Source of the DNA: Methanocaldococcus sp. 28A
GTDB lineage: Archaea; AGJL01; Methanococci; Methanococcales; Methanocaldococcaceae
DNA length: 64,000 nt
Reading direction: 5' to 3' (one strand)
Assembly: GCA_049852185.1 (NCBI GenBank)
Contig: CP187540.1
A program made the translations under genes and the position numbers. Below, one piece after another: positions 1 through 64,000 of this stretch. How positions within the stretch are numbered: position 1 is the first letter of the stretch; each line of letters begins with the position of its first letter. Below the pieces are notes generated by a model, which was not told the DNA's origin, made no database searches, and saw nothing but the letters and a program-made list of their open reading frames with translations.

Positions 1-887
1 ACTACATCAGCATCTACTGGATGTTCTTTAGCTAAAATTTTTCCAATTCTCTTTCTAACCTTATAGACGCTAATACCATCAATTGTTGAATCAGGTCTTG
101 CAAAATACACATACTCAAACATACACGTTGTAGCTCCTTTATATATTGAAGGCATATCATTATTCACAGGATTGTATTCAGGAATTTCATAATCCAATTT
201 ATGAGATATCATTTCTCCATTTTTAATTTCTATAATCTCTCCTGGCTCAATATCTTTAACAAATTCAGCATCTAAGGTAGTTAATGCACAATCCTCAGAT
301 GATATGTAAATATTGCTATCATCTCTTCCAATACACAATGGTTTAAATCCCCAAGGGTCTCTAACAGCAATTAAAGAATCATTAAACATTATTAAAAGTG
401 AATAAGCTCCAACAAGTTTTTTCAATGTATTTTTTATTGCTTCAATCTTATCAGATGTTTTCAACAACTCTCTAACTAAAAGTTGAGCTATAACTTCAGA
501 ATCTGTTGAGGATGTGAATATATGCCCTTTCATCTCTAATTCTCTTCTTAATTCATTTGAATTTACTAAATCTCCATTATGGGCTATGGCTATATTGCCA
601 AATGAACTTTTAACAACAAACGGCTGACAGTTTTCAACAGCCTTTCCTCCAGTTGTTGAATATCTTACATGTCCAATTCCTATATATCCAAATAAATTTT
701 GCAATGTCTCATTTTTAAAGACATCTGTAACCAATCCAATATTTTTATAGTAGTGTATGTTTTTTCCATCACTTGTAGCAATTCCAGCACCTTCTTGCCC
801 TCTATGTTGTAAAGCAAACAATCCATAATAAATTCTCTTAGCAACGTTCATTTTTTCGTAAGAATATACGCCGAATATCCCGCACAT
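1..887 (-). CDS. purF: Amidophosphoribosyltransferase, 5' part (gene runs off the window's left edge)
   Basis: Not in the ORF track. The minus strand reads MCGIFG..ALQHRGQEGAG..GHVRYSTTG..AHNGDL..RDPWGFKPL; gene is adjacent to purM. Confidence 0.95.
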   Translation of the reverse strand, partial: MCGIFGVYSYEKMNVAKRIYYGLFALQHRGQEGAGIATSDGKNIHYYKNIGLVTDVFKNETLQNLFGYIGIGHVRYSTTGGKAVENCQPFVVKSSFGNIAIAHNGDLVNSNELRRELEMKGHIFTSSTDSEVIAQLLVRELLKTSDKIEAIKNTLKKLVGAYSLLIMFNDSLIAVRDPWGFKPLCIGRDDSNIYISSEDCALTTLDAEFVKDIEPGEIIEIKNGEMISHKLDYEIPEYNPVNNDMPSIYKGATTCMFEYVYFARPDSTIDGISVYKVRKRIGKILAKEHPVDADV

Positions 888-1030
888 ATTAAAAACCCAA
901 TTTATTTTTGTTTTTTAATTTAGTAAATATATGCAGGAATAAATGTTTTAAGGCATCTAAATACAGAGAATATATAAAAAGAAACTAAGAAAAAATTAAG
1001 AAAACTAAAAAGTTAAAATCTATCCTCGAT

Positions 1031-2083
1031 TTACTCTAATATAATGAACTTATCGTTGTATTTAACAACTGATTTACCTACAACTTTTTTTCCATTAACT
1101 TCTAAGCTATCTACAACTCTACCTATTATCTGAGCTGGGATATTATATTTATTAGCTATTTTTATAACTTTGTTAGCATCTTCTTCATCAACAATTACAC
1201 AGAATCCAATACCCATATTAAATGTTCTAAACATCTCTTCATCTGGAACATTTCCTAATCTCTGGATTTCTTTAAATATTGGTAATGGTTCTGGAAGGTT
1301 ATTAATATAGTAAATTACTTTATCATTCAACCTCTTAAGTTTTCTAAAGCTACCTCCAGTTATGTGGGCTAAACCTTTAACATTAATATCCTTATCTCTA
1401 ACCATCTCTAAAACTGGTTTTACATAAATCTTTGTTGGTGTTAATAGCTCTTCGGCAACGGTCTTTCCATAAGAGAGCTTGTCATTAATATCTAACTTAG
1501 CTATGTCAAAAAATACCTTCCTTGCTAAAGATAACCCATTACTGTGTATTCCTGAGCTTCTTAATCCAACAATTACATCTCCTGATTTAACATCTTTTCC
1601 ACTTATAATTTCATCTTTTTTAATTATTGCTAAAACAGTTCCTGCCAAATCAATTCCTTTAATCATGTCTGGTAAAGTGGCTGTTTCTCCACCAACAATA
1701 TTTATATTTGCCTCCTTAGCTCCTTCATTTAATCCCTTTCCAATTTGCTCAGCTATCTCTTCAGTTATATGCCCAACTGCTAAGTAATCAACCAATGCTA
1801 TTGGTTCTGCTCCTATACAGATAGCATCATTTACATTCATAGCTATCATATCTATTCCAACTGTATCAAACTTATTAGCCATCTCTGCAACTATCATCTT
1901 ACTTCCAACACCATCAGTAGATAAAACTAAATAATAATCTCCAAACTCAACAGCTCCTGCATAATGCAATCCTAACTCAGCGGGCTTTATATCTTCCCTT
2001 TTAAATGTTATCTGTGAAACTAATGCCTTAATTACTCTATCTTCATGTGATATATCTACTCCTGCATCTTTGTAAGTAACCAT
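1031..2083 (-). CDS. purM: Phosphoribosylformylglycinamidine cyclo-ligase (AIR synthetase)
   Basis: Motifs YKDAGVD, TDGVGSK, GGETA, SGIHSNG, AHITGG, TFNMGIG. Confidence 0.97.
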   Translation of the reverse strand: MVTYKDAGVDISHEDRVIKALVSQITFKREDIKPAELGLHYAGAVEFGDYYLVLSTDGVGSKMIVAEMANKFDTVGIDMIAMNVNDAICIGAEPIALVDYLAVGHITEEIAEQIGKGLNEGAKEANINIVGGETATLPDMIKGIDLAGTVLAIIKKDEIISGKDVKSGDVIVGLRSSGIHSNGLSLARKVFFDIAKLDINDKLSYGKTVAEELLTPTKIYVKPVLEMVRDKDINVKGLAHITGGSFRKLKRLNDKVIYYINNLPEPLPIFKEIQRLGNVPDEEMFRTFNMGIGFCVIVDEEDANKVIKIANKYNIPAQIIGRVVDSLEVNGKKVVGKSVVKYNDKFIILE

Positions 2084-2120
2084 AATAATCTCCTCAAATT
2101 ATTTTTTTTCTAAGAGATTT

Positions 2121-2999
2121 TTACCTTTTTAACAATACATTATCTCCTACATTAACACCAATGTTCTCAGCAACTGGCTTACATTTTGCCTTCAATATAT
2201 AATAAACTGGCTTGTCTATCCTATTTTCATATTCTGTTAAACTTTCATAATTGCCCATTCCTTTTGCTATAATTAAATCAGCACTTTCAAACTCTTTTAA
2301 AAATTCTTCTGAACACTCTTCTAAAATAATTCCTATAATATCTGAGCCTGTTGTTATTACTTTAGCTATCTCATCAATCTTTGCTATTTTTGCATCCTCT
2401 AATGTAGCATCATTTAGAATTGGTTTTCCTTTAACAACTGCAACAATATCTTTGTTATATTTTTTAATCTCTTCCATTAAAATCCTATCAAAAATAATCT
2501 CTCCAGCGTTATCACATATATATAAAATCTTTTTTATGTTTTTATCTTTTAAATCATTTAAAAGCTCTTTGCTATTATCTATCTTTAACTCCCCATTTAA
2601 TGTATCTTCAATTAACTTTTCAATATTTATCCCTGTGCTGTAAGCCCCAAAGTCAATAACATTCCCTGCTATTGTTGCTAAAACCTTCTTTCTCAATCTC
2701 TCAATTTCATCTTCTATATTACTCATTTCTCTAACTTTATCTAAATACTGCAAAGCTATTTTGTTTGCTTTATCTTTTAAATTTTTATAAGGGTCGTTGT
2801 TATTGCTAATTTTCTTTAAATATCTATGAACTATAGTTCCCATCCATGCTGGAACTGCACTCTCACCATAAACATCTTTAATAACTTCCATAGTACTTTT
2901 TATTAATCTAAATTGCTCTTTCTCATCAGCGGTTATTTCATTGACAGCATCAACAACCTGCCTTATTATACATATAGCACATTCTGGCTTTAGTTTCAT
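2121..2999 (-). CDS. DUF89/ARMT1-family damage-control phosphatase
   Basis: N-terminal CxxC plus GNxIDFG, DNAGE, LND and KGMGNYE motifs. Confidence 0.88.
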   Translation of the reverse strand: MKLKPECAICIIRQVVDAVNEITADEKEQFRLIKSTMEVIKDVYGESAVPAWMGTIVHRYLKKISNNNDPYKNLKDKANKIALQYLDKVREMSNIEDEIERLRKKVLATIAGNVIDFGAYSTGINIEKLIEDTLNGELKIDNSKELLNDLKDKNIKKILYICDNAGEIIFDRILMEEIKKYNKDIVAVVKGKPILNDATLEDAKIAKIDEIAKVITTGSDIIGIILEECSEEFLKEFESADLIIAKGMGNYESLTEYENRIDKPVYYILKAKCKPVAENIGVNVGDNVLLKR

Positions 3000-3082
3000 A
3001 ATTATCCCTCCACGACATAAGTTTTGTGTAAAGGTGATTATAATTAAATTAAGTAATAAAATTATATCATAAGGCGATAGAT

Positions 3083-3565
3083 ATGATTAACCTCGAAATA
3101 TTTAAAGAATTTCTACTAAACCTTATAAAGGATTATGGATATTTTGGCATTTTCTTAGTGGGATTTTCTGAACCAATATTTCAACCTTTTCCAACAGAGA
3201 TATTTATTGCCGCTGGATTATTAGCTGGATTAGATTGGAGGTTGGTTTGGATTATTTCAACAGTTGCTTGCAACTTTGGGGCTGCAGTTACCTATTATCT
3301 TGCAATGACTTATGGAGAAAAATTAATGTTAAAGTTATTTGAAAAGGAAAAAATAGAAAAAAGTAGATATTATATAAAAAAGTGGGGTATTTTAGGCGTT
3401 ATTATTCTAAGTTTTACCCCTATACCTTTTGAAGTAATTTGTTGGGTGTGTGGAAGTTTAAGGATGCCATTTGATGAATATATGGTAGCAGTATTTTTAA
3501 GTAGGCTAATTAGGCATGGGATGGTTATTCTACCATTTGTTTTAAAAAATCACATTCATTTTTGA
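3083..3565 (+). CDS. DedA/YqaA (SNARE-associated) membrane protein
   Basis: Hydrophobic; FSEPIFQPFP and FTPIPF motifs; paralog of the N-terminal half of 30252..31265. Confidence 0.85.
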   Translation: MINLEIFKEFLLNLIKDYGYFGIFLVGFSEPIFQPFPTEIFIAAGLLAGLDWRLVWIISTVACNFGAAVTYYLAMTYGEKLMLKLFEKEKIEKSRYYIKKWGILGVIILSFTPIPFEVICWVCGSLRMPFDEYMVAVFLSRLIRHGMVILPFVLKNHIHF

Positions 3566-3566
3566 G

Positions 3567-3678
3567 TATAGCTTTGTGTAAAAGTTTTTATGAAAAAACG
3601 GCATTAATGAATATCTTTTCAAAAGGAAGGCATTTAAATTGTCCTTATAAAGTTTAATTTATTTTGCACAAAGCTATA
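3567..3678. repeat. ~110-bp palindromic intergenic repeat, family A (MJRE/MITE-like), copy 1
   Basis: Ends TATAGCTTTGTGTAAAA ... TTTTGCACAAAGCTATA (16/17 inverted match); shared core GGCATTAATGAAT..TTC..AAGGAAGGCATT. Confidence 0.85.
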
Positions 3679-3731
3679 ATACTATAAACAAAAAATTTCA
3701 TAAACAGAATTTTATATTAAAAACTATTATC

Positions 3732-3843
3732 TATAGTTTTGTGCAAAAGTATTTATAATGAATAAGGCATTAATGAATGTCTTCCTTTTAGAAGACATTT
3801 AAATTTTCATTATAAAGTTTATTTTGTTTTGCACACAACTATA
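3732..3843. repeat. Family A palindromic repeat, copy 2
   Basis: TATAGTTTTGTGCAAAA ... TTTTGCACACAACTATA with the same internal core. Confidence 0.85.
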
Positions 3844-3859
3844 TTTTTGGTGATGAAAT

Positions 3860-4108
3860 ATGTGTTTGGCTATTCCATGTAAAGTTGTTGAGATTATAGA
3901 GGAAGATGGAGAAAAATATGCAATAGCAGAATATAAAGGAGTTAAACAAAAGGCAAAATTAACACTCTTAGATAAAGAGGTTAAAATAGGAGATTATATA
4001 TTAATCCACACTGGTTATGCTTTAGAGGTTTTAAGTGAAGAAGATGCCAAATTAAGTTTAGAAGCTTGGGAAGAGCTATTTAAAGCATTAGAAGAAATGG
4101 AACAATAA
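3860..4108 (+). CDS. hypC: [NiFe]-hydrogenase maturation chaperone HypC
   Basis: MCLAIP N-terminus; [11 protein letters not shown]. Confidence 0.96.
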
Positions 4109-4149
4109 AAAAGCAAATTTTACAGAAAAGAATTGAAATTTTTACTCTT

Positions 4150-4338
4150 TTATTCTGGTTCAACTTTTACAGCTCCTGTTGGGCAGACATCTTCACAAAC
4201 TCCACAATAAGTGCAATCCTCTTCTCTTGCAACAACTACTTTATCCCCATCAATTTCAAAAACTTCCATTGGGCAGTTATTTACACACTCTGCACACTCA
4301 GCTCCTTTGCATATATTGTAATCAATTGTTACAGCCAT
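4150..4338 (-). CDS. 2x[4Fe-4S] ferredoxin
   Basis: Two Cys clusters (CKGAECAECVNNCP, CTYCGVCEDVCP); start moved to the ATG after a GAGGTG RBS. Confidence 0.93.
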   Translation of the reverse strand: MAVTIDYNICKGAECAECVNNCPMEVFEIDGDKVVVAREEDCTYCGVCEDVCPTGAVKVEPE

Positions 4339-4433
4339 TATTACCACCTCTAACACTTAATAATAGATTTAAATTATGGTTTCTATTTTCAGTATAAATA
4401 ATTATCGGAAAAAATGTTAAAAAAATAAAAAAA

Positions 4434-5378
4434 TTAAAACCTTCTAATATTTGGATTAACTATCGTTCTCTCTATATTCCAAACTTCATTTAGCACATTT
4501 GAAGACATGGCAGTTCTTAAAAAAGGAACTTTGAAACTAACAGATACATGTGCAAATGATGAGTTGTTTCCAAATATTACTGGATAAAGCCCTTTGTCCA
4601 TAATGTAATTTATATAATAATACATCTCAGTTATTGTTCCCATCTCATAAGGGTAAATTTTAACAAAATCGCCTTCTTCATAAATGCTATCTGTGCATAG
4701 GAATCCATCAAATTCTACAGGCTCTTCAACCTCTAAATAGTCAATTTGAGATAAATCCTTATCTTTAACAATCTCTTTTTTAGAGCTAAGTCCTAATAAA
4801 ATATCTAAATCTTCATCTTCTTTGATTTCATCTATTAAATCTCTAATCTTTGGAATCTCATTAAATATATCTTTGCAAATATATGAACCATTAATATTTA
4901 TAATGTCATAATCTTCTGATAAAATATCTGTAAGTTTTAAATACAAATTAACAATATCCTCTATAGATTCTGCCATAACTATTGGAATTAATTCATTGTT
5001 ATTTTTATCAACCAATATTCCAGAGGCAACTATAGGTAAGTCAGTTGTTAAAGCCCCTCCTAAGAATTTAAACAAAGGAATATCTAAGCTGTTTGAAGCT
5101 GCTCTTGCTACGCTAATAGAGATACCCATTGCTACAGTAGGATTATCAACTGATGTTTCACAAATTAATGTATCGATGAAATCAATATCTGTTGCTGGAT
5201 AACCTATAAGTTCTGGGGCTATGACATTTTCAACATCCGCTATTGCTTCCTCTGGATTATTCACTTCAATGATGTCATAGCCAATAGATATGTTTGTCAT
5301 TGTTGTAATCATTACCTTAATTTTAGCTCCTTTAAAAACTTCTTTTGCACTTATTTTTTCAATAATAACATTTGTCAA
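4434..5378 (-). CDS. Truncated, degenerate enolase-like protein
   Basis: Enolase N-domain signature (IAPELIG, ISISVARAA, IPLFKFLGG); only 314 aa; occupies the usual enolase slot after rpoK. Confidence 0.7.
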   Translation of the reverse strand: MTNVIIEKISAKEVFKGAKIKVMITTMTNISIGYDIIEVNNPEEAIADVENVIAPELIGYPATDIDFIDTLICETSVDNPTVAMGISISVARAASNSLDIPLFKFLGGALTTDLPIVASGILVDKNNNELIPIVMAESIEDIVNLYLKLTDILSEDYDIININGSYICKDIFNEIPKIRDLIDEIKEDEDLDILLGLSSKKEIVKDKDLSQIDYLEVEEPVEFDGFLCTDSIYEEGDFVKIYPYEMGTITEMYYYINYIMDKGLYPVIFGNNSSFAHVSVSFKVPFLRTAMSSNVLNEVWNIERTIVNPNIRRF

Positions 5379-5412
5379 TTACATCCACCTCAATTAAAAA
5401 ATAATTATAATT

Positions 5413-5555
5413 TTACGCTTTTGCAGGTCTTATTGGCTTTAATGGCATAGAAGCAAAGCTTCTATTGCTATACTTCAGAGCAGGGTTCACTACATTCAGC
5501 CCCACTTTTTAGTTAAAAGAGTTTATACCTTCATAGGTCTTATCGGCTTTAATGG
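5413..5555. repeat. 77-bp two-hairpin insert (5446-5522) between imperfect 33-bp direct repeats of the rpoK 3' end
   Basis: 5413-5445 vs 5523-5555 match at 26/33; insert begins CATAGAAGC-AAA-GCTTCTATTG-CT-ATACT. Confidence 0.8.
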
Positions 5556-5696
5556 AACTTTTCCTTGTTTAATTTCTTCATATGCTATTTTTAATGAAGT
5601 ATCACATTTTATTTCTATTGTTGCATAAGCCCCATTAGATATTTGCAAACTCCTCGCCCCCAATATTCTCGCAATCTCAAATTTTGTTAATTTCAA
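5523..5696 (-). CDS. rpoK: DNA-directed RNA polymerase subunit K (Rpo6), 57 aa
   Basis: Missed by the ORF track. TTG start after an AGGTGA RBS; MKLTKFEIARILGARSLQIS...IAYEEIKQGKVPLKPIRPMKV*. Confidence 0.95.
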   Translation of the reverse strand: MKLTKFEIARILGARSLQISNGAYATIEIKCDTSLKIAYEEIKQGKVPLKPIRPMKV

Positions 5697-5724
5697 TCTC
5701 TCACCTCTAAAAATAATATAATAT

Positions 5725-5801
5725 TAGAACTTTCGCAGAAATAAATGTTGTTTATACGGAATATGGATGCTCTATCAATATATAAAAATGCGAAAGACGT
5801 A
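5725..5801. repeat. Degenerate palindromic repeat, family B
   Basis: TAGAACTTTCGCA ... TGCGAAAGACGTA inverted ends (10/13); similar ends at 59111/59351. Confidence 0.55.
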
Positions 5802-5812
5802 TAAAAATTAAA

Positions 5813-5889
5813 TGGTGGGGCCGCCGGGACTTGAACCCGGGTCGCACGCCCCCCAAGCGCACAGGATGTCCAGGCTACCCCACGGCCCC
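5813..5889 (-). tRNA. tRNA-Pro(GGG)
   Basis: GGGGCCG..CGGCCCC-A-CCA acceptor, TTCAAGT T-loop, anticodon loop TTGGGGG. Confidence 0.96.
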
Positions 5890-5906
5890 ATCTAAAAATT
5901 AATAAG

Positions 5907-6128
5907 TTATAAAAGCTTTTCATCGTGAGCTATTATCTCGTCAATAATCTCTTTTCCATCCTCGCTTATTCTATAGGAGATAAACATCCTCCTACAGCAA
6001 TATTTTTTAATTCCCAAATCATCTAAAACATCTTTTGGACTCTCTCCTTTTAAAATTCTTTCTTTATACTCTTCAAAAACCTCAGCAATAACATTACCAC
6101 AGGAAAAACATCTAATAGGAAACATCAT
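5907..6128 (-). CDS. rpoN: RNA polymerase subunit N (Rpo10)
   Basis: MMFPIRCFSCG...KYCCRRM; start moved to the ATG after GGTGA. Confidence 0.97.
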   Translation of the reverse strand: MMFPIRCFSCGNVIAEVFEEYKERILKGESPKDVLDDLGIKKYCCRRMFISYRISEDGKEIIDEIIAHDEKLL

Positions 6129-6185
6129 ATTTCTCACCCAAATAGAAAGAAAAAATAATATTTTTTCCAAAAAATAAAAATGGAT

Positions 6186-6596
6186 TTATCTGTATGACTT
6201 TTGTCTCTTTGCTCTTGGCCCTTTTGTAGATCTACTTGGTTTGTGAGGCTCTGTTCTTCTTGCATCGCTAACTAATAATGTTCTATCGTAAGCTAAGAAT
6301 TTATCTCTCAACTCTTTGCTACCTGTAAATTCAACAATTGCCTTACCAATAGCTGTTCTTGCAGCATCCATTTGACCCATTACTCCTCCGCCTTTAACTG
6401 TAACATCAATATCCATTTGGCTAATAACTTCTTCTCCAGCTAATAAAATTGGTTCCATTAACTTCATTCTTTTATATTTAGGCTCAATTAACTCAATAGG
6501 TATTTTATTTATTCTTATTCTTCCCTTCCCTTCTCTTGCAACTGCTCTCGCAATAGCTCTCTTTCTTTTACCAACTGTCATGACAATTTTTCCCAT
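6186..6596 (-). CDS. rps9: 30S ribosomal protein S9
   Basis: [26 protein letters not shown]. Confidence 0.98.
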
Positions 6597-6605
6597 TTAA
6601 TCACC

Positions 6606-7019
6606 TCAGAACTTCGCTCCTAAGTGTTTGCTTAACTCAGCTAATGTTATATATTTTGTAGTGTTTAATTTGTGGCTTATTTTTTCATCAACTGTTAAGT
6701 TTTTAGGGTTTCCTACATAAACTTTAACTCTCTTAAATGCTTCTCTTCCTTTTGGTTTTTTGTAAGGTAGCATTTTTCTGATAGTTCTTCTTAATATGTC
6801 ATCTGGCCTTCTTGGGAATTTAGGTCCAAATCTTCTTGGGTTAGCAACGTTTTTCTTTTCCCTCTCTTCTTGGTAAGTTTTTATAATCCAATCTCTATTT
6901 CCAGTTATAACTACCTTCTCAGCATTTACTATAACAATTTCTTCTCCTCTCAAAACTCTCTTAGCAACTTCTGAAGCCAATCTTCCTAATATCGCTCCTT
7001 CAGCATCTATTACTGTCAT
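6606..7019 (-). CDS. rpl13: 50S ribosomal protein L13
   Basis: IDAEGAILGRLAS, RKMLPYKK. Confidence 0.97.
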   Translation of the reverse strand: MTVIDAEGAILGRLASEVAKRVLRGEEIVIVNAEKVVITGNRDWIIKTYQEEREKKNVANPRRFGPKFPRRPDDILRRTIRKMLPYKKPKGREAFKRVKVYVGNPKNLTVDEKISHKLNTTKYITLAELSKHLGAKF

Positions 7020-7034
7020 TATTATCACCGTGTT

Positions 7035-7397
7035 TTATGCCATAATTTTTACATTTGAACCTTTTGGATTTCTTTTTATTAATTCTTCTATTGTTATTGC
7101 TTCTCCACCAGCTTCTTCAATCAATTTTTTAGCCGTTTCACTAAATGCAAATGCTGCAACAACAACTTTATGCTCTAACTTCCCAGCCCCCAAAACTTTA
7201 CCAGGAACTAAAACAACATCTCCTTCTTTTGTGTATCTGTTTATCTTACTTAAATTTACTTCTGCTCTCCTTCTTCTTGGTTTTGCTAACCTTCTTGCAA
7301 TATCCTTCCAAATCTTTGCCTGATTTTTATAACTTTCTTGCTTTAATATCTCAATTAACTTAATTAATCTTGGGTTTGTAGCTGCTATTTTTCTCAT
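7035..7397 (-). CDS. rpl18e: 50S ribosomal protein L18e
   Basis: [31 protein letters not shown]. Confidence 0.97.
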
Positions 7398-7472
7398 AAT
7401 CTCACCGTGTTTTCCTCCAAACCTTTTATAATTAAAGGTTTGATTGATAATTTAAAATAAAAGAATATTTCA

Positions 7473-8045
7473 TTACTCAATTAGTTCAAGCTGTTGTAAG
7501 AAACTTTCAGTTTTATTTTTTAGTATCTTAACAGCTTCTTCTAATATTTCTTCTGCTTCCATCTGTCCAAATGTTTCAACAAAAAACTCAACTTCATCTT
7601 CAGCAATTTGTTTATAGACAGCATTGCATGGTTGCCATTTTGCATGAATCTTTCCAATGCCTGGAATTGCTTCACATTCAATCTGTATTCTCTGCCCATT
7701 TCCTAATCTAACAATTGGGATGTTTTTGAAAGCAACCTCCCCATTATCAGATTTTAAATCTGATGAATAAACTGTGCAAGGACCCTCTTTTTCTAAGGTG
7801 AATGTTATAACTTCATTCTCTAAAAGTGGTTTTCCTTTAATAGGTATTAAACCTAATCTGTGTGCTAAAATCTCATCATCCATTGATGATGAGTTCTCAT
7901 ATATATAAACATCTTCAATAGCATAGGTTGGAACTTCAGAAATCATGATTCTTCTAATGGCATTAGAAAACGAAATTGGGGCTTTTAAAGAAAAAATAAA
8001 TTCTTCCCCAATTCTTGTCTTTTTCTTCTCTTTGATTGTAATCAA
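7473..8045 (-). CDS. rpoD: RNA polymerase subunit D (Rpo3), short form without the Fe-S domain
   Basis: NAIRRIMISEVP, DEILAHRLGLIP, HAKWQP. Confidence 0.97.
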   Translation of the reverse strand: MITIKEKKKTRIGEEFIFSLKAPISFSNAIRRIMISEVPTYAIEDVYIYENSSSMDDEILAHRLGLIPIKGKPLLENEVITFTLEKEGPCTVYSSDLKSDNGEVAFKNIPIVRLGNGQRIQIECEAIPGIGKIHAKWQPCNAVYKQIAEDEVEFFVETFGQMEAEEILEEAVKILKNKTESFLQQLELIE

Positions 8046-8056
8046 AGATTATCACC

Positions 8057-8446
8057 TTATTTTTTGAACCTCTTCTTAGGTGTTGTTCCATCATGTGGAA
8101 CTGGGGTAACGTCCTCAATTCTCCCAATTCTTAATCCTGCTCTTGCTAATGCTCTAATAGCTGCCTGAGCTCCAGGTCCAGGGTTTTTCTGCCCACTACC
8201 TCCTGGAGCTCTAACTTTTATGTGTATATTTTCAATTCCCCTTTCTTTTAAAACTTCTGCCAATTTGAATGCTGCCTGCATTGCTGCATAAGGAGAGCCC
8301 TCATCTCTCTGATTTTTTGTAACCATACCTCCAGAAACTCTTGCAATAGTCTCTGCTCCCGTAATGTCTGTTGCATGGATTATTGTATTGTTGTATGATG
8401 AATATATATGAACTATTCCCCATTTTTCCTTTTTTTGTTCTGCCAT
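8057..8446 (-). CDS. rps11: 30S ribosomal protein S11
   Basis: [22 protein letters not shown]. Confidence 0.98.
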
Positions 8447-8465
8447 AGTGTTTCACCTTTAATTA

Positions 8466-9026
8466 TTATTTCTCTTGCACCTGTGTTTCTTCTGAGACTA
8501 ATCCAATGATTTTTGCTCTTTCTGGATGGTTTTCATCGTTGAATGGGGAGTTTTTAGCATAGCTGATTTTGTCTTCTTCTTCAACAGTTACCAGGTAGCT
8601 TGGAGCAGTAACAACTCTACCATTAACTGCTATATGTCCATGAATTATTAACTGTCTTGCCTGTCTTGGAGTTCTTGCCAATCCTTTTCTAAATACAAGT
8701 GTTTGTAATCTTCTTTCTAAGACGTCCTCAACAGTTAATGATAAGACATCATCAAGTGTTGGGTTTTCAATTCTTAAAATACCATATTTTTTCAATACGT
8801 TAAATAACTGAACAGCCTCTTTAGCTCCCTGCTCTGTTCTATCGCCAATTAACCTTCTTGCTTGTCTTCTGTATTTTCTTAAAATTGTCTCCGCTTTCCA
8901 AACTTCTCTTTTTCTTCTTAAACCATACTTTCTACATAATTCTTTTTCTCTTTCAATTCTCTCTTTAATCCATGGATGGTTTGGTGTTTCATATGTCTTT
9001 TTAAATCTTCTCCTTGGATCTCCCAT
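8466..9026 (-). CDS. rps4: 30S ribosomal protein S4
   Basis: [17 protein letters not shown]. Confidence 0.98.
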
Positions 9027-9080
9027 CTAATCACCTTCAATAATTTTTTAACTGTTATATTGGGTGTTTTATATAATAAT

Positions 9081-9545
9081 TTATTTCCTTCTTCTTGAAA
9101 CCCCAACTGTTTGTCCTCTTCTAAATGTACTTCTTGTTCTCTGTCCTCTACATGGTAATCCAAGTTCGTGTCTAATTCCTCTATAACATCTAATTCTCTT
9201 CAATCTGTTGATGTCTTCTTGTTTTATAATAATTAACTCACTTTCAATAACGTGTTTATCTTCTCCAGTAGTATAATCTTTTCTTCTATTGAACATCCAT
9301 GATGGAATTCCAAATTTAGCCGGATCTGCTAATATCTCTTCAATTTTCTTAACTTCTTCATCTGTTAGGTAACCAGCTAATTTGTTAGGGTCTAATTTAG
9401 CAACTCTTACAATAGCTCTTGCCATGGCTTCTCCAACACCATAAATGTCTTGAAGAGCCATTACTAACTTTTTATTTCCGTCTAAATCTGTCCTTGAAAC
9501 TCTAATTAAGTATTTAAATTCAGAATTTTGCATATTCTCGGTCAA
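9081..9545 (-). CDS. rps13: 30S ribosomal protein S13
   Basis: [17 protein letters not shown]. Confidence 0.98.
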
Positions 9546-9604
9546 GATTGCACCTCCATATTCGTGTTTTATAAAATAATATTAAAAAATAAAAAAATAA
9601 GTGA

Positions 9605-9690
9605 CGCGGAGGGGGGGATTTGAACCCCCGCGGGGCAAAGCCCCATGGGATCTCCAGTCCCACGCCGTAGCCGGGCTTGGCTACCTCCGC
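9605..9690 (-). tRNA. tRNA-Ser(GGA)
   Basis: GCGGAGG acceptor, anticodon loop CTGGAGA, long variable arm GGGGC-TTT-GCCCC, TTCAAAT T-loop. Confidence 0.96.
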
Positions 9691-9902
9691 ACTAAAACGT
9701 GTTTTATCATTCCATATACTCAATGTTATGATTAATTGTAGGTATAGTTATATATTATTTTCGGTTTTAACCACATGTTTGATATCAACTATAAATTTAT
9801 AAATATATTGATTAAGTAGAATTATGTAGCATATTCATAATAATATTAAGCAATAATTATTCCAAAGTCATATTTAAAAAATTTTATGAGGAGGATGACA
9901 TT

Positions 9903-10700
9903 ATGTCAGTAAAAGTTTCTGAATACATGACAAAAAAGGTTGTTACAGTTTCAAAGAATAATACTGTTAAGGATGTTATTAAATTACTGAAAGAGACAGG
10001 GCATAACTCATTTCCAGTTGTAGAAAATGGAAAATTAATTGGAATTGTCTCAGTTCATGATATTGTAGGAAAAGATGAAAATGAAAGAGTAGAAAATGTG
10101 ATGACTAAAAGAGAAGATATGGTTGTTACAACACCTGATGCTAATATAATGGATGTTGGAAGGATTATGTTTAGAACAGGTTTTTCAAAATTGCCTGTAG
10201 TTGATGAAGAAAATAATTTAGTTGGTATTATATCAAATATGGATGTTATTAGGTCTCAAATAGAAAAAACTACTCCTAAAAAGTTAGAAAATATTATTAA
10301 TACCTATAAAAATTTAGGATATAATTTAAAAGTTAAGAAAGAAGAGATTGATGTTAATAAGTTAATGCCTACTCAAAACAAAATCCACGCTGATGAATTA
10401 GTTGGGAGAATGTATGAACTAAAGAAGGGTTTAGCTGAACCAATAATTGCAATAAAAACAAAAAGAGGAGATTATTATATATTAGTAGATGGGCATCATA
10501 GGGCAGTTGCTGCATATAAGATGGGAGTGCCAAAGTTAGATGCTTATGTTATTTACTTAGATACTGATAAAAAGCTTGGGATAGAGAAGACAGCTGAGAT
10601 TATGAATTTAAAATCATTGAAAGATGTTAAGATTGTTGATAGCGATGATGAGAATAGTGTTAAAGTAATAAAATACAACAAAAATGGAGTGTTGGGATAA
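9903..10700 (+). CDS. CBS-pair plus ParB/Srx-like domain protein
   Basis: Two CBS domains followed by PTQ...PII...LVDGHHR. Confidence 0.85.
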   Translation: MSVKVSEYMTKKVVTVSKNNTVKDVIKLLKETGHNSFPVVENGKLIGIVSVHDIVGKDENERVENVMTKREDMVVTTPDANIMDVGRIMFRTGFSKLPVVDEENNLVGIISNMDVIRSQIEKTTPKKLENIINTYKNLGYNLKVKKEEIDVNKLMPTQNKIHADELVGRMYELKKGLAEPIIAIKTKRGDYYILVDGHHRAVAAYKMGVPKLDAYVIYLDTDKKLGIEKTAEIMNLKSLKDVKIVDSDDENSVKVIKYNKNGVLG

Positions 10701-10702
10701 TT

Positions 10703-11140
10703 ATGATAATTAGAGGAATAAGAGATGCAAAGATAAATAATGATATCTTTAATTTGGGTTTAAAGTTTCAAATTTTAAATGCTGATTTAATAGCCACAAA
10801 GAAACATGTTTTACATGCTATAAATCAAGCAAAGACAAAAAAACCTATAGCAAGGAATTTCTGGATGGAAATTTTAGTTAGAGCCTCTGGACAGAGGCAG
10901 ATAAATGAGGCTATAAAGATTATTGGAGCAAAAGATGGAAATGTATGTTTAGTTTGTGAGGATGAAGAGACATTTAAAAAAGTTCATAAATTAATTGGTG
11001 GAGAGATTGATGATTCTGTTTTAGAGATTAATGAAGAAAAAGAAAAATTGATTAGAAAAGTTTTTGATATCAAAGGTTTTGGAAATGTTATTGAAAGAGT
11101 TTTAGAGAAAATTGCTCTAATTGAACTAAAAAAAGAATAA
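10703..11140 (+). CDS. cgi121: KEOPS complex subunit Cgi121
   Basis: EILVRASGQRQINEAIKIIG; C-terminal LEKIAL. Confidence 0.9.
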   Translation: MIIRGIRDAKINNDIFNLGLKFQILNADLIATKKHVLHAINQAKTKKPIARNFWMEILVRASGQRQINEAIKIIGAKDGNVCLVCEDEETFKKVHKLIGGEIDDSVLEINEEKEKLIRKVFDIKGFGNVIERVLEKIALIELKKE

Positions 11141-11151
11141 TTGGTGAAACA

Positions 11152-12360
11152 ATGAAAATTATTGATGGTGGAGTTGTAGCTCCAAAGGGTTTTAAAGCTA
11201 ATGGGTATAAAGAGGGCAAATATGGAGTAGCAATAATTATCTCTGAAAAAGAGGCAGTAGGTTCTGGAGTTTTTACAACTAACAAAGTTGTGGCTCATCC
11301 AGTAGTTTTATCAAGAGAATTAATAAAAAATAGGGATAAATTTAGAGCAATAGTAGCAAATAGTGGGAATGCAAACTGCTTTACAAAAGATGGTATGGAA
11401 AATGCTAAAGAGATGCAAAGATTAGTAGCAGAGCTTTTTAATATTAAAGAGGAGGAAGTTTTAGTAGCATCAACTGGAGTTATCGGAAGGAAGATGGATA
11501 TGGATATCATCAGGAGTAGAATAAATAAGGTCTATAATTTGATGAAAGAAGGAAACAGTTCAATAAATGCCGCTAAAGCTATAATGACAACAGATACAAA
11601 ACCAAAAGAAATAGCTGTAGAGTTTGAAGTTGATGGAAAGACAGTTAGAGTAGGTGGAATAGCAAAAGGAGCAGGAATGATTGCTCCAAACATGTTACAT
11701 GCTACTATGCTTTGCTTTATAACAACGGATATTGAGATTGATAAAAAAAGCTTAACAGAAGTTTTGCAGAGAGTTGTGGATAAAACTTTCAACAATATAT
11801 CTGTTGACGGTGACACTTCAACAAATGATACTGTCTTTATTTTAGCTAATGGATTGAGTGGAGTTTATTATGATAAATGCAAAGAAGAGTTTGAAAATGC
11901 TCTATTGTATGTTTGCAGAGAACTTGCTAAGATGATTGTTAAGGATGGGGAAGGAGCTACAAAGTTTATGGAAGTTGTTGTTAAAGGAGCTAAAAGTGAG
12001 GAAGATGCTATTAAAGCATCAAAGGCAATAGTTAATTCTTTATTGGTAAAAACTGCAGTGTTTGGAGGAGACCCAAATTGGGGAAGGATTGTTGCAGCAG
12101 TTGGATACAGTGGAGCTGATTTTAACCCAAATATTGTTGATGTTATATTGAGCAATTATGAAGATGAAGTTTATTTAGTTAAAAAGGGGATTCCATTGGC
12201 TGATGAAGGTTCTAAAGAATTAAAAAAAGCTGAAAAGATTATGAAATCTGATGAGATAAAGATAGTTGTTGATTTAAAAATGGGAGAGTTTGAAAATGTT
12301 TGTTATGGATGTGATTTAAGCTATGAGTATGTAAGGATAAATGCTGAATATACCACTTAA
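11152..12360 (+). CDS. argJ: Glutamate N-acetyltransferase (ornithine acetyltransferase)
   Basis: KGAGMIAPNMLHATML, DGDTSTND, DGEGATK, YVRINAEYTT. Confidence 0.97.
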   Translation: MKIIDGGVVAPKGFKANGYKEGKYGVAIIISEKEAVGSGVFTTNKVVAHPVVLSRELIKNRDKFRAIVANSGNANCFTKDGMENAKEMQRLVAELFNIKEEEVLVASTGVIGRKMDMDIIRSRINKVYNLMKEGNSSINAAKAIMTTDTKPKEIAVEFEVDGKTVRVGGIAKGAGMIAPNMLHATMLCFITTDIEIDKKSLTEVLQRVVDKTFNNISVDGDTSTNDTVFILANGLSGVYYDKCKEEFENALLYVCRELAKMIVKDGEGATKFMEVVVKGAKSEEDAIKASKAIVNSLLVKTAVFGGDPNWGRIVAAVGYSGADFNPNIVDVILSNYEDEVYLVKKGIPLADEGSKELKKAEKIMKSDEIKIVVDLKMGEFENVCYGCDLSYEYVRINAEYTT

Positions 12361-12394
12361 ATTTTAAAATTTTAAAAAATTTTATTTTATAAAT

Positions 12395-13801
12395 TTATTT
12401 TTTTCTGTATTTTGGATGGTATTTCTCAATTAATTCTCTATCAACTCTTTTCAACTCTTCTTCTGGTAATATAGCTAACAACTCCCACAACAAGTCAAGA
12501 GTTTCTTCAATACTTCTGTCTTCATCTTTACCTTGTCTAACAAACTTATCTTCAAACTCATCTGCAAATCTTAAGTATGCTCTATCTCTATCTGTCAATG
12601 CCTCTTCCCCAACGACAGCAACTAAATCTCTTAAACTTCTACCTTCTGCATATGCAGCATAAGCCTGATTAATAACTTTCTTGTGGTCTTCTCTTGTTTT
12701 TCCTGGACCCTGTCCGTTTCCAGCCAATCTTGATAATGATGGAAGGACATCAACTGGTGGATAAATCCCCTTTCTGTGCAATTCTCTTGAGAGAACAATC
12801 TGTCCCTCTGTAATATAACCAGTTAAGTCAGGAATTGGGTGGGTAATATCGTCATCTGGCATTGTTAAGATTGGAATTTGGGTGATTGTTCCAACTCTTC
12901 CCTTAACTCTACCAGCTCTTTCGTATAAAGTTGCCAAGTCAGTATACATGTAACCTGGGTAACCCCTTCTTCCTGGAACCTCGTTTCTTGCTGCTGAAAT
13001 TTCTCTTAAAGCCTCACAGTAGTTTGTCATATCTGTTAATATAACGAGAACGTGCATATCTTTCTCATAAGCTAAGTATTCAGCAACAGTTAAAGCAATT
13101 CTTGGTGTTAGAATTCTTTCAATTGCAGGGTCGTTTGCCAAGTTAATAAAGACGACTGCTCTTTCTAAAGCTCCAGTTTTTCTAAATTCTTCCATGAAGA
13201 AGTTAGCTTCCTCTGATGTAATACCCATAGCTGCGAAAACTACTGCGAATTTCTCTCCTTCTCCTCTAACTTTTGCCTGCCTTGCAATCTGAGCTGCTAA
13301 TTGGTTGTGTGGCAAACCAGAACCTGAGAATATCGGTAATTTCTGCCCTCTAACTAATGTGTTCATTCCATCGATTGTTGAAATACCTGTTTGGATGAAA
13401 TCACTTGGAACCTTTCTTGAAACCGGGTTTAATGGATAACCGTTAATATCTAACTCTTTCTCAGGAACTATTTCTGGTCCTCCATCAATTGGTTTTCCTC
13501 TACCATTAAATATTCTTCCAAGCATTTCCATTGAAACTCCAATCTTAGCAGTTTTTCCTGTAAATCTTACTTTTGTTTGGTTTGTACTCAACCCAGTTGT
13601 CCCCTCAAATACCTGAACAACTGCCAAGCCTTCTCTTGCCTCTAAAACTTGCCCCATTCTCTTCTCTCCATCTGGAGTAATAACTTCAACAATCTCCCCA
13701 TAAGCTGCTCCTTCAACACCTTCAACAATTAACAAAGGTCCTGCGATACTCTTAACTGATGAATATTCTATTGCTGATGTAGTTGCTGCCACTTTCATCA
13801 C
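12395..13801 (-). CDS. atpB: A1Ao ATP synthase subunit B
   Basis: [28 protein letters not shown]. Confidence 0.98.
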
Positions 13802-13879
13802 CTCAATAAAAAGTTTGTAAAGTTATATGGGAGGATGTTAAAAGGAAATTTAGTTTTTAGTTAATTGGTATTAGCAAAT

Positions 13880-15643
13880 TTAGTTTAATGAACCTAATTC
13901 ATTCTTAACTTTCTCCATTATCTCTTTTGATTTAATATTTATGAATTCATCGTGTGGGATATATTTCATTCTTGCAATATCTTGCTTAACTGAAACTTTC
14001 AATATTTTAGCTGGGTCTACTCCTCTTTCCACAGCTTTCAATGCCTCTTGGTAGAATGTCATAATTATCTTTAACATTAAGTATTGCTTCATTGGAGGGC
14101 AGTATGTATCTACTTCATCAAATGCATCTTGCTGTAAGAAATCTTCTCTTAGCATTCTTGCTACTTCTAAGATAACTCTCTCCCTATCTGGCAATGCATC
14201 TGGCCCAACCAACTGAACAATCTCTTGCAACTCTGCTTCTTTCTGCAATAATCCCATTGCTTCATCTCTTAACTGTCTCCAATCTGGTCCAGTATTTGTG
14301 TTCCACCACTCTGTGACATCATCAATATATAATGAATAACTCTGCAACCAGTTAATAGCTGGGAAGTGTCTTCTTCTTGCTAAGTTAGCATCTAACGCCC
14401 AGAATACCTTAACAATTCTTAGTGTGTTTGATGTAACTGGTTCTGAGAAGTCTCCTCCTGGTGGTGAGACTGCCCCAACAATTGAAACGAACCCCTCTCT
14501 ATTATCTTTTCCTAAACAGATAACTCTTCCAGCTCTTTCATAGAACTGAGCCAATCTTGAAGCTAAGTATGCTGGATATCCTTCTTCCCCTGGCATCTCT
14601 TCCAATCTACCAGAAATTTCTCTCATAGCCTCTGCCCATCTTGATGTTGAATCTGCTGTCAATAACACCCCATAACCCATATCTCTAAAGTACTCTGCAA
14701 TTGTAATTCCTGTATAGACAGAAGCTTCCCTTGCAGCGACAGGCATGTTTGATGTGTTTGCAATTAATACAGTTCTATCCATCAATTTGTTTCCTGTTTT
14801 AATATCCTCTAAGTGTGGGAATTCTTCAATAACCTCTGTCATCTCGTTTCCTCTTTCTCCACATCCAATATAAACGACAACGTCAGCATCACTCCACTTA
14901 GCTAATTGATGCTGAGTAACTGTTTTTCCAGAACCGAATGGACCAGGAATTGCTGCTGTTCCTCCCTTAGCTAAGGTGAAAAAGGTATCTTCAACTCTCT
15001 GTCCTGTAATCATTGGGATTTTTGGAGGTAACTTCTCTTTATATGGTCTTCCTTTTCTTACAGGCCATTTTTGCATCATTGTTAATTCTTTTCTTTCTCC
15101 ATTCTCTAATTCAACAACTGCAACAGTCTCCTCAACAGTGAATTTTCCTTTTTTTATTTCAACAATTTTTCCTTTAACTCCAACTGGAACTAATATTTTA
15201 TGAACTATTGAAGGGGTTTCATCAACAGTACCAATGATGTCTCCTTCTTCAACATAGTCCCCTTCATTTACAACTGGCTTAAATTCCCATTTTATATCTC
15301 TTGGTAATGCAGGGACATCAACACCTCTTGGGATAAAGATTGAACCAGTTTTCTCTTCAATTGCTGTCAAAGGTCTTTGTATACCATCATACATCGCTCT
15401 TAACATTCCCGGACCCAATTCAACTGATAATGGAGCACCAGTCCCAACAACAGGCTCTCCTGGACTAATTCCAGAAGTTTCCTCATAAACCTGAATGACA
15501 GCCCTATCATCTTGCAACTGAATGATTTCTCCAGTTAATTTCTCTTCTCCTACCTTAACAACCTCATACATCTGAGCTCCTTTCATTCCTTCTGCAACTA
15601 CAACAGGTCCAGCAATTTTGATAATCTTACCAACAACTGGCAT
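13880..15643 (-). CDS. atpA: A1Ao ATP synthase subunit A (no intein)
   Basis: [24 protein letters not shown]. Confidence 0.98.
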
Positions 15644-15725
15644 ACTCTCTACCTCACAGTCTATGTTTTATCCAACATTAAGATTTAAAGTATTATTTAT
15701 AAGTTATTAAAGTTTGTTATTTCGA

Positions 15726-16022
15726 TTATTTCATTGAAACTCCAACAGCTTTTCTTATTAACTCCCTAACTGGGTCTATTCTATCGAGTTTACCATATTT
15801 ATCTGGAATTTCAACAATAACTTTATCTATATTTTTTATTTTATCTTTTATACTTTCAGCAATCCTTTCTGTGATAATTATAAAGGCAATATTTTCATTG
15901 TTTGCAAGCTCATTAACGGCTTTAACTGCTTCTTCATCATTCTTAACTTCATAAACATCAGTTAAACCAGCCAATCTGAAACCAATGGCTGTTTCTCTAT
16001 CGCCAACAACACCTATTTTCAT
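15726..16022 (-). CDS. atpF: A1Ao ATP synthase subunit F
   Basis: IGVVGDRETAIGFRLAG; operon position. Confidence 0.96.
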   Translation of the reverse strand: MKIGVVGDRETAIGFRLAGLTDVYEVKNDEEAVKAVNELANNENIAFIIITERIAESIKDKIKNIDKVIVEIPDKYGKLDRIDPVRELIRKAVGVSMK

Positions 16023-16031
16023 TTACCTCAC

Positions 16032-17231
16032 CTATAAAGATATGAGCAAGCTTCTAATTTCTTCTGGCTTTAAGTTTTCTATTTTACCTTTAATTATTGC
16101 TTTAAGGTTTTTAACTTCAAGCTCTTTGCTAACAATTAAACCAATAATTGGTCCTACACCAAATGGTTTTCTTGTTGATAACTTTTTACCTTTTTCTAAT
16201 ACAAATTTATCCAACGCCCTTTCAAATGCATAAATTGATTTGGTTTTTTCAAATTCTTCCATAGCTTCAGATAAAACTTCAGCATAGCTTGTTCCTTCTA
16301 AACCACTTAAAACTCCCTCTATTCCACCAGCACTCATTAAATCTTTTAACTTCCACTCAGCCAATTCATAGCCAGTTAGAAATACATATTTACTGAGCTC
16401 ATCTGCTGACAAACCATCTGCTTTACCTTTTAATATAACTTTTAAGTTTTCTACATCAATTAATGTCCCTATAAATTCTCTAAATAAGTCCTCTTCCTTA
16501 CCTTCAGTCATTATTGTTTTTCTTAAGCTATCTAAGTAGTATTTATCTAATGCCAACTCAAATCCTATTATGTTAGATGTTTGTTCATAGTTTGACAGTT
16601 CCTCTTGCAATACCTTAAAGTATTCTGTTCCATCTAAACCTCTAACAACTTCCTCAACTGTTTTAACTTCACTAAGCTCTTTTAATTTTTCGACTGGTAT
16701 GTTTCCTAATGGAATTAATAAGCTGTATGTTTCTTCAGCATTTAAACCTACAAACTTAGCTCTTATTAATGTTTTTATATTTTTAATGTCAAACTTCTTA
16801 GTAAAGGCTTTTAAAACTTTCTTTGCCCCATCTGGTGATATTCTGAATATTAAAGCATACAAGTCAGCCAAATACATGTCTAATGCCTTTTCAACAGCAA
16901 CAGGGTCTTTTAATTCATTCATAACCTCTGCAACATACTGCCCATAATCAGTATCTTCTAACAATCCAACTAACTCCTCTAAGCTCCCAGATTCAATTAA
17001 TTCATTTAACTTGGCATCATCAAGTAATCTAGCTTCTCTGCTTCTTATTCTCGCATTGACATAAGCGTAAGGAGCTAAATCAATAACCATCTTTGTAATC
17101 CATACAATTACAATAAGAACAATGATGACCGTTGTTATAACAATGAGCAATGTTAAAGGATTATCGAAATATGTCATTAATGTTGAATACAATGTTTTTA
17201 AATTCAATAAAGTCTCTATATTTATCGCCAT
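16032..17231 (-). CDS. atpC: A1Ao ATP synthase subunit C, with an N-terminal hydrophobic segment
   Basis: YAYVNARIR, DIKNIKTLIRAK; operon position. Confidence 0.95.
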   Translation of the reverse strand: MAINIETLLNLKTLYSTLMTYFDNPLTLLIVITTVIIVLIVIVWITKMVIDLAPYAYVNARIRSREARLLDDAKLNELIESGSLEELVGLLEDTDYGQYVAEVMNELKDPVAVEKALDMYLADLYALIFRISPDGAKKVLKAFTKKFDIKNIKTLIRAKFVGLNAEETYSLLIPLGNIPVEKLKELSEVKTVEEVVRGLDGTEYFKVLQEELSNYEQTSNIIGFELALDKYYLDSLRKTIMTEGKEEDLFREFIGTLIDVENLKVILKGKADGLSADELSKYVFLTGYELAEWKLKDLMSAGGIEGVLSGLEGTSYAEVLSEAMEEFEKTKSIYAFERALDKFVLEKGKKLSTRKPFGVGPIIGLIVSKELEVKNLKAIIKGKIENLKPEEIRSLLISL

Positions 17232-17243
17232 CAGGCATCACCT

Positions 17244-17855
17244 TTAGAATAACTTCTCTGTGATTCTCGCCCTAATTACATTTAAATTCCTATTAAATAT
17301 AGCTTCTAAACTGTTGTCTAATGATTTTAATCCATCAATAGTTTCTATTATACATCCTCCAATAATATCCACAGGTTCTCCCTTTTTCAGTACAGTTACT
17401 TTTTTTGTCATATTTTCAACTTCTTTTTCTAAATTCCATAATGTCACATCATCAATAATTTCCATATCTCTTTTATTTAATCTTACAACTAATTCGCCTC
17501 CTCCTAATGAGATAGCCCCCTCTTTTATTAATTTTATTAATTTATTTTTATAATCTGGCTGTTCAGGCAATTTAACAAGTTCTTCTTTTAATTTTTCTAT
17601 TGCTTTTTCTATAATTTCTTCTTTAGCTTTCAATAACTTTTTCTTTGCTTCTAATTTTGCCTCTGAAATAATTCTACTTTTAGTTAGTTCTGCTTCTTTT
17701 TCTCCTTTCTTTAATATCTCTGCTTTTCTTTTCTCTGCCTCTTCTCTTGCTTTCTCTAATATTTTAGCTTTTTCTTCTTCTGCCTGTGCAATTATTTTAT
17801 TAGCTTCTGCTTTAGCATCTTCCAATATCTTTGATTTTATTTTATCAACTCCCAT
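17244..17855 (-). CDS. atpE: A1Ao ATP synthase subunit E
   Basis: Coiled-coil N-terminus, IIGGCII..DNSLE. Confidence 0.95.
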   Translation of the reverse strand: MGVDKIKSKILEDAKAEANKIIAQAEEEKAKILEKAREEAEKRKAEILKKGEKEAELTKSRIISEAKLEAKKKLLKAKEEIIEKAIEKLKEELVKLPEQPDYKNKLIKLIKEGAISLGGGELVVRLNKRDMEIIDDVTLWNLEKEVENMTKKVTVLKKGEPVDIIGGCIIETIDGLKSLDNSLEAIFNRNLNVIRARITEKLF

Positions 17856-17934
17856 CTATTTCACCTAATTAAAATTAAATTTAAAAATTTTTTATAAAGT
17901 TCAAAAAAAGGCTTGCTTGGTTAATTTAGTTAAT

Positions 17935-18591
17935 TTAGACCATGAGCATGATTAAGATTGCTATCAACAAACCAAAGATAGCGAAGGTCTCTGGCATAAC
18001 TGCTAAAACTAAACCTTTACCCATTGCTTCTGGGTCCCTTGCAGTAGCTCCAATAGCTCCTGCAGCAGTAATACCCTGCCCAATACCTGAGAGACCAGCA
18101 AACCCAACTGCAAACCCTGCCCCTAAAGCTGCTATTTCAGTAGCTCCTGCTCCTTTAAAGACACCAACTAACAACAAGATAGCGATTAACAAACCATAGA
18201 TAGCCTGGGTCTCTGGAAGGACAGAGAAAACCATTGCTTTACCGAATATACTATTATCTTCAGCAACAGCACCTAAACCAGCTGAAGCAGCTATTCCCTG
18301 ACCAATAGCTGATAAACCAGCTAAACCAACAGCCAAACCGGCTGCGAACATTGCCCAAGGTGAAGCATTCTTAAATACAAATAAGATAAGAATTGCTACT
18401 AAGAACCCATACAAACCCTGTGTCTGTGGAAGTGCTTGGAAAACAATAGCTGTACCAAATTTGTTGGGGTCTTCTGCAACAACTCCTGCTCCACTAGCTC
18501 CAGTAATTCCTGCCCCAATTCCTGAACCTAAACCAGCAATACCTACTGCTAAACCTGCACCAATAGCTCCTAAGATTAAAGAATCTACCAT
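17935..18591 (-). CDS. atpK: A1Ao ATP synthase proteolipid subunit K/c, triplicated
   Basis: Three hairpin repeats carrying LPQTQG, LPETQA and MPETFA. Confidence 0.96.
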   Translation of the reverse strand: MVDSLILGAIGAGLAVGIAGLGSGIGAGITGASGAGVVAEDPNKFGTAIVFQALPQTQGLYGFLVAILILFVFKNASPWAMFAAGLAVGLAGLSAIGQGIAASAGLGAVAEDNSIFGKAMVFSVLPETQAIYGLLIAILLLVGVFKGAGATEIAALGAGFAVGFAGLSGIGQGITAAGAIGATARDPEAMGKGLVLAVMPETFAIFGLLIAILIMLMV

Positions 18592-18740
18592 AATATCACC
18601 TCAATTTTATTAAGTTTTTAGTTGTATTTTTTGTTTTTATATTTTATTATTGAATATTCAATACCCACAGGTGTTAAAGTTCTTCATTAACGATATAGAA
18701 AGAGAAGACATTAAAAAGATTTAAATAATCTTAAGAGGAA

Positions 18741-20786
18741 TTAAGCGATGGTATATTCCCTATTTGCCTTAAATGGCCTAAACTTTTTACCTCCACCTTC
18801 ATAGAACTGACTGAAGAACTCTACATAGTGTAATCTTAGAGAGTGTATAAAAGCTCCTAATCCATTCATTACAAAGTTGAATATGTGACCTCCTAATAGG
18901 ACAATTATCATCAAAATTATCCCAACTACTGGAATGGATTCTCCAACAATCTTAGCCATAATATTTACAGCCATTGCTAAACCTCCAGTAGCCAAACAGA
19001 GAGCTAACAATCTTGCGTAAGATAACACGTTTCCTAAGAATCCTGTTATATCCATAGCTCCTAAAATAGAACCCATAAATCCATTTTCTTTGAATCCTTT
19101 AATTGCACAGACAACTATTGCAATTAACGCAGCTACTCCTATTATAGCTCCAGTTATTATCATATTTGATGTTGTTATGTAGAGAATTACTCCTACTATT
19201 ATTGATAAGATTAATAAAATCCAAATTCCTTGGTTTATTATAGCATCTCCTGTATTTCCTTTTTCGATATTCTCTTTAAATCCTACAATTAATCCAATTA
19301 ATAAATGCAATAAACCAACAGCTATAGAAAACCCTAATATCGCTATTGGACCATTAGCTAAGTATTTACTCTCACCTAATGGATTAACTAATGCCAACCC
19401 ATATTTATAGATGTTAATTTTTAGGAATTCCCATAAGAAATCTCCCAAGTAACCCCCTGTTATAATACCCATTATAATTGTTGATATTCCTGCTAATGTT
19501 AAGATATAACCAAGCTTGTTAGCCCCTTCACTAACTTTACCTATCTTTTTCCACATACATAAACCAACTATAGTCAACAATAAACCATAAACTGCATCTG
19601 TTAGCATAATTCCATAGAACAACAAGAAACCAGGAACTAACAATAATGTTGGGTCAACTTCATTGTATTTTGGTAGTGCATACATCTCTGTAAGCATCTC
19701 AAATGGTTTAATTGCTTTTGGATTATCTAACAATACTGGAATCTTCTCCTCAGGTTCATCTGGTTCACTTATTTCAACAAATGCAAAACCATCTGCTGCA
19801 TTTACAATTAAATTCTTTGCTTTTTCAGCATCTCTTGCAGGAACCCATGCTTCTATATAGTAGGTTCTATTTGTTCTACCAAATTGTGAGTATGCATCCC
19901 CTCTTGCCTTCTCTATACTCAGGAGTTCATAGACAGCCAATAACTCTTTCTCCCATTTTTCTGCTAAAGCTTTTAATTTCTCTACTAAGCTATTTCTTTC
20001 TGATTCTATTGATTTTAATTCACTCTCTATCTTTGATAAAGCTTCACTTGGAGTCCCTTCCACACCACTGATATCATATCTCTCAAATTCGAACTTTCTA
20101 ATCTCTGATAAAACATTTTCAAGTTTCTCTTTCAATGTAATAAATACAATTGGGACTCTAATCTTCTTATCTTTTTCAAATTCATTTCCAGTAAATACTT
20201 CAATATATCCATCTGCTACTTTATCGAGCTCTGCTTTTAATTCAGCAACTTTTTCTTTAGGTACACTTCCAGCTCCAATAAACACATACTCTCCAGAACC
20301 AAGATATTTTAAGTCAAACTCTAAACCTTTTAAGTAAGATATTTGCTCTTTTAGTTGCAATAACTTAGATTTTTTATTATCTAACTCTGATAATTTTTCA
20401 GCTGGTCCATCGACATCTTTGCTAATATCACTTAATACCTTTTCGGCATATTCAATAACTTCTTTATAAGAGTTGAATGAAACTTTTTTCTTTTCAATAG
20501 GTTTTGGATTCAAAATATCTTTTATACTTGTCTCTTTCTGGCTAACACTTGAAAACATATCTAATAATCTACCAGCTTTTATCATCAATGATGTAACATT
20601 TCTAACATAATCAGCTGATGATGATTGTGACAACAGTGTTTTCCATTCTACATCTTCCAATTTTTCAGATAAATCACAAAGTTCAACAATTCCTGCTTCA
20701 TGTAGACTTCTTACAACATTATCAATTTTTTCATCCAATATCACCGCTTTTAATTTCTTCATTCTTACAGGTCTCACTAAAATCAC
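18741..20786 (-). CDS. atpI: A1Ao ATP synthase subunit I/a
   Basis: LSYARLLAL, HSLRLHYVEFF. Confidence 0.97.
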   Translation of the reverse strand: MILVRPVRMKKLKAVILDEKIDNVVRSLHEAGIVELCDLSEKLEDVEWKTLLSQSSSADYVRNVTSLMIKAGRLLDMFSSVSQKETSIKDILNPKPIEKKKVSFNSYKEVIEYAEKVLSDISKDVDGPAEKLSELDNKKSKLLQLKEQISYLKGLEFDLKYLGSGEYVFIGAGSVPKEKVAELKAELDKVADGYIEVFTGNEFEKDKKIRVPIVFITLKEKLENVLSEIRKFEFERYDISGVEGTPSEALSKIESELKSIESERNSLVEKLKALAEKWEKELLAVYELLSIEKARGDAYSQFGRTNRTYYIEAWVPARDAEKAKNLIVNAADGFAFVEISEPDEPEEKIPVLLDNPKAIKPFEMLTEMYALPKYNEVDPTLLLVPGFLLFYGIMLTDAVYGLLLTIVGLCMWKKIGKVSEGANKLGYILTLAGISTIIMGIITGGYLGDFLWEFLKINIYKYGLALVNPLGESKYLANGPIAILGFSIAVGLLHLLIGLIVGFKENIEKGNTGDAIINQGIWILLILSIIVGVILYITTSNMIITGAIIGVAALIAIVVCAIKGFKENGFMGSILGAMDITGFLGNVLSYARLLALCLATGGLAMAVNIMAKIVGESIPVVGIILMIIVLLGGHIFNFVMNGLGAFIHSLRLHYVEFFSQFYEGGGKKFRPFKANREYTIA

Positions 20787-20795
20787 CCTGTTAAT

Positions 20796-21110
20796 TTAGA
20801 TTTCAAGAATCTCTGATAACTTCAACGAGAGTATCTTAACCTTAGCAATTGATATAATCTCTTTAATCTCTTTTTCTGTTTTTTCAATAATCTTCTCAGC
20901 TTCTTTTTTAGCCTCTTCCTCAGCTTTTTTAATCATTTCTTCAACAAGTTTTTTTGCTTCTTTTTCAGTTTCAGCAATTAATTTTTTTGCCTCTTCAATT
21001 GCTTCTGCCTTTATTTGCTCGGCTCTATGTTTTGCTTCTTCTATTTCTTTAACTGCCTGCTCTTCAGCCAACTTTACCTCTTTTATTGCATCCATAACAC
21101 TAACACTCAT
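20796..21110 (-). CDS. atpH: A1Ao ATP synthase subunit H (peripheral stalk)
   Basis: E/K/A-rich coiled coil; first gene of the operon. Confidence 0.88.
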
Positions 21111-21198
21111 ACTTCCACCTGCAGTTATTGGTAATATTTTAAAAATAGAGCAGGTATATAAAATTTTTTATCTTCAGTTCTATCACTATTTTTAGATA

Positions 21199-21708
21199 TC
21201 AGAGAAATTTGGTATAAGTGTGTATGATAGCTGGAATACAGCCAATGGCTGTGCAAGTTTCTAAAGACACTCTCTTTTCGGTTATATCTAAATGGTAAGA
21301 GCATGATTCCATTATATCCTTTGGCAAACCATGTCTACCTAAACCAACATAAATTCCAATTGGCTTCTTTTTTAATAAATAGACAGTGTTTAATGGAGTT
21401 ATTACCTTTTTCTCATCTGGCTTAGATGTTGAAGCAATTGGAATTCCAAATTGAGGAAGAAATTTATCAACAATGAAAAATCTATTTTTTTCAATTAATT
21501 TTTCTAAGTATTCCCCAGAATTACCAATGGTTGTTTTTATATTTAAAATATCTTCCATCTCACATGGAAAGTCCATTATAGCCAAGTTGCAATCAAACGC
21601 ATAACATATTGGAGCAGCTCTTGCAATAGCCCTCTTATGAGCTTCATGCCACCTTATTTTATCATAGGAATTATATAAAATCATTGTCATTCTCTTTAAC
21701 TTTTTCAT
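21199..21708 (-). CDS. DUF531-family SPOUT-like protein
   Basis: LYNSYD..HEAHKRAIARAAP, GLGRHGLP, SLETCTAIG. Confidence 0.78.
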   Translation of the reverse strand: MKKLKRMTMILYNSYDKIRWHEAHKRAIARAAPICYAFDCNLAIMDFPCEMEDILNIKTTIGNSGEYLEKLIEKNRFFIVDKFLPQFGIPIASTSKPDEKKVITPLNTVYLLKKKPIGIYVGLGRHGLPKDIMESCSYHLDITEKRVSLETCTAIGCIPAIIHTYTKFL

Positions 21709-22050
21709 ACTTTACCTCAACTATTTCTATTTAAAGTTGAAAAATTAAATTAGGAGGATGTCTATGTAGCATTATTATATGATAACACTCCGCTTAAAGT
21801 AGAGAATTAAAAAACATCAACATCCAGGGTTGCTTCACAGTTATTTTATATCTTTCTATTCTTTCGCTAAATGTAAAATCTATTCTTATCTTTTATCTTT
21901 CTTAAAACATAACAAGTCCCTGCCTATCTCGCTCTATTTGTGTTTATATATATGAATTTTGTAGAAATAAATATATATTTTTATGAAGAACTTCTGAAAG
22001 TGATAATGTTCTAAATTTATTAATATAACCTATAAAAGTTTTATTAAAAT

Positions 22051-22896
22051 CTATTTTTCTATTTTCTTCCTTTCAGTTATTTTTTCATTAACAATATCTA
22101 AATACTCTTTTAACCTTTCTTTACTCTTCACAGCATCTCTAACATTCTTATTTTCTATACTTATTATTCCATCATATTTAATATCTTTTAACTTGTTAAG
22201 AACTTCAACAAAGTTGATATTTCCATCTCCTATTTTTAAATGTTCATCATCATAGCCATTGTTGTCATGGGCATGGACATGAATTATACCAATTCCAATA
22301 TTCTGAAGTTTTTCAACAAATTCAGCAGGATTTCCTACAGTATTTGCATGCCCAATATCAAATGTTATTCCTAAATTCTTTGAGTCAATGTCTTTAACAA
22401 TCTCCAATAATGATTCTGGAGTTATTCCCAATAATCCTCTAAAGTTTGGCATATTCTCTAAACCAATCTTTATTCCATAATCTTCAGCTATCTCTACAAT
22501 CTCAGATAGTGTTGAAAAATTGTTATCCAATATATCATTTACATAGTTACTCCAAAGCTCTGGAATATAGCCGGGATGCACTACAACAACTTCAGAATCA
22601 AGTTCAAAAGCTCCCTCTATAGCATCTCTAATACATTCAACCGTTAATCTTCTAACTCTCTCATTCATTGATGCTGGGTTTAAATCTGAAAAAGGTGCAT
22701 GCACTATAATATCTACATCATCATACTTATCTCTCAATTCCATAAGATACTTTATATTCTTTGGAGATAGATAATGAGTTCCTTCACAAACAATTTCCCA
22801 TGCATCAAAGTAGAGCTTAGCTATTTTTTCCATTGAAGAAGTTAAACATTCTGGTAAGAAAACTAATGATGAAACTCCAAATTTCATATTTAACAC
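22051..22896 (-). CDS. Sugar phosphate isomerase/epimerase (AP endonuclease 2 TIM barrel)
   Basis: HAPFSDLN, VHPG, LENMP, FDIGHA, HAHDN..DEHL. Confidence 0.88.
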   Translation of the reverse strand: MLNMKFGVSSLVFLPECLTSSMEKIAKLYFDAWEIVCEGTHYLSPKNIKYLMELRDKYDDVDIIVHAPFSDLNPASMNERVRRLTVECIRDAIEGAFELDSEVVVVHPGYIPELWSNYVNDILDNNFSTLSEIVEIAEDYGIKIGLENMPNFRGLLGITPESLLEIVKDIDSKNLGITFDIGHANTVGNPAEFVEKLQNIGIGIIHVHAHDNNGYDDEHLKIGDGNINFVEVLNKLKDIKYDGIISIENKNVRDAVKSKERLKEYLDIVNEKITERKKIEK

Positions 22897-22933
22897 CCAT
22901 TTGATTCTTTGTCCTAATTTAATTTATAATATA

Positions 22934-24307
22934 TTATTCTCTTCCCCAATCGTCATTAAATCTAACGATATCATCCTCCTCCAAATACTCTCCAACTTGA
23001 ATTTCAATAACTTCCAAAGGAATTTTTCCAGGATTTTCTAATCTATGCTTTAAACCACTTCTAACAAAAATACTTTCTCCACTTCTAACGAACTTTTCTT
23101 CTCCTTCAATAGTTACTTTTGCCATTCCCTTCACAACTACCCAGTGCTCACTTCTGTGATAATGCAATTGATAGCTTAACTTTTTTCCCGGCAATACAGT
23201 TATCTTTTTGACCTTATAAAACTTCCCTATTTCTAAAACCTCATACCATCCCCAAGGTCTATACACTTTTTTATGATATAGAATTCTTTCATCATTTTTT
23301 TGTTTTAAATATTTAACTATATTCTTAACCTTCTGACTATCTCCTTTATTACAAATTAATAAAGCATCTTTTGTATCAACAACAATTAAATCATTTATAC
23401 CAATTAAAGAGACTAACTTTCCATTATATGAATATATTAAATTATCTTTTGAATTTAATAAAATAGTTTCTCCATAAATAACATTTCCATTATTATCTTT
23501 ATCAAAAACATCATATATAGCATCAAAACTACCTAAATCACTCCATTTTATACTTAATGGAATTACAGCTACTCTATTAGATTTCTCCATGATACCATAA
23601 TCTATAGAGATGTCAGGGACTTTTTTATAAATTTCATTAATATCCTCTTCTTTAAAAGCTTCATAAACTTCAGGGCAATATTTTTTAACTTCTTCTTCAA
23701 AAATATCTGTATTAAATAGAAACATTCCACTGTTCCATAAATAACCTCTTTCAATATATTTTTTAGCAGTTTTTAAATCTGGCTTTTCTTTAAATTCATC
23801 AACTTTATAACCAATATTTAGCTTCTCTCCAGGTTTTATATATCCATAACCAGTGTGTGGTTTATTTGGCTTTATTCCAAATGTTATTAAATAATTATCA
23901 GCTAATTTTTCTCCTTCTTTAACCGTTTTTATAAATTCATCTACATTCTCAATTAAATGGTCTGATGGAAATACAGCTATATTATCATCTCCATATCTCT
24001 CTTTTATAACCTTAACTCCATAATAGATTGCTGGTAATGTATTTTTTCCTATAGGTTCCACTAATATATTACTTTCTTTAAAATTATAACCCAATTCCTC
24101 TATTTGCCCTAAAACCAAAAACTTATGATTTTCATTGGTTATTATGTATATATCCTCTATATCTGATACTTTTAAAGCTCTCTCAAAAGTTAATTGGAAG
24201 AGAGATTTTTCAAATGCCTTGAATTTTATAAACTGTTTTGGATAATATTCTCTACTTAATGGAAATAATCTACTCCCAACCCCTCCAGCTAAGATTAGTG
24301 TTTTCAT
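22934..24307 (-). CDS. manC: Mannose-1-phosphate guanylyltransferase / mannose-6-phosphate isomerase
   Basis: LAGGVGSRLFPLSR..PKQF, WNSGMF, WSDLGS; C-terminal cupin RPWG..HYHRSEHW. Confidence 0.93.
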   Translation of the reverse strand: MKTLILAGGVGSRLFPLSREYYPKQFIKFKAFEKSLFQLTFERALKVSDIEDIYIITNENHKFLVLGQIEELGYNFKESNILVEPIGKNTLPAIYYGVKVIKERYGDDNIAVFPSDHLIENVDEFIKTVKEGEKLADNYLITFGIKPNKPHTGYGYIKPGEKLNIGYKVDEFKEKPDLKTAKKYIERGYLWNSGMFLFNTDIFEEEVKKYCPEVYEAFKEEDINEIYKKVPDISIDYGIMEKSNRVAVIPLSIKWSDLGSFDAIYDVFDKDNNGNVIYGETILLNSKDNLIYSYNGKLVSLIGINDLIVVDTKDALLICNKGDSQKVKNIVKYLKQKNDERILYHKKVYRPWGWYEVLEIGKFYKVKKITVLPGKKLSYQLHYHRSEHWVVVKGMAKVTIEGEEKFVRSGESIFVRSGLKHRLENPGKIPLEVIEIQVGEYLEEDDIVRFNDDWGRE

Positions 24308-24379
24308 TTTCTCACCTTAAAAATTATATTCACAAATATTATGGTATAAATTATAAATAATTAATCTCTCTAAAACCAT

Positions 24380-24916
24380 TCATTCTTTTTTAAACAAGAA
24401 CATAAAGAATGAAACCAATCCAACTCCAATTAAAACCATAACTTGACTCAAATAATCATAACTCAACAAATTAAAGTATTGCCAAAAGATAAAAATTCCC
24501 AATATAACAAACCCTATGGGAATAATAACTCCTCTTATATCTAATTCTTTATAAAAAGCATTAAATAATAGGTATAAAACTAAAATAAAAAACAAATACT
24601 TATAAAAATAACTCAACAGTAACATAAATGCAACAATAGTATTTTGATGATTTTCATCCTCTTTCAAAATATCTCCTAAAAAAAGTAGATGTGGAATTAC
24701 TACAAAAAATATTACTTCCCAATTTGTATATAAGGATTTAAAACTAACTAAAAACCCAATAGATAAAAGATACAAAACAAAAACAAATAAAGATAGATTT
24801 TTATTAAAATTCTTTAAAACATAAACACATACAAGAAAAATTGGAGCATAAAAGTTAATAAACAATCCTCCAACAATTGCACTAATTAAAGAGGTTAAGT
24901 TTATCTTTATTTTCAT
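24380..24916 (-). CDS. Multi-pass membrane protein, last gene of the MoxR operon
   Basis: Very hydrophobic; 4-bp overlap with the upstream gene. Confidence 0.7.
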   Translation of the reverse strand: MKIKINLTSLISAIVGGLFINFYAPIFLVCVYVLKNFNKNLSLFVFVLYLLSIGFLVSFKSLYTNWEVIFFVVIPHLLFLGDILKEDENHQNTIVAFMLLLSYFYKYLFFILVLYLLFNAFYKELDIRGVIIPIGFVILGIFIFWQYFNLLSYDYLSQVMVLIGVGLVSFFMFLFKKE

Positions 24917-26211
24917 TTTATGTCCTCCAATATATTATCAATTAAATCTCCAGGACCTATATCTAAAATAGGGCAGAGAGTGCTGATTTTTCTAAGTGAC
25001 TTTTCCCTCTCAACAAATCTCTTGTAGAGTTTTGGGATATTATATTCATCCAATCTATCCTCATCAATAAACAGTATAGGATTTAGGGATAAAATATATA
25101 TTTTAACATTTTTCTTTTTAAGATTATTAATAACTCCTACCAATTCTCTCCATCTTAACCCAATATCAGTTATTATTATAACTGAACTATTTGGTTTTAC
25201 TTTATTAGATGCTAATGTAATTCCACTAATGGAACCCCTCAACAATGGAGATATAGATTTTAAAAATTTTAAATTTATTTTATTCTCAAAAGAAATTTTT
25301 AAACTTGGAATTCCCTTTGAAGACTTAAGTTCTTCAATAAAATTTTTTATAACTCCATTTTTAGGATTACTTATTGTCTTTTTAACTCCAACATTATCAA
25401 AGAATATTATCTCAAAGTTTATATTTTTTGATGTGATGAAATAAGTTAGTTGAGATATAAGCAAACTCAAATAATCAATCTTTGATTTTTTTGAATTAAT
25501 TTCTTTTAGAAATTCCCTACTGACATCAACAAGAATATAAATATTTCCCTCAAATTCTCTTAAAAACTCTTTTATTATCAATCTCCCAGTTCTTGCAGTT
25601 GCCTTCCAATCAATATACTTAGCGTCATCTCCTATTTGATATTCCCTTAAAGTATCAAACTCTAAACTTCTTATACCCATTTTTAGTGAAGTTAATGTAT
25701 CTTTGCTAAGTTTTATATTTCTATCTCTTATAAGACCATTTTTAATACTATCGATAGATGGATATACATTTACAGTAAATTCCTTTTTTATAAAAATGTC
25801 TTTGCAGTATATTTCATAAACATCATAAACCCTCAAGATAAATTCTTTAATTTTAAAACTACCCTTTTTCTTAGGTTTTAATTTAACCTCAATCTCTTTA
25901 CTCTCCCCAGCATTTAACAACAAATCTGGAACCTCCCAAAAAAAGTTATCATCACTCTCTAAGATCCTAATTTTTAGAGGAATTTTTGACTTATTCTTTA
26001 TTTTAAAGATAAACTTTATTTCCTCATTTTCAACAACATCAGTATTTAGAATTTCAATATCACAACTAACCAATGGGTTAAATGAAAATCTCACTGCCAA
26101 TAAATATAAAATAATCCCAAGTCCAAGTAATGGCGGAATTATATTAATAAATAAATATCCCTGCACAAAGAGCAAAATACTCGTAAAAATTAACAAATCC
26201 TCCTTATTCAT
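24913..26211 (-). CDS. DUF58 family protein (vWA-like MoxR partner)
   Basis: EFDTLREYQIGDDAKYIDWKATAR..KEF; LVDVS motif; N-terminal TM segments. Confidence 0.9.
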   Translation of the reverse strand: MNKEDLLIFTSILLFVQGYLFINIIPPLLGLGIILYLLAVRFSFNPLVSCDIEILNTDVVENEEIKFIFKIKNKSKIPLKIRILESDDNFFWEVPDLLLNAGESKEIEVKLKPKKKGSFKIKEFILRVYDVYEIYCKDIFIKKEFTVNVYPSIDSIKNGLIRDRNIKLSKDTLTSLKMGIRSLEFDTLREYQIGDDAKYIDWKATARTGRLIIKEFLREFEGNIYILVDVSREFLKEINSKKSKIDYLSLLISQLTYFITSKNINFEIIFFDNVGVKKTISNPKNGVIKNFIEELKSSKGIPSLKISFENKINLKFLKSISPLLRGSISGITLASNKVKPNSSVIIITDIGLRWRELVGVINNLKKKNVKIYILSLNPILFIDEDRLDEYNIPKLYKRFVEREKSLRKISTLCPILDIGPGDLIDNILEDIK

Positions 26212-26221
26212 AATATCAACA

Positions 26222-27178
26222 TCACTTTGGAACTTCAGTGTTTTTTAATATATCCTCAATAACTTCTTTTACACTAACACCCTCCATCACATACTCTGCC
26301 TTAACCTTAATTCTATGATTTAAGATATACAATGCAAGTTCTTTAACATCATCTGGAATAACATAGTCCCTTCTATTTAAAAAAGCCAAAGCCTTAGAGG
26401 CATAGAGAAGATGTTCAGATGCCCTCGGGGAAGCACCATAAAGCAATCTATCATCAGTCCTCGTTGCATTAACAATATTAACTATATATTCCAAAATCTC
26501 ATCACTTACATGTACCCCCTTAACTCCAATATAGGCATACTTTAAATCAATCTCCGATATTACAGAATTTACTTTCCAAAAATTATCTAAATGTTTCTTT
26601 TTTAACATTTCAATTTCTTCATCCTTCTTAGGATACTCTAAATTAATCTTAAACATAAACCTATCCATCTGTGCCTCTGGGAGCTCATAAACCCCTTCAT
26701 GCTCTATTGGATTTTTTGTTGCTATTAGCATAAATGGCTTTGGGATTTCAAAAACTTTTCCTTCAATAGTAACTTGTCTTTCTTGCATAGCCTCCAACAA
26801 TGCAGATTGTGTTTTTGGGGAGGTTCTATTTATTTCATCTGCTAACACAATGTTTGCAAAAATTGGGCCTTTTTTAACTTCAAAACTCCCTGTTTTTTGG
26901 TTGTAATAATATATTCCAATAATATCACTTGCCATTGTATCTGGAGTTAGTTGTATTCTTGAAAATTTTAAGCCAAATACCTTTGCGAAGTTTTTAGCTA
27001 TTGTTGTTTTTGCTATTCCAGGAAAACCTTCCAATAAAACATGTCCATTGGATAATAAAGCTATTGTTAAAAGTTTTATAACATCCTTTTTTCCAACAAC
27101 ACATTTTTCCATTTCTTTCTCTATTTTTTTAAGAAATACTTTTCCTTCCATATTTTCTACCTGCTCTAACCATTTCAA
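26222..27178 (-). CDS. MoxR-family AAA+ ATPase
   Basis: HVLLEGFPGIAKT, RIQLTPD, LADEINR..PKTQSALLEAMQE, LPEAQMDRF; true start probably MEGK (~27151). Confidence 0.95.
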   Translation of the reverse strand: MKWLEQVENMEGKVFLKKIEKEMEKCVVGKKDVIKLLTIALLSNGHVLLEGFPGIAKTTIAKNFAKVFGLKFSRIQLTPDTMASDIIGIYYYNQKTGSFEVKKGPIFANIVLADEINRTSPKTQSALLEAMQERQVTIEGKVFEIPKPFMLIATKNPIEHEGVYELPEAQMDRFMFKINLEYPKKDEEIEMLKKKHLDNFWKVNSVISEIDLKYAYIGVKGVHVSDEILEYIVNIVNATRTDDRLLYGASPRASEHLLYASKALAFLNRRDYVIPDDVKELALYILNHRIKVKAEYVMEGVSVKEVIEDILKNTEVPK

Positions 27179-28121
27179 TGAACTCTTTTAATTTCTCATA
27201 TTCAATATTGTTTTCTTCAGCAATTTTTTTAATATCTATCTTATTATTCTTTCTATTTAAAACCCTAACTAATCTATTAAATATCTTAACATATAATCCA
27301 CTTTCATTTAAAAATCCCAAAACTATTATAACAAAGAATATTAGAAACATTTTGTTTTTTGATACCGAACTATGTAAATAAACTACTCCAATATCATATG
27401 GACTGAATCCAGCATGATGAACCTCATCAAAATAATAAGTCCCAGCGTTTATATGTTCTAAAAAATATTTCCAAAATTTACTATTAAATTTATACATCCC
27501 ATTTATAAAAATGTCTGGATCTGAAATTATAACAATCTTTCCGTTTGAATAGTTTGTTTCAACCATTATTGGATAAGCCTTTTGCTTTCCATTGCTAACA
27601 GAAACGGAACTTGTTAATATTATTCCATTATTTGAGTTAATATATGCTGGAACATTCAATGTAACATTTCCATTGAAATTTTTAACTTTGCATGTTACTA
27701 TTAAATTATCATTTTTATAATAAAAGAGGTCATTAACCTTAGAATTTGATATTCTCATTGACAAATTTAAACCTTTAAGGATTTCATTTGCAGTACCAAA
27801 ATCATCCGCTATAACCACTGTATTTCCATTATTTAAAAATTCTTTTATTTTTTCAATCTCATACGTAGAAAAATCAAGATTTGGCCCAATAATAAACAAA
27901 ACTCCATTCATTTTTGAAAAATCATACGTGTTGTAGGGAGAGATTAAAGGAACTATATCTCCCCTCTTATAAACCATCTTAGCAAATTCTGAACATCCAT
28001 TCCATTTTGTATTAAATATACTATAATCAGAGAATGTTTTTATTGTAGGGACCCCAATAGGTAAAGATAACAAAGCCACACCAATACATGCTAAAACCAC
28101 ATATTTCAAATACTTATTCAT
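27129..28121 (-). CDS. DUF4350-like membrane-anchored protein
   Basis: Signal/TM N-terminus, SIFNTKWNG, IADDFG, SDPDIFIN, FDEVH, C-terminal TM. Confidence 0.75.
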   Translation of the reverse strand: MNKYLKYVVLACIGVALLSLPIGVPTIKTFSDYSIFNTKWNGCSEFAKMVYKRGDIVPLISPYNTYDFSKMNGVLFIIGPNLDFSTYEIEKIKEFLNNGNTVVIADDFGTANEILKGLNLSMRISNSKVNDLFYYKNDNLIVTCKVKNFNGNVTLNVPAYINSNNGIILTSSVSVSNGKQKAYPIMVETNYSNGKIVIISDPDIFINGMYKFNSKFWKYFLEHINAGTYYFDEVHHAGFSPYDIGVVYLHSSVSKNKMFLIFFVIIVLGFLNESGLYVKIFNRLVRVLNRKNNKIDIKKIAEENNIEYEKLKEFIEMVRAGRKYGRKSIS

Positions 28122-29922
28122 TAATTTCCCCCAAGATTTTATTTATTCTTTTAAAAAACTCTTCTCTTAAATGGGCATTAATTTCAATTCCTTTATAAAC
28201 ATAATTTTCATGAATTTTAGTTATAATATTTAAATCATCATATAAATCAGGTTTTTTCTCTTTTATAATGTTGAGAAGTTCTCTTGGAGTTAGATTTTTT
28301 GGTAAATTATATTTTGAAGTAATTTTGTTGAAAATAAATTTATAGGCTTCTTTAATATCATTAGGTATTTCTTCATCTTTTTCATTTACTTCTTTAGTTT
28401 CTACAATATTCTCTTCACTCACTTCAACAACGATTTTCTCTTTATCATACTTAGACTGTTTAAATACTTTATTTTTATAAAGATAACCAATTATTAATCC
28501 CAATGCTACAATCCCCAATATAATAAATATTATAGGAGAATTTTCTTTAACATGAATTTTTATAATATTAGATTTACAACCTTCATGATATTCATCTCCT
28601 CTATAAATTGCATAAACTACATAATCTCCCGAGGAGTTAAAGAATATGTTTGTTTTGAAAGTTCCATTGGTTTTTATTATTTTATATAAATTGTCATTAA
28701 CAAATATACAAACGTCAGAAGTTCTATTTAATCCCTCAACATTTCCATAAATGATTAAAGGTTCATTAACAGAGACGTTGGTTTTATCAGTATAGATAGT
28801 TATTTTTACAGGATACTTTAAAAACTCAACATCTACTGTTTTATTAGCAGGTTTATAAATTTCATTTCCTTTATATACTAAATTAATGAGTTTCAATAAT
28901 GATTTTGGGGAAAACTCAACTATAGTAAATGTTCCATTATCATCTACATGTATAATTTTATTATTAGCAAAGATTGTAGTATTTTTTATAGGATTTCCAT
29001 AGTAATCAATTAACTTTCCATTAATCTTTATTTCCTCACCAACATAAGCTGTGTAGTTATTATCTACAACCATGTAACTTGGAATCCTTGATACATTAAC
29101 ATAAACTATGTTAGATGTCTTACCATTCTGTGTGGCATATATTTTATAGATTCCTGTCCTATTAAAGCTATACTTCATTAGAAATAAATTATTTTTTACT
29201 GTTAGATTGTAGGTTTTATTTTCTTCATTATTTATATGTATTATAACGTATCCATTCTCTCCAATTCCATATATTGTTATATTTTCAAATAATATAGGAT
29301 TTTTATTTGATACATCTATTGTTAAATTTGTTATTGTTATGTTTCCATATTTTGAAAACTTTTTCTTATATAATTCCAAATATTTTCTAACATCTGAGGT
29401 ATTAAACTTTAACGTTTCATTTCCTTTTTTTAATATAGAGATATTATCTATTTCATCCAGCAGTGTTTCCATATTATTTATTGTTTCATTTATTTCAACA
29501 ATCCTTAACCTTGCATTATACAAACTGTAAGTTGTATTTTTAGCTAAATCATCCTTTAACTCTTTATTCAACTCACATAAATGCATAAGCTCTTTTGAAA
29601 ATTCATAAAAAGGATTTATGATATATTCTGAAGGACTCTCTATATTTTTTGACTTATATATTAATATTACCGTCCTTGTTTTCTCAACTTTTTTAAAAAC
29701 ATATATTGAATCATTAAAATAGTCTGGATTGTCAAAAACCATCTCATTCAAAACATCTGCAAATTCTTTAATAATATCATTAAAATATTTGTAGGTAAAT
29801 TCATCATCATCCACTAACTCTTCTGGATTTATATGATTTTGGGCATTGGCTATAGATAAAGATAAAGCAACAAAAATGATGAAATAATATTTCAACCTAT
29901 TCAGCATCACTTCCACCTTCAC
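28114..29922 (-). CDS. Surface protein with Ig-like repeats, a TM segment and a DUF4129-like tail
   Basis: Signal peptide, beta-rich repeats (YxGNEIYKPA, YRGDEYHEG), TM, then LTPRELL..HENYVY. Confidence 0.7.
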   Translation of the reverse strand: MKVEVMLNRLKYYFIIFVALSLSIANAQNHINPEELVDDDEFTYKYFNDIIKEFADVLNEMVFDNPDYFNDSIYVFKKVEKTRTVILIYKSKNIESPSEYIINPFYEFSKELMHLCELNKELKDDLAKNTTYSLYNARLRIVEINETINNMETLLDEIDNISILKKGNETLKFNTSDVRKYLELYKKKFSKYGNITITNLTIDVSNKNPILFENITIYGIGENGYVIIHINNEENKTYNLTVKNNLFLMKYSFNRTGIYKIYATQNGKTSNIVYVNVSRIPSYMVVDNNYTAYVGEEIKINGKLIDYYGNPIKNTTIFANNKIIHVDDNGTFTIVEFSPKSLLKLINLVYKGNEIYKPANKTVDVEFLKYPVKITIYTDKTNVSVNEPLIIYGNVEGLNRTSDVCIFVNDNLYKIIKTNGTFKTNIFFNSSGDYVVYAIYRGDEYHEGCKSNIIKIHVKENSPIIFIILGIVALGLIIGYLYKNKVFKQSKYDKEKIVVEVSEENIVETKEVNEKDEEIPNDIKEAYKFIFNKITSKYNLPKNLTPRELLNIIKEKKPDLYDDLNIITKIHENYVYKGIEINAHLREEFFKRINKILGEINE

Positions 29923-30251
29923 ATTTTTTGAAAGTGTGGTATCCCGAAAATATTTCGCATCTATAAATAATAAAAAAGAGGTTGATATAACTATAATCCC
30001 TAATTTTTTATATATACTTTCATATAAATCTTTCTGTAATGAAAATCTATAAATGTCTAATCTGTTTATGAAAAATTAATCTGTTTCAAACGGAATTTAA
30101 ATAATGTAATAACTACAGGTATCGTTAAGAAGGAAAAAATTGAAAGAGAACATTTCTTTAAAATTAAAAATCCTAAAAATATTGTTAAATAATAATCTAC
30201 AGAGAGAAAAGTCTAAAAATTATTTCAAGATGATTTACCTTCGTAGTTATA

Positions 30252-31265
30252 TTGGGGATTTTTATGGATTTATATGCAATAGTTGAACAAATAGTAATGA
30301 ATTATGGATACTTAGGAATATTCATAGTATCATTTACAGAGGCGTTTATACAGCCAATTCCACCGGATGTATTTATAATAGGAGCATCTTATTTTGGTTT
30401 GAATCCAATAATTTCTGCGATAGTTGCTACCATTGGTTCAACCTTAGGAGGATTGTTTGGCTATTTTTTGGGGGATAGATTGGGGCATCCAATATTTATA
30501 AAACTTTTTGGGGAGAAATATCTATATAAAGGAGAGAAGTTTTTTAACAAGTATGGTGTTTTTGGAGTAATTATAGCAGGTATCTCTCCATTACCCTATA
30601 AAGTTATTGCATGGCTTTCAGGAATTTTTGAAATGCATAGGCTATTATTTACAATTGGGACAATAATTGGAAGATTACCAAGATTTTTAGCTGTAGCTTA
30701 TTTTGGAGATATTTTAGGAAATGTAAATAAATTGTATGAGTTTAATATTTGGCTATTTTATTTAATAAACTCTCACTACAATTCTATCCTTGATACAATT
30801 ATGATATTAATCTCTAAAACTGTATATCCAATAATTGCCATTTCAATTCTAATAATCTTAATAAAAAATAGAAAATTTGGTATAAAACTAATTTTTGTTT
30901 TATTTTTAGCTACCGTGATTGCATTCTCTTTAAAATATTTAATAAATGAACCAAGGCCTTATTTGGTTTTAGGGAATGTCCATTTGTTGTGCTACGAAGG
31001 ATATGAATCAAGTTTTCCAAGTGGGCATACTACTTTAGCATTTACATTAGCAACATCTTTCTTATATTACTCAAGAAAAATAGGATTATTGTTTTTAATT
31101 TGGGCAATTCTTGTAGCTTATAGCAGAGTTTATGTAGGGGTGCATTATCCTTTTGATATTATTGCAGGCATGATTATTGGAGTCCTTTGCGGATTCCTAA
31201 TAAAAATTGATAAATCTAAAGTAAGAAAATTCATAAATAAGCTAAGGTTAAAAATTAAGCTTTAG
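30252..31265 (+). CDS. DedA-domain / PAP2 phosphatase fusion membrane protein
   Basis: DedA N-half; PAP2 motifs [27 protein letters not shown]. Confidence 0.9.
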
Positions 31266-31271
31266 AAATAT

Positions 31272-31356
31272 TATAGTTGTGTGCAAAATGAAATCAACTT
31301 TTATAAGGACAATTTGAATGCCTTCCTTAAAGAAGGCATTCACTAATTCCTTATTT
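31272..31356. repeat. Family A repeat, partial copy in reverse orientation (second end missing)
   Basis: TATAGTTGTGTGCAAAA plus the GAATGCCTTC..GAAGGCATTC core hairpin. Confidence 0.75.
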
Positions 31357-31494
31357 TAATAGAAATTTCTTCGTAGATTTATATTTTTATAATGGCACTA
31401 TTATTTACAATTTTCTGTTTAAATTTTCTAATAACACTAATTAAAAAAGTTAATAACAAAGAATAAAAAAGAAAATAAAATCTATATCTCAAAT

Positions 31495-31962
31495 TTATTT
31501 CTCCAACAAATTAGCAATTCTATCTAAATTCTCTGAGATTTTAATTAATATCTCACTTTGTTTATCGATTTTAACATTCAACTCTTCTAATGAACCAAAG
31601 ATTAATTTTATATACTTAACACCCTCATCCAACTTTTTATTTAACTCTAACAAATCATCTGCTGATATTCTATTAATCCCATCTGGAAACTCAATGTATG
31701 TATTTAGTTCTCTCTCTTCAATCCTTTCTATTTTTATAAGGTTATCAACCTCTTCTAATTCTTTAATTAATTCTTTAAACAATCTTTTTTTTCTTTCTGA
31801 ATCAAAGTTTGCTAAAATTCTAACAGTCCCATCTTTGTAGTTATAAATAATTCCATTAATGCCTAAGCCCCTACCTATGTGTTCAATCCTATCTATAAAT
31901 CCAACATGTTGAACCTTCCCATAAATGATTATCTCATAAGTCGTTGCCATAACAATCACCAC
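31495..31962 (-). CDS. Acylphosphatase-like domain protein with a C-terminal coiled coil
   Basis: [18 protein letters not shown]; heptad-repeat tail. Confidence 0.8.
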
Positions 31963-31999
31963 AAATTATACTATAATCTAAATATCCATAATTTGGTTC

Positions 32000-33457
32000 T
32001 TAAGTATATTCTTTAGCAATTTTTTCAAGTTTGTTTTTAATTTGTTCTTTATAATCTTCTTCTGTAGGTCTAAATGCAAATATCTCTAACATACTGGATG
32101 ATTCAATACACTTATCTAAGTCATTTTCATGTATTTTGAATTCTAAATATTCAGCTAAAGTTTGTTCCTCTTTATTATCCGTTATAACTTTAATATCTGC
32201 TTGAACATCTCTTGTAAATACTGGAGGCAACATATTCTTAAAAATTATAAAGGTAAATTCTGGATTTATGCTCTCAAGTTCTTCCTTAATTTTAAGAAAT
32301 AATTGCTTATCATATTTAAGTATTCCAAATTCTTCTAATTTAAGTTCATAGTATCTTTTTGGTAAGCTTCTTTTCAAAAAATTCTCAATCCAAAATTTAA
32401 CATTTAAATCTTTATATTTATTGTCTTCCAGTTCTAATATCTCTTTAAGAAACAAATTATCTGTCCAAAATGAAAAATTAAGTAAAATTTCATCAGTTAA
32501 TCTCTTGGAAGAATCATCATCTATTGGAAGAATTTTTTTGATATCTTCCTCATCTAATTTATCAAATGCTTCAGATAGTATTCTAATTAACATAGCATCA
32601 GTAATGTTTCGAACATGATGCGTATAAACATTCTTATACATTTTATATCTGGCTATTCTTAAACTCCATGTTTCAATCGCTCCTTTTGGTGATACACCTA
32701 ATGTAAAATCTTCACTTATTCTAACGTTTCTCCACAACCTTTCTAAATCATAGTATCCATACATAACACCACAATGATACGAATCTCGCAATAAATAGTC
32801 CCCCTTATCAACATCTAATGAACTATCTATTATACTTCTTAGTATTTTTTGGAGAAAAGTTAAATCTTCTATCTTGTAATCTTTATTAAGAACACGTAAA
32901 ACAGTATTTGCTACAGCCTCTTTAACTTTTTTATAATCTCCAGAATCTGGACCTGAAAGATAACATTCTCTTATTATATGTTTTGCTATCTCAAAACCTA
33001 CTCTTTCATGATTGTAATTTAAGTCTTTTTTTGTGTAATTTAGAGAATCCTCTAACGTATGGCTAAATGGTGCATGACCAACATCATGTAACAATCCAAT
33101 TAATCCTGCTGAAGCTACAAAGAATTGATTTTTCATCTCATCAGATTTTAGATTTTCAGTATTAGGGTCATCATCAATAGCATTGTATATCCTTTCCTTA
33201 GAGATATCATCATTCAGCAAGGTTATTGCTATCAACATTGAAAGATACATCGTGCCTATTGAATGCTCAAATCTTGAGTGTTGGGCAGAAGGATAAACAA
33301 GCTGTTCAAGTGGTAGTTGGCTAACCCATCGTAACCTTTGAAGATATTTAATATCAATTACCTGAACAAATTCATAAGGAACTTCGATAAATTTATATAT
33401 TGGGTCCCTAATTAGCTTAACATTATTTGATGGGAAATATTTAGATACAATATACAT
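32000..33457 (-). CDS. HD-domain phosphohydrolase (SAMHD1/YwfO-like dNTP triphosphohydrolase family)
   Basis: QRLRWVSQL, HSRFEHSIG, LLHDVGHAPFSH, HE, DVDKGDYLLRD, RYKMYKNVY. Confidence 0.9.
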   Translation of the reverse strand: MYIVSKYFPSNNVKLIRDPIYKFIEVPYEFVQVIDIKYLQRLRWVSQLPLEQLVYPSAQHSRFEHSIGTMYLSMLIAITLLNDDISKERIYNAIDDDPNTENLKSDEMKNQFFVASAGLIGLLHDVGHAPFSHTLEDSLNYTKKDLNYNHERVGFEIAKHIIRECYLSGPDSGDYKKVKEAVANTVLRVLNKDYKIEDLTFLQKILRSIIDSSLDVDKGDYLLRDSYHCGVMYGYYDLERLWRNVRISEDFTLGVSPKGAIETWSLRIARYKMYKNVYTHHVRNITDAMLIRILSEAFDKLDEEDIKKILPIDDDSSKRLTDEILLNFSFWTDNLFLKEILELEDNKYKDLNVKFWIENFLKRSLPKRYYELKLEEFGILKYDKQLFLKIKEELESINPEFTFIIFKNMLPPVFTRDVQADIKVITDNKEEQTLAEYLEFKIHENDLDKCIESSSMLEIFAFRPTEEDYKEQIKNKLEKIAKEYT

Positions 33458-33481
33458 TTATCCTCCCCCACAATAACTAAT

Positions 33482-33985
33482 TTAAGTATTTTTAATTATT
33501 TCCTCAATTTTTTTCATTTTTTCTATTAATGATTGAATTTTATTATCATTTAATGAACTTAATTCCGTCCAGCCCAATATTTTACTCTTTAATTTCATTA
33601 ATTCGATATCTTCCTTTGAAAGTGCCTCATCTCCTTTGTCTTTTTTTATCGTATATAATATATAGTTAATTTTAGCTAATAGTGATATTTCCTTAACTGA
33701 AATGTTCTCATTCTTTATGAACTCTATTAGTTTGTCAATTTTACTTTTGTATTCATTACTACTTTCAATTTCTTTTTCCCAAATAGAAACTAATTTTGGA
33801 TTCACCTCTAAATATTGTATAACCCTCTGTATATTCGGACTGTATGGTCCATATAAATAAGGAATATATAGCTCCTTACGTAGTTCTGGAAATATAAAAT
33901 ATGTAATTTTTTGCACGTATGTTCTCCCATACATTCCGTTTTCTTTTAATTTGTTAATTATATATGCAATTACACCCCTTATCAT
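33482..33985 (-). CDS. YwgA/SocA(Panacea)-like winged-helix protein
   Basis: GRTYVQKITYF and YIPYLYGPYS motifs; 24 bp upstream of the HD gene. Confidence 0.65.
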   Translation of the reverse strand: MIRGVIAYIINKLKENGMYGRTYVQKITYFIFPELRKELYIPYLYGPYSPNIQRVIQYLEVNPKLVSIWEKEIESSNEYKSKIDKLIEFIKNENISVKEISLLAKINYILYTIKKDKGDEALSKEDIELMKLKSKILGWTELSSLNDNKIQSLIEKMKKIEEIIKNT

Positions 33986-34265
33986 GAATATCCCTCTTTC
34001 GTGCTCTTAATTTATTATTTTAAATTATAATAGAATATAATAAGAAATATATACAATATTCGGTTATTTAGTATTTCTTTTTTTCGATTTTTTTCTCTTT
34101 GCATATTTTATCACCTCTTTTTTATTTGTGTTATATTTTGTTTATAATATTTATAGCCAAACCTTATTTGGTATCTTCTACATCTACGAAAGTTGCCCTA
34201 ACTACGTAATAAAATAAAACTCAACAAATTGGCTTTATTTTTGTGAGATATGGTTTAATATTTTT

Positions 34266-34485
34266 AGTTGCACTAAGTTGCAAATAGTTGCAAAATATTT
34301 CACGAAGTTGCAGGCAAGTTGCAGAGTTTTTCGCTATAAATAAATATATTAAATATATATAATATAAATAAAAAAATATAACTTGTTATTATATTATATT
34401 TTTATATATATTATATAAGTGCAACTTTTGCAACTTTTCTCTTTTTTCCGAGTTTTTTGCAACTTGTTTGCAACTTACTGCAACT
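34266..34485. promoter_or_regulatory. Putative replication origin: 5 AGTTGCA, ~85-bp AT-rich core, 5 inverted TGCAACT
   Basis: AGTTGCA at 34266, 34276, 34286, 34306, 34317; TGCAACT at 34420, 34429, 34458, 34469, 34479; three more AGTT(G/A)CA at 34637-34663. Confidence 0.75.
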
Positions 34486-34711
34486 ATGCCTTAAAATCAA
34501 TAAATTGCAATAATAAAGAATTATAGGCAATTGTTCAAAAAAATAAGGATTTTTAGGACTTTTAGAAAATTGAACATTATCAGACATTATTGTTGAGTAT
34601 TCTACATATTTTTAATAAATTATTCTGATTTTACAAAGTTACAAGAAAGTTGCAAAAGTTACAAAGAAATATTTAATTATTTTTGTTATTTTGTTAATTT
34701 GTATATTTGGA

Positions 34712-35047
34712 TTAAATATTAGATGATATTAGATTAATTAATAATGATTGTTTTTTAGGAGTAAGTTCTGGAATAACCTCTTCAAGCATATACAATAAAA
34801 CTGCTTTTTTACCTAACTCGGTTAGTTTGCACATTCTTTGAGGTAACCTATATCTTGATTCTTCTTCCCATGTATTTATTAACCCTTCTTCTTCCAGTTC
34901 ATTTAACCTCCTCGTTAATGAGCCATCAGGAATGTGCGTTAATTTTTTGAGAGTCCCATAATTCATTGTTCCATGTTTATAAAGCGTTAATAAAATTTCT
35001 TTAACATACTTTTTTCCTAAAATTGATATTAACCCCATAAAAATCAC
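34712..35047 (-). CDS. Winged-helix (HxlR/ArsR-like) regulator
   Basis: ILGKKYVKEIL..LTRRLNELEEEGLI..LTELGK. Confidence 0.85.
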   Translation of the reverse strand: MIFMGLISILGKKYVKEILLTLYKHGTMNYGTLKKLTHIPDGSLTRRLNELEEEGLINTWEEESRYRLPQRMCKLTELGKKAVLLYMLEEVIPELTPKKQSLLINLISSNI

Positions 35048-35081
35048 TAATTTACTTTATTTTTTAGATATATAACAGAAC

Positions 35082-35414
35082 TTAACAACTACTTTCTATA
35101 ACTTTATCTCCATAAATAATCTTAATTGGTTTTTTATCATCTTTCTTTAAAATATTACAAAGTTCATAAACTATTAAGACTCTTTTACCAAAATCAGTTA
35201 GTGAATAGTAAGTTTTTGGTAATAAATTTCCAGCATCTTCTCTTCTTTTATTAAGTATTCCAGCATTTACTAATTCTTCTAACACATTTCCTAAGGTTCC
35301 CTTGTGAATTTGTAAATCCTTATGAAGTTGCCCAAAATGAACTTCGCCATGAATTGCCAAATATTGAAGGATTTCTTTAACATGTTTTTTTGCAAGTAGT
35401 TTTATAAGGTCCAT
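35082..35414 (-). CDS. Winged-helix (HxlR/ArsR-like) regulator
   Basis: LAKKHVKEIL..LEELVNAGIL..YYSLTDFGK. Confidence 0.85.
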   Translation of the reverse strand: MDLIKLLAKKHVKEILQYLAIHGEVHFGQLHKDLQIHKGTLGNVLEELVNAGILNKRREDAGNLLPKTYYSLTDFGKRVLIVYELCNILKKDDKKPIKIIYGDKVIESSC

Positions 35415-35439
35415 AAAAAATCACCAAGCATCATTGTAT

Positions 35440-35817
35440 TTATATACTTGCATGTGCATTATTTGTATTAACATCAAATGTAATTTTATTCTCCCCAGCA
35501 ATTTCTAAACTGACTGTGCTTATTAAAGACTCTTTTTCTAATTTATCAACAATGTCTTCAATTTTATAGAGAATTAAAGCACTTCTACCTTTTGGAGTAA
35601 TCCCGTAATAGGATTTTGGTAATTTTTGTCCAGTATCAACTTCCCATTTTTCAACAAGACCAGCTTCTATAAGTTCATTTAAAATATTTGTTAATATTTT
35701 CGAATTTATCTTTAATGTTTTTTGAATTTCACTAAAATACATATTCTTTTTGTTTAGCAGTTCTAAAATCTCTCTTGCATGTTTTTTTGCCAATATTTTA
35801 ATTATCATTTCTCTCAC
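35440..35817 (-). CDS. Winged-helix (HxlR/ArsR-like) regulator
   Basis: LAKKHAREIL..LNELIEAGLV..YYGITPKG. Confidence 0.85.
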   Translation of the reverse strand: MREMIIKILAKKHAREILELLNKKNMYFSEIQKTLKINSKILTNILNELIEAGLVEKWEVDTGQKLPKSYYGITPKGRSALILYKIEDIVDKLEKESLISTVSLEIAGENKITFDVNTNNAHASI

Positions 35818-35986
35818 CCTTTATTTTTTTATTTTTTTAACCCTTTTGTTAAAAGATAACTAATTTCAATTTAGGTAGTAATTGTTATATATTGACAAAC
35901 TATCATTTTCTACGGTTATTTCGAAAAGTTTATATAGTATAATTATACAATAACTTACCATTAGGTAATAACTGTATGAAGGTGAG

Positions 35987-36175
35987 ATGTTGAAAGTCCA
36001 AAAAGAAACTTGGAAAAAACCAAGAAATGTAAGAATAGCTTTAGTAGGGTACATCAAAGAGCAAGGAAACTCTGCAGGATTTTATCCTTACATTCCTAAA
36101 GAATACATTGGAAAAAGAGCATTATTAATCATAGATTCAGACGATGAAGAAGAATTTGAAAAAATTAAAAATTAA
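35987..36175 (+). CDS. DUF2080-like small (AbrB-like) protein associated with mobile elements
   Basis: GNSAG..YIPKEYIGKRALLII; AGGTGA RBS. Confidence 0.7.
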   Translation: MLKVQKETWKKPRNVRIALVGYIKEQGNSAGFYPYIPKEYIGKRALLIIDSDDEEEFEKIKN

Positions 36176-36184
36176 GGTGATAAC

Positions 36185-37444
36185 ATGGATGAAGTTAGCG
36201 AAAAAATCTTATCATATTTATCAAAAGTAAATAAAGCATCCAATAGAGAATTGGCTGAGGAACTTGGGATTAATAAAGGGACCATATCAAAAGTTTTAAG
36301 AGACCTCCAAGATAGGGGAATAATCAAAGTTGTAGGACAAGAAAGTAAGACCAAATACTACGCCCTTGTTAGACCCTTCCAACAAGCCAGTAGTGATGAT
36401 AACCAAATTCAACACATCCAAATCCCAAAGGATATTAACACAATAACAGGTATTAGAGCTATTATTAGGAATGCTTTAAGTCAGAATAATTGGCATTCTA
36501 CATCTTATAGTCTCCCATTAACAGCACTCTTAATTAGCAAATACACAAATTTGAGGTTAATTATCTTTGGCTCTCAGTATGTAGGAAAAACAACATGTAT
36601 AAAGGCAGTTTATCCTGACTTAGAAAATAATCCAAAAATATTGGTAGATATGCATAGGAAAGACATGTATCAATACATAGACATGGTTAAAGACAATATC
36701 AAAATTATAGAGCAACAATATTTGCACGATTGGAGGTTTGAAGACACTAAGATATTTGATAGGTTTGATGTTGTGCCAAAGTCAAGAATTGCCCCAAGTG
36801 AGTTTTTATTTCGATTCCTTCCTTTAAGAATAAAAATGCCTTCAGAGTTTGATAATGACTTTAAATTCTTTACTTTAGATTTAGATGACTTTAAGATAAT
36901 AAAAACAATTCCTAAAGACATAAAAGATAAATTTATTGAAAAACTCAACCACTTAAAGTTCTTTACAATTGATGTTGGAGCTTGTAGGACGTATTTAGAG
37001 ATTTTAAAAGAGAAAGAAATTGCCAATCTCTACCATGTAGATAGAGAAGGAAACATGGACCAACAGCTTTCAGCAAGGCAGTGGAGGATTGAGAGAGAGT
37101 ATAGTGCAGTATTAAAAAATGACTTCTTAACTGTAAATCATAGAAAATTAAAGGGAATAAACGAGCTTTGGCAACCTGTATCTATGGATAATGGGCTTTT
37201 ACACCATGCATTTGAGATTTTAAGGTTTAGTTACTCATTAAATAAAAATCCAGATGTGGCTGTGGATGATGCCTATAGGTTCATGAAATACATTCTCAAA
37301 ACTTTCACTTTGGTTAAAGAGGATTCCTCAAAGAATAATGTATCATATCCTACTCGAAATGTAGAAAGTGGGGAGGGAGTTTTCAGCATTCCTACTGTTG
37401 GAAGTAGTTATTTCATCCCTGCTAATAAGATGGTAATTCCTTAA
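36185..37444 (+). CDS. N-terminal wHTH plus P-loop NTPase protein, candidate replication initiator
   Basis: NRELAEELGINKGTISKVLRDLQDRG helix-turn-helix; Walker A GSQYVGKT; AGGTGA RBS. Confidence 0.6.
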   Translation: MDEVSEKILSYLSKVNKASNRELAEELGINKGTISKVLRDLQDRGIIKVVGQESKTKYYALVRPFQQASSDDNQIQHIQIPKDINTITGIRAIIRNALSQNNWHSTSYSLPLTALLISKYTNLRLIIFGSQYVGKTTCIKAVYPDLENNPKILVDMHRKDMYQYIDMVKDNIKIIEQQYLHDWRFEDTKIFDRFDVVPKSRIAPSEFLFRFLPLRIKMPSEFDNDFKFFTLDLDDFKIIKTIPKDIKDKFIEKLNHLKFFTIDVGACRTYLEILKEKEIANLYHVDREGNMDQQLSARQWRIEREYSAVLKNDFLTVNHRKLKGINELWQPVSMDNGLLHHAFEILRFSYSLNKNPDVAVDDAYRFMKYILKTFTLVKEDSSKNNVSYPTRNVESGEGVFSIPTVGSSYFIPANKMVIP

Positions 37445-37538
37445 TTATCAAAGGAGGAGGGGTAAATCTGGATAAAATATTGTATCACTTACAGCTTGAC
37501 ATTAAGAGAACATACGAGCTATATAAAATATTAGTCTT

Positions 37539-37793
37539 TTGGTGAGAGGTATGAAAGCTGCTTTTAGTTTATGTAAGAATATAGATAGTAGGATGCTGAG
37601 ATATTATATCCATAAGCTGGAACATCTTGGACATATAGACCCTTTGAAACTTAAGGAGGTTATTGAGGCTAAGAAGAAGTATAGAAAAATTATAACATTA
37701 TCTAACAAAGAGGCTGAGATTTTGAGTAAATATGGAAAAGCATCAAATCTTTACATAAATTATTTAATGTTGGTGGATGGGGATGAGGAATGA
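37539..37793 (+). CDS. MJ0366/DUF2540-like ribbon-helix-helix protein
   Basis: FSLCKNIDSRMLRYYIHKLE..IEAKKKYRKIITL..GKASNL matches my recollection of MJ0366; overlaps the integrase start. Confidence 0.75.
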   Translation: MVRGMKAAFSLCKNIDSRMLRYYIHKLEHLGHIDPLKLKEVIEAKKKYRKIITLSNKEAEILSKYGKASNLYINYLMLVDGDEE

Positions 37794-38766
37794 GAATGAA
37801 AATTTCAATTTTAATCTTTTGCTTATAAAAAAGCCGAGAGGAGAAGAATTTGAGGAAACTGATGAAATTAGACATTGGTTAGAAAAATTTAAAGAGGAAA
37901 GGGAATTCGATGGGATAAAGCCAGAGACTATAAAAGGAGATTTAGCGAGGTTAAAAGTTTTTTTAGGTTTCTGTTATCACAGATTAAACAAATCTCCTGA
38001 TAAGCTTAAAACTCATGATTTTGTTAAGTTTTTCAATTATTTAGAAAAAGAGAGGGGAGTGTCTAAGAATACACAGAGAAAATACTATCTTTTGTTAAAA
38101 GTGTTTTACAAAGTTATGAGGATGCAGCATGTTATAAAAGAGTTTGTTGAAGAGAGTAGGGAAAGAAAGAGGTTTGCTAAGATTGAGATTAAGAAGAGAG
38201 ACCCTGCAGATGCTGAAATAATTAACATGGTCCTACAGAAAATAATGGAGTCAAGGAGTAGAACTAAAATTAGAGATGCTTTGATTATCAGGTTTAAGTG
38301 GGATACTGGTTGTAGAATTTCTGAGATATTAAATCTTAGGTTGAAAGATTGTGATTTAGAGAAAGGAGTTTTTAGAATAACTGATACTAAATCTCATGAG
38401 GAGAGAATTGTAGCATGTAGAGAGGACACATTAGAATTTTTGAGGCAGTATGTTCAATTCAATATTAAGAAAGGACCTAATGATTATTTGTTCCAGAACC
38501 ATAAAGGAGAACAAGTTGATAGAAACTGGATTAGTTATGTGTTTAGGAAAGCTGTTAATGAACTAAAAGAAGAGGGCAAGATACCAAAGAATAAGAGAAT
38601 TGTTTTACACTCAGTTAGGAGTGGGAGAATTATGGATTTGTTGGAAAAACTGCCGATTGATGTTGTGAGTGAGATAGTGGGTCATCACAGCATAGAGGTA
38701 ACTATGAGGTATGTGGATGAGAAAAAGAGATTGAGGGATTATATCAAAATACTTAAAAAAATTTAA
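37777..38766 (+). CDS. Tyrosine recombinase/integrase (MJ0367-like)
   Basis: Full catalytic set: DTGCRISE (R), TK (K), HSVR, GH, TMRY (Y). Confidence 0.95.
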   Translation: MGMRNENENFNFNLLLIKKPRGEEFEETDEIRHWLEKFKEEREFDGIKPETIKGDLARLKVFLGFCYHRLNKSPDKLKTHDFVKFFNYLEKERGVSKNTQRKYYLLLKVFYKVMRMQHVIKEFVEESRERKRFAKIEIKKRDPADAEIINMVLQKIMESRSRTKIRDALIIRFKWDTGCRISEILNLRLKDCDLEKGVFRITDTKSHEERIVACREDTLEFLRQYVQFNIKKGPNDYLFQNHKGEQVDRNWISYVFRKAVNELKEEGKIPKNKRIVLHSVRSGRIMDLLEKLPIDVVSEIVGHHSIEVTMRYVDEKKRLRDYIKILKKI

Positions 38767-38875
38767 CTCTACTATGCATTGGACTTTTTTACTATGCGGG
38801 ATTTATCCTGCATAGTGAATTAACATTAATGTAAAAAAATTTAACAGGAATGTTTAGAAAATAGACATTAATGTA

Positions 38876-38963
38876 TGGCGCGGGGGCCGGGACTTGAACC
38901 CGGGCTGGGCGAAGCCCAACGGGATTAGCAGTCCCGCGCCGTACCAGGCTGGGCCACCCCCGC
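38876..38963 (-). tRNA. tRNA-Ser(GCT)
   Basis: GCGGGGG..CCCCCGC-G-CCA, anticodon loop CTGCTAA, variable arm TGGGC-TTC-GCCCA. Confidence 0.96.
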
Positions 38964-38999
38964 TCTAAAAGCCAACAAACATTAATTGAACATAAGAGA

Positions 39000-39015
39000 T
39001 ATATAAACTTTTCGG
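39000..39015 (-). promoter_or_regulatory. BRE/TATA promoter of tRNA-Ser(GCT)
   Basis: Minus strand reads CCGAAAAG-TTTATATA about 37 bp upstream of the tRNA. Confidence 0.7.
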
Positions 39016-39025
39016 GTTGGTGGGG

Positions 39026-40048
39026 GAGGTTGTCGAAAAATATTAAACTAATTGATAGTAGATAATACGAAATATGAAGCAGGAAGAAAATAAGAAAAGG
39101 AGAGAGAAAAAGAAAAGTTCCAAGAAGCGGGAGGGATATTGGAAAGCTTACGACCTTAGATATAAGAAATACGACATAGTGGAGAGATATACATTTATTT
39201 TACGTATTATAAATAAGTTAAATCACCCCTCGATAGAAAGACGAAGGGTAGGTCGAGCTCTAGCTATATCCCATAATGAATATATGGCTGTTCAAATATT
39301 AAAACATATCTACACACTTAGTTTGAGAGACTTAGAGACCATATCGAATATCCTACCAGTAAAGCATTCAAACGAATAGATTATACCTCTTTGTCAGCCT
39401 TACTTACCTTTACGTATGTAATTATAGACAATTTACTGAAACAGCCCACCAATAAAATATATATCGCTGACTCCACGGGTGTTTCCATAAATAGATTATA
39501 TATTGAATGTATTTATCGAGGAAAACGGACTAAACGACGAGTGTTTGATAAATTGCATATTTTAGCATGCTATTATCCTAACTATGGCTATATTCCAGTA
39601 GTTGCTGCCCGTTGGGGCACTAATTATAGTTCCGATAGTGCAAACTTATTAGAAATGCTTAAACAAATCGATTTTTTAGATATTGAATATCTATTGGCTG
39701 ATAGTGGATACGATTGCTGTGAACTGTTCGAATACTCACTAAATCACAACATCTCCCCCATAGTTAAAACTAAAGAGTTTAAATGGGATTATAAAACCAA
39801 TAAGGTTAGAAAACGAATCAAAGGTATGTTTAATCAAAATTTATATAGATACCGTGGAGTCGTGGAATCCATTTTTGGTGGGCTGGAAACTAAAAACCGT
39901 CTAAAATTAAACGATAGATTGCTAAATATTAGACGAAACAGCACTATCGCTGTTGCAATAGTACATAATAATATTAATATTAATGAGATTATTCGGTATT
40001 AATACATAATACTTCATGCTCTTCCTAATTCAATTTTTCGACAACCTC
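39026..40048 (+). mobile_element. IS5/IS4-type insertion sequence, ~1023 bp
   Basis: Perfect 16-bp terminal inverted repeats GAGGTTGTCGAAAAAT / ATTTTTCGACAACCTC enclosing a DDE transposase. Confidence 0.9.
39074..40002 (+). pseudogene. DDE transposase split into two frames (39074-39379 and 39391-40002)
   Basis: IADSTG, KLH, LADSGYD, YRYRGVVESIFG; frame change near 39355. Confidence 0.8.
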
Positions 40049-40132
40049 TGGGTAATCATAAACCTTAAATATCTTTTCCCTATATAGAAATAATAAATAA
40101 TTATGTAATATTTCCTTGTAAAGGATGAAAGA

Positions 40133-41388
40133 ATGGATGAAAGAGATATCATAAAGCGATTATTAAAGAATATCAACAAAGAGAAATATATCTGATTCCA
40201 AGAGACATAAAATTACCAAAAACTAATAAAGCAATATCTATTGTTGGAGTTAGAAGGTCTGGAAAAACATCATTACTTTTTGATTTATTTAAAAAAACAG
40301 AAAAATCCATATTCTTCCCATTAGATGATGATAGAATTTTTCCACCAACTATGAAATTGTAAAGGTTGGTAAAGAAATGTATCCAAATGAAAAGATAACA
40401 TTTTTTTTGATGAAATACAAGAAGTTGAAAATTGGGAAATTGTTATAAAAAGATTAGTTGAGAGGGAAGGACATAATGTTTATTTAACTGGTTCATCTTC
40501 TAAATTATTATCAAAGGAAATTGCTACACAATTAAGAGGAAGAAATTTAAGCGTAGAGTTATATCCATTATCATTTAAGGAATATTTAAGATTTAAGGGT
40601 TTTGAGTTTGATGAAATATTGACAGAGCAAGAGAAGGTGTTAATTTTAAAGTATTTGGATGATTATTTAACTTATGGGGGTTTTCCAGAGGTTGTTCTGG
40701 AAGAAGAAAATAGAGAAGAAATTCTGAGGGAATATTTAAGGACAATCATATTTAGGGATATTGTGGAGAGACATAAAATAAAAAATATCCAAATATTGAA
40801 ACTTTTTATTAAATTTTTAATCAACTATCATACAAAAAAGGTCTCTATAAATAAGTTAGTTAATTATTTCAAGTCATTAGGAATAAAAGTCCGTAAAAAT
40901 ACGTTATATGAGTATTTAGAGTATCTCAATGATTGTTATTTTGTTTTTCCATTAAAAAAGTTCTCTTACAGTTTGAAGGAGATAAATCAAAGTTTATCTA
41001 AACCATATATTATTGATAATGGATTTATTAGAATTTTTGACATTAAACATTCGATGGATAAGGGAAAGTATTTGGAAAATGCTGTTTTCGTTGAACTGAG
41101 AAGAAGGGTTATGTTGAAAATGAAAACATATTTTATTACGAAGACACAATAGGAGAGGTTGATTTTTTAATTAAAGAGGATGAAGAAATAAAATGTTTAA
41201 TAAATGTTTGTTATGATTTAAACTTTGATAATTATAATAGAGAAGTTAAAAAATTTGTTAAAATTGGAAAAAAGTTAAATTGTAATAACTTAATTTTAAT
41301 AACTTTTGATTATGAAGATGTTAATGAAGAAGATTTTAAAGTTAAAGTTATTCCATTTTGGAAATGGTGTCTGTTAAATAACTTATAA
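40133..41388 (+). pseudogene. AAA_14/DUF4143-type ATPase pseudogene with several frameshifts
   Basis: GVRRSGKT at 40246, FFDEIQ, LTGSSSKLL, YGGFPEV, DNG, ENAV, EVDF and IPFWKW lie in different frames. Confidence 0.88.
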
Positions 41389-41461
41389 TTTAAAGTTTAC
41401 AATTTATTAAATATTTAAATAATAACTATAAAAAATATATTTGCAAAACTCCTAAATAAAT

Positions 41462-42988
41462 TTATTTGAAGAACGCATCTAAAGTTAGTTGTTTTCCTTT
41501 TTCTTCTTTTTTCTTAGTTTTCTTTTTCTCTTTTTTATTTTCTTTTTCTTCTTCAGATTTTAGTTTTTCATCTATCTTTTCTTTACTTTCTTCTTTAACA
41601 TCTTTCTCTACTTCTTTTATCTCTTCTTTTTCTTTAACTTCCTTAGGTTGTATAATTAGCTGCTCTTCTTTAACTTTTTCTTCTTTTTTCTTTTCTTTAT
41701 CTAATTTATCTTTCTCTTTTTTCTTTTTTCCTTCTAATTTTTTCTTTTCTTTCAATATTTTTAATATTTCAGAAGCTAACTTATCTCCAACTAAAACTTT
41801 TAGCTCATCCTCCTTTATATCAAAGTAATCAATTAAATCAGCAGCTACAGATGGATTTTCTTTAGCTAAAATTTTGAGCATTTGCAAATCAAATTTTGCC
41901 CTTTTTGATGATGTATGTGTTTTTTCACCAATTTTCTTTAATATTTTATTTAATATCTCCCTCTCTGCCTTTGTTTGTGTCAATAGCCTAAAAATCTTTG
42001 GATAACTATATGGAGTCCATTTTCTATACTTTTCATCTTTTGAGAGAGCAACACCAGCAGTCATTAATGTCGTTGCATACTTCCAAAAGCTGTAGTTTTG
42101 TCTTCTCATCACTCTACCTAAATATCTATCCGCCTTTGAGAGATATTCAAAAGCTCTCTCCACCTCATCTAATTTTTCATACTCTTTTGGAACATTTTCA
42201 GCTATCCATTCAATTATAACATCTGGTGTTTCATCTACATTCATCAATGCAGTTGTAGCTATCCCATAGTGCGTAGTTTTTAAAATAATCCTCAAAGCAT
42301 CAAATATATTTGCCTCTCTTTTCCTATCTGGAAGTTTTTGTGCCGCTTCATAACTCAAATCTCCAGACAAAGCTAAAGCCTCTAAGTCATTTATTGCACT
42401 TCTCAAATCTCCAGCTGAATGTTGGGCAATCATTTTTAATGTCTTATCATCCACATCAAGCCCCTCTTTTTCAGCTATCTTTTTTAGAACTTTATAGACA
42501 GAAGTTTTATTTAACGGGTTTAATTGGATTATCTCAACATAAGGTAAAAGATTCCTTATTGATGTGGCATAGGCATCATTCGCAGTTAAAATTATTGGAT
42601 TCTTTGCCTTCTTTATAATCTTTATTAGCTCAGAGACTCCTCCAGCATCCTCTTTTCCTGAAATACCATCAACCTCATCTAATACAATTAAAAATCTCTT
42701 TCCAAGGACTGAAGATGAATTAGCCGCATGCCCTACAACCTTTTTTATAATTGAAGCATTTCTCTTATCACTCGCGTTCAATTCAATAACTTCAAATCCA
42801 TAATCATTAGCTAAGGCATAAGCTAAAGTTGTTTTTCCACATCCTGGAGGTCCTACCAACAAAATCGGTTTTGGATGCTCTCCTCTCAAATAGCTTTCAA
42901 TCCATGTTTTTAGCTTTTCTTTAACTTTATCATGTCCTGCAACATCTTTCAATGATTTTGGTCTATATTTCTCCACCCAACTTAACAT
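41462..42988 (-). CDS. rfcL: Replication factor C large subunit
   Basis: [26 protein letters not shown]; C-terminal PIP box QLTLDAFF. Confidence 0.97.
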
Positions 42989-43016
42989 AAACTATCCCTA
43001 ACTAAATTATTTTTTA

Positions 43017-44027
43017 TTATTTTTTATTAATTTTAAAATCCAGAGCTAATATATATTCTCTTGGTGCATAGCTCTTAACTATCCTCTTTTCCAAAACCTC
43101 ACAATCACATTTCTTTTCAAATAATTTTATTGCTTCATCAAAATCTTTTCCAATTGTATAATAGTGTATAACTCCTCCCTCCTCTACAATATCCAATGCC
43201 TTATCAACAAATTCATAAGCAAATTTTGGTAAATTCATTATAACTCTATTTCCTTTAACATCAACCTCTCTAACATCACTCAATATAGGTATTATTTTAT
43301 GTTCCAATTTATTTAACTTTATATTCATTTTTAAAAGCTCTATTGCATGTGGATTTATATCTATAGCATAGATTTTTTTAGCGTTTCTGCAAGCGATTGA
43401 AAACGGCCCAACTCCTGCAAACATATCAACAACCACATCATCTAAAGAAACTTTTTTCATTATTCTTGCCCTCTCCCCTCCTAATCTTGGTGAAAAATAA
43501 ACTTTTGCAATATCAACATACAATCTATAACCATTCTCTTTGTGGATTGTTAGAGTTCTATTCTCTCCCGCTAAATGCTCTAACTCTCTAACTCTAAACT
43601 CCCCCTTAACTTCACTTTTTCTTCTAAAAACTCCTTTACATGGAATTAATTTATAAGCTAATTCACCAATCTCCTTTCTTATTTTTTCATCAACTTCATC
43701 AGAAATTTGTAGAATTACCAAATCTCCAATCATATCATAAGATAAAGAAATTAATCCTTCATCAATCTCTTTTCTATATTTTTTTGATATTATTTCTCTA
43801 AAACTTGGTTTTCTTTTAATTTCTTTTTTCTTTAAATCTTTTTCAACTACCTCGAACTCAATATCTAAAATGTCTTTTAAAATCTCTTCATCAACATCTT
43901 TTATTGGTAAATAAAGATAATTCACATCAGAATTTATTTTATAGTCCTTGTTTAATAAGTTATTTTCTATCAATATTCTTCTTATTCTCTCTCCATGTTT
44001 TTTGTTTATTTTTAGGCAGATTGGCAT
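43017..44027 (-). CDS. trm5: tRNA (guanine37-N1)-methyltransferase Trm5
   Basis: HKENG, YFSPRL, DMFAGVGPF, IMNLP. Confidence 0.92.
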   Translation of the reverse strand: MPICLKINKKHGERIRRILIENNLLNKDYKINSDVNYLYLPIKDVDEEILKDILDIEFEVVEKDLKKKEIKRKPSFREIISKKYRKEIDEGLISLSYDMIGDLVILQISDEVDEKIRKEIGELAYKLIPCKGVFRRKSEVKGEFRVRELEHLAGENRTLTIHKENGYRLYVDIAKVYFSPRLGGERARIMKKVSLDDVVVDMFAGVGPFSIACRNAKKIYAIDINPHAIELLKMNIKLNKLEHKIIPILSDVREVDVKGNRVIMNLPKFAYEFVDKALDIVEEGGVIHYYTIGKDFDEAIKLFEKKCDCEVLEKRIVKSYAPREYILALDFKINKK

Positions 44028-44066
44028 AGAATCACCAAATAAAATTAAATTATTTAAATTTTATTT

Positions 44067-44660
44067 TTATTTTTTTACAGACTTTAGAACTCTATAACCT
44101 CCTTTTATTGTAACAGTCTCAACATTTCCAAAGACTTCTTCCATAAATTTTGCTAATGATTTGGCTCCTTGTTTTGTCTGTATAACTACCCAAATCTCAC
44201 CATTATCCTTTAAAAGTTCTTTCCCTTCCTCAATAATCTTATGTAAAACTTCTTTTCCAGCCCTTATTGGAGGATTTGTTATAATTTTATCATACATTCT
44301 ATCCCTAACATTTTCATATAAATCGCTATGAATTACCCTAATATCATAACTTTCTAAATTATTTAATTTTATATTCTCTTTAGCCAATTTTATAGCTCTT
44401 CTATTTATATCAGTCATTGTTACTGATTTTACTTCATCAGCTAAAGCTATTCCAATAACACCATAGCCACATCCCAAATCTAATATGTTATCTCCATTAT
44501 TAACAACCACATTCTCGACTAAAATCTTAGTTCCTTTATCAATCTTTCCATAAGAAAAAACTCCACTATCTGTTTTAAATTTTAATTTTTTTCCTCTTAA
44601 AATGTCTTCAACAATTTTTATATCTGATTTGGTTGTGGGCTTTTCTGAGAAATAGTGCAT
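44067..44660 (-). CDS. RsmC-like class I SAM methyltransferase
   Basis: HYFSEKP, GVFS, LDLGCGYG, TNPPIRAG. Confidence 0.9.
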   Translation of the reverse strand: MHYFSEKPTTKSDIKIVEDILRGKKLKFKTDSGVFSYGKIDKGTKILVENVVVNNGDNILDLGCGYGVIGIALADEVKSVTMTDINRRAIKLAKENIKLNNLESYDIRVIHSDLYENVRDRMYDKIITNPPIRAGKEVLHKIIEEGKELLKDNGEIWVVIQTKQGAKSLAKFMEEVFGNVETVTIKGGYRVLKSVKK

Positions 44661-44769
44661 TTTATCACCAAAATCTTTATAACTAACTTTAAATTAAAAT
44701 AATACTCTTAATTATAAAAATTGTTTTTTAAATTTCATCAATAATATTTATTTCATAATAGGTGATAAA

Positions 44770-45687
44770 ATGCATCTCTTAGATTTGGATGTGCTAAGTA
44801 GAGAAGACATTTTAAAGATTATTGAATATGGAATATACTTCAAAAAAAATAGAAGAAAACATGAGAAAATTTTAGAGGGGAAGAGTATAGCAATATTATT
44901 TGAAAAGCCCTCAACAAGAACAAGAATGAGTTTTGATATTGCTGTGTATGAATTAGGAGGCCATCCTTTAATAATGAACCAGAATGAGATACATTTAGGA
45001 AAGAAAGAGTCTATAAAAGATACTGCAAGGGTTATGAGTAGATACGTAGATGCAATAGTTGCAAGAGTTTATAAACATAGACACTTAGAAGAGATGGCTA
45101 AATACTCATCAGTCCCTATTATAAATGCGTTGAGTGATTTAGCTCATCCTTGCCAAATATTAGCTGATTTAATGACAATAAAGGAATTTAAAGGAAAATT
45201 TAATGGATTAAAAATAGCTTATTTAGGAGATGGAAACAACGTCTGTAATTCTTTAATCTTAGGTTCTGCTTTAGTAGGAATGGATATCTATGTAGGAACA
45301 CCAAGGGGTTATGAACCAAACGCTAAAACAATATTAAAAGCTAAAGAAATCATTGAAGAATATGGCGAAGGTTCTTTAACATTAACAAATAATCCAATAG
45401 AGGCTGTTGAAGATGCAGATATTATATATACTGATGTATGGATAAGTATGGGTGATGAAAAAGATAAGGAGGAGGTTTTAAAAATCTTTCCACAATTTCA
45501 AGTTAATAATAAGCTCTTAGAACATGCTAAAGATGATGTTATTGTTATGCACTGCCTACCAGCAAATAGAGGATATGAGATAACTGATGATGTTATTGAT
45601 GGAGAACATTCAGTAGTTTATGATGAGGCAGAAAATAGATTGCATGCTCAAAAAGGACTGTTTAAGTTTATATTTGAGAAATTATAA
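44770..45687 (+). CDS. argF: Ornithine carbamoyltransferase
   Basis: [25 protein letters not shown]. Confidence 0.98.
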
Positions 45688-45721
45688 CTTTCATTTTTTA
45701 ATTTTTAATTTAGGACTGGAA

Positions 45722-46996
45722 TTAACCAGATAATCTTTCAATTTCTTCTGCCAATGATTTCATCCTTTCAGAAATTTCCTTAGCTTCTTTAGCGAATTTT
45801 TGCAATTCTGGTGGAGCTATTCCGATGAATAGGTCTTTCAAGTGTTTAGCAATTATTTCATAGATTTCTCTTGCGTTATTTGATGTAGCCTTCTCTTCTA
45901 ACTCAATTGTAATGAAACCATCAGCTAAAGCCGTTTGTCTTGCAGGGTCAGTCAATCTCTTGGCTATGAAGATTTTGATGTGTGGAATTAGATTTAGTTG
46001 TTGAGTTCTTCCAAATTCTTCATCTATTACCCTTCTATCTACTTCTCTTTTCCAATTCTTGCATGAAGCATAAACATAAAATTTTGTGTTTCCTATTCTT
46101 TTCCAAGACCATACATCTACTTCTATAGTTCCTCCACCTCTTGCTGGTAATCTCTTTCCTATTTCAACATAATCAAATCCCATAGATTTTAAAACATTTG
46201 CAACTATTTCCTCTAAAACTTTCCAATCAGGCGTTTTATCGTCAAATTTGAATTTTATTTCATTTACTTCTTTATTTTTTGTTTCTGTAGTAGTTTTTTT
46301 AATGTCTTCATTTTCTTCATTTTTTTCTAATATATCCTCTGGTGGAGATAATTTCTTTATAAATTCATCCTCAAGAAATGGTGCTGGTATTATTTCCTTA
46401 AACCATAAAATTCCTGAATAAATTAACGCATAAATAATATTCTCCATTCTTTTTTCTTGCTCTTTCTTTTCATCTCCTTTTAGACTATAAATATTCTCTC
46501 CCGTTGCAAGTTTGTAAGCGTCAGAAGTAGTGTATAGTGAGTATAATATTGATCCTAAGGAGGTATATCCAGAAGCTTCTAATTTTATACTTTCTAAGAT
46601 TTTCCTTAAATCTTCTTTATCTTCATCTTTGAGTTCGTTAATATATTTTTTCTTAAAATATTTATAGCAAGCTTTTCTAAATTTATCATAATACTCTCCT
46701 TCTATATTCTCTAATTGAGTTTTTACTTTTTTATAATTCTCAAATCTTCTACCTTCAGAAGAGTATTCATTAGAATATAGATTTTCTATAAATATTTCAG
46801 CAGATTTCCAAGCCACATATCCTTCCTTTCCTGATAAAAATCTGGCTAATTCCTTTTTCACAGAATTCATAGTACTTTCTTTACTCCAATCTTCTATTAC
46901 TGCTCTAAATCTCGCATATAACAAAGCTATATAAACTCCAAGAGACTTTGCATCAGTGTCTATCCATTTCTCATTAAACCATTGGGGAATTTCCAT
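45722..46996 (-). CDS. Protein with a C-terminal Mrr-like PD-(D/E)xK restriction endonuclease domain
   Basis: LEEIVANVLKSMGF..IEVDVW..ASCKNW..VD..; N-terminal ~220 aa unrecognised. Confidence 0.7.
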   Translation of the reverse strand: MEIPQWFNEKWIDTDAKSLGVYIALLYARFRAVIEDWSKESTMNSVKKELARFLSGKEGYVAWKSAEIFIENLYSNEYSSEGRRFENYKKVKTQLENIEGEYYDKFRKACYKYFKKKYINELKDEDKEDLRKILESIKLEASGYTSLGSILYSLYTTSDAYKLATGENIYSLKGDEKKEQEKRMENIIYALIYSGILWFKEIIPAPFLEDEFIKKLSPPEDILEKNEENEDIKKTTTETKNKEVNEIKFKFDDKTPDWKVLEEIVANVLKSMGFDYVEIGKRLPARGGGTIEVDVWSWKRIGNTKFYVYASCKNWKREVDRRVIDEEFGRTQQLNLIPHIKIFIAKRLTDPARQTALADGFITIELEEKATSNNAREIYEIIAKHLKDLFIGIAPPELQKFAKEAKEISERMKSLAEEIERLSG

Positions 46997-47173
46997 GAGT
47001 TTACACCTCTTAACATTTGGACATGTCCTACTTGTTCTTATTATTCTGTCTCAATAATATATTCCTTAGAATATCTACTTGGATTTAATGTCATTGTTGT
47101 ATTTTTTTCTATATTTAAGTATTTTCTTAATCTTTTTATGGTAAAATATCCATAATATCCCAAAAAATAAAAA

Positions 47174-48010
47174 TTATCTAACATTCCCTTTTAAAAGAAT
47201 ATCAATCTTCTCAGTAATTTTATCCAATTCATCTTCTGACAATGGATTAGGAATTACTTTATTTTTATTTTCATAAATTGCCTTTGCTATCTCTCTAAAA
47301 ATATTGGCTATCTCACTATCTGGATACATCTCAATAATTGTCTTTTTGTAAATTTCTGCCTTTGTTATAAGATTACTCATTGGTATTTTTCCAATAACTT
47401 GAGTTCCAATTTTTTTAGCAAACTCTTCAACAATCTCTGGAGCATTTATAACACTCCTTTCATTATAAATAATCCCTCCTAATGCTATCTTTCCCCTATT
47501 TGCATATCTCTTTATTCCCTTACATATATTGTTTGCCGCATAAATTGCCATTGGGTCACATGTTGTTACGATATAAACATCATCAGCTAAGTGTTTTTGT
47601 AAAGGCATTGCAAATCCTCCACAAACAACATCCCCTAAAATATCATAAATAATTACATCTGGCTTTAATGTTTCAAAAACTCCCAATCTATTTAGCATAT
47701 CAACTGCTGTAATAACCCCTCTCCCAGCACATCCAACTCCAGGCTCTGGCCCTCCAGATTCAACACAATAAACTCCTCCAAAACCTTCAAAGACTATATC
47801 TTCCAATTCCATATTATCTGGGCCTTTTTTTCTAAAAACATCTAAAACTGTAGGTATTTTTTTACCAACTAAATTCCTTGTTGTGTCAGCCTTTGGGTCA
47901 CAACCAACAACTAAAACCTTTTTTCCTTCTTCTGCTAAAGCTGCAGCTATATTGCTTACTGTTGTAGATTTTCCAATTCCTCCCTTCCCATAGACACAAA
48001 ATTTTCTCAT
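47174..48010 (-). CDS. cfbC: Group IV NifH-like reductase (F430 biosynthesis CfbC/NflH)
   Basis: [38 protein letters not shown]; no nifDK nearby. Confidence 0.8.
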
Positions 48011-48049
48011 AAAAATTCACCTAATATTAATAATTGTTGAGATTAATAG

Positions 48050-49003
48050 TCAAATTAATAGTAATGCAACTATTATAAAGATATCTAAAATTAAAGTAAT
48101 AGCCGCATTAACCATAACTATTTTAGTTCCCAACTTAGCTCCAAAAAGAGAGACTTGCAATGGTAGAGAATGTTTAACATATCTACTTGAAAAAGTTAAA
48201 ACATTTCCAATAATTAATCCAATCAAAACTTCTTTTGAATTTAAAATTCCCTCATTTAAAAATCCCCCAGCCATAACTATCGCTGCTTGAACATTCATAA
48301 TTTCTGTCAATGCTAAAATTCCAACATTAGGGTTTAATTTTAATAAGGTGGTTATTGGTTGGACAAATTTCTCAACATAATCAAAAAATCCCACTTTAGA
48401 AAGATAGATAACTAAAGTCATCATAAAGAACATTGTTGGAATCAACCTTTTAGCAAATCTAAGAGTGCTTTTAAATGATTTCTTTACATTCTCTTTTTTA
48501 TCCATTTTATTTATATTAGGCATTTCAAAAGAATAATTTTTCGATATAATTGACAAATATAAAAATCCAATTATTGTCTTTATTAAAGCTACTCCTAATC
48601 TTATTAAAACAAATAAAACCCCTGTCCAACCTAAGATTGGCACAACAATTGGAATAAAAAATGTGAATGTATGTGACAAGACAGAAGGGAAAGAATTTGC
48701 TAAAGAAGTTCCTATAATCTCTTTTTCATTAATTTTATTTTCTTTCAAACCTTCAGCTAAAATTGAATATCCAACAGTTGGGCTAAAAAAGCATGTCAAA
48801 ATTGATGAAATTGATATAGGATTTATCTTTAATCTTTTTAGAATTGGAGATAACTTCTCACTAAATTTTTTCATAATTCCTATGTTCATAATGTAATTTA
48901 CAATAAAAACCGTAATTAAAACAATAATAGATATTTTTATTGAGTAATATGCCGAGATTATAAAGCTCTCTACTAACAAAGCAATATAATCCACAATAAT
49001 CAC
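48050..49003 (-). CDS. Membrane protein with nucleoside-recognition (Gate) type repeats
   Basis: Multiple TM helices in two internally similar halves. Confidence 0.6.
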   Translation of the reverse strand: MIIVDYIALLVESFIISAYYSIKISIIVLITVFIVNYIMNIGIMKKFSEKLSPILKRLKINPISISSILTCFFSPTVGYSILAEGLKENKINEKEIIGTSLANSFPSVLSHTFTFFIPIVVPILGWTGVLFVLIRLGVALIKTIIGFLYLSIISKNYSFEMPNINKMDKKENVKKSFKSTLRFAKRLIPTMFFMMTLVIYLSKVGFFDYVEKFVQPITTLLKLNPNVGILALTEIMNVQAAIVMAGGFLNEGILNSKEVLIGLIIGNVLTFSSRYVKHSLPLQVSLFGAKLGTKIVMVNAAITLILDIFIIVALLLI

Positions 49004-49179
49004 CTATATTATTAAAACTTATAACATATAAATTATAAATCTAAAAAATGAAATTCAAAATGAAAATCAAATACTATCATTAAAAATCAACATCTTTTAT
49101 TATTTGTGTGTAATTCATACACACATATTAATTAGTTTAATTAGTAAGCTTTATATTAAGCGTTTATATATATCTAAGT

Positions 49180-49285
49180 TATAGTTGTGTGCAAAAGTGT
49201 TTAATTATAAGGCATTAATGAATGTTTTTCAAAAGGAAAACGTTCTTTCATTCTTAAAGTTTATTTTATTTTGCACACAACTATA
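49180..49285. repeat. Family A palindromic repeat upstream of fsr
   Basis: Perfect 17-bp inverted ends TATAGTTGTGTGCAAAA / TTTTGCACACAACTATA. Confidence 0.88.
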
Positions 49286-49332
49286 AATAAACTAAAGTAT
49301 TAGTAATATAATCACATGTTTCGGGTGAAAAA

Positions 49333-51195
49333 ATGTATGAGTGGAAGTTAAACCAAATAGTTGATAGTGGAATATGTGCAAGATGTGGGACATGTACTAT
49401 AGTATGTCCTAATAGTATATTAACTTTTGATGAGAGACCAAAATTAATAGATGAGTGTTTAAGAAAAGGTCATGGAATGTGTTATGATGTTTGTCCAAGG
49501 GTATCATCAGGAAAATACCAAATAAAAATCAGAGAGAAGTTTAAGGAAGAATATTACTATGGAAAAAGTGACATTGAAGGACAAGATGGAGGGGTTGTAA
49601 CAGCATTCCTAAAATACTTATTAGAAAATGGAAAAATTGATGGAGCAATTGTTGTTGGAGATGAGTGCTGGAAACCAGTTTCATTAGTTGTTCAAAATGC
49701 AGAGGATTTATTAAAAACTGCAAAATCAAAATATGCTATCTCAACTTTAGATGCATTAAGAAAAGCTGGAGAAATGGGACTAAAGAAAGTTGCAGTTGTT
49801 GGGTTACCATGCCAAATTAATGGTTTGAGAAAACTACAATACTTCCCATACTTAGCAAAGCACGATGGAGAACTCGGTAAGAATGGAAAACCAGCTAAGT
49901 TACCAAAAATTGAATATCTCATAGGATTATTCTGTACTGAGAAATTTGAATATAACAACATGAAAGAAGTTTTAGCAAAGCATGGAATAGACATTGAAAA
50001 TGTTGAGAAGTTTGATATTAAGAAAGGAAAATTACTTGTTTATATAAATGGAGAGAAAAAAGAAATTGACTTAAAAGAGTTTGAAATCTGCCCAGGATGT
50101 AAAATTTGTAGAGATTTTGATGCAAGCATGGCTGATGTTTCAGTTGGATGTGTTGGAAGTCCAGATGGTTATTCAACAGTCATAATAAGAACTAAGAAAG
50201 GGGAAGAGATTAAAAATGCTGTTGAATTAAAAGAAGGGGTTAATTTAGAAGAAATTGAGAAATTAAGGCAGCTGAAATTAAAGAGATTTAAGAAAGAAGT
50301 TGAGAGAAGAAAGGAAAATAATGAATTCATTTCATTCTACTGGACAGCTGATTATGGTGGAATCGGAAAGAGAGCTGATGGAACTTACTTCATAAGAATT
50401 AGAGCAAAGCCTGCTGGATGGTACACTGTTGAAGAAATAAAAGAAATCTTAGATATTGCTGAAAAATACAATGCTAAGATAAAGATAACTGATAGAGGAG
50501 CTTATGAACTCCACGGCATTAGTGGATTTGATGTTGAAGATATAGTATTAAGGTTGAGGGAAAAAGGATTAATAACTGGTTCAGAAGGGCCATTAGTTAG
50601 AGCTACATTGGCATGTCCTGGAGCTGGAAACTGTAGTAGTGGTTTAATAGATACAACAGAACTATGTAAAATCATTGAAGATAACTTCAAAGAAAGACCA
50701 GCTCCATACAAATTCAAGATTGCAATTAGTGGATGTCCAAACAAGTGTGTAAGACCACAAGTACATGATATTGGTATAGCAGGAGTTAAATTCCCAGATG
50801 TTGATGAGGAAAAATGTAACGGTTGTGGAAGATGCTTTGAAGTTTGTAAAGTTGAAGCAATTTATATAAGAGGAGAAACTTCCTACACTAACTACAATAT
50901 CTGTGTTGGATGCGGAAAATGTATAAAAGCATGTCCTAATGAGGCAAGAATCGTTAAAGAAGAAGGATTTATGGTCTATGTTGGTGGTAAAACAGGAAGA
51001 GAAGTTGTTGAAGGAATCAGCATGAAGATGAACAGTGTTGATGAAATACTTAACTTAATAGATAAAGTGTTGGTTGTTTATGACAAATACGCTAAGAAAC
51101 CACAGAGAGAAAGATTAGCTGCAGTTATGAAAAGAGTAGGACAAGAAACGTTCTTAGAGGAGGTTATGGAATTAATGAAAAAAGAATCTGCCTAA
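49333..51195 (+). CDS. fsr: Coenzyme F420-dependent sulfite reductase
   Basis: FrhB-like N-half (GQDGGVVT, VGLPCQ, GLFC) fused to a siroheme sulfite reductase C-half (ACPGAGNC, SGCPNKC) with ferredoxin motifs. Confidence 0.93.
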   Translation: MYEWKLNQIVDSGICARCGTCTIVCPNSILTFDERPKLIDECLRKGHGMCYDVCPRVSSGKYQIKIREKFKEEYYYGKSDIEGQDGGVVTAFLKYLLENGKIDGAIVVGDECWKPVSLVVQNAEDLLKTAKSKYAISTLDALRKAGEMGLKKVAVVGLPCQINGLRKLQYFPYLAKHDGELGKNGKPAKLPKIEYLIGLFCTEKFEYNNMKEVLAKHGIDIENVEKFDIKKGKLLVYINGEKKEIDLKEFEICPGCKICRDFDASMADVSVGCVGSPDGYSTVIIRTKKGEEIKNAVELKEGVNLEEIEKLRQLKLKRFKKEVERRKENNEFISFYWTADYGGIGKRADGTYFIRIRAKPAGWYTVEEIKEILDIAEKYNAKIKITDRGAYELHGISGFDVEDIVLRLREKGLITGSEGPLVRATLACPGAGNCSSGLIDTTELCKIIEDNFKERPAPYKFKIAISGCPNKCVRPQVHDIGIAGVKFPDVDEEKCNGCGRCFEVCKVEAIYIRGETSYTNYNICVGCGKCIKACPNEARIVKEEGFMVYVGGKTGREVVEGISMKMNSVDEILNLIDKVLVVYDKYAKKPQRERLAAVMKRVGQETFLEEVMELMKKESA

Positions 51196-51279
51196 ATTTT
51201 TTATATTTTTATTTTATTTTTTATTTTTAAATTTAGATTTTTAGATTATTTTATATAAATAAAAATAGAAAAAATTTAA

Positions 51280-52242
51280 TTAATCGTGAATCCCTTTCTC
51301 TGTTATTCTAAACATTGCCTCAGCATCTGGTAAGTGTGGAGAGTCATATAACTTAGCTACTCTTTTATCTCCTTTTGCCTTTCTTAAGAATATTCTAAAT
51401 GTTGCTGCGTGTCCTACTATATGCCCTCCAATTGCCTGTTCTGAAGCTCCAAATATAGCGTCTGGTCTTGCAGCTACCTGGTTTGTTACTATAACAACAC
51501 AGTTGTATAAATCAGCTAATTTATTGAGTGTAGCCATATGTCTACCTAATTTTTGCTGCCTCTCAGCTAATTTTCCTCTTCCTATATACTCAGTTCTAAA
51601 TTTTGATGTCAATGAATCTACTATAATTAACTTTATGTTGTGCCCTTCTCTTATCAAGTTCTCAACGTTTTCTGCATAAAGCATCTGCATATCTGAGTTA
51701 TAAGCTCTTGCAACTAAAATATTGTTTAAAACTTCATTTCCATCTAATCCTAAAGCCTCTGCCATTTGGATAATTCTTTCTGGTCTAAATGTCCCTTCTG
51801 TATCAATATAAACTGCTTTTGGTTCATTTAAAATTTCTTCCTTTATAGCATCATCAGCAACTATTCTATCTGGACATTGTAAATTAACACATGCTTGATG
51901 AGCAATCTGGGTTTTACCAGAACCAAACATCCCTGCAAATTCAGTGATAGACTGACTTTCTAAACCTCCTACTAAAATTTCATCTAAGTTTTTACTTCCA
52001 GTTGAGAGCTTCCATATATTTTTTCTTTGAGTTAAAACTTCACTACCACTTTTAAATCCTAAATTACACAGTTCTCTCGCGGCTTCTATAATTCTTGCGG
52101 CGGCTTTTTCACTAATTCCATCTATTTCTGTTAATTCACCAATTGTTGCAGTTGCAATTTTCATAAAATCAGTGTAACCAGCTTCTTTTAATTTCTCTGC
52201 TGTTGAAGGTCCTACGCCAGGTAGTTGAGTTAAATCATCCAT
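51280..52242 (-). CDS. radA: DNA repair and recombination protein RadA
   Basis: HhH N-domain, [31 protein letters not shown]. Confidence 0.97.
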
Positions 52243-52394
52243 TATATCACCATGAGCATAAATTTATAGTTGTTAATATATAGATAAATTTGATGACAAT
52301 AGATGATATTGCTAAAGAACTATATGAAACTTGTTATATATAATCTCTTATATTTAACTATATAGAAATTTTTATATTGTAGTTAAATAGGAAT

Positions 52395-52504
52395 TATAGT
52401 TATGTGCAAAATAAACTAAACTTTAAAAAGGAAATTTTGAATGCCTTCCTTGGAGCATTCATTAATTCCTTATTTTATTTAAAATAGTTTTGCACACAAC
52501 TATA
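52395..52504. repeat. Family A palindromic repeat (reverse orientation)
   Basis: TATAGTTATGTGCAAAA ... TTTTGCACACAACTATA with the core. Confidence 0.85.
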
Positions 52505-52550
52505 ATTAAAAGTCCTAAAAGAATAAAAACCTAAAGAAATAACTATAATT

Positions 52551-52949
52551 ATGGGGGGTGTAAGTATGATATCAAAATATTTGGTTAGAGATGTTATGAA
52601 AAAAGGTGTAGTTGAAGTAACCTTAGATACAAAGTTATGCGATGTTATTAAAACAATGGCAAAATATGACATATCATCTGTTGTAGTTTCTGATGGAGAA
52701 AGATTTTGGGGAATTATAACTGACACAGATATATTAAAACATTATCATGAACTAAATAAAACTGCTGAAGAAATAATGACAGTAAATCCTATAACAGTTA
52801 GTCCCGGAGCTCCATTGGAAAAAGCTATTGAGATTATGGCTGAGAAAGGAATACATCACTTATATGTTAAATCACCATGTGAAGACAAAATTGTTGGTGT
52901 TTTAAGCTCAAAAGATATTATAAAACTATTTTCAGATTTGATTGAATAA
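52551..52949 (+). CDS. CBS-domain protein
   Basis: Single CBS pair (GIITDTD, GVLSSKD). Confidence 0.9.
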
Positions 52950-53063
52950 ACTTACTAAACTTAATTTTGCAATAATACTATTTTATTTTTCTAAATCTTA
53001 TTAATGTTTATAAACAATATATGGCCATATATTTAAATATGTGGCTATATAGTTTATATTACG

Positions 53064-54323
53064 GTGATAACTATGAGGGTTTATGTTGAAGGTTATGGTT
53101 GCGTATTAAATACTGCGGACACTGAAATTATAAAGAATTCTTTAAAAGAATATGGCTTTGAATTAGTTAATAGCTTAGATGAAGCAGATATTGTAATAAT
53201 AAACACATGTGTCGTCAGATTAGAAACTGAAAATAGAATGATTTACAGAATAAATGAGATTAAAAATTTAGGAAAAGACGTTGTAGTTGCAGGATGTTTG
53301 CCAAAAGCTTTAAAGAATAAGGTTAATGGATTTTTACACATATATCCAAGAGAATCCCATAGAGCTGGAGAAATATTGAGAGATTATATTGAAAAGAACA
53401 AAAGAACAATATATGCTGAAGAAGAAATTAACAAAACACTCTATAGAAAGTTAGATTACTTAAAGCCTTCTTTAATTACACCACTACCAATATGCGAGGG
53501 CTGTTTAGGAAATTGCTCTTATTGTATTGTAAAAATAGCGAGAGGAAATTTAATATCCTACCCAAGGGAAAAAATCGTTAATAAAGCCAAAGAATTGATA
53601 AGTAAAGGAGTTAAATGCTTATTTATAACCGCCCAAGATACTGCATGTTATGGTTTTGATATTGGAGATAACTTAGCTAATTTGTTAAATGAGTTATCCC
53701 AAATAGACGGAGAATTTATAATGAGAGTTGGAATGATGCATGCAAAAAATGTCCAGCCAATATTGGATGAGCTTATAGAAGCTTATCAAAATGAGAAAGT
53801 TGGAAAATTTTTACATCTCCCTTTACAAAGTGGAGATGATGAAATTCTAAATAAAATGAAGAGAGGATATACAGTAGATGAATTTAAAGAAATTGTTAAT
53901 GAATTTAGAAGAAAAGTTAAAAATCTTTGCTTTACAACAGATATAATTGTTGGATTCCCTGGAGAAACAGAAGAGCAGTTTCAAAATACATTAGAAATCT
54001 TAAAAGAATTAAAGCCAGATTATATCCATGGAGCTAAGTATTCCCAAAGGAGAGGAACAGAAGCTGCAAAAATGAAACAGGTAGATACAAAAATTAGGAA
54101 AAGAAGAAGTGAAATATTGGATAAATTGAGAAGAGAATTGAGCTATTTAAACAATAAAAAGTACATTGGAAAAACTCTGAGAGTTTTAGTTTTAAATGAA
54201 GGAAAAGGTTATACTGACAATTTCAAAGTCGTTAAGTTTGAAGGAGGAGATGTTGGAGAGTTTAGAAAAGTAAAAATTACAGATGCTAAGACATTTGGAT
54301 TGAGAGGGGAAATTGTTTCCTAA
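53064..54323 (+). CDS. tRNA methylthiotransferase (MiaB/MtaB-like radical SAM, ms2t6A type)
   Basis: YGCVLN, INTC, AGC, EGCLGNCSYC, DIIVGFPGET; TRAM tail. Confidence 0.9.
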   Translation: MITMRVYVEGYGCVLNTADTEIIKNSLKEYGFELVNSLDEADIVIINTCVVRLETENRMIYRINEIKNLGKDVVVAGCLPKALKNKVNGFLHIYPRESHRAGEILRDYIEKNKRTIYAEEEINKTLYRKLDYLKPSLITPLPICEGCLGNCSYCIVKIARGNLISYPREKIVNKAKELISKGVKCLFITAQDTACYGFDIGDNLANLLNELSQIDGEFIMRVGMMHAKNVQPILDELIEAYQNEKVGKFLHLPLQSGDDEILNKMKRGYTVDEFKEIVNEFRRKVKNLCFTTDIIVGFPGETEEQFQNTLEILKELKPDYIHGAKYSQRRGTEAAKMKQVDTKIRKRRSEILDKLRRELSYLNNKKYIGKTLRVLVLNEGKGYTDNFKVVKFEGGDVGEFRKVKITDAKTFGLRGEIVS

Positions 54324-54336
54324 TTATGCTTTTCTA

Positions 54337-54726
54337 TTACTTCTTTAATTCATTTAAAACTTCATCTAAATCAACTTTTTTAATTTCACCAAATTTAACC
54401 ACATCTCCATCTCCTTCATATCTTGGGATGATATGGAAATGAACATGATTAACCTCTTGCCCAGCAGCTTTTCCATTGTTATTAACTATGTTATATCCAT
54501 CAAAACCTAATTTTTTTAATACCTCAATTGTCTTCTTAACTCCTTTTATAAAATTGCAAAGCTCATCATCTGGCATTTCATCAAATCTTTCATAATGCTT
54601 TTTTGGAATAACTAAAGTATGCCCTCTATTTCTTGGATTTATATCTAAGAAAGCTAAGACATTATCATCTTCATAAACAATCTTTGCTGGAATTTCTCCA
54701 TTAACTATTTTGCAGAATATGCACAT
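54337..54726 (-). CDS. HIT-family hydrolase
   Basis: MCIFCKI..GHTLVIPK..HVHFHIIPR. Confidence 0.95.
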   Translation of the reverse strand: MCIFCKIVNGEIPAKIVYEDDNVLAFLDINPRNRGHTLVIPKKHYERFDEMPDDELCNFIKGVKKTIEVLKKLGFDGYNIVNNNGKAAGQEVNHVHFHIIPRYEGDGDVVKFGEIKKVDLDEVLNELKK

Positions 54727-54735
54727 CTTTTCACC

Positions 54736-54893
54736 TTATTTAATTAACACGTCTTTATACTTAAATAGTAATTCAATTCCATAGGACTCCGTCCTATTGG
54801 GATACTCGGGATGCACTACCTCGCTTACGCTCGGTAGTGCCTCTTTGCTGTTATTTAATTAACACGTCTTTATACTTAAATAGTAATTCAATT
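54736..54893. repeat. 72-bp GC-rich two-hairpin insert (54779-54850) between perfect 43-bp direct repeats
   Basis: TTATTTAATTAACACGTCTTTATACTTAAATAGTAATTCAATT at 54736-54778 and 54851-54893. Confidence 0.92.
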
Positions 54894-56170
54894 ATAGCTC
54901 TTATATCTTTTCCCTGCATCTTTGCTTCATTTAAATATATATTATACAATTGAGGAGTTAATGGTCTCGGCATAGATTTCCACATTTCAGCATGAATCAA
55001 TAAATCAAAACATCTTGCTTCTGCTTCACTCAATCCAAGTTTTTTATATTCACCTTCATGAATCTTATAAAGTAAATTTTCTTCCTTTGGCATAGATAAA
55101 ACTAAATTACACAGCTCTGTTGTAGGAATTGGCTCAGCAATGGATACAAAAACGTCATCGAGTTCAGCATCTACAATGAAATCTTTAGTTAATAGATAAT
55201 CCATCTCTGTCTCTGTTGGATATGCAACTATAAAGCTTCCTGCAACTTTAACTCCACAGTCCTTTGCTAATTTTATTGCATCTAAATTTTTTTCCCTATT
55301 AGTTCCTTTTTTCATATCTTTTAAAATTTTATTACTTCCACTTTCAATTCCATAAAACACCCATCCAATTGTGTAATTCTTTATAGCCTCTAATATATCC
55401 TCATCAACATAATCAACTCTCATATCTGGAACTGATAAATTGTTTTTACCAACAATCTCAGATATCTTTTCCAAAAGTTCAAAAAACTTATTTCTATTTA
55501 CTGATTTTTTGAAGCCATATAAACTTCCAGTTCCTCCACTTATTGCTATTCTTTTTGCTCCATATCTTTTGAATGCCTTAACTTCTTCAACAACATCCTC
55601 AACATCTCTACTCCTAATATTCTTTCCAAAAAACTTTGGAACTTGACAAAATGTGCAATTTCCTAAACATCCTCTGTGCGTTTCAATATAAACATTAGCC
55701 CCCCTAACTGATTGTTGCCCTATGTCTTTTGGTATCAATGGGAGAGGATGATTTAGCTCAGGTTTTTCTTTTGGGTAATTTATTACAATCTCTTCTCCAT
55801 CTCTATAAGCTAAGCCCTCCTTATCTCCTTCAATAATTTTTGGTGTTGTTATCTCTCCCTCTCCAACTATAACTCCATCTACATTTAGTTCATTTAAAAT
55901 AATCTCTGGATAAGCTGAAACACATCCAGCAACATAAACTTTGGTTTTATTTTTTCTTACTTTTTTTATAAAATCTATTGTTTCTCTAATCCTTTTATCC
56001 AATATATGCAAAGTTGAATATAGGCTAAATATAACAACATCTGACTTTAAAAATAATGTTTTATCTATTTTTCTAACTAAATAAACACTATAACCCATAT
56101 TTTTTAAAATTCCGCCAATAAGCATAGAGCCATAGGTATAAACATCTGGACTGTAAATTGTGATTTTCAT
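54851..56170 (-). CDS. Cobalamin-dependent radical SAM methyltransferase (MJ0865 family; probable MCR glutamine C-methyltransferase)
   Basis: B12-binding N-domain (GEGE), ETHRGCLGNCTFC, GIESGS. Confidence 0.75.
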   Translation of the reverse strand: MKITIYSPDVYTYGSMLIGGILKNMGYSVYLVRKIDKTLFLKSDVVIFSLYSTLHILDKRIRETIDFIKKVRKNKTKVYVAGCVSAYPEIILNELNVDGVIVGEGEITTPKIIEGDKEGLAYRDGEEIVINYPKEKPELNHPLPLIPKDIGQQSVRGANVYIETHRGCLGNCTFCQVPKFFGKNIRSRDVEDVVEEVKAFKRYGAKRIAISGGTGSLYGFKKSVNRNKFFELLEKISEIVGKNNLSVPDMRVDYVDEDILEAIKNYTIGWVFYGIESGSNKILKDMKKGTNREKNLDAIKLAKDCGVKVAGSFIVAYPTETEMDYLLTKDFIVDAELDDVFVSIAEPIPTTELCNLVLSMPKEENLLYKIHEGEYKKLGLSEAEARCFDLLIHAEMWKSMPRPLTPQLYNIYLNEAKMQGKDIRAIIELLFKYKDVLIK

Positions 56171-56347
56171 CCAATCCCCTTTAATTTTATTAAAAATTAT
56201 CTAAACAAAGTTAATCTTAATTTTTTTCTATTTTTTTAATTTTAAAAATTTATTTATAACAAAGTATTTTACAACTGTCTAATATCAACATTCGAAGTTT
56301 CTAACTATATATATAATATTCCCAAACCAATAATGTGAGGTGATACT

Positions 56348-56908
56348 ATGGCAGTGATAAAATTGGATAAAGTAAATAAAAACTTTGTAAATGAAGTTAT
56401 TGAAGCAGGGAAGTTGGTTTTAGGAGAAGATGTCGTAAAATCAATTAAAGCATGTTATCAATGTGGAACTTGCACTGGTAGCTGCCCAAGTGGAAGAAGA
56501 ACAGCTTACAGAACAAGAAAAGTTTTAAGAAAGGTTTTGTTAGGTTTAGATGATGTTTTAGATACTGATGATATTTGGTATTGCACAACTTGTTATACAT
56601 GCTACGAAAGATGTCCAAGAGAAGTTAAAATAACTGAAATAATAAAGACATTAAGAAATATTGCAACTCAAAAAGGAAACATGGCTTTAGCACATAGAAA
56701 AACAGCTTCTTATGTTTTAAGATTTGGACATGCAGTTCCTGCAAACAAACAGATTGTTGAATTGAGAGGAAAACTTGGATTACCAGCAAAGTCTCCAACA
56801 GCTCAATTCAGTGAAAAAGACTTAGAAGAAGTTAGAACATTAATTAAAGAGTTAGAATTTGATAAATTAATTGGATTTGACTGGGAAAAAATGGACTTAA
56901 AGGAATAA
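56348..56908 (+). CDS. hdrC: Heterodisulfide reductase subunit C
   Basis: [24 protein letters not shown]. Confidence 0.95.
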
Positions 56909-56939
56909 AATAAATAAAATAATAAAATTTGGTGATAAG

Positions 56940-57827
56940 ATGAAATATGCATTCTTCTTAGGATGTATCATGCCACACAGATACCCTGGAGTTGAGTTGG
57001 CTACAAAAAAGGTTATGGAAGAGTTAGGAGTTGAGTTAGAATACATGCCTGGAGCATCATGCTGTCCTGCTCCTGGTGTTTTTGGTTCATTCGACCAAAA
57101 AACATGGCTAACTTTAGCAGCAAGGAACTTATGCATTGCTGAAGAGATGGGGTTAGATATTGTAACCGTATGTAATGGATGTTATGGTTCTTTGTTTGAG
57201 GCAGCTCATATCTTACATGAAAATAAAGAGGCATTGGACTTTGTAAATGAAAAGTTAGACAAGATTGGTAAGCAATATAAGGGAACTGTCAAAGTTTTAC
57301 ATCTTGCTGAATTACTCTATAAAGAGATTGGTACTGAAAAGATTAAAGAGAAAGTTGTAAAACCATTAAACAATTTAAATGTCGCTATTCACTACGGATG
57401 CCACTTATTAAAACCATGTGATGTTAAGCATCTTGACAGTCCAGAAAGACCAACATTATTAGAGGATATTGTTACTGCAACAGGAGCTAAGCCAGTTATC
57501 TATAAAGATTATTTAATGTGCTGTGGAGCTGGAGGAGGTGTTAGAGCAAGATTCTTACAAATAGCATTAGACATGACAAGAGAAAAAATAAGAAATATGT
57601 TAGAGGTTAATGCTGACTGTATAGTTAATGTCTGTCCATTCTGTCACTTACAGTTTGATAGAGGACAAATCGAAATTAAGGAGAAGTTTGGTGAAGAATA
57701 CAAGTTGCCAGTTTTACATTTAAGCCAGTTGTTAGGTTTAGCATTTGGAATGAAACCAGAAGAGTTAGCTGTTAGCGTTCATGCAATCCCAGTAGACCCA
57801 GTTTTAAAGAAATTAGGAATAGAATAA
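56940..57827 (+). CDS. hdrB: Heterodisulfide reductase subunit B
   Basis: Two CCG domains (SCCPAPG, CCGAGGG, CPFC). Confidence 0.96.
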
Positions 57828-57991
57828 ATCATTAGATTAAAATCAATTTTTTTATTTTTATTTTTTATTTTATCTCTTTTTTTTAGATTTTTTATAAGGT
57901 CAATACTAACTTTTTTAAATGTTTATTTTCAATTTGTATTAAAAATTTTCAACAGAGTGGAGAAAATATTTATATAGTAATTGGTGAAATT

Positions 57992-59065
57992 ATGGTTAAT
58001 AATAGAAATGAGATTGAAGTTAGAAAATTAGAACATATATTTTTATGTAGTTACTGCAATGTTGAATATGAAAAAACAACCTTATTAGAGGATATTGAGC
58101 TAATACATAAAGGAATCTGTGGGATTAATTTTGATGACATAGATACAGAAATAGAATTATTTGGAAAACATTTATCTGCTCCAATTATTGTTTCTGGTAT
58201 GACTGGAGGACATAGCAAGGCAAAGGAAATAAATAAAAATATTGCTAAGGCAGTTGAAGAACTTGGCTTAGGAATGGGCGTAGGTTCTCAAAGGGCAGCC
58301 ATTGTTAATGAAGATTTGATAGATACATATAGCATTGTTAGAGATTATACAAACAATTTAATTATAGGTAATTTAGGAGCAGTTAACTTTATAGTTGATG
58401 ATTGGGATGAAGAGATAATTGACAAAGCTGTTGAGATGATAGATGCCGATGCTATTGCCATTCATTTCAACCCATTACAAGAAGTTATACAGCCAGAAGG
58501 TGATTTAAACTTTAAAAACATCTATAAGCTTAAAGAAGTTATTTCAAATTACAAAAAAGGCTATAAAAACATTCCATTTATTGCTAAACAAGTTGGAGAA
58601 GGATTTTCAAAAGAAGATGCATTAATTTTAAAAAATATTGGCTTTGATGCAATTGACATCCAAGGAAGCGGAGGCTCTTCATGGGCAAAGGTTGAATATT
58701 ACAGAGTTAAAGATGAAAACATTAAAAATTTAGTAAAAAAATTTACTAATTGGGGAATTCCTACAGCTGCTTCAATATTTGAAGTAAAAAGTGTTTATAA
58801 TGGCATAGTTATTGGTTCTGGAGGCTTAAGATGTGGTTTAGATATGGCTAAGTGCATAGCAATTGGCTGTGATTGTTGTGCTGTTGCTCTGCCTATATTG
58901 AAAGCTTCTCTAAAGGGATGGGAAGAAGTTGTTAAAGTTTTAGAAAATTACATAAAAGAATTAAAGATAACTATGTTTTTAGTTGGAGCTGAGAATATTG
59001 AAGAGCTTAAAAAAACACCTTATGTAGTTAAAGGAACTTTAAAAGAATGGATTTCTCAGAGATGA
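57992..59065 (+). CDS. fni: Type 2 isopentenyl-diphosphate isomerase
   Basis: RKLEH, MTGG, GVGSQR, HFNPLQE.IQPEGD. Confidence 0.96.
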   Translation: MVNNRNEIEVRKLEHIFLCSYCNVEYEKTTLLEDIELIHKGICGINFDDIDTEIELFGKHLSAPIIVSGMTGGHSKAKEINKNIAKAVEELGLGMGVGSQRAAIVNEDLIDTYSIVRDYTNNLIIGNLGAVNFIVDDWDEEIIDKAVEMIDADAIAIHFNPLQEVIQPEGDLNFKNIYKLKEVISNYKKGYKNIPFIAKQVGEGFSKEDALILKNIGFDAIDIQGSGGSSWAKVEYYRVKDENIKNLVKKFTNWGIPTAASIFEVKSVYNGIVIGSGGLRCGLDMAKCIAIGCDCCAVALPILKASLKGWEEVVKVLENYIKELKITMFLVGAENIEELKKTPYVVKGTLKEWISQR

Positions 59066-59110
59066 AATAAAGTTTTATTGTTAATCCTGTTATCACATTG
59101 ATTTTATTTG

Positions 59111-59351
59111 AATAGGATTTTCGTAGGAATAACCATAGTTTTGTGCAAAAGGATATGAATTGAGTAATGAATATCTTCCTTTGGAAGAATTTCAAATTTT
59201 TAACATCATAAATATTTTAAATGAAATATAAATTGCGAAAGTCTCAATATATGATACCTTTAGATTCAAAATTACCATAATACCTCACCATATTAAAGTG
59301 AATTCAAACAGTTAATTCTTTAATTGGCATATAAACTGCGAAAATTCTATT
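59111..59351. repeat. Composite repeat: family B ends enclosing a family A half-copy
   Basis: AATAGGATTTTCGTAG (59111) vs CTGCGAAAATTCTATT (59336-59351), 14/16 inverted; CATAGTTTTGTGCAAAA at 59134; extra TGCGAAAG at 59234. Confidence 0.6.
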
Positions 59352-59464
59352 TATCTTAGATGTTCGTTTATAAATTTATTTAAAACAATTAAATATTTGC
59401 AGATACAAATACAAAAAATTAAAGAATTTATAAAATTAAAATAAAAATTAAAGGATGTGAGAGT

Positions 59465-60811
59465 GTGAAATTAGAAATTATTGCAATTGGTGGTTATGAA
59501 GAAGTTGGAAGAAATATGACTGCTGTTAATGTAGATGGAGAAATTATAATATTAGATATGGGAATTAGATTAGATAGAGTTTTAATCCACGAAGATACTG
59601 ATATATCAAAACTTCATAGCTTAGAGTTAATTGAAAAGGGAATAATCCCAAACGATACAGTTATGAAAAATATAGAAGGGGAAGTTAAAGCCATTGTTTT
59701 ATCTCATGGCCACTTAGACCACATTGGGGCTGTTCCTAAATTAGCTCATAGATATAATGCTCCAATCATTGGAACTCCATACACAATTGAGTTAATTAAG
59801 AGAGAAATCTTAAGTGAAAAAAAATTTGACGTTAGAAATCCTTTAATTGTTTTAAATGCTGGAGAATCTATTGATTTAACTCCAAACATAACATTAGAGT
59901 TTATTAGAATAACTCACAGTATTCCTGACTCTGTTTTGCCTGTTTTACATACTCCTTACGGAGCTATAGTATATGGAAATGACTTTAAATTTGATAATTT
60001 TCCTGTTGTTGGAGAGAGACCTGATTATAGAGCTATAAAAAAAGTTGGTAAGAATGGGGTTTTATGCTTTATATCAGAAACAACAAGAATAAACCACGAA
60101 GGAAAAACTCCGCCAGAGATTATTGCTTCTGGTTTATTGAAAAATGATTTATTAGCTGCTGACAATGATAAAAATGGTATTATTGTAACTACTTTCTCTT
60201 CTCACATTGCAAGGATAAAATCTATAACTGATATAGCTGAAAAAATGGATAGAACTCCTGTTTTATTAGGAAGAAGTATGATAAGATATTGTGGAATAGC
60301 CCAAGATATTGGAATAGTTAAATTTCCAGATAATTTAAGAATTTATGGAGACCCAAGTTCCATAGAAATGGCTTTAAAGAATATAGCTAAAGAAGGTAAG
60401 GAAAAATATCTAATAATAGCAACAGGACATCAAGGAGAAGATGGCGCTGTGCTATCAAGAATGGCTACTAACAAAACACCATACAAGTTTGATAAATATG
60501 ATTGTGTTGTATTTTCAGCAGACCCTATTCCAAACCCAATAAACGCTGCCCAAAGGTATATGCTAGAATCAAGATTAAAATTGTTAGGAGTTAGAATATT
60601 TAAAGGGGCTCACGTCTCTGGACACGCCGCAAAAGAAGACCATAGAGATATGTTGAGATGGTTGAATCCTGAACACATAATCCCTTCACATGGTGACTTC
60701 AATTTAACTGCTGAATATACAAAATTAGCTGAAGAAGAGGGATATAGATTAGGAGAAGATGTCCATTTATTAAGAAATGGACAATGCTTAAGCTTTGAAA
60801 GAATTATATAA
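59465..60811 (+). CDS. rnj: Ribonuclease J (beta-CASP)
   Basis: GGYEEVGRNM, HGHLDHIG, THSIP, HVSGH. Confidence 0.93.
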   Translation: MKLEIIAIGGYEEVGRNMTAVNVDGEIIILDMGIRLDRVLIHEDTDISKLHSLELIEKGIIPNDTVMKNIEGEVKAIVLSHGHLDHIGAVPKLAHRYNAPIIGTPYTIELIKREILSEKKFDVRNPLIVLNAGESIDLTPNITLEFIRITHSIPDSVLPVLHTPYGAIVYGNDFKFDNFPVVGERPDYRAIKKVGKNGVLCFISETTRINHEGKTPPEIIASGLLKNDLLAADNDKNGIIVTTFSSHIARIKSITDIAEKMDRTPVLLGRSMIRYCGIAQDIGIVKFPDNLRIYGDPSSIEMALKNIAKEGKEKYLIIATGHQGEDGAVLSRMATNKTPYKFDKYDCVVFSADPIPNPINAAQRYMLESRLKLLGVRIFKGAHVSGHAAKEDHRDMLRWLNPEHIIPSHGDFNLTAEYTKLAEEEGYRLGEDVHLLRNGQCLSFERII

Positions 60812-60849
60812 ATAATATAACTTTTTAATAATTTAATAAATGAGGTGGA

Positions 60850-61806
60850 ATGATGCTATTTGATAAAAACATATTACAAAAAATAGATGAGGAATTAAAA
60901 ACTTATGTAAATAAGGATGATAAGTTATATAATGCATCAAAACATCTTTTGTTTGCTGGAGGAAAAAGGATTAGACCATATTTAGCCGTTGCCACTTATA
61001 AGCTAAAGAAAGATGATATTGACGAAGTGTTACCTGCTGCTGTAAGTGTTGAACTCATACACAACTATACATTAATACACGACGACATTATGGATAACGA
61101 TGATGAAAGAAGAGGAAAGAAAACAGTTCATGTAGTTTATGGGGAACCAATGGCAATATTGGCTGGAGATTTATTATATGCAAAAGCTTTTGAAGCTATT
61201 TCAAGAATAAAAGATGCTAAAAAAGCTCATGAAGTTTTAAAAATCTTATCAAAAGCGTGTGTTGATGTTTGTGAAGGTCAAGCAATGGATATGGAGTTTG
61301 AAAACTATTATCCTACAATGGAGGAATACTTAATAATGATTAGAAAAAAGACAGGAGCTTTATTAGAAGCTTCTGTAGAGATTGGGGCAATAATGTCAGA
61401 TTGTAATGAAGAAGAAAAAAAAGCGTTGAAAGAATATGCAACAAGGATTGGATTAACTTTCCAAATACAGGATGATATATTAGATTTAATTGGAGATAAA
61501 AAGAAGATAGGTAAGCCAGTTGGTAGTGATATAAGGGAAGGTAAGAAAACTATAATTGTAATTCATGCTTTAAAAACATTAGATGAAGATAAAAAGAAAA
61601 GGTTATTAGAAATTTTAGGAAATAAAGATATTGGAGATGAAGAGATTAAAGAGGCTATTGATATATTGAAGCCTTCAATAGAATATGCAAAAGAGCTTAT
61701 GAAACAAACAACAGAAGAAGCAAAGAACTATTTAAAGATATTTGATAAAGATAGAAGAAAAGTTTTAGAAGATTTAGCAGATTTTATAATGGATAGGATT
61801 TATTAA
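60850..61806 (+). CDS. idsA: Short-chain isoprenyl diphosphate (GGPP) synthase
   Basis: GGKRIRP, LIHDDIMD..RRG, FQIQDD. Confidence 0.93.
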   Translation: MMLFDKNILQKIDEELKTYVNKDDKLYNASKHLLFAGGKRIRPYLAVATYKLKKDDIDEVLPAAVSVELIHNYTLIHDDIMDNDDERRGKKTVHVVYGEPMAILAGDLLYAKAFEAISRIKDAKKAHEVLKILSKACVDVCEGQAMDMEFENYYPTMEEYLIMIRKKTGALLEASVEIGAIMSDCNEEEKKALKEYATRIGLTFQIQDDILDLIGDKKKIGKPVGSDIREGKKTIIVIHALKTLDEDKKKRLLEILGNKDIGDEEIKEAIDILKPSIEYAKELMKQTTEEAKNYLKIFDKDRRKVLEDLADFIMDRIY

Positions 61807-62011
61807 TGTTAAGGTAAGAAATTATTTAATAGACAGTTAGTTGGTTCTTTCAATATTTTTAAAATCTTATTTTGTATGGAATAATATAGAAACTAAAAAC
61901 GAATAAATAAAAGAAAAAATGGAAATCTCCTATATATTATTATCAAATTAATCACCTTAATAGAAAATATTATATTTTTATTCCTTTATTATTTTCAAAA
62001 TCAATTTCTAA

Positions 62012-63976
62012 GTGGTTTTTATGGAATTTAAAAGATATATTATAGAAAAGTTTCCATATCCCAAAATTAGAGAGCCTCAAAAAAAAATGATGCTAAAAAT
62101 TTACGAATGTATAAAAAACAGGAGAAATTTGATAATTGAAGCTCCTACAGGTGTTGGAAAAACCCTCGGCTACTTAATTCCAGCATTATATTTTGCAGAA
62201 AGAGGGAAAAGAGTTTTAATATTAACTGAAACAATAGACCAGCAGGTTAGGATATATGAGGACTTAAGCTCTCTAAAGCATAATTTAAAAATTGGGTTTC
62301 TTATGGGAAAAAGTAACTTTATTTGCAAGTCAAAAGGAGGTAAAGCTAATAGATTATATTGCCAATTGAATAAAAAATGCAAATATAGGCCCAATAGAAG
62401 ACCCATCTGCTATTGTGGTACAAAAAAACAGCAAATAAATTTAGGAGATAAAGTAATTTATTACTGTCCATTTTGCACGTGTGATTATCAAAAGGCAAAA
62501 ATTGAAAGTATCTTAGCTGATATTATTGTAATGAATAACAGCATGTTTTACTATGCAAAGGAAGATATTGAGGTAAAAAGAGATATTGATATAATTATTT
62601 GTGACGAAGCTCACAAATTAGAGAATAGCATAAGAAATGCATCAACAATAACCATTAATCCAGATTTAGCAATTAATAGATTAAAATATATGGCTATCTA
62701 TTATGCCCCAAATATTTTAAAAAAGAGATTAAATACTGAAGATGAAAATTTTTGGGAAATTATTGAGATGTATTTAATAAGTAGAGGTATAGATATAGAT
62801 ATTTGCAAAGATACTATTATTTATACTGGAGAAGATTTAAATTCTTGGAAATATAAAACTGAATTGGCTGTATTAGGGGCTATTTTAGATGGGTATTATC
62901 AAATAAATAATATAAAGAACAAAATATTAAGATTTAGTGAAAATGAAGAGATTAGATATGAGGAGCTTAGATTTGAAATTGATAATAAGGCGTTAATTGC
63001 TATAGAGCTTGATTTTATCCATAAAAAGAGATTATCAGATTTATATCTCTTAGAATTTATAGAAAATATCAAAAATTTAAGATATATTAATGAAAACTAT
63101 GTGATTTATAGAAGCGGAAATTCCTTATTATGTGAGCCAGTTTTTGTTAGCTCTCATTTAAAAGAGCTTTATGGCAATTCGGTAGTTATTCACTGCTCAG
63201 CAACTATTGGAAATTTAAAAATGCATGCCTTAAAAACAGGAGTTGAAAATCCAGAATTTTTAATTTTAGAAAGCCCTTTTCCAAAAAATAGGAAGAAAAT
63301 TATAGCTCTAAAAGATGGCGTTGATATGAAGTATGAAAAAAAAGATAGAGAAAAAGCAAATAAAAATTTATTAAAAATATTGGAAGCAATAAATGGAAAT
63401 TCATTGGTCCTATTTAAGAGCTTTGAGGATTTAGATAGCTTTTACAAATTCTTAAAAAAAGAAATAACAAAAACAAATATTAAAAATAAAAATATTCACG
63501 TGTATGAACAGGGAATGGATGGAAAGGAAGCTAAAGAGCTAAAAGAAAGATTTGAAAAAATTGGAGGGATTTTATTAGCAACTGGAAGATTTGCTGAGGG
63601 TGTTGATATCCCTGGAGAAGCATTGGTTGGTGTTGTTATAGATGCTTTACCTTTCCCTGTTCCTACACCTTTAATATTAAGAGAACAAAAAATATTAGAA
63701 GAGAAATTTAAAAGTAGATGTCTTAGAGATGCCCATTGGAGAGCTTTTTTAATGACATCATTTGATAGAATGGCAAGAACATTAGTGCAAATGATTGGAA
63801 GATTAATAAGAACAGAGAATGATTATGGAGTTGTAGTTATACAAGATAAGAGGTTTGCAGATTGGGCTGGGAGAGTTATGAAAGAAAAAGGTTATTTAAA
63901 AGATAATTATGAGGTTATGAGCTTAGATATTGCCATAAACTATATTTCTAAGTTTATGAGCCAATTTGAAAAATAA
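62012..63976 (+). CDS. DinG/XPD-family ATP-dependent helicase
   Basis: EAPTGVGKT, Cys-rich segment, DEAH, SAT, EGVDIPG, QMIGRLIR. Confidence 0.92.
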   Translation: MVFMEFKRYIIEKFPYPKIREPQKKMMLKIYECIKNRRNLIIEAPTGVGKTLGYLIPALYFAERGKRVLILTETIDQQVRIYEDLSSLKHNLKIGFLMGKSNFICKSKGGKANRLYCQLNKKCKYRPNRRPICYCGTKKQQINLGDKVIYYCPFCTCDYQKAKIESILADIIVMNNSMFYYAKEDIEVKRDIDIIICDEAHKLENSIRNASTITINPDLAINRLKYMAIYYAPNILKKRLNTEDENFWEIIEMYLISRGIDIDICKDTIIYTGEDLNSWKYKTELAVLGAILDGYYQINNIKNKILRFSENEEIRYEELRFEIDNKALIAIELDFIHKKRLSDLYLLEFIENIKNLRYINENYVIYRSGNSLLCEPVFVSSHLKELYGNSVVIHCSATIGNLKMHALKTGVENPEFLILESPFPKNRKKIIALKDGVDMKYEKKDREKANKNLLKILEAINGNSLVLFKSFEDLDSFYKFLKKEITKTNIKNKNIHVYEQGMDGKEAKELKERFEKIGGILLATGRFAEGVDIPGEALVGVVIDALPFPVPTPLILREQKILEEKFKSRCLRDAHWRAFLMTSFDRMARTLVQMIGRLIRTENDYGVVVIQDKRFADWAGRVMKEKGYLKDNYEVMSLDIAINYISKFMSQFEK

Positions 63977-64000
63977 TAACTTTTAATTTATACATTTAAA

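Follow-up and report, generated by a model that had tools for sequence, protein, structure and literature searches.

Short palindromic repetitive elements termed MJRE1–3 have been described in Methanocaldococcus jannaschii (Suyama, Lathe and Bork, FEBS Lett 2005; mentioned in PMC2229807 and PMC2996958). The hairpin repeats analyzed here are most likely of this type, the match being one of description and not of sequence. The MJRE elements are reportedly 141 in number and fall into three groups of low identity, with some located inside genes. Both kinds of element come from the same genus and are short palindromic repeats that occur in tens to more than 100 copies, are mostly extragenic and diverged, and are sometimes fused to reading frames. 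There are 22 copies of the hairpin repeat in the chromosome analyzed here, plus one chance match inside a gene. By crude ORF calls all 22 are outside open reading frames or at their very ends, and none is wholly inside a called gene. At four of the 22 the stop codon of a gene is the element's own TAG, i.e. a coding fusion without loss of the gene, and one of these was checked against the empty site in a sister genome (G011). The searchable papers, which do not include the original MJRE article, contain no statement that MJRE-type elements carry target duplications of 17–63 nt.

The window is a stretch of 64,000 nt from Methanocaldococcus sp. 28A (assembly GCA_049852185.1, contig CP187540.1), and its source is an archaeal chromosome of 1.556 Mb with 30% G+C and 86% coding sequence. 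The translated rpoK sequence displays the Pfam RNA_pol_Rpb6 domain at residues 3–48 (E-value = 1.4e-9), and this conserved domain ends before the duplicated tail. A preliminary description of the window reported a direct repeat of the rpoK tail downstream of the gene, and this is borne out. The repeat is 34 nt with 27 of 34 positions identical (26 of 33 over the 33 nt originally counted), and the insert between the two copies is 76–77 nt (5446–5521 or 5522, with one T ambiguous). As described earlier, the seven differences are all transitions, with no transversion, and TAA on the gene strand ends both copies. From the displaced to the in-gene tail the changes are A>G, G>A, C>T, A>G, A>G, C>T and G>A. 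The ribosome-binding region of the enolase-like gene comes directly after the displaced copy; at empty sites it comes directly after the single rpoK stop codon.

Table 1. Features of the rpoK and 54.8-kb loci, in window positions
Feature	Positions	Strand	Remarks
Gene series		-	rpoD, L18e, L13, S9, rpoN, tRNA-Pro, rpoK, enolase-like gene
Enolase-like gene	4434..5378	-	downstream of rpoK
Displaced rpoK-tail copy	5412..5445	-	would read PLKPIRPAKA-stop; untranslated target duplication, rpoK frame not kept
Inserted hairpin element	5446..5521	+	type B subfamily, decayed
Hairpin 1 of insert	5445-5468		ATAGAAGC-AAA-GCTTCTAT, bulged T5466, outer G-C/C-G pairs
Linker of insert			TATACTTCAGAGC, after hairpin 1
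Hairpin 2 of insert	5483-5502		weak
Tail of insert			CACTTTTTAGTTAAAAGAG
In-gene copy of duplicated target	5522..5555	-	last 10 rpoK codons, TAA and 1 ambiguous base
rpoK (RNA polymerase subunit K, Rpb6 family)	5523..5696	-	ORF, 57 aa, intact, ends PLKPIRPMKV-stop
Left copy of 43-nt target duplication	54736..54778		displaced last 14 codons and stop of radical-SAM gene
Sister copy of the element	54779..54850	+	type A subfamily, 72 nt, intact two-hairpin element
Right copy of 43-nt duplication	54851..54893		real radical-SAM gene 3′ end
Radical-SAM gene	54851-56170	-

The two tails had been interpreted as alternative 3′ ends of rpoK, which does not hold. Readthrough cannot reach the displaced tail, which is in another frame 77 nt downstream of rpoK, with several stop codons before it. 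PVKA is encoded by both tails of the sister genome G011. Therefore the PMKV and PAKA endings of the host arose by ordinary point changes, i.e. two transitions in the in-gene tail (V>M and A>V) and four in the displaced tail. Both host tails are thus local derivatives of one ancestral tail with nothing imported, and the second tail is a leftover of a target duplication, which is unused and does not constitute an alternative gene end. Transitions account for 916 of 1429 differences (64%) between the host (G000) and G011 and for 1643 of 2463 (67%) between G000 and G015, and with this background seven transitions out of seven have a chance of about 0.04–0.06. The mismatches in 12 repeat pairs of the host genome are 26 transitions and 23 transversions, or 19 to 8 without two poorly aligned pairs. 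With respect to other DNA, a metagenome contig covers positions 5409–5569, and one RNA-library contig of a relative, “organism B”, replaces 5414–5535 with 178 different nucleotides. The host organism itself found no match in public runs (best word share 0.17), and the four runs that were aligned yielded relatives' contigs alone.

The gap between tRNA-Pro and rpoK (5712–5803) contains an extra A+T-rich insert of about 83–90 nt in the host genome and G011. It is flanked by the inverted words CGTCTTTCGCA and TGCGAAAGTTC and is absent from G015, G008, G006, G010, G001, G007 and the metagenome contigs. The word GGACTTTCGCA from this insert occurs 94 times in the chromosome vs about 0.2 expected, which makes this a second, MITE-like repeat family.

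The insert between the rpoK tails belongs to a Methanocaldococcus repeat family, of which it is a decayed member. It opens with CATAGAAGC-AAA-GCTTCTAT-T-GC-TATACT, and hairpin 1 folds with the bulged T and 3-nt loop that had been proposed. The second hairpin, already considered the weaker one, has a DNA fold z of -2.6 to -2.7, vs -3.8 to -4.5 for the 54.8-kb copy. The frame said to be common to the two inserts is found as CATAGAAGCAAAGCTTCTATTGCTATACT at 5446–5474 and again at 54780–54806, and both inserts do belong to one element family. Two matches to the hairpin-1 frame are present in the window vs 0.00 expected from 100 shuffles. An identical orientation relative to the gene was also claimed. 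In both window copies the hairpin-1 end does face the displaced copy, but a shared orientation fails genome-wide. Compared with co-directional flanking genes, as given by crude ORF calls, ten copies are sense and ten antisense, which favors an element acting as DNA over a strand-specific RNA.

The distribution of the family was assessed with the hairpin-1 pattern ATAG-N5-17-CTAT-T-G-NN-ATAC, with the reversed pattern as control. Across 17 genomes of the taxonomic family the counts are 0–51 (reversed-pattern controls 0–1) and 15 of the 17 are positive; the extremes are G013 and G003 with none and G010 with 51. In a collection of 185,579 species a strict hairpin-1 pattern matches 38 stretches, all in records labelled Methanocaldococcus, Methanocaldococcaceae or Methanococci, and the named ones are Methanocaldococcus or Methanocaldococcaceae. 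By these matches the repeat appears restricted to Methanocaldococcus. Viral contigs gave no match to hairpin 1, and no Rfam family reached the gathering score (best E-value 1.5, far below threshold).

Several types of module are present. Type A consists of hairpin 1, GCATTGCC..GGCAATGC and CTCTTA, with about 13 near-full copies in 20 nhmmer hits. Type B, to which the rpoK copy belongs, displays a GC..GC outer pair and the hairpin-2 consensus GGGGCT-TCACTACGTTC-AGCCCC, and type C has a longer hairpin 1; there are also mosaic clusters of modules. Among the 16 other genomes of the genus, 8 carry the intact type-B hairpin-2 consensus (GGGGCTTCACTNCNTTCAGCCCC), compared with none of 23 sister-family genomes. 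No copy within one mismatch of it is present in the host genome, thus both host type-B copies are decayed. Over 36 copies from 8 genomes the type-B hairpin keeps its 11-nt loop almost unchanged. Genome G006 has a composite of several hairpin modules of about 250 nt (L106–L109) in at least four copies of 95–98% identity, which indicates a recent amplification as judged from the copies themselves, and this genome shows no Y1, DDE_Tnp_1 or RVT_1 match. A clear flank repeat, at boundaries chosen in the analysis, is found at one of seven evaluable copies of the composite.

The preliminary description held that covariation implies selection on the structure. The hairpins are indeed kept by compensatory changes. 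The outer pair of hairpin 1 in 49 instances is CC..GG in 35, GC..GC in 10 and other in 4; the swap is real but separates two subfamilies, and it may be a single event. All 49 instances have the foot (C/G)CATAG...CTAT-T-G(G/C), as the search pattern dictates. In a shuffle test of the hairpin-1 inner stem, 40 of 49 are fully paired (null mean 35.3, null maximum 39), a marginal result since most stems share GGGC/GCCC. The type-A alignment of 18 copies, where hairpin 1 of most rows is fixed by the search pattern and uninformative, displays pairing in 92.8% of cells vs 30–50% with the partners slid, and in hairpin 2 both sides change in 9 of 12 pairs. The covariation score is 0.271 vs 0.117 for shuffles and was reached in 0 of 500.

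Copies in the host genome have flank repeats of 21–48 nt. Of the 38 strict-pattern loci, 36 have enough flank for evaluation, and 20 of these score above the maximum of 50 shuffles, with lengths of 17–63 nt; two of the 20 are in CRISPR-repeat contexts. Well-preserved duplications measure 31, 35, 36, 41, 41, 43, 44, 46, 48 and 51 nt. The left repeat meets the CCATAG foot of hairpin 1 directly or within 0–6 nt, and in one subfamily the other element end is precise as well (...CTCTTAGCTG or ...CTCTTTGCTG). The duplicated flanks include gene 3′ ends, gene starts with ribosome-binding sites (the 25.7-kb site, 650401, L092, L082 and L056), a tRNA 3′ end (L075) and CRISPR repeats (L063 and L068), and gene starts are duplicated as often as gene ends. 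TTA is found within the first 5 nt of the outer repeat boundary in about 9 of 24 cases, which is suggestive at most of a target motif. Empty sites hold the target once, e.g. the rpoK site in G015 and G007 and the 54.8-kb site in G011, G008 and G006, as well as other sites.

The 54.8-kb copy at the radical-SAM gene is flanked by a perfect repeat (43/43), yet the identity with its nearest paralogue is only about 85–90%. The same situation applies more widely, in that copies within one genome are diverged from each other while some flank repeats are perfect, and therefore gene conversion, a lost donor or an outside donor is needed. At L065 and L094 the repeat reaches into the element's own 3′ end, a pattern that appears to be gene conversion (copy correction), and at the 648.7-kb site of the sister genome two right-copy bases have been transferred to the left copy. 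Copy correction of this kind fits the presence of perfect repeats around insertions whose paralogue is about 85–90% identical. In G015 the 54.8-kb site has another element subtype with an 8-nt offset; from this comparison the site was clearly hit twice, by different subtypes. Nearby filler DNA was considered as the source of the 54.8-kb tail TTTGCTG, which matches neighboring words, and was dropped. The ending CTCTTAGCTG is also found in the related copies L080 and contig C1 1383884, and therefore the tail belongs to the element.

Hairpin modules are also found at CRISPR arrays. Long-stem hairpin-1 modules adjoin the presumed trailer end of two arrays, where the stop codon of a neighboring gene is the hairpin TAG, and two hairpin-1 modules are positioned between two repeats of a 3-repeat mini-array (CRISPR-associated modules are at contig C1 184657–184911, 744261–744954 and 847599–848361). 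One MAG has the hairpin joined to a CRISPR repeat at an identical position in three loci, L063, L068 and L078. The CRISPR period in the host is about 73 nt with a 28-nt repeat core. A Cas1-type origin, prompted by the modules at the two arrays and those between repeats at 184.6 kb, is disfavored by the variable length of the duplication. In casposon/Cas1 integration the duplication is fixed (about 14–15 nt or the repeat length), unlike that of the element, which varies over 31–51 nt when well preserved.

The history of the rpoK site was followed with a tree of 2.3 kb of flanking DNA, with 15 genomes scored for occupancy. The site is filled in G000, G011, G006 and G008, partly deleted in G010 and reduced to a remnant in G001, all in one clade of eight genomes (SH-aLRT 92). 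It is empty in G015 and G007, which are inside the clade, and in all seven genomes outside it. The repeat boundaries, orientation and subfamily are identical in five filled genomes. In addition, the third position of codon K55 is G in the in-gene copies and A in the displaced copies, a difference common to G000, G011, G006 and G008. Therefore one old insertion with clean excision is the simplest history: the element was probably gained once in the ancestor of the clade and then excised between the repeats. A clean, precise loss is shown independently, by genome comparison, at the 25.7-kb site, which is filled in the sister genome G011 and in G015 and cleanly empty in the host. An alternative is that several lineages acquired the insert separately, the 3′ end of rpoK being a favored target at which every hit produced the same 33-nt duplication. 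Close pairs do differ in occupancy (G008 filled and G007 empty; G000 and G011 filled and G015 empty), in G006 the copy carries another variant of hairpin 2 and, adjoining the repeat, a tail that is unrelated, and the 54.8-kb site offers a precedent for a double hit. We nevertheless consider independent hits unlikely, as they would have to reproduce the same boundaries, orientation, subfamily and K55 difference, and as one gain with two easy losses requires fewer events than four gains, precise loss being documented elsewhere.

Two further features were seen at the rpoK site of relatives. The G011 element (L002) differs from that of the host at about 11–12 of 36 positions in hairpin 2, with an identical hairpin 1 and with flanks that differ by 4–6%; this appears to be a local burst of change or conversion from another copy. 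In G010 (L005) and G008 (L003) the element in the rpoK–enolase spacer holds a nested block of small hairpins, which resembles the right end of TnpB-only insertion sequences, e.g. contig C1 632127–632426 of the host.

The preliminary description suggested that the element may swap or diversify protein C-termini. This is correct to the extent that an element has changed a C-terminus elsewhere: at contig C1 38082–38108 a gene ends ...VIMRA-stop on the element TAG, compared with ...VIMRRI-stop at the empty G011 site and ...MRKI-stop in the host displaced copy. Thus the family can, on this comparison, rewrite a C-terminus, but no such rewriting is found at rpoK. A cassette system that exchanges gene ends, either similar to diversity-generating retroelements or by programmed recombination, and that provides rpoK with two usable ends, is very improbable and largely refuted. 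The open 10-codon frame with TAA in both copies, the replacement of RRI-stop by RA-stop, the four gene stops supplied by element TAG and the displaced-type base at K55 in the empty G007 site, which is what excision would install if it left the 3′ part of the displaced copy, are compatible with it. Against these are the out-of-frame position of the second tail behind several stops and the PVKA sequence of both G011 tails, and the flanks that are duplicated comprise gene starts, a tRNA 3′ end or CRISPR repeats just as often. The diverged repeat of a gene 3′ end next to a hairpin does resemble a diversity-generating retroelement. However, retrohoming of that type, raised earlier as a possibility, is contradicted by mismatches that are not adenine-specific and match the background spectrum and by the absence of RVT_1 (reverse transcriptase) from all 17 genomes; the repeat is moreover only 33 nt and the targets are many and unrelated.

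The hairpins could instead be kept as RNA, i.e. as a 3′-UTR stabilizer, a terminator or a protein-binding site of the rpoK message, with the duplication being incidental. Compensatory changes and the nearly invariant type-B loop agree with this, as do the second hairpins, which on the gene-sense strand display tandem G-A/A-G mismatches and GAA-type loops. In a relative, one RNA-library contig spans enolase, the insert and rpoK, which is not proof of a single transcript. This reading is nonetheless quite improbable, given the lack of orientation bias with respect to transcription, a hairpin 2 of the rpoK copy that is decayed in the host and destroyed in G011, a site that is empty in 9 of 15 genomes without other change, and the absence of Rfam matches. 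Duplication of a gene or tRNA 3′ end is a hallmark of integrase-mediated integration, and the insert could be the remnant of a site-specific integrative element (attL/attR) at the rpoK 3′ end that lost its interior. The duplicated tRNA 3′ end at L075 is in agreement, yet a unit of 72–77 nt with precise ends at dozens of unrelated targets, with locus-specific repeats at each and with gene starts duplicated as often as gene ends, is not expected of such a remnant, and no integrase is found among the neighboring window ORFs; we give this reading hardly any credence.

Compared with other mobile sequences, the element shares with REP/BIME sequences and their RAYT (TnpA-REP) the G+C-rich imperfect palindromes with a bulge near the foot, the mosaic clusters alternating in orientation and the intergenic location. 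To our knowledge long target duplications are not a REP feature. In one account the foot of REP hairpins is a conserved GTAG or CGTC tag (PMC3733652), unlike the ATAG/CTAT foot of the element, and no GTAG or CGTC was seen in 49 instances. As in IS200/IS605 and PATE derivatives there are hairpins with an extrahelical T in a subterminal position, and the ends are set by orientation and are not inverted. IS200/IS605 and PATE, however, insert without target duplication and need TnpA-Y1, whereas the element has long duplications and a hairpin 1 unlike the ends of the resident IS. Members of the IS4 family, IS1549 and IS1634, reportedly generate long, variable direct repeats. We know of no other prokaryotic precedent for long, variable target duplications, but these are autonomous DDE insertion sequences with inverted-repeat ends, and 10 of 17 genomes, some of them rich in the element, lack DDE_Tnp_1. 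A classical DDE-mobilized MITE is also different, because the 72-nt unit starts with CCATAG and ends with CTCTTAGCTG or CTCTTTGCTG, which are not inverted, and its duplications of 17–63 nt are neither short nor fixed. The variable long duplications, the one precise junction and the lack of orientation bias recall SINE-type non-LTR retroposition (target-primed reverse transcription), yet there is no RVT_1 in the 17 genomes, both element ends are kept, and shortened copies are internal deletions and not 5′ truncations.

With regard to enzymes, 15 of the 17 genomes have hairpins and only 3 have Y1_Tnp, and DDE_Tnp_1 is present in 7 of 17 and missing from the element-rich G006, G016 and G012; neither transposase tracks the element. 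A Y1 transposase as mobilizer was rejected on this distribution, and the single one of the host belongs to an IS with other hairpins at its ends, which read CACCGCCCTTTAGGGCGGTG and CTCCTCCCTTTAGGGCGGAG, unlike hairpin 1. TnpB right ends were also considered as a source of modules. Solo copies exist but are not co-located with hairpin-1 copies in the host, where the right-end fragments of TnpB make up a repeat family of their own. A single IS200/IS605 element combines tnpA with tnpB (contig C1 829441–829958); in it 317 nt of the tnpB 3′ region are duplicated internally in tandem, and the zinc-ribbon domain is matched twice with identical score. Contig C2 (10,393 nt) displays a TnpB-like segment at 729–817, 4625–4713 and 8521–8609, with a spacing of 3896 nt; it resembles about 2.7 tandem copies of a 3.9-kb unit, and is possibly a small plasmid assembled as a concatemer. 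Window positions 39454–39963 (+) are one of 23 DDE_Tnp_1 transposase matches in the host genome, compared with 0–5 in each relative.

As a whole the locus is, with high probability, best explained as a decayed non-autonomous mobile hairpin repeat acting at the DNA level, whose target was duplicated when it inserted at rpoK. The repeat, composed of G+C-rich hairpin modules, would have entered the last codons of rpoK in the ancestor of the eight-species clade, joining the hairpin-1 foot precisely to the target and duplicating 33–34 nt. The rpoK gene would have stayed intact because the duplicated stretch includes the stop codon. The two tail copies would since have drifted by ordinary transition-biased point changes, partly homogenized by gene conversion, and would serve as substrates for precise excision, after which the gene can retain the 3′ portion of the displaced copy. 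The observed features comprise membership in the family, long duplications of the target, empty sites with a single copy, a conserved structure and the lack of the usual enzymes. The insertion step itself may have consisted of two breaks staggered by the length of the duplication followed by fill-in synthesis. A putative trans-acting protein that recognizes the hairpin foot and makes this staggered cut has, in our estimation, somewhat less than an even chance. The main alternative to a staggered cut is enzyme-free replication template switching at hairpins, which is possible but rather doubtful.

Taken alone, the rpoK insert is unremarkable, one more copy from a repeat family that is already known, and it leaves the essential rpoK gene unharmed. 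The interest lies in long variable target duplications without a matching enzyme in 17 genomes. These duplications explain how a repeat can occupy the ends of genes in so densely coding a genome (86%), and also explain the perfect repeats around old insertions, the clean losses between sister species and the small changes in C-termini. We tentatively propose, as a possibility still on the doubtful side, that the hairpin modules may be a distinct class of archaeal mobile DNA, i.e. units of about 70 nt with precise, non-inverted ends that would be inserted at breaks staggered by about 30–50 nt by a putative host or element protein which is not a reverse transcriptase, Y1 or DDE_Tnp_1. If this is true, the long duplication allows modules to insert harmlessly within the ends of essential genes, tRNAs and CRISPR repeats, and later drives precise excision, copy correction and the occasional rewriting of a protein terminus. 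The insertion machinery, once identified, would add a new mechanism to archaeal mobile DNA.

Follow-up and report, generated by a model that had tools for sequence, protein, structure and literature searches.

The window, i.e., the whole 64,000-nucleotide stretch of Methanocaldococcus sp. 28A contig CP187540.1 analyzed here, harbors an array of short repeats within a Methanococcales element that is integrated at a tRNA-Ser gene. A Pfam scan covered 14 open reading frames (ORFs) in and around this element. The element consists of cargo genes, the array, three small winged-helix (wHTH) genes on the minus strand, a DUF2080 gene, a gene for a protein of 419 amino acids, a DUF2540 gene, an integrase gene, and tRNA-Ser(GCT), in this order. 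Database homologs bear Methanocaldococcus names. The features are as follows:

31495..31962, minus strand: cargo gene, acylphosphatase-like protein (PF00708), common on related elements and pMEFER01
32000..33457, minus strand: cargo gene, HD-domain protein, dNTPase-like (PF01966, PF19276)
33482..33985, minus strand: cargo gene, 167-amino-acid protein weakly similar to the C-terminal half of DarG (PADLOC E 7e-6; NCBIfam E 0.002, far below cut-off)
34217..34248, no strand: left flank of the putative origin scaffold, a conserved imperfect inverted repeat
34266..34323, plus strand: left iteron arm, 5 x AGTTGCA (3 distal and 2 proximal)
34335..34418, no strand: AT-rich core, candidate unwinding element with several TATA-like 8-mers (2 G/C in 84 bp)
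34420..34485, minus strand: right iteron arm, 5 x TGCAACT (2 proximal and 3 distal)
34637..34663, plus strand: distal cluster of three sites; relatives have 2 to 3 copies of their own motif there
34712..35047, minus strand: small wHTH protein 1, MarR/HxlR-like (Pfam)
35082..35414, minus strand: small wHTH protein 2, PadR/HxlR-like (Pfam)
35440..35817, minus strand: small wHTH protein 3 (Pfam)
35987..36175, plus strand: DUF2080 protein (PF09853, E 5e-17), encoded upstream of Rep in divergent orientation to the wHTH genes
36185..37444, plus strand: candidate Rep, with a wHTH (residues 1-65, by Pfam) and a predicted MCM-type AAA+ domain (81-378, by structure model)
37468..37536, plus strand: 23-codon gene remnant; a whole gene (176-179 amino acids) lies at the same position in L013 and L016
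37539..37793, plus strand: DUF2540 protein (PF10802, E 6e-25)
37777..38766, plus strand: tyrosine integrase (PF00589, E 5e-29)
38876..38963, minus strand: tRNA-Ser(GCT), right boundary of the element

A duplicate of the 3' half of tRNA-Ser(GCT), i.e., the att partner, is absent from the source genome (G000), and a tRNA 3'-half repeat was not seen in the stretches examined from the genomes G009 and G024. Relatives in G012, G028, G001, and G016 are bounded by perfect 44- to 58-bp copies of the tRNA 3' half. Since the att partner is lost and the gene neighboring rep, by eye a DEDD-type exonuclease, is cut to 23 codons, the copy in the window is probably stranded and no longer excisable, with the array and the Rep reading frame intact. 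Among the 31 proteins of pMEFER01, the acylphosphatase alone matches the window. Homologs of the pMEFER01 gene block are present in G028 and G001, which both carry the 419-amino-acid Rep, and absent from the window and the G012 elements. Because this block accompanies the replication module in only some of the Rep-bearing relatives, the module moves between backbones.

Several further observations were made on the element and its surroundings. The integrase is 96% identical to one adjoining tRNA-Ser(TGA) in G005 (L016); the one in the window adjoins tRNA-Ser(GCT). The pair of HD dNTPase-like and DarG-like genes (32000-33985) recurs in locus L023 and is possibly a defense or toxin-antitoxin module. 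At 39074-40002, the window contains a two-ORF DDE insertion sequence, of which G000 has at least three further, near-identical copies; behind it, at ~40130-41330, lies an ATPase/DUF4143 gene that is apparently frameshifted.

The array is located in a 726-bp intergenic gap. Its left arm consists of five AGTTGCA sites starting at 34266, 34276, 34286, 34306, and 34317 (spacings 10, 10, 20, and 11), and its right arm of five inverted TGCAACT sites starting at 34420, 34429, 34458, 34469, and 34479 (spacings 9, 29, 11, and 10); a distal trio follows with AGTTACA at 34637, AGTTGCA at 34648, and AGTTACA at 34657. All of these sites and spacings, as well as the almost pure A/T stretch between the arms, had been described in an earlier note on this DNA and are present. 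The array thus displays a SaPI-type anatomy with short repeats of opposite orientation flanking an AT-rich core. No other 84-bp stretch of the chromosome is as AT-rich as the core, whose counterparts in the four closest relatives contain 2 to 4 G/C. Within the window, the motif has 29 matches compared to an expected 7.9 ± 3.0, a count reached in 0 of 100 shuffles. The 1.55-Mb chromosome contains 217 sites, and at least four within 300 bp are found at this array only. A chance origin of the array is ruled out by the shuffle counts together with this chromosome-wide uniqueness.

The earlier note had further proposed that the array is symmetric and that its sites are helically phased on one DNA face. 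The layout (3+2, core, 2+3) is indeed mirror-like and is not an exact palindrome. At a period of 10.0 bp, both arms are phased (left arm, R = 0.97, P ~ 0.002; right arm, R = 0.92, P ~ 0.007). At 10.5 bp, the left arm is still significant and the right arm is not (P = 0.19), so that a placement of the sites on a single face of the DNA is firm in the left arm alone. A 58-amino-acid ORF (34411-34587) overlapping the right arm was treated as spurious. An Rfam scan revealed tRNA only, and matches in a sigma-70 promoter scan, using a model unsuited to archaea, were at chance level. The GC skew shifts near 36 kb, coinciding with a change of gene strand.

An alignment of eight arrays showed a shared scaffold of left flank, two arms, AT core, and distal cluster, in which both arms carry exchanged motifs at homologous positions. 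The right-arm motif is TGCAACT in the window and in G009, TGCAGTT in L021, NGTAGCT in L023, SGTATGA in L013, TTGCAAA in L014 (array A) and L015, and ATGAACT in L014 (array B). Such a concerted change at about 10 sites with fixed spacing argues for co-evolution with a binding protein. The left-flank pattern has a single occurrence in each of 5 genomes out of 40 from Methanococcales (0 with the reversed pattern as a control) and also precedes the arrays of L021 to L023. Likewise, the scaffold was found in 5 of the 40 genomes and the 419-amino-acid Rep in 5, with both together in 4. A search of viral contigs with the flank pattern was unspecific, any 6-mer cluster being found at 3 of 120 loci. 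In G009, an AGTTGCA array with 76% identity to that of the window is partly decayed; no homolog of the 419-amino-acid protein was found in this genome, and we read the array as a relic. A variable cargo gene often begins immediately after the left flank, which was also seen in L013, L014, L015, L017, L021 to L023, and L076. The flank might serve in recombination, as a terminator, or as a site for a host factor.

As candidate binders of the repeats, the earlier note had named the 419-amino-acid protein and the three small wHTH proteins, and it had raised the prospect of co-varying iterons next to rep homologs. Such co-variation was found at a few, related loci, where the motif changes with the N-terminal wHTH of the Rep. 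The 419-amino-acid class is represented by only six related loci at which an array as well as a Rep wHTH is available (the window, L013, L014, L015, L021, and L023). The Rep bodies of the window and L013 are 95% identical, their wHTHs 66%, and their motifs are different. In the Reps P0001 and P0007, the wHTHs are 98% identical and the bodies 43%; the wHTH of P0007 is also 98% identical to that of L013. The tree of the wHTHs and that of the Rep bodies disagree, and by these comparisons the wHTH is a swappable module that has been exchanged between Rep bodies. Taken together, the sequences support a motif that follows the N-terminal winged helix of the 419-amino-acid protein and not the small wHTH proteins, which are poor candidates. 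Small wHTH1 of the window is 95% identical to that of L023 and small wHTH3 is 91% identical to that of L021, each with an identical putative recognition helix, yet the motifs differ in both cases.

Binding of the array by a small wHTH protein, here wHTH2, either to an operator or with wHTH2 as an accessory origin-binding protein, is nevertheless an alternative, which we consider unlikely. Arrays usually lie directly behind a small wHTH gene. Furthermore, wHTH2 is 74 to 78% identical to the proteins of L014 and L015, a TGCAA core is common to all three, and the helix is identical in the window and L015, where the Rep wHTHs are only 23% identical. However, with this same helix, 10 of 10 sites in the window read TGCAACT and those in L015 TTGCAAA. 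We also counted 47 small-wHTH genes in the loci examined, excluding the window and four duplicate loci. An exact 6-mer array was found behind 12 of the 14 that have an N-wHTH Rep at a distance of up to 2.6 kb and behind none of the 33 without one; most of these Rep-less controls belong to other genera, and they include L023, the contig of which cuts the Rep and the degenerate array of which is missed by the exact 6-mer test. In addition, small wHTHs that are unrelated accompany one and the same motif. L078 and L105, of the full-MCM Rep class, share GGTTTA with small wHTHs that are 45% identical, N-terminal wHTHs that are 93% identical, and bodies that are 49% identical. ATTCAC is common to L101, L079, L091, and L097, although the small wHTH of L101 is just 28 to 31% identical to theirs; the N-terminal wHTH of L101 is only 38 to 39% identical to those of its motif-mates. 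Finally, in pMEFER01, a CCGAAT/ATTCGG repeat cluster with no adjoining wHTH gene lies just upstream of the MCM gene, inside the origin interval predicted in PMC6972569 (Table S1). Since the C-terminal wHTH is also conserved (75%) between L078 and L105, either terminal wHTH could be the motif reader in the full-MCM class.

With the N-terminal wHTH of the Rep as the preferred reader, we looked at its putative recognition elements. At the six loci, TGC motifs go with GT or GS in the third helix, and GTA motifs go with GL, a pairing that is suggestive only. The Reps of L013, L021, and L023 have a common wing and different motifs, which points to reading by the helix rather than by the wing.

The 419-amino-acid protein is rare, with 9 homologs among 5.8 billion proteins, 9 among 50% representatives, and carriers in 5 of the 40 Methanococcales genomes. 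Its body belongs to no Pfam, NCBIfam, or PHROGs family, and residues 72 to 419 gave no Pfam match to PF00493, the MCM P-loop family. A structure model based on an alignment of 16 rows had a pLDDT of 81.6. In a wide structural search, MCM was the best match (Z = 13.3) and the top seven rows were all MCM, followed by RavA (10.8) and BchI (10.6); the match to 6mii reached a Z score of 14.6 (root mean square deviation, 3.5; 211 amino acids). Foldseek returned no match at E <= 0.001. The model thus suggests an MCM-type AAA+ fold. No Pfam match to the MCM N-terminal OB/zinc domain or to the C-terminal wHTH was obtained in residues 72 to 419, and the model leaves no room for them. Cdc6 families were not matched in Pfam or NCBIfam, and Orc/Cdc6 is absent among the fold matches listed.

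Motif positions were assigned from strand order, without residue-level superposition, and partly from what we take to be the general arrangement of MCM motifs. A Walker A motif, GxQxxGK[TS], is found in 15 of 15 rows and R210, the presumed arginine finger, in 16 of 16. By strand order, the presumed Walker B motif reads EQ in 14 of 16 rows and EE in 2, sensor 1 lacks Asn, the sensor-2 position is variable, and the segments matching the MCM DNA hairpins (H2I and PS1) are about half as long as in MCM. Judged from the model, the protein apparently lacks the catalytic Glu and the DNA hairpins, and its ATPase would be degenerate. The gene fills the slot between DUF2080 and DUF2540-integrase that is occupied by MCM genes in other elements.

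Searches for more distant forms added little. Longer fused Rep forms were not found, which is weak evidence. A PLSDB tblastn search with Rep and wHTH2 as queries gave no match, and in IMG/VR none of 67 candidates from the Rep alignment was confirmed; the small-wHTH alignment returned 2 loci there, both duplicates of elements already in the set. Results from the ESM Atlas (feature scores all <0.8, TM all <0.4) and BFVD (one row at E <= 0.001, TM 0.18) were uninformative.

The 419-amino-acid protein might also bind the array as a partition or DNA-organizing, centromere-like complex instead of acting as an initiator, which appears quite improbable. Co-variation is evidence of recognition and not of replication, the ATPase is catalytically degenerate in appearance, and the wHTH profile matches the centromere protein AspA of pNOB8 (E 8e-5), among many generic wHTH matches. 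In contrast, the Pfam scan of the 14 ORFs revealed no ParA/ParB family among the element proteins, and partition would have no need for an extremely AT-rich, conserved core flanked by inverted arms. Moreover, the slot of this gene is taken by full MCM Reps in other elements, and these obey the same array rule. Highly improbable is a role of the array as a regulated cargo-gene promoter, with the 419-amino-acid protein acting as an AAA+ transcription regulator. In its favor, TATA-like 8-mers lie on both strands of the core, and in the window as well as in L013, L015, L021, L023, and L076, a cargo ORF starts beside the left flank. However, TATA-like words are expected in any stretch of 98% AT, the cargo varies freely across relatives while the scaffold is constant, and of the 15 arrays examined, 5 (L014 A, L014 B, L079, L097, and L101) have neighboring ORFs that both terminate there.

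We favor the reading that the array is the origin of the element, as the earlier note had inferred, and the predicted MCM-type AAA+ fold of the neighboring protein and the co-variation of wHTH and motif lend it strong comparative support. Specifically, the array is probably a SaPI-like iteron origin (theta) of an integrative Methanococcales element, with the 419-amino-acid mini-MCM Rep as its initiator. Rep subunits would bind the ~10-bp-phased 7-mers via their winged helices and oligomerize via the AAA+ domain into one assembly per arm, and these assemblies would introduce a bend into the DNA and melt the AT core. Host MCM may then be recruited; G000 encodes two long chromosomal MCM homologs. 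Because the 419-amino-acid protein is without the MCM N-domain and seemingly without the catalytic Glu and DNA hairpins, host MCM would probably unwind the fork, with about even chances for host MCM and for the 419-amino-acid protein as an atypical helicase itself. As a guess, the distal sites could tune copy number.

A further-reaching and rather doubtful possibility is that the 419-amino-acid family represents an MCM-derived initiator that has shed its helicase function, recognizes its origin by an interchangeable N-terminal wHTH, melts the core, and hands over to host MCM. If true, an Orc1/Cdc6-like role would have evolved from MCM in an archaeal order without canonical Orc1/Cdc6, a natural set of orthogonal wHTH-iteron pairs would be at hand, and a stranded copy like that of the window could fire as an extra chromosomal origin.

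Arrays of other kinds were observed as well. The source genome contains a 10,393-bp contig (C2) with an exact 3,896-bp tandem repeat (unit 1-3896), probably a small plasmid assembled 2.7 times. Its unit encodes one 960-amino-acid MCM-like frame and an acylphosphatase-like protein. Inside the MCM frame, at ~1323-1500, lies a 10-bp-spaced TGCCAAC/GTTGGCA array of mixed orientation, like an origin within a rep gene; the motif resembles TGCAACT of the window. In G009, one tRNA-Ser(GCT) element (L076:8996-9720 and 13357-14300) contains stacked arrays, i.e., the decayed AGTTGCA array, one of TTCTACA, and two of GTGACA, which suggests successive replacement of replication modules. L014 has two arrays, one of them behind a truncated wHTH gene. 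A third Rep class of ~780 to 795 amino acids, with weak AAA matches only, is found at L015:16330-16790 and L017:7596-7919; here, the motifs are ATGACA and AGCGAC, and the array lies at the 3' end of the gene, a SaPI-like position.

For the start of replication in Methanococcales, the available parts of PMC3914693 and PMC5333045 list one origin prediction, which is in silico only. The present analysis supplies a candidate Rep family, a defined ~450-bp origin candidate, and a testable rule tying wHTH to motif. The ~3.3-kb module that extends from the array through rep offers a candidate replicon for use in hyperthermophilic methanogens; in the available part of a review on methanogen genetics from 2024 (PMC11267900), no replicating vector is named for this genus.

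Short opposite-orientation repeats around an AT core, read by the winged helix of Rep, are described for SaPI origins in the accessible portions of PMC9371898 and bioRxiv 10.64898/2026.10.17.759575, and our comparison is confined to these. The array resembles SaPI origins with self-loading Rep helicases (Rep2/SaPIbov1, MCM-like SF6; SCCmec Cch) in a size of ~300 bp, an integrase-bearing island, 6 to 12 short iterons in opposite orientation, and a reader, here a putative one, in which a winged helix is joined to AAA+. Unlike in SaPI, the wHTH is N-terminal (residues 1-65) and not C-terminal, and the array is separated from rep, 1.7 kb downstream of it, by divergent wHTH genes, whereas the SaPI origin is located immediately downstream of rep. 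Also, no primase gene was seen in the element, its host is an archaeon, and the Rep ATPase seems to be degenerate. Given the differences in wHTH position, origin position, and host, and with no primase seen, the array is not a member of the SaPI origins. In PriRep5, the wing reads bases, whereas the wing of the 419-amino-acid Reps is common to L013, L021, and L023 despite their different motifs. The SaPI5 iteron, TGCAAC(C), is nearly identical to TGCAACT of the window, which is probably a coincidence (bioRxiv 10.64898/2026.10.17.759575).

Within Methanococcales, repeat-rich origins without a consensus were predicted for pT26-2 elements, some of which have no Rep, including two tRNA-Ser elements of hyperthermophiles with an origin (PMC6972569, in the part available). 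As in this family (PMC6972569, PMC2926602), the elements studied here combine tRNA-Ser integration, exchangeable replication modules, and repeat-rich predicted origins; unlike it, the window and G012 elements lack the conserved core gene block. The N-wHTH-MCM Reps of the pMEFER01 type (720 to 760 amino acids) occupy the same gene slot and likewise have arrays whose motif follows the Rep. The N-terminal wHTH of the 419-amino-acid protein is weakly similar to theirs (hhalign E 9e-4), and in a profile comparison the wHTH alone was aligned (probability 22%). Unlike the 419-amino-acid protein, each of these Reps consists of a complete MCM, with the N-domain, canonical motifs, and the C-terminal wHTH kept, to which an N-terminal wHTH is added, and the array scaffolds of the two classes differ.

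Chromosomal origins of the Orc1/Cdc6-ORB type also combine inverted protein-binding repeats around an AT core with an initiator of AAA+ and wHTH, according to the available part of PMC5333045. Here, unlike there, each element has its own sites of 7 bp, wHTH and AAA+ stand in reverse order, and the predicted fold matches MCM; Methanococcales are described as being without canonical Cdc6/Orc1 (PMC3914693, in the part available). Thus, the origin type is already known from SaPI, and repeat-rich Methanococcales origins had been predicted, without a consensus, in PMC6972569 as far as its available part extends. In searches of the open-access literature, no listed title or abstract dealt with the 419-amino-acid Rep family or the wHTH-motif rule. 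What is new is a Rep of predicted mini-MCM fold with a swappable N-terminal reader and a pairing of wHTH and motif across Methanococcales elements.

Follow-up and report, generated by a model that had tools for sequence, protein, structure and literature searches.

A GC-rich hairpin repeat between two copies of a gene end in Methanocaldococcus sp. 28A, and the long, one-sided duplications of its family

The window analysed here is a stretch of 64,000 nucleotides from the chromosome of Methanocaldococcus sp. 28A (G000:C1:1440001-1504000, where G000 stands for this genome of 1.56 Mb, 29.7% GC and 99.9% completeness). At one junction in the window, between a radical-SAM gene and a HIT-family gene on the same strand, a short insert was found between two copies of the radical-SAM gene end (Table 1). 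The two copies were identical at 43 of 43 positions, with a start-to-start distance of 115, and the insert between them (54779-54850) was 72 bases long with a GC content of 55%, compared to 29.7% for the genome. The last 14 codons of the radical-SAM gene and its TAA are thus present a second time, as a redundant version, in the left copy. This copy adjoins the CCATAGG end of the element; on its other side, read along the coding strand, GGTGAAAAGATG of the HIT gene follows directly. The stop codon in the right copy coincides exactly with the outer edge of the duplication.

Table 1. Features of the radical-SAM/HIT junction, in window positions
Feature	Position	Strand	Basis or remark
Radical_SAM and B12-binding domain gene, 439 aa, intact	56170..54851	-	domain match
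Right copy of 43-bp duplication	54851..54893	-	functional 3' end of the radical-SAM gene including TAA
10-base tail CTCTTTGCTG	54841..54850	+	CCTCTT is the conserved 3' end of the family
Hairpin 2 (H2) GCACTACC-TCGCTTACGCTC-GGTAGTGC	54813..54840	+	sequence, family alignment, folding
12-base linker GATACTCGGGAT; family consensus (G/T)ATACCCGGGAT	54801..54812	+	family alignment
Hairpin 1 (H1) CCATAGGAC-tcc-GTCCTATTGG, one bulged T	54779..54800	+	sequence, family alignment, folding
Left copy of 43-bp duplication	54736..54778	-	43/43 identity; single copy in G011
GGTGA ribosome-binding site of the HIT gene	54731-54735	complement	
HIT-family gene, 129 aa	54726..54337	-	domain match

H1 and H2 were shown to form the minimum-energy DNA fold on either strand (-13.4 and -15.5 kcal/mol, z -3.4 and -4.7), and none of 200 shuffles folded as stably as the 72-bp insert. 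Among 3000 random genome positions, 12 reached a flank-to-flank local alignment score of at least 30, compared to a score of 43 at this locus. The original prediction of a perfect duplication around a GC-rich two-hairpin insert, with each copy ending at TAA on the coding strand, was thus borne out. The same applied to its gene names, which agree with the domain matches, and to its view that the radical-SAM gene had stayed intact and the HIT gene had kept its GGTGA site, since the reading frame is whole and GGTGA comes directly after the left copy. Terminal inverted repeats were absent, the CCATAGG... and ...CCTCTT(TGCTG) ends of the insert not being inverted copies of each other. The comparison with Rfam that had been suggested at the same time was negative for the element: a permissive scan of 54300-55300, Hgc RNAs included, gave no match on it at E up to 10, and the three snoRNA matches in that region were at chance level and all off the element. 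A resemblance was seen between 54842-54856, comprising tail and first bases of the right copy (TCTTTGCTGTTATTT), and a stretch of the HIT gene at 54681-54695 (TCTTTGCTGGAATTT). The idea that the TGCTG of the tail had been copied from the matching 9-mer in the HIT gene (54681-54689) was dropped and the match judged a coincidence, because a tail of this kind is also seen on copies in other genomes; an extension of the form (T/A)GCT(G) is common to some of them.

Searches with BLAST and an nhmmer profile identified the insert as one copy of a genus-wide, non-coding family of GC-rich palindromic repeats consisting of H1, H2 and a CCTCTT tail. At E < 1e-5, 16 copies were present in this genome, none of them on its 10-kb second contig. 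The insert matched positions 1-66 of the family model (E 3.6e-20) and was 82-90% identical to other near-full-length copies. By BLAST, relatives of the 72-mer were found in 13 of the 16 other genomes of the genus and in both genomes of a second genus, with none in 12 genomes from two further genera of the order and no match in plasmid and phage collections. The family is modular, as H1 also occurs alone, doubled or inverted, and in the second genus an H2 and tail 92-97% identical to those of the present copy are preceded by a different first hairpin. The genome survey for H1 used a GC filter; matches to a loose regular expression for H1 were mostly noise.

An alignment of 42 copies from 12 genomes showed stem pairing in 96% of cells, compared to only 29-50% in slid-partner controls of the same alignment. 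Nine of the 22 pairs had changed on both sides (44 cells), and none of 500 shuffles reached the pairing and covariation values. In the H1 of the present copy, a G-C pair of the family consensus is replaced by A-T through compensating changes (a GGAC/GTCC double change). For H2 the loop region is conserved and the stem covaries among copies. At the centre of H2 the pairs alternate between U-A and C-G or between G-C and A-U, and G-U intermediates are absent; since the pairs switch in this way, a constraint at the DNA level or templated correction of the palindrome would fit at least as well as a function of the RNA. One further copy in this genome (G000:C1:36111-36443; L007:1220-1552) contains about 270 bp of GC-rich, structured-looking sequence in the H1 loop; this 333-bp relative is missing from the genome G011, has a 55-bp duplication on its flanks and gave nothing in Rfam at E up to 0.01.

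Long flanking duplications were found to be a trait of the family. With a duplication called at a flank score of at least 15 in 100-nt flanks, 7 of the 16 copies in this genome were positive, with duplications of 21-48 bp, and nine were without; random sites were positive in 20 of 3000 cases. In an out-of-sample set of 31 full-length copies from ten other genomes, 23 were positive and eight were not, and after removal of seven CRISPR-linked copies of genome G016, six of which score at least 15, the proportion was 17/24; some of these counts include orthologous copies in different genomes (e.g., L153/L160 and L157/L158). Other copies with flanking repeats, which the original prediction had proposed to look for, are therefore frequent. 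Duplication lengths in the family ranged from 12 to 76 bp. Near-perfect duplications were seen at the present locus, at 776420 (47/48), at L149 (34/34) and at L153 (48/50), others being about 85% identical. In several old duplications the gene-attached copy is almost the same as the empty-site sequence and the other copy has drifted, which fits decay of a redundant copy but also import by recombination.

The same pattern was obtained from a comparison of whole chromosomes. The chromosome was aligned to the whole of G011 (1.476 Mb, mean identity 91.4%), and all 127 indels of 25-400 bp between collinear matches were scanned, an overlap in the empty genome being taken as a duplication. An overlap of at least 12 bp was found for 13 of the 24 GC-rich-hairpin inserts (up to 58 bp), 6 of the 58 MITE inserts and 8 of the 45 others. 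As read from the list, 17 of the 24 GC-rich-hairpin indels were of the H1, H2 or ACACCTC types, and the 13 long overlaps were all among these. Two of the indels classed as others were AT-stemmed hairpins with overlaps of 75 and 76 bp. These are inserts of 41-45 bp of the GATGAAACTTT...AAAGTTTCA type, located at G000:C1:254097-254137 and G011:C1:1126366-1126410, with the longest duplications found (76 and 75 bp, respectively); the former duplicates a gene start, and its two copies differ mostly at synonymous positions.

The duplications were also one-sided with respect to the neighboring genes. A gene terminus lay within the duplication for 15 of 30 duplication-bearing copies, according to a crude test requiring an open frame of at least 40 codons on 200-nt flanks, and the tail-side copy was the one joined to the gene in 15/15. 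In three of these the copy on the CCATAGG side also qualified; it never qualified alone. With orthologues counted once, our own count for tail-side polarity is about 13 independent loci to none. In most copies the left repeat abuts CCATAGG with 0-5 bases between them, and the right repeat begins 0-37 bases after the tail. Among the 13 rows with a gene end, nine had the outer edge of the duplication no more than 3 nt from the stop codon, and in four the two coincided exactly: the present locus, L152, and L153 and L160, the latter two apparently orthologous. Two further rows were 1-2 nt out, and in four rows the stop lay at least 8 bases out in the tail, with a changed protein end. In gene-start cases the duplication sets in at the ATG or as much as 18 bases ahead of it. 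The family copy at L156 (G015:C1:413737-414203) was inserted at a tRNA gene's 3' end, with a duplication of the terminal 20 nt of that gene, a footprint that is usually left by integrase-borne elements.

The expectation that the element inserts near gene ends is thus supported by relatives that repeatedly duplicate gene ends or gene starts. Anchoring at the gene boundary looks mechanistic, because a random staggered cut filtered by gene survival should put the stop codon anywhere in the duplication. Restoration of the gene end may reflect the mechanism or which insertions survive, and the phrase that the element inserts and restores describes the outcome. The long, one-sided duplications point to an insertion process unlike that of ordinary small transposons.

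The orthologous junction was compared in 12 genomes in which both anchors could be located. G011, which is the sister of this genome in the local gene tree (100/100 support) and 96-97% identical to it around the site, contains one 43-mer and no element, and reads ...CACC-TATTTAATTAACAAGTTTTTATACTTAAATAGTAATTCAATT-ATAGCTC... at this position. The element was also absent from the junction in seven more genomes (G003, G005, G006, G008, G010, G012, and G016). With 16 copies in this genome and an empty orthologous site in G011, the proposal of a non-coding mobile unit, together with the empty-site comparison suggested for it, found support. In G015 and G001, H1 was found 9 bp deeper in the gene, with different second hairpins behind it and duplications that have diverged; the copy attached to the gene is shortened in G001, and new residues form the end of the protein there. 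G004 and G014 contain a degenerate copy whose boundary agrees with the present one to within one base and beside which a remnant of the left copy is kept; it is of the same subtype as the present one (ATACT linker, TTAC loop, TGCAG tail). The local gene tree places these two genomes with the empty G010, away from G000 and G011.

This distribution allows several histories. The 15-bp stretch at this locus could have received repeated insertions, could carry an old polymorphism spread by recombination, or could have lost elements through recombination between the repeats. The empty site of G011 could itself be a deletion, because G004 and G014 are filled while their sister G010 and G011 are empty. 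Under one reading no insertion took place in this lineage: the filled state would be old, the element would have been lost through recombination between the repeats in G011 and others, or the filled allele would move among lineages by homologous recombination, and the perfect repeat would be due to gene conversion. This reading agrees with the same-subtype copy of G004 and G014 in the same place, whose left remnant is closer to the allele of this genome than to their own gene end, and with the left copy of G015, which over 48 positions has 5 mismatches to the allele of this genome and 11 to its own right copy. It covers the distribution but not the origin, as the duplication had to arise once anyway, and a 43/43 repeat is unexpected after roughly 15% divergence of this genome from G004 and G014 unless conversion is invoked; we regard it as unlikely. 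The perfect repeat argues for a young event in this lineage, and the subtype of G004 and G014 for age or transfer. Dating of the insertion from repeat identity was abandoned, because the distribution at the locus conflicts with a simple recent insertion. A near-identical source copy was absent, the best other copy in the genome being 90% identical, although the duplication is perfect. That the 43-bp duplication is an assembly artefact is hardly credible, since the same architecture was found at many loci in eleven genomes and a degenerate copy is present at the same site in two other assemblies. A look-up of sequencing runs listed five, each containing 4-5% of the sampled words, with no RNA run among them. 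The insert is probably an inserted family member with a true target duplication.

On balance, we favor the fuller statement that this family member was inserted at the radical-SAM gene end by a polar process that makes long duplications, with the polarity as a property of the mechanism. Such a process would duplicate tens of bases of the target at the end of the radical-SAM gene. The tail end would be joined at or beside the gene boundary, here exactly after the stop codon, and the CCATAGG end would be joined 20-60 bp further inside the gene. As an outcome, the gene would keep its whole end and a redundant copy would be left on the other side. Most likely, an integrase-like activity supplied in trans made the two strand joinings at positions far apart; alternatively, a host polymerase would have changed template to the element and then returned to the target.

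A search for enzymes that track the element gave little support to transposases. The original prediction had linked the element to HUH enzymes (TnpA-Y1/RAYT), i.e., a Y1 transposase of the IS200/IS605 TnpA or RAYT kind that would move it as single-stranded DNA. A bulged T, as present in H1, is a feature of IS608-type ends, and one IS200/IS605 element is resident in this genome (tnpA 143 aa, tnpB 392 aa; G000:C1:829400-831450). However, Y1_Tnp (PF01797) was found in 3 of the 17 genomes of the genus, whereas the element is present in 14, and the ends of the resident IS, a hairpin CACCGCCC-TTTA-GGGCGGTG and a related hairpin, are unrelated in sequence to the hairpins of the element. Furthermore, to our knowledge the IS200/IS605 (Y1) family makes no target duplications, while a duplication is present here. 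The link to HUH enzymes was consequently not upheld, and we consider it very improbable. Solo copies of the IS200/IS605 end hairpins (CACCGCCCTAAAGGGCGGTG and TCTCCTTGCTTCGCAAGGAGA) were seen at several other sites, and at least six tnpB-like matches exist in G000 beyond this IS. Reverse transcriptase (RVT_1, PF00078) gave no match in this 99.9% complete genome, the only one searched for it (0/1), which speaks against a retroposed (SINE-like) element.

A transposase acting in trans, of the kind that makes long variable duplications, was also considered. IS1634 and IS1549 duplicate 8-514 bp by a mechanism given as unknown and are the only insertion sequences reported with long variable duplications (PMC2266710). 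DDE_Tnp_1 had 23 matches in this genome. This domain was detected in 7 of the 17 genomes and was missing from six carriers of the element (G011, G016, G012, G007, G001, and G014), among which G011 has its own hairpin insertions with long duplications. An IS1634-family gene above the cut-off was found in only one of the 17 genomes. IS1634 and IS1549 are full-length ISs with their own DDE transposase, and no such gene tracks the element here; the element's lack of terminal inverted repeats and of copies in the plasmid and phage collections also argues against this explanation, which we consider improbable. At G000:C1:76797-76890 and about nine more sites a hairpin pair (TCCAAGAGGCGTTTTTGACCTCTTGGA and TGCCTTTCCGTTTTTGGAAAGGCA) was observed in or beside DDE_Tnp_1 ORFs of about 350 aa; it probably belongs to the IS that is most abundant in this genome, either as its ends or as inner repeats.

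The alternative of a replication or repair error would need no dedicated enzyme. A host polymerase would leave the target, copy a hairpin element elsewhere and return upstream, so that part of the target is copied twice. This explanation agrees with the finding that no dedicated enzyme tracks the element, with the broad range of duplication lengths and with the variable extra bases (0-37 nt) on the tail side. Stable GC-rich hairpins in a genome of 30% GC are plausible pause sites, and at L150 and in the 648745 group the target just outside the duplication resembles the CCTCTT end of the element. On the other hand, the CCATAGG end is sharp in most copies, strict polarity is no obvious outcome of random switching, and consistent microhomology was looked for at the present locus and not found. 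Template switching also predicts inserts of non-repeat sequence with long duplications, whereas only the 8 of 45 other indels mentioned above overlap by at least 12 bp. We regard it as a tenable explanation, though not a probable one.

Spacer integration into CRISPR arrays is polar and duplicates about 30-40 bp of its target, and it is the only reaction known to us that combines a duplication of this size with polarity. In G016, 6-7 of the nine fetched copies were located between the leader-adjacent CRISPR repeat and the first repeat of the array proper, with the CCATAGG end exactly at the 3' end of the repeat. In G028, from the second genus, 4-5 of 14 copies occupied the same slot, with that genome's own first hairpin, and in this genome one of the 16 copies (184724) lies in a CRISPR repeat at the edge of a small array, with a duplication of 21 nt. 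H1 was near CRISPR arrays of this genome in 3 of 32 cases, too few to lean on. The units in the leader slot are L138, L141-L144, L151, and L154 in G016 and L167 and L171-L173 in G028. At L138, two hairpin units alternate with CRISPR repeats, and in G028 the upstream repeat is of another type (ending in AATTGAAAC) than the array repeats.

Of the enzyme genes whose correlation with the element had been suggested as a check, Y1 did not track it, RVT_1 gave no match in this genome, and Cas1 co-occurred with it within the genus. Two cas1 genes are present in this genome. In the genus, Cas1 was detected in each of the 14 genomes that carry the element; of the three that lack it, one has Cas1, and the two others are 96% and 85% complete. 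These observations can be read as Cas1-Cas2 inserting the hairpin units as oversized, structured 'prespacers', normally at the leader-side repeat and now and then at gene ends, where the duplicated 20-60 bp would take the role of the repeat. The combination of an anchored and a variable joint recalls a first attack on the leader side and a second attack set by a ruler. Archaeal Cas1-Cas2 has been reported to integrate at off-target sites in vitro (PMC6698737).

Several findings weigh against Cas1-Cas2. The duplications of 12-76 bp (43 here) do not cluster on the length of the CRISPR repeat, which in this genome is about 37 nt, and the inserts of 66-130 bp (72 bp here) are two to three times as long as a spacer, about 36 nt in this genome. 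The array-linked copies have homologous leaders, so that one old insertion may have been multiplied with the arrays, and every one of them has a downstream repeat with a degenerate 5' end. Of the 12 genomes in the two genera that lack the element, seven also have Cas1, and related genomes are not independent. We therefore consider insertion by Cas1-Cas2 rather unlikely, and doubt still more that the hairpin units are natural Cas1-Cas2 substrates, by which the arrangement of gene end, hairpin unit and gene end would be a repeat-spacer-repeat born outside an array. Nevertheless, Cas1-Cas2 is the only candidate with circumstantial support for the integrase-like activity that we favor; no resident transposase tracks the element.

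Suyama, Lathe and Bork reportedly described three palindromic repetitive elements, MJRE1-3, from Methanocaldococcus jannaschii in 2005 (FEBS Lett). Like the present family, these are short, palindromic, multi-copy and mostly extragenic, occur in the same organisms and are occasionally found inside genes; the part of the description available to us, on which the likeness is based, does not mention long polar duplications, anchoring at stop or start codons, or copies in CRISPR slots. Judged by description and not by sequence, the family presumably corresponds to these palindromic repeats already reported in the group. Our literature search on palindromic repeats of Methanocaldococcus, MITEs and target duplications of hairpin elements revealed no description of long duplications, but the 2005 paper on MJRE was outside its scope, so that the status as unpublished is unproven. 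As far as the searches reach, long, polar duplications anchored at gene ends and copies in spacer slots have not been described.

The REP/BIME sequences of enterobacteria and pseudomonads are likewise GC-rich imperfect hairpins that form mosaics in either orientation between operon genes and show compensating changes. REPs are tied to RAYT (Y1), however, while Y1 genes do not track the element here, and we know of no REPs with target duplications of 20-60 bp. MITEs share with the element the small size, the lack of coding capacity and the polymorphism between close genomes, but those resident here have inverted ends AGGACTTTCGCAG...CTGCGAAAGTCCT, which the hairpin element lacks, and the cleanest of them leave 8-13 bp; the element's own duplication, 43 bp here and 12-76 bp in the family, is not the short one of fixed length (2-14 bp) expected of a MITE. 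The MITEs with these ends form a family of 85-97 bp (e.g., G000:C1:83283-83370, 83831-83927, and 1032739-1032825) that is also present in G011 and polymorphic between the two genomes, with overlaps of about 8-9 bp. A second type of MITE starts with TAGTTGTGTGCAAAA and has a central TGAATGCCTTCC...GGAAGGCATTCA hairpin, about 30 of which were seen in the genome. CRISPR spacer integration is likewise polar and leaves a short piece of DNA flanked by the two copies of its duplicated target, and copies of the element do lie in spacer slots; it differs from the present case, in which the duplication varies in length, the inserted DNA is too long for a spacer and gene ends instead of repeats are targeted. 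Finally, integrative elements with att sites restore the end of a tRNA or protein gene by a duplicated segment of 20-50 bp. Such elements carry att and an integrase, whereas the present insert measures only 72 bp and its family duplicates a different sequence at every locus.

Prokaryotes commonly carry small palindromic repeats, yet the way in which most of these spread is not understood. The footprint described here is informative in this respect, as it consists of duplications of tens of bases with one sharp and one variable end, a fixed orientation to the gene and an outer edge at the stop or start codon; we know of no ordinary transposon that leaves such a footprint. An insertion of this kind can land among the first or last codons of closely spaced genes and leave them intact. 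If the replication or repair route were true, the loci would reveal a template-switch pathway in hyperthermophilic archaea. If instead the CRISPR integrase were the agent and the hairpin units its substrates, these loci would show off-target integration in nature, of which they would be a natural record, and may be a possible seed of new arrays. Both ideas are testable with existing proteins and strains.
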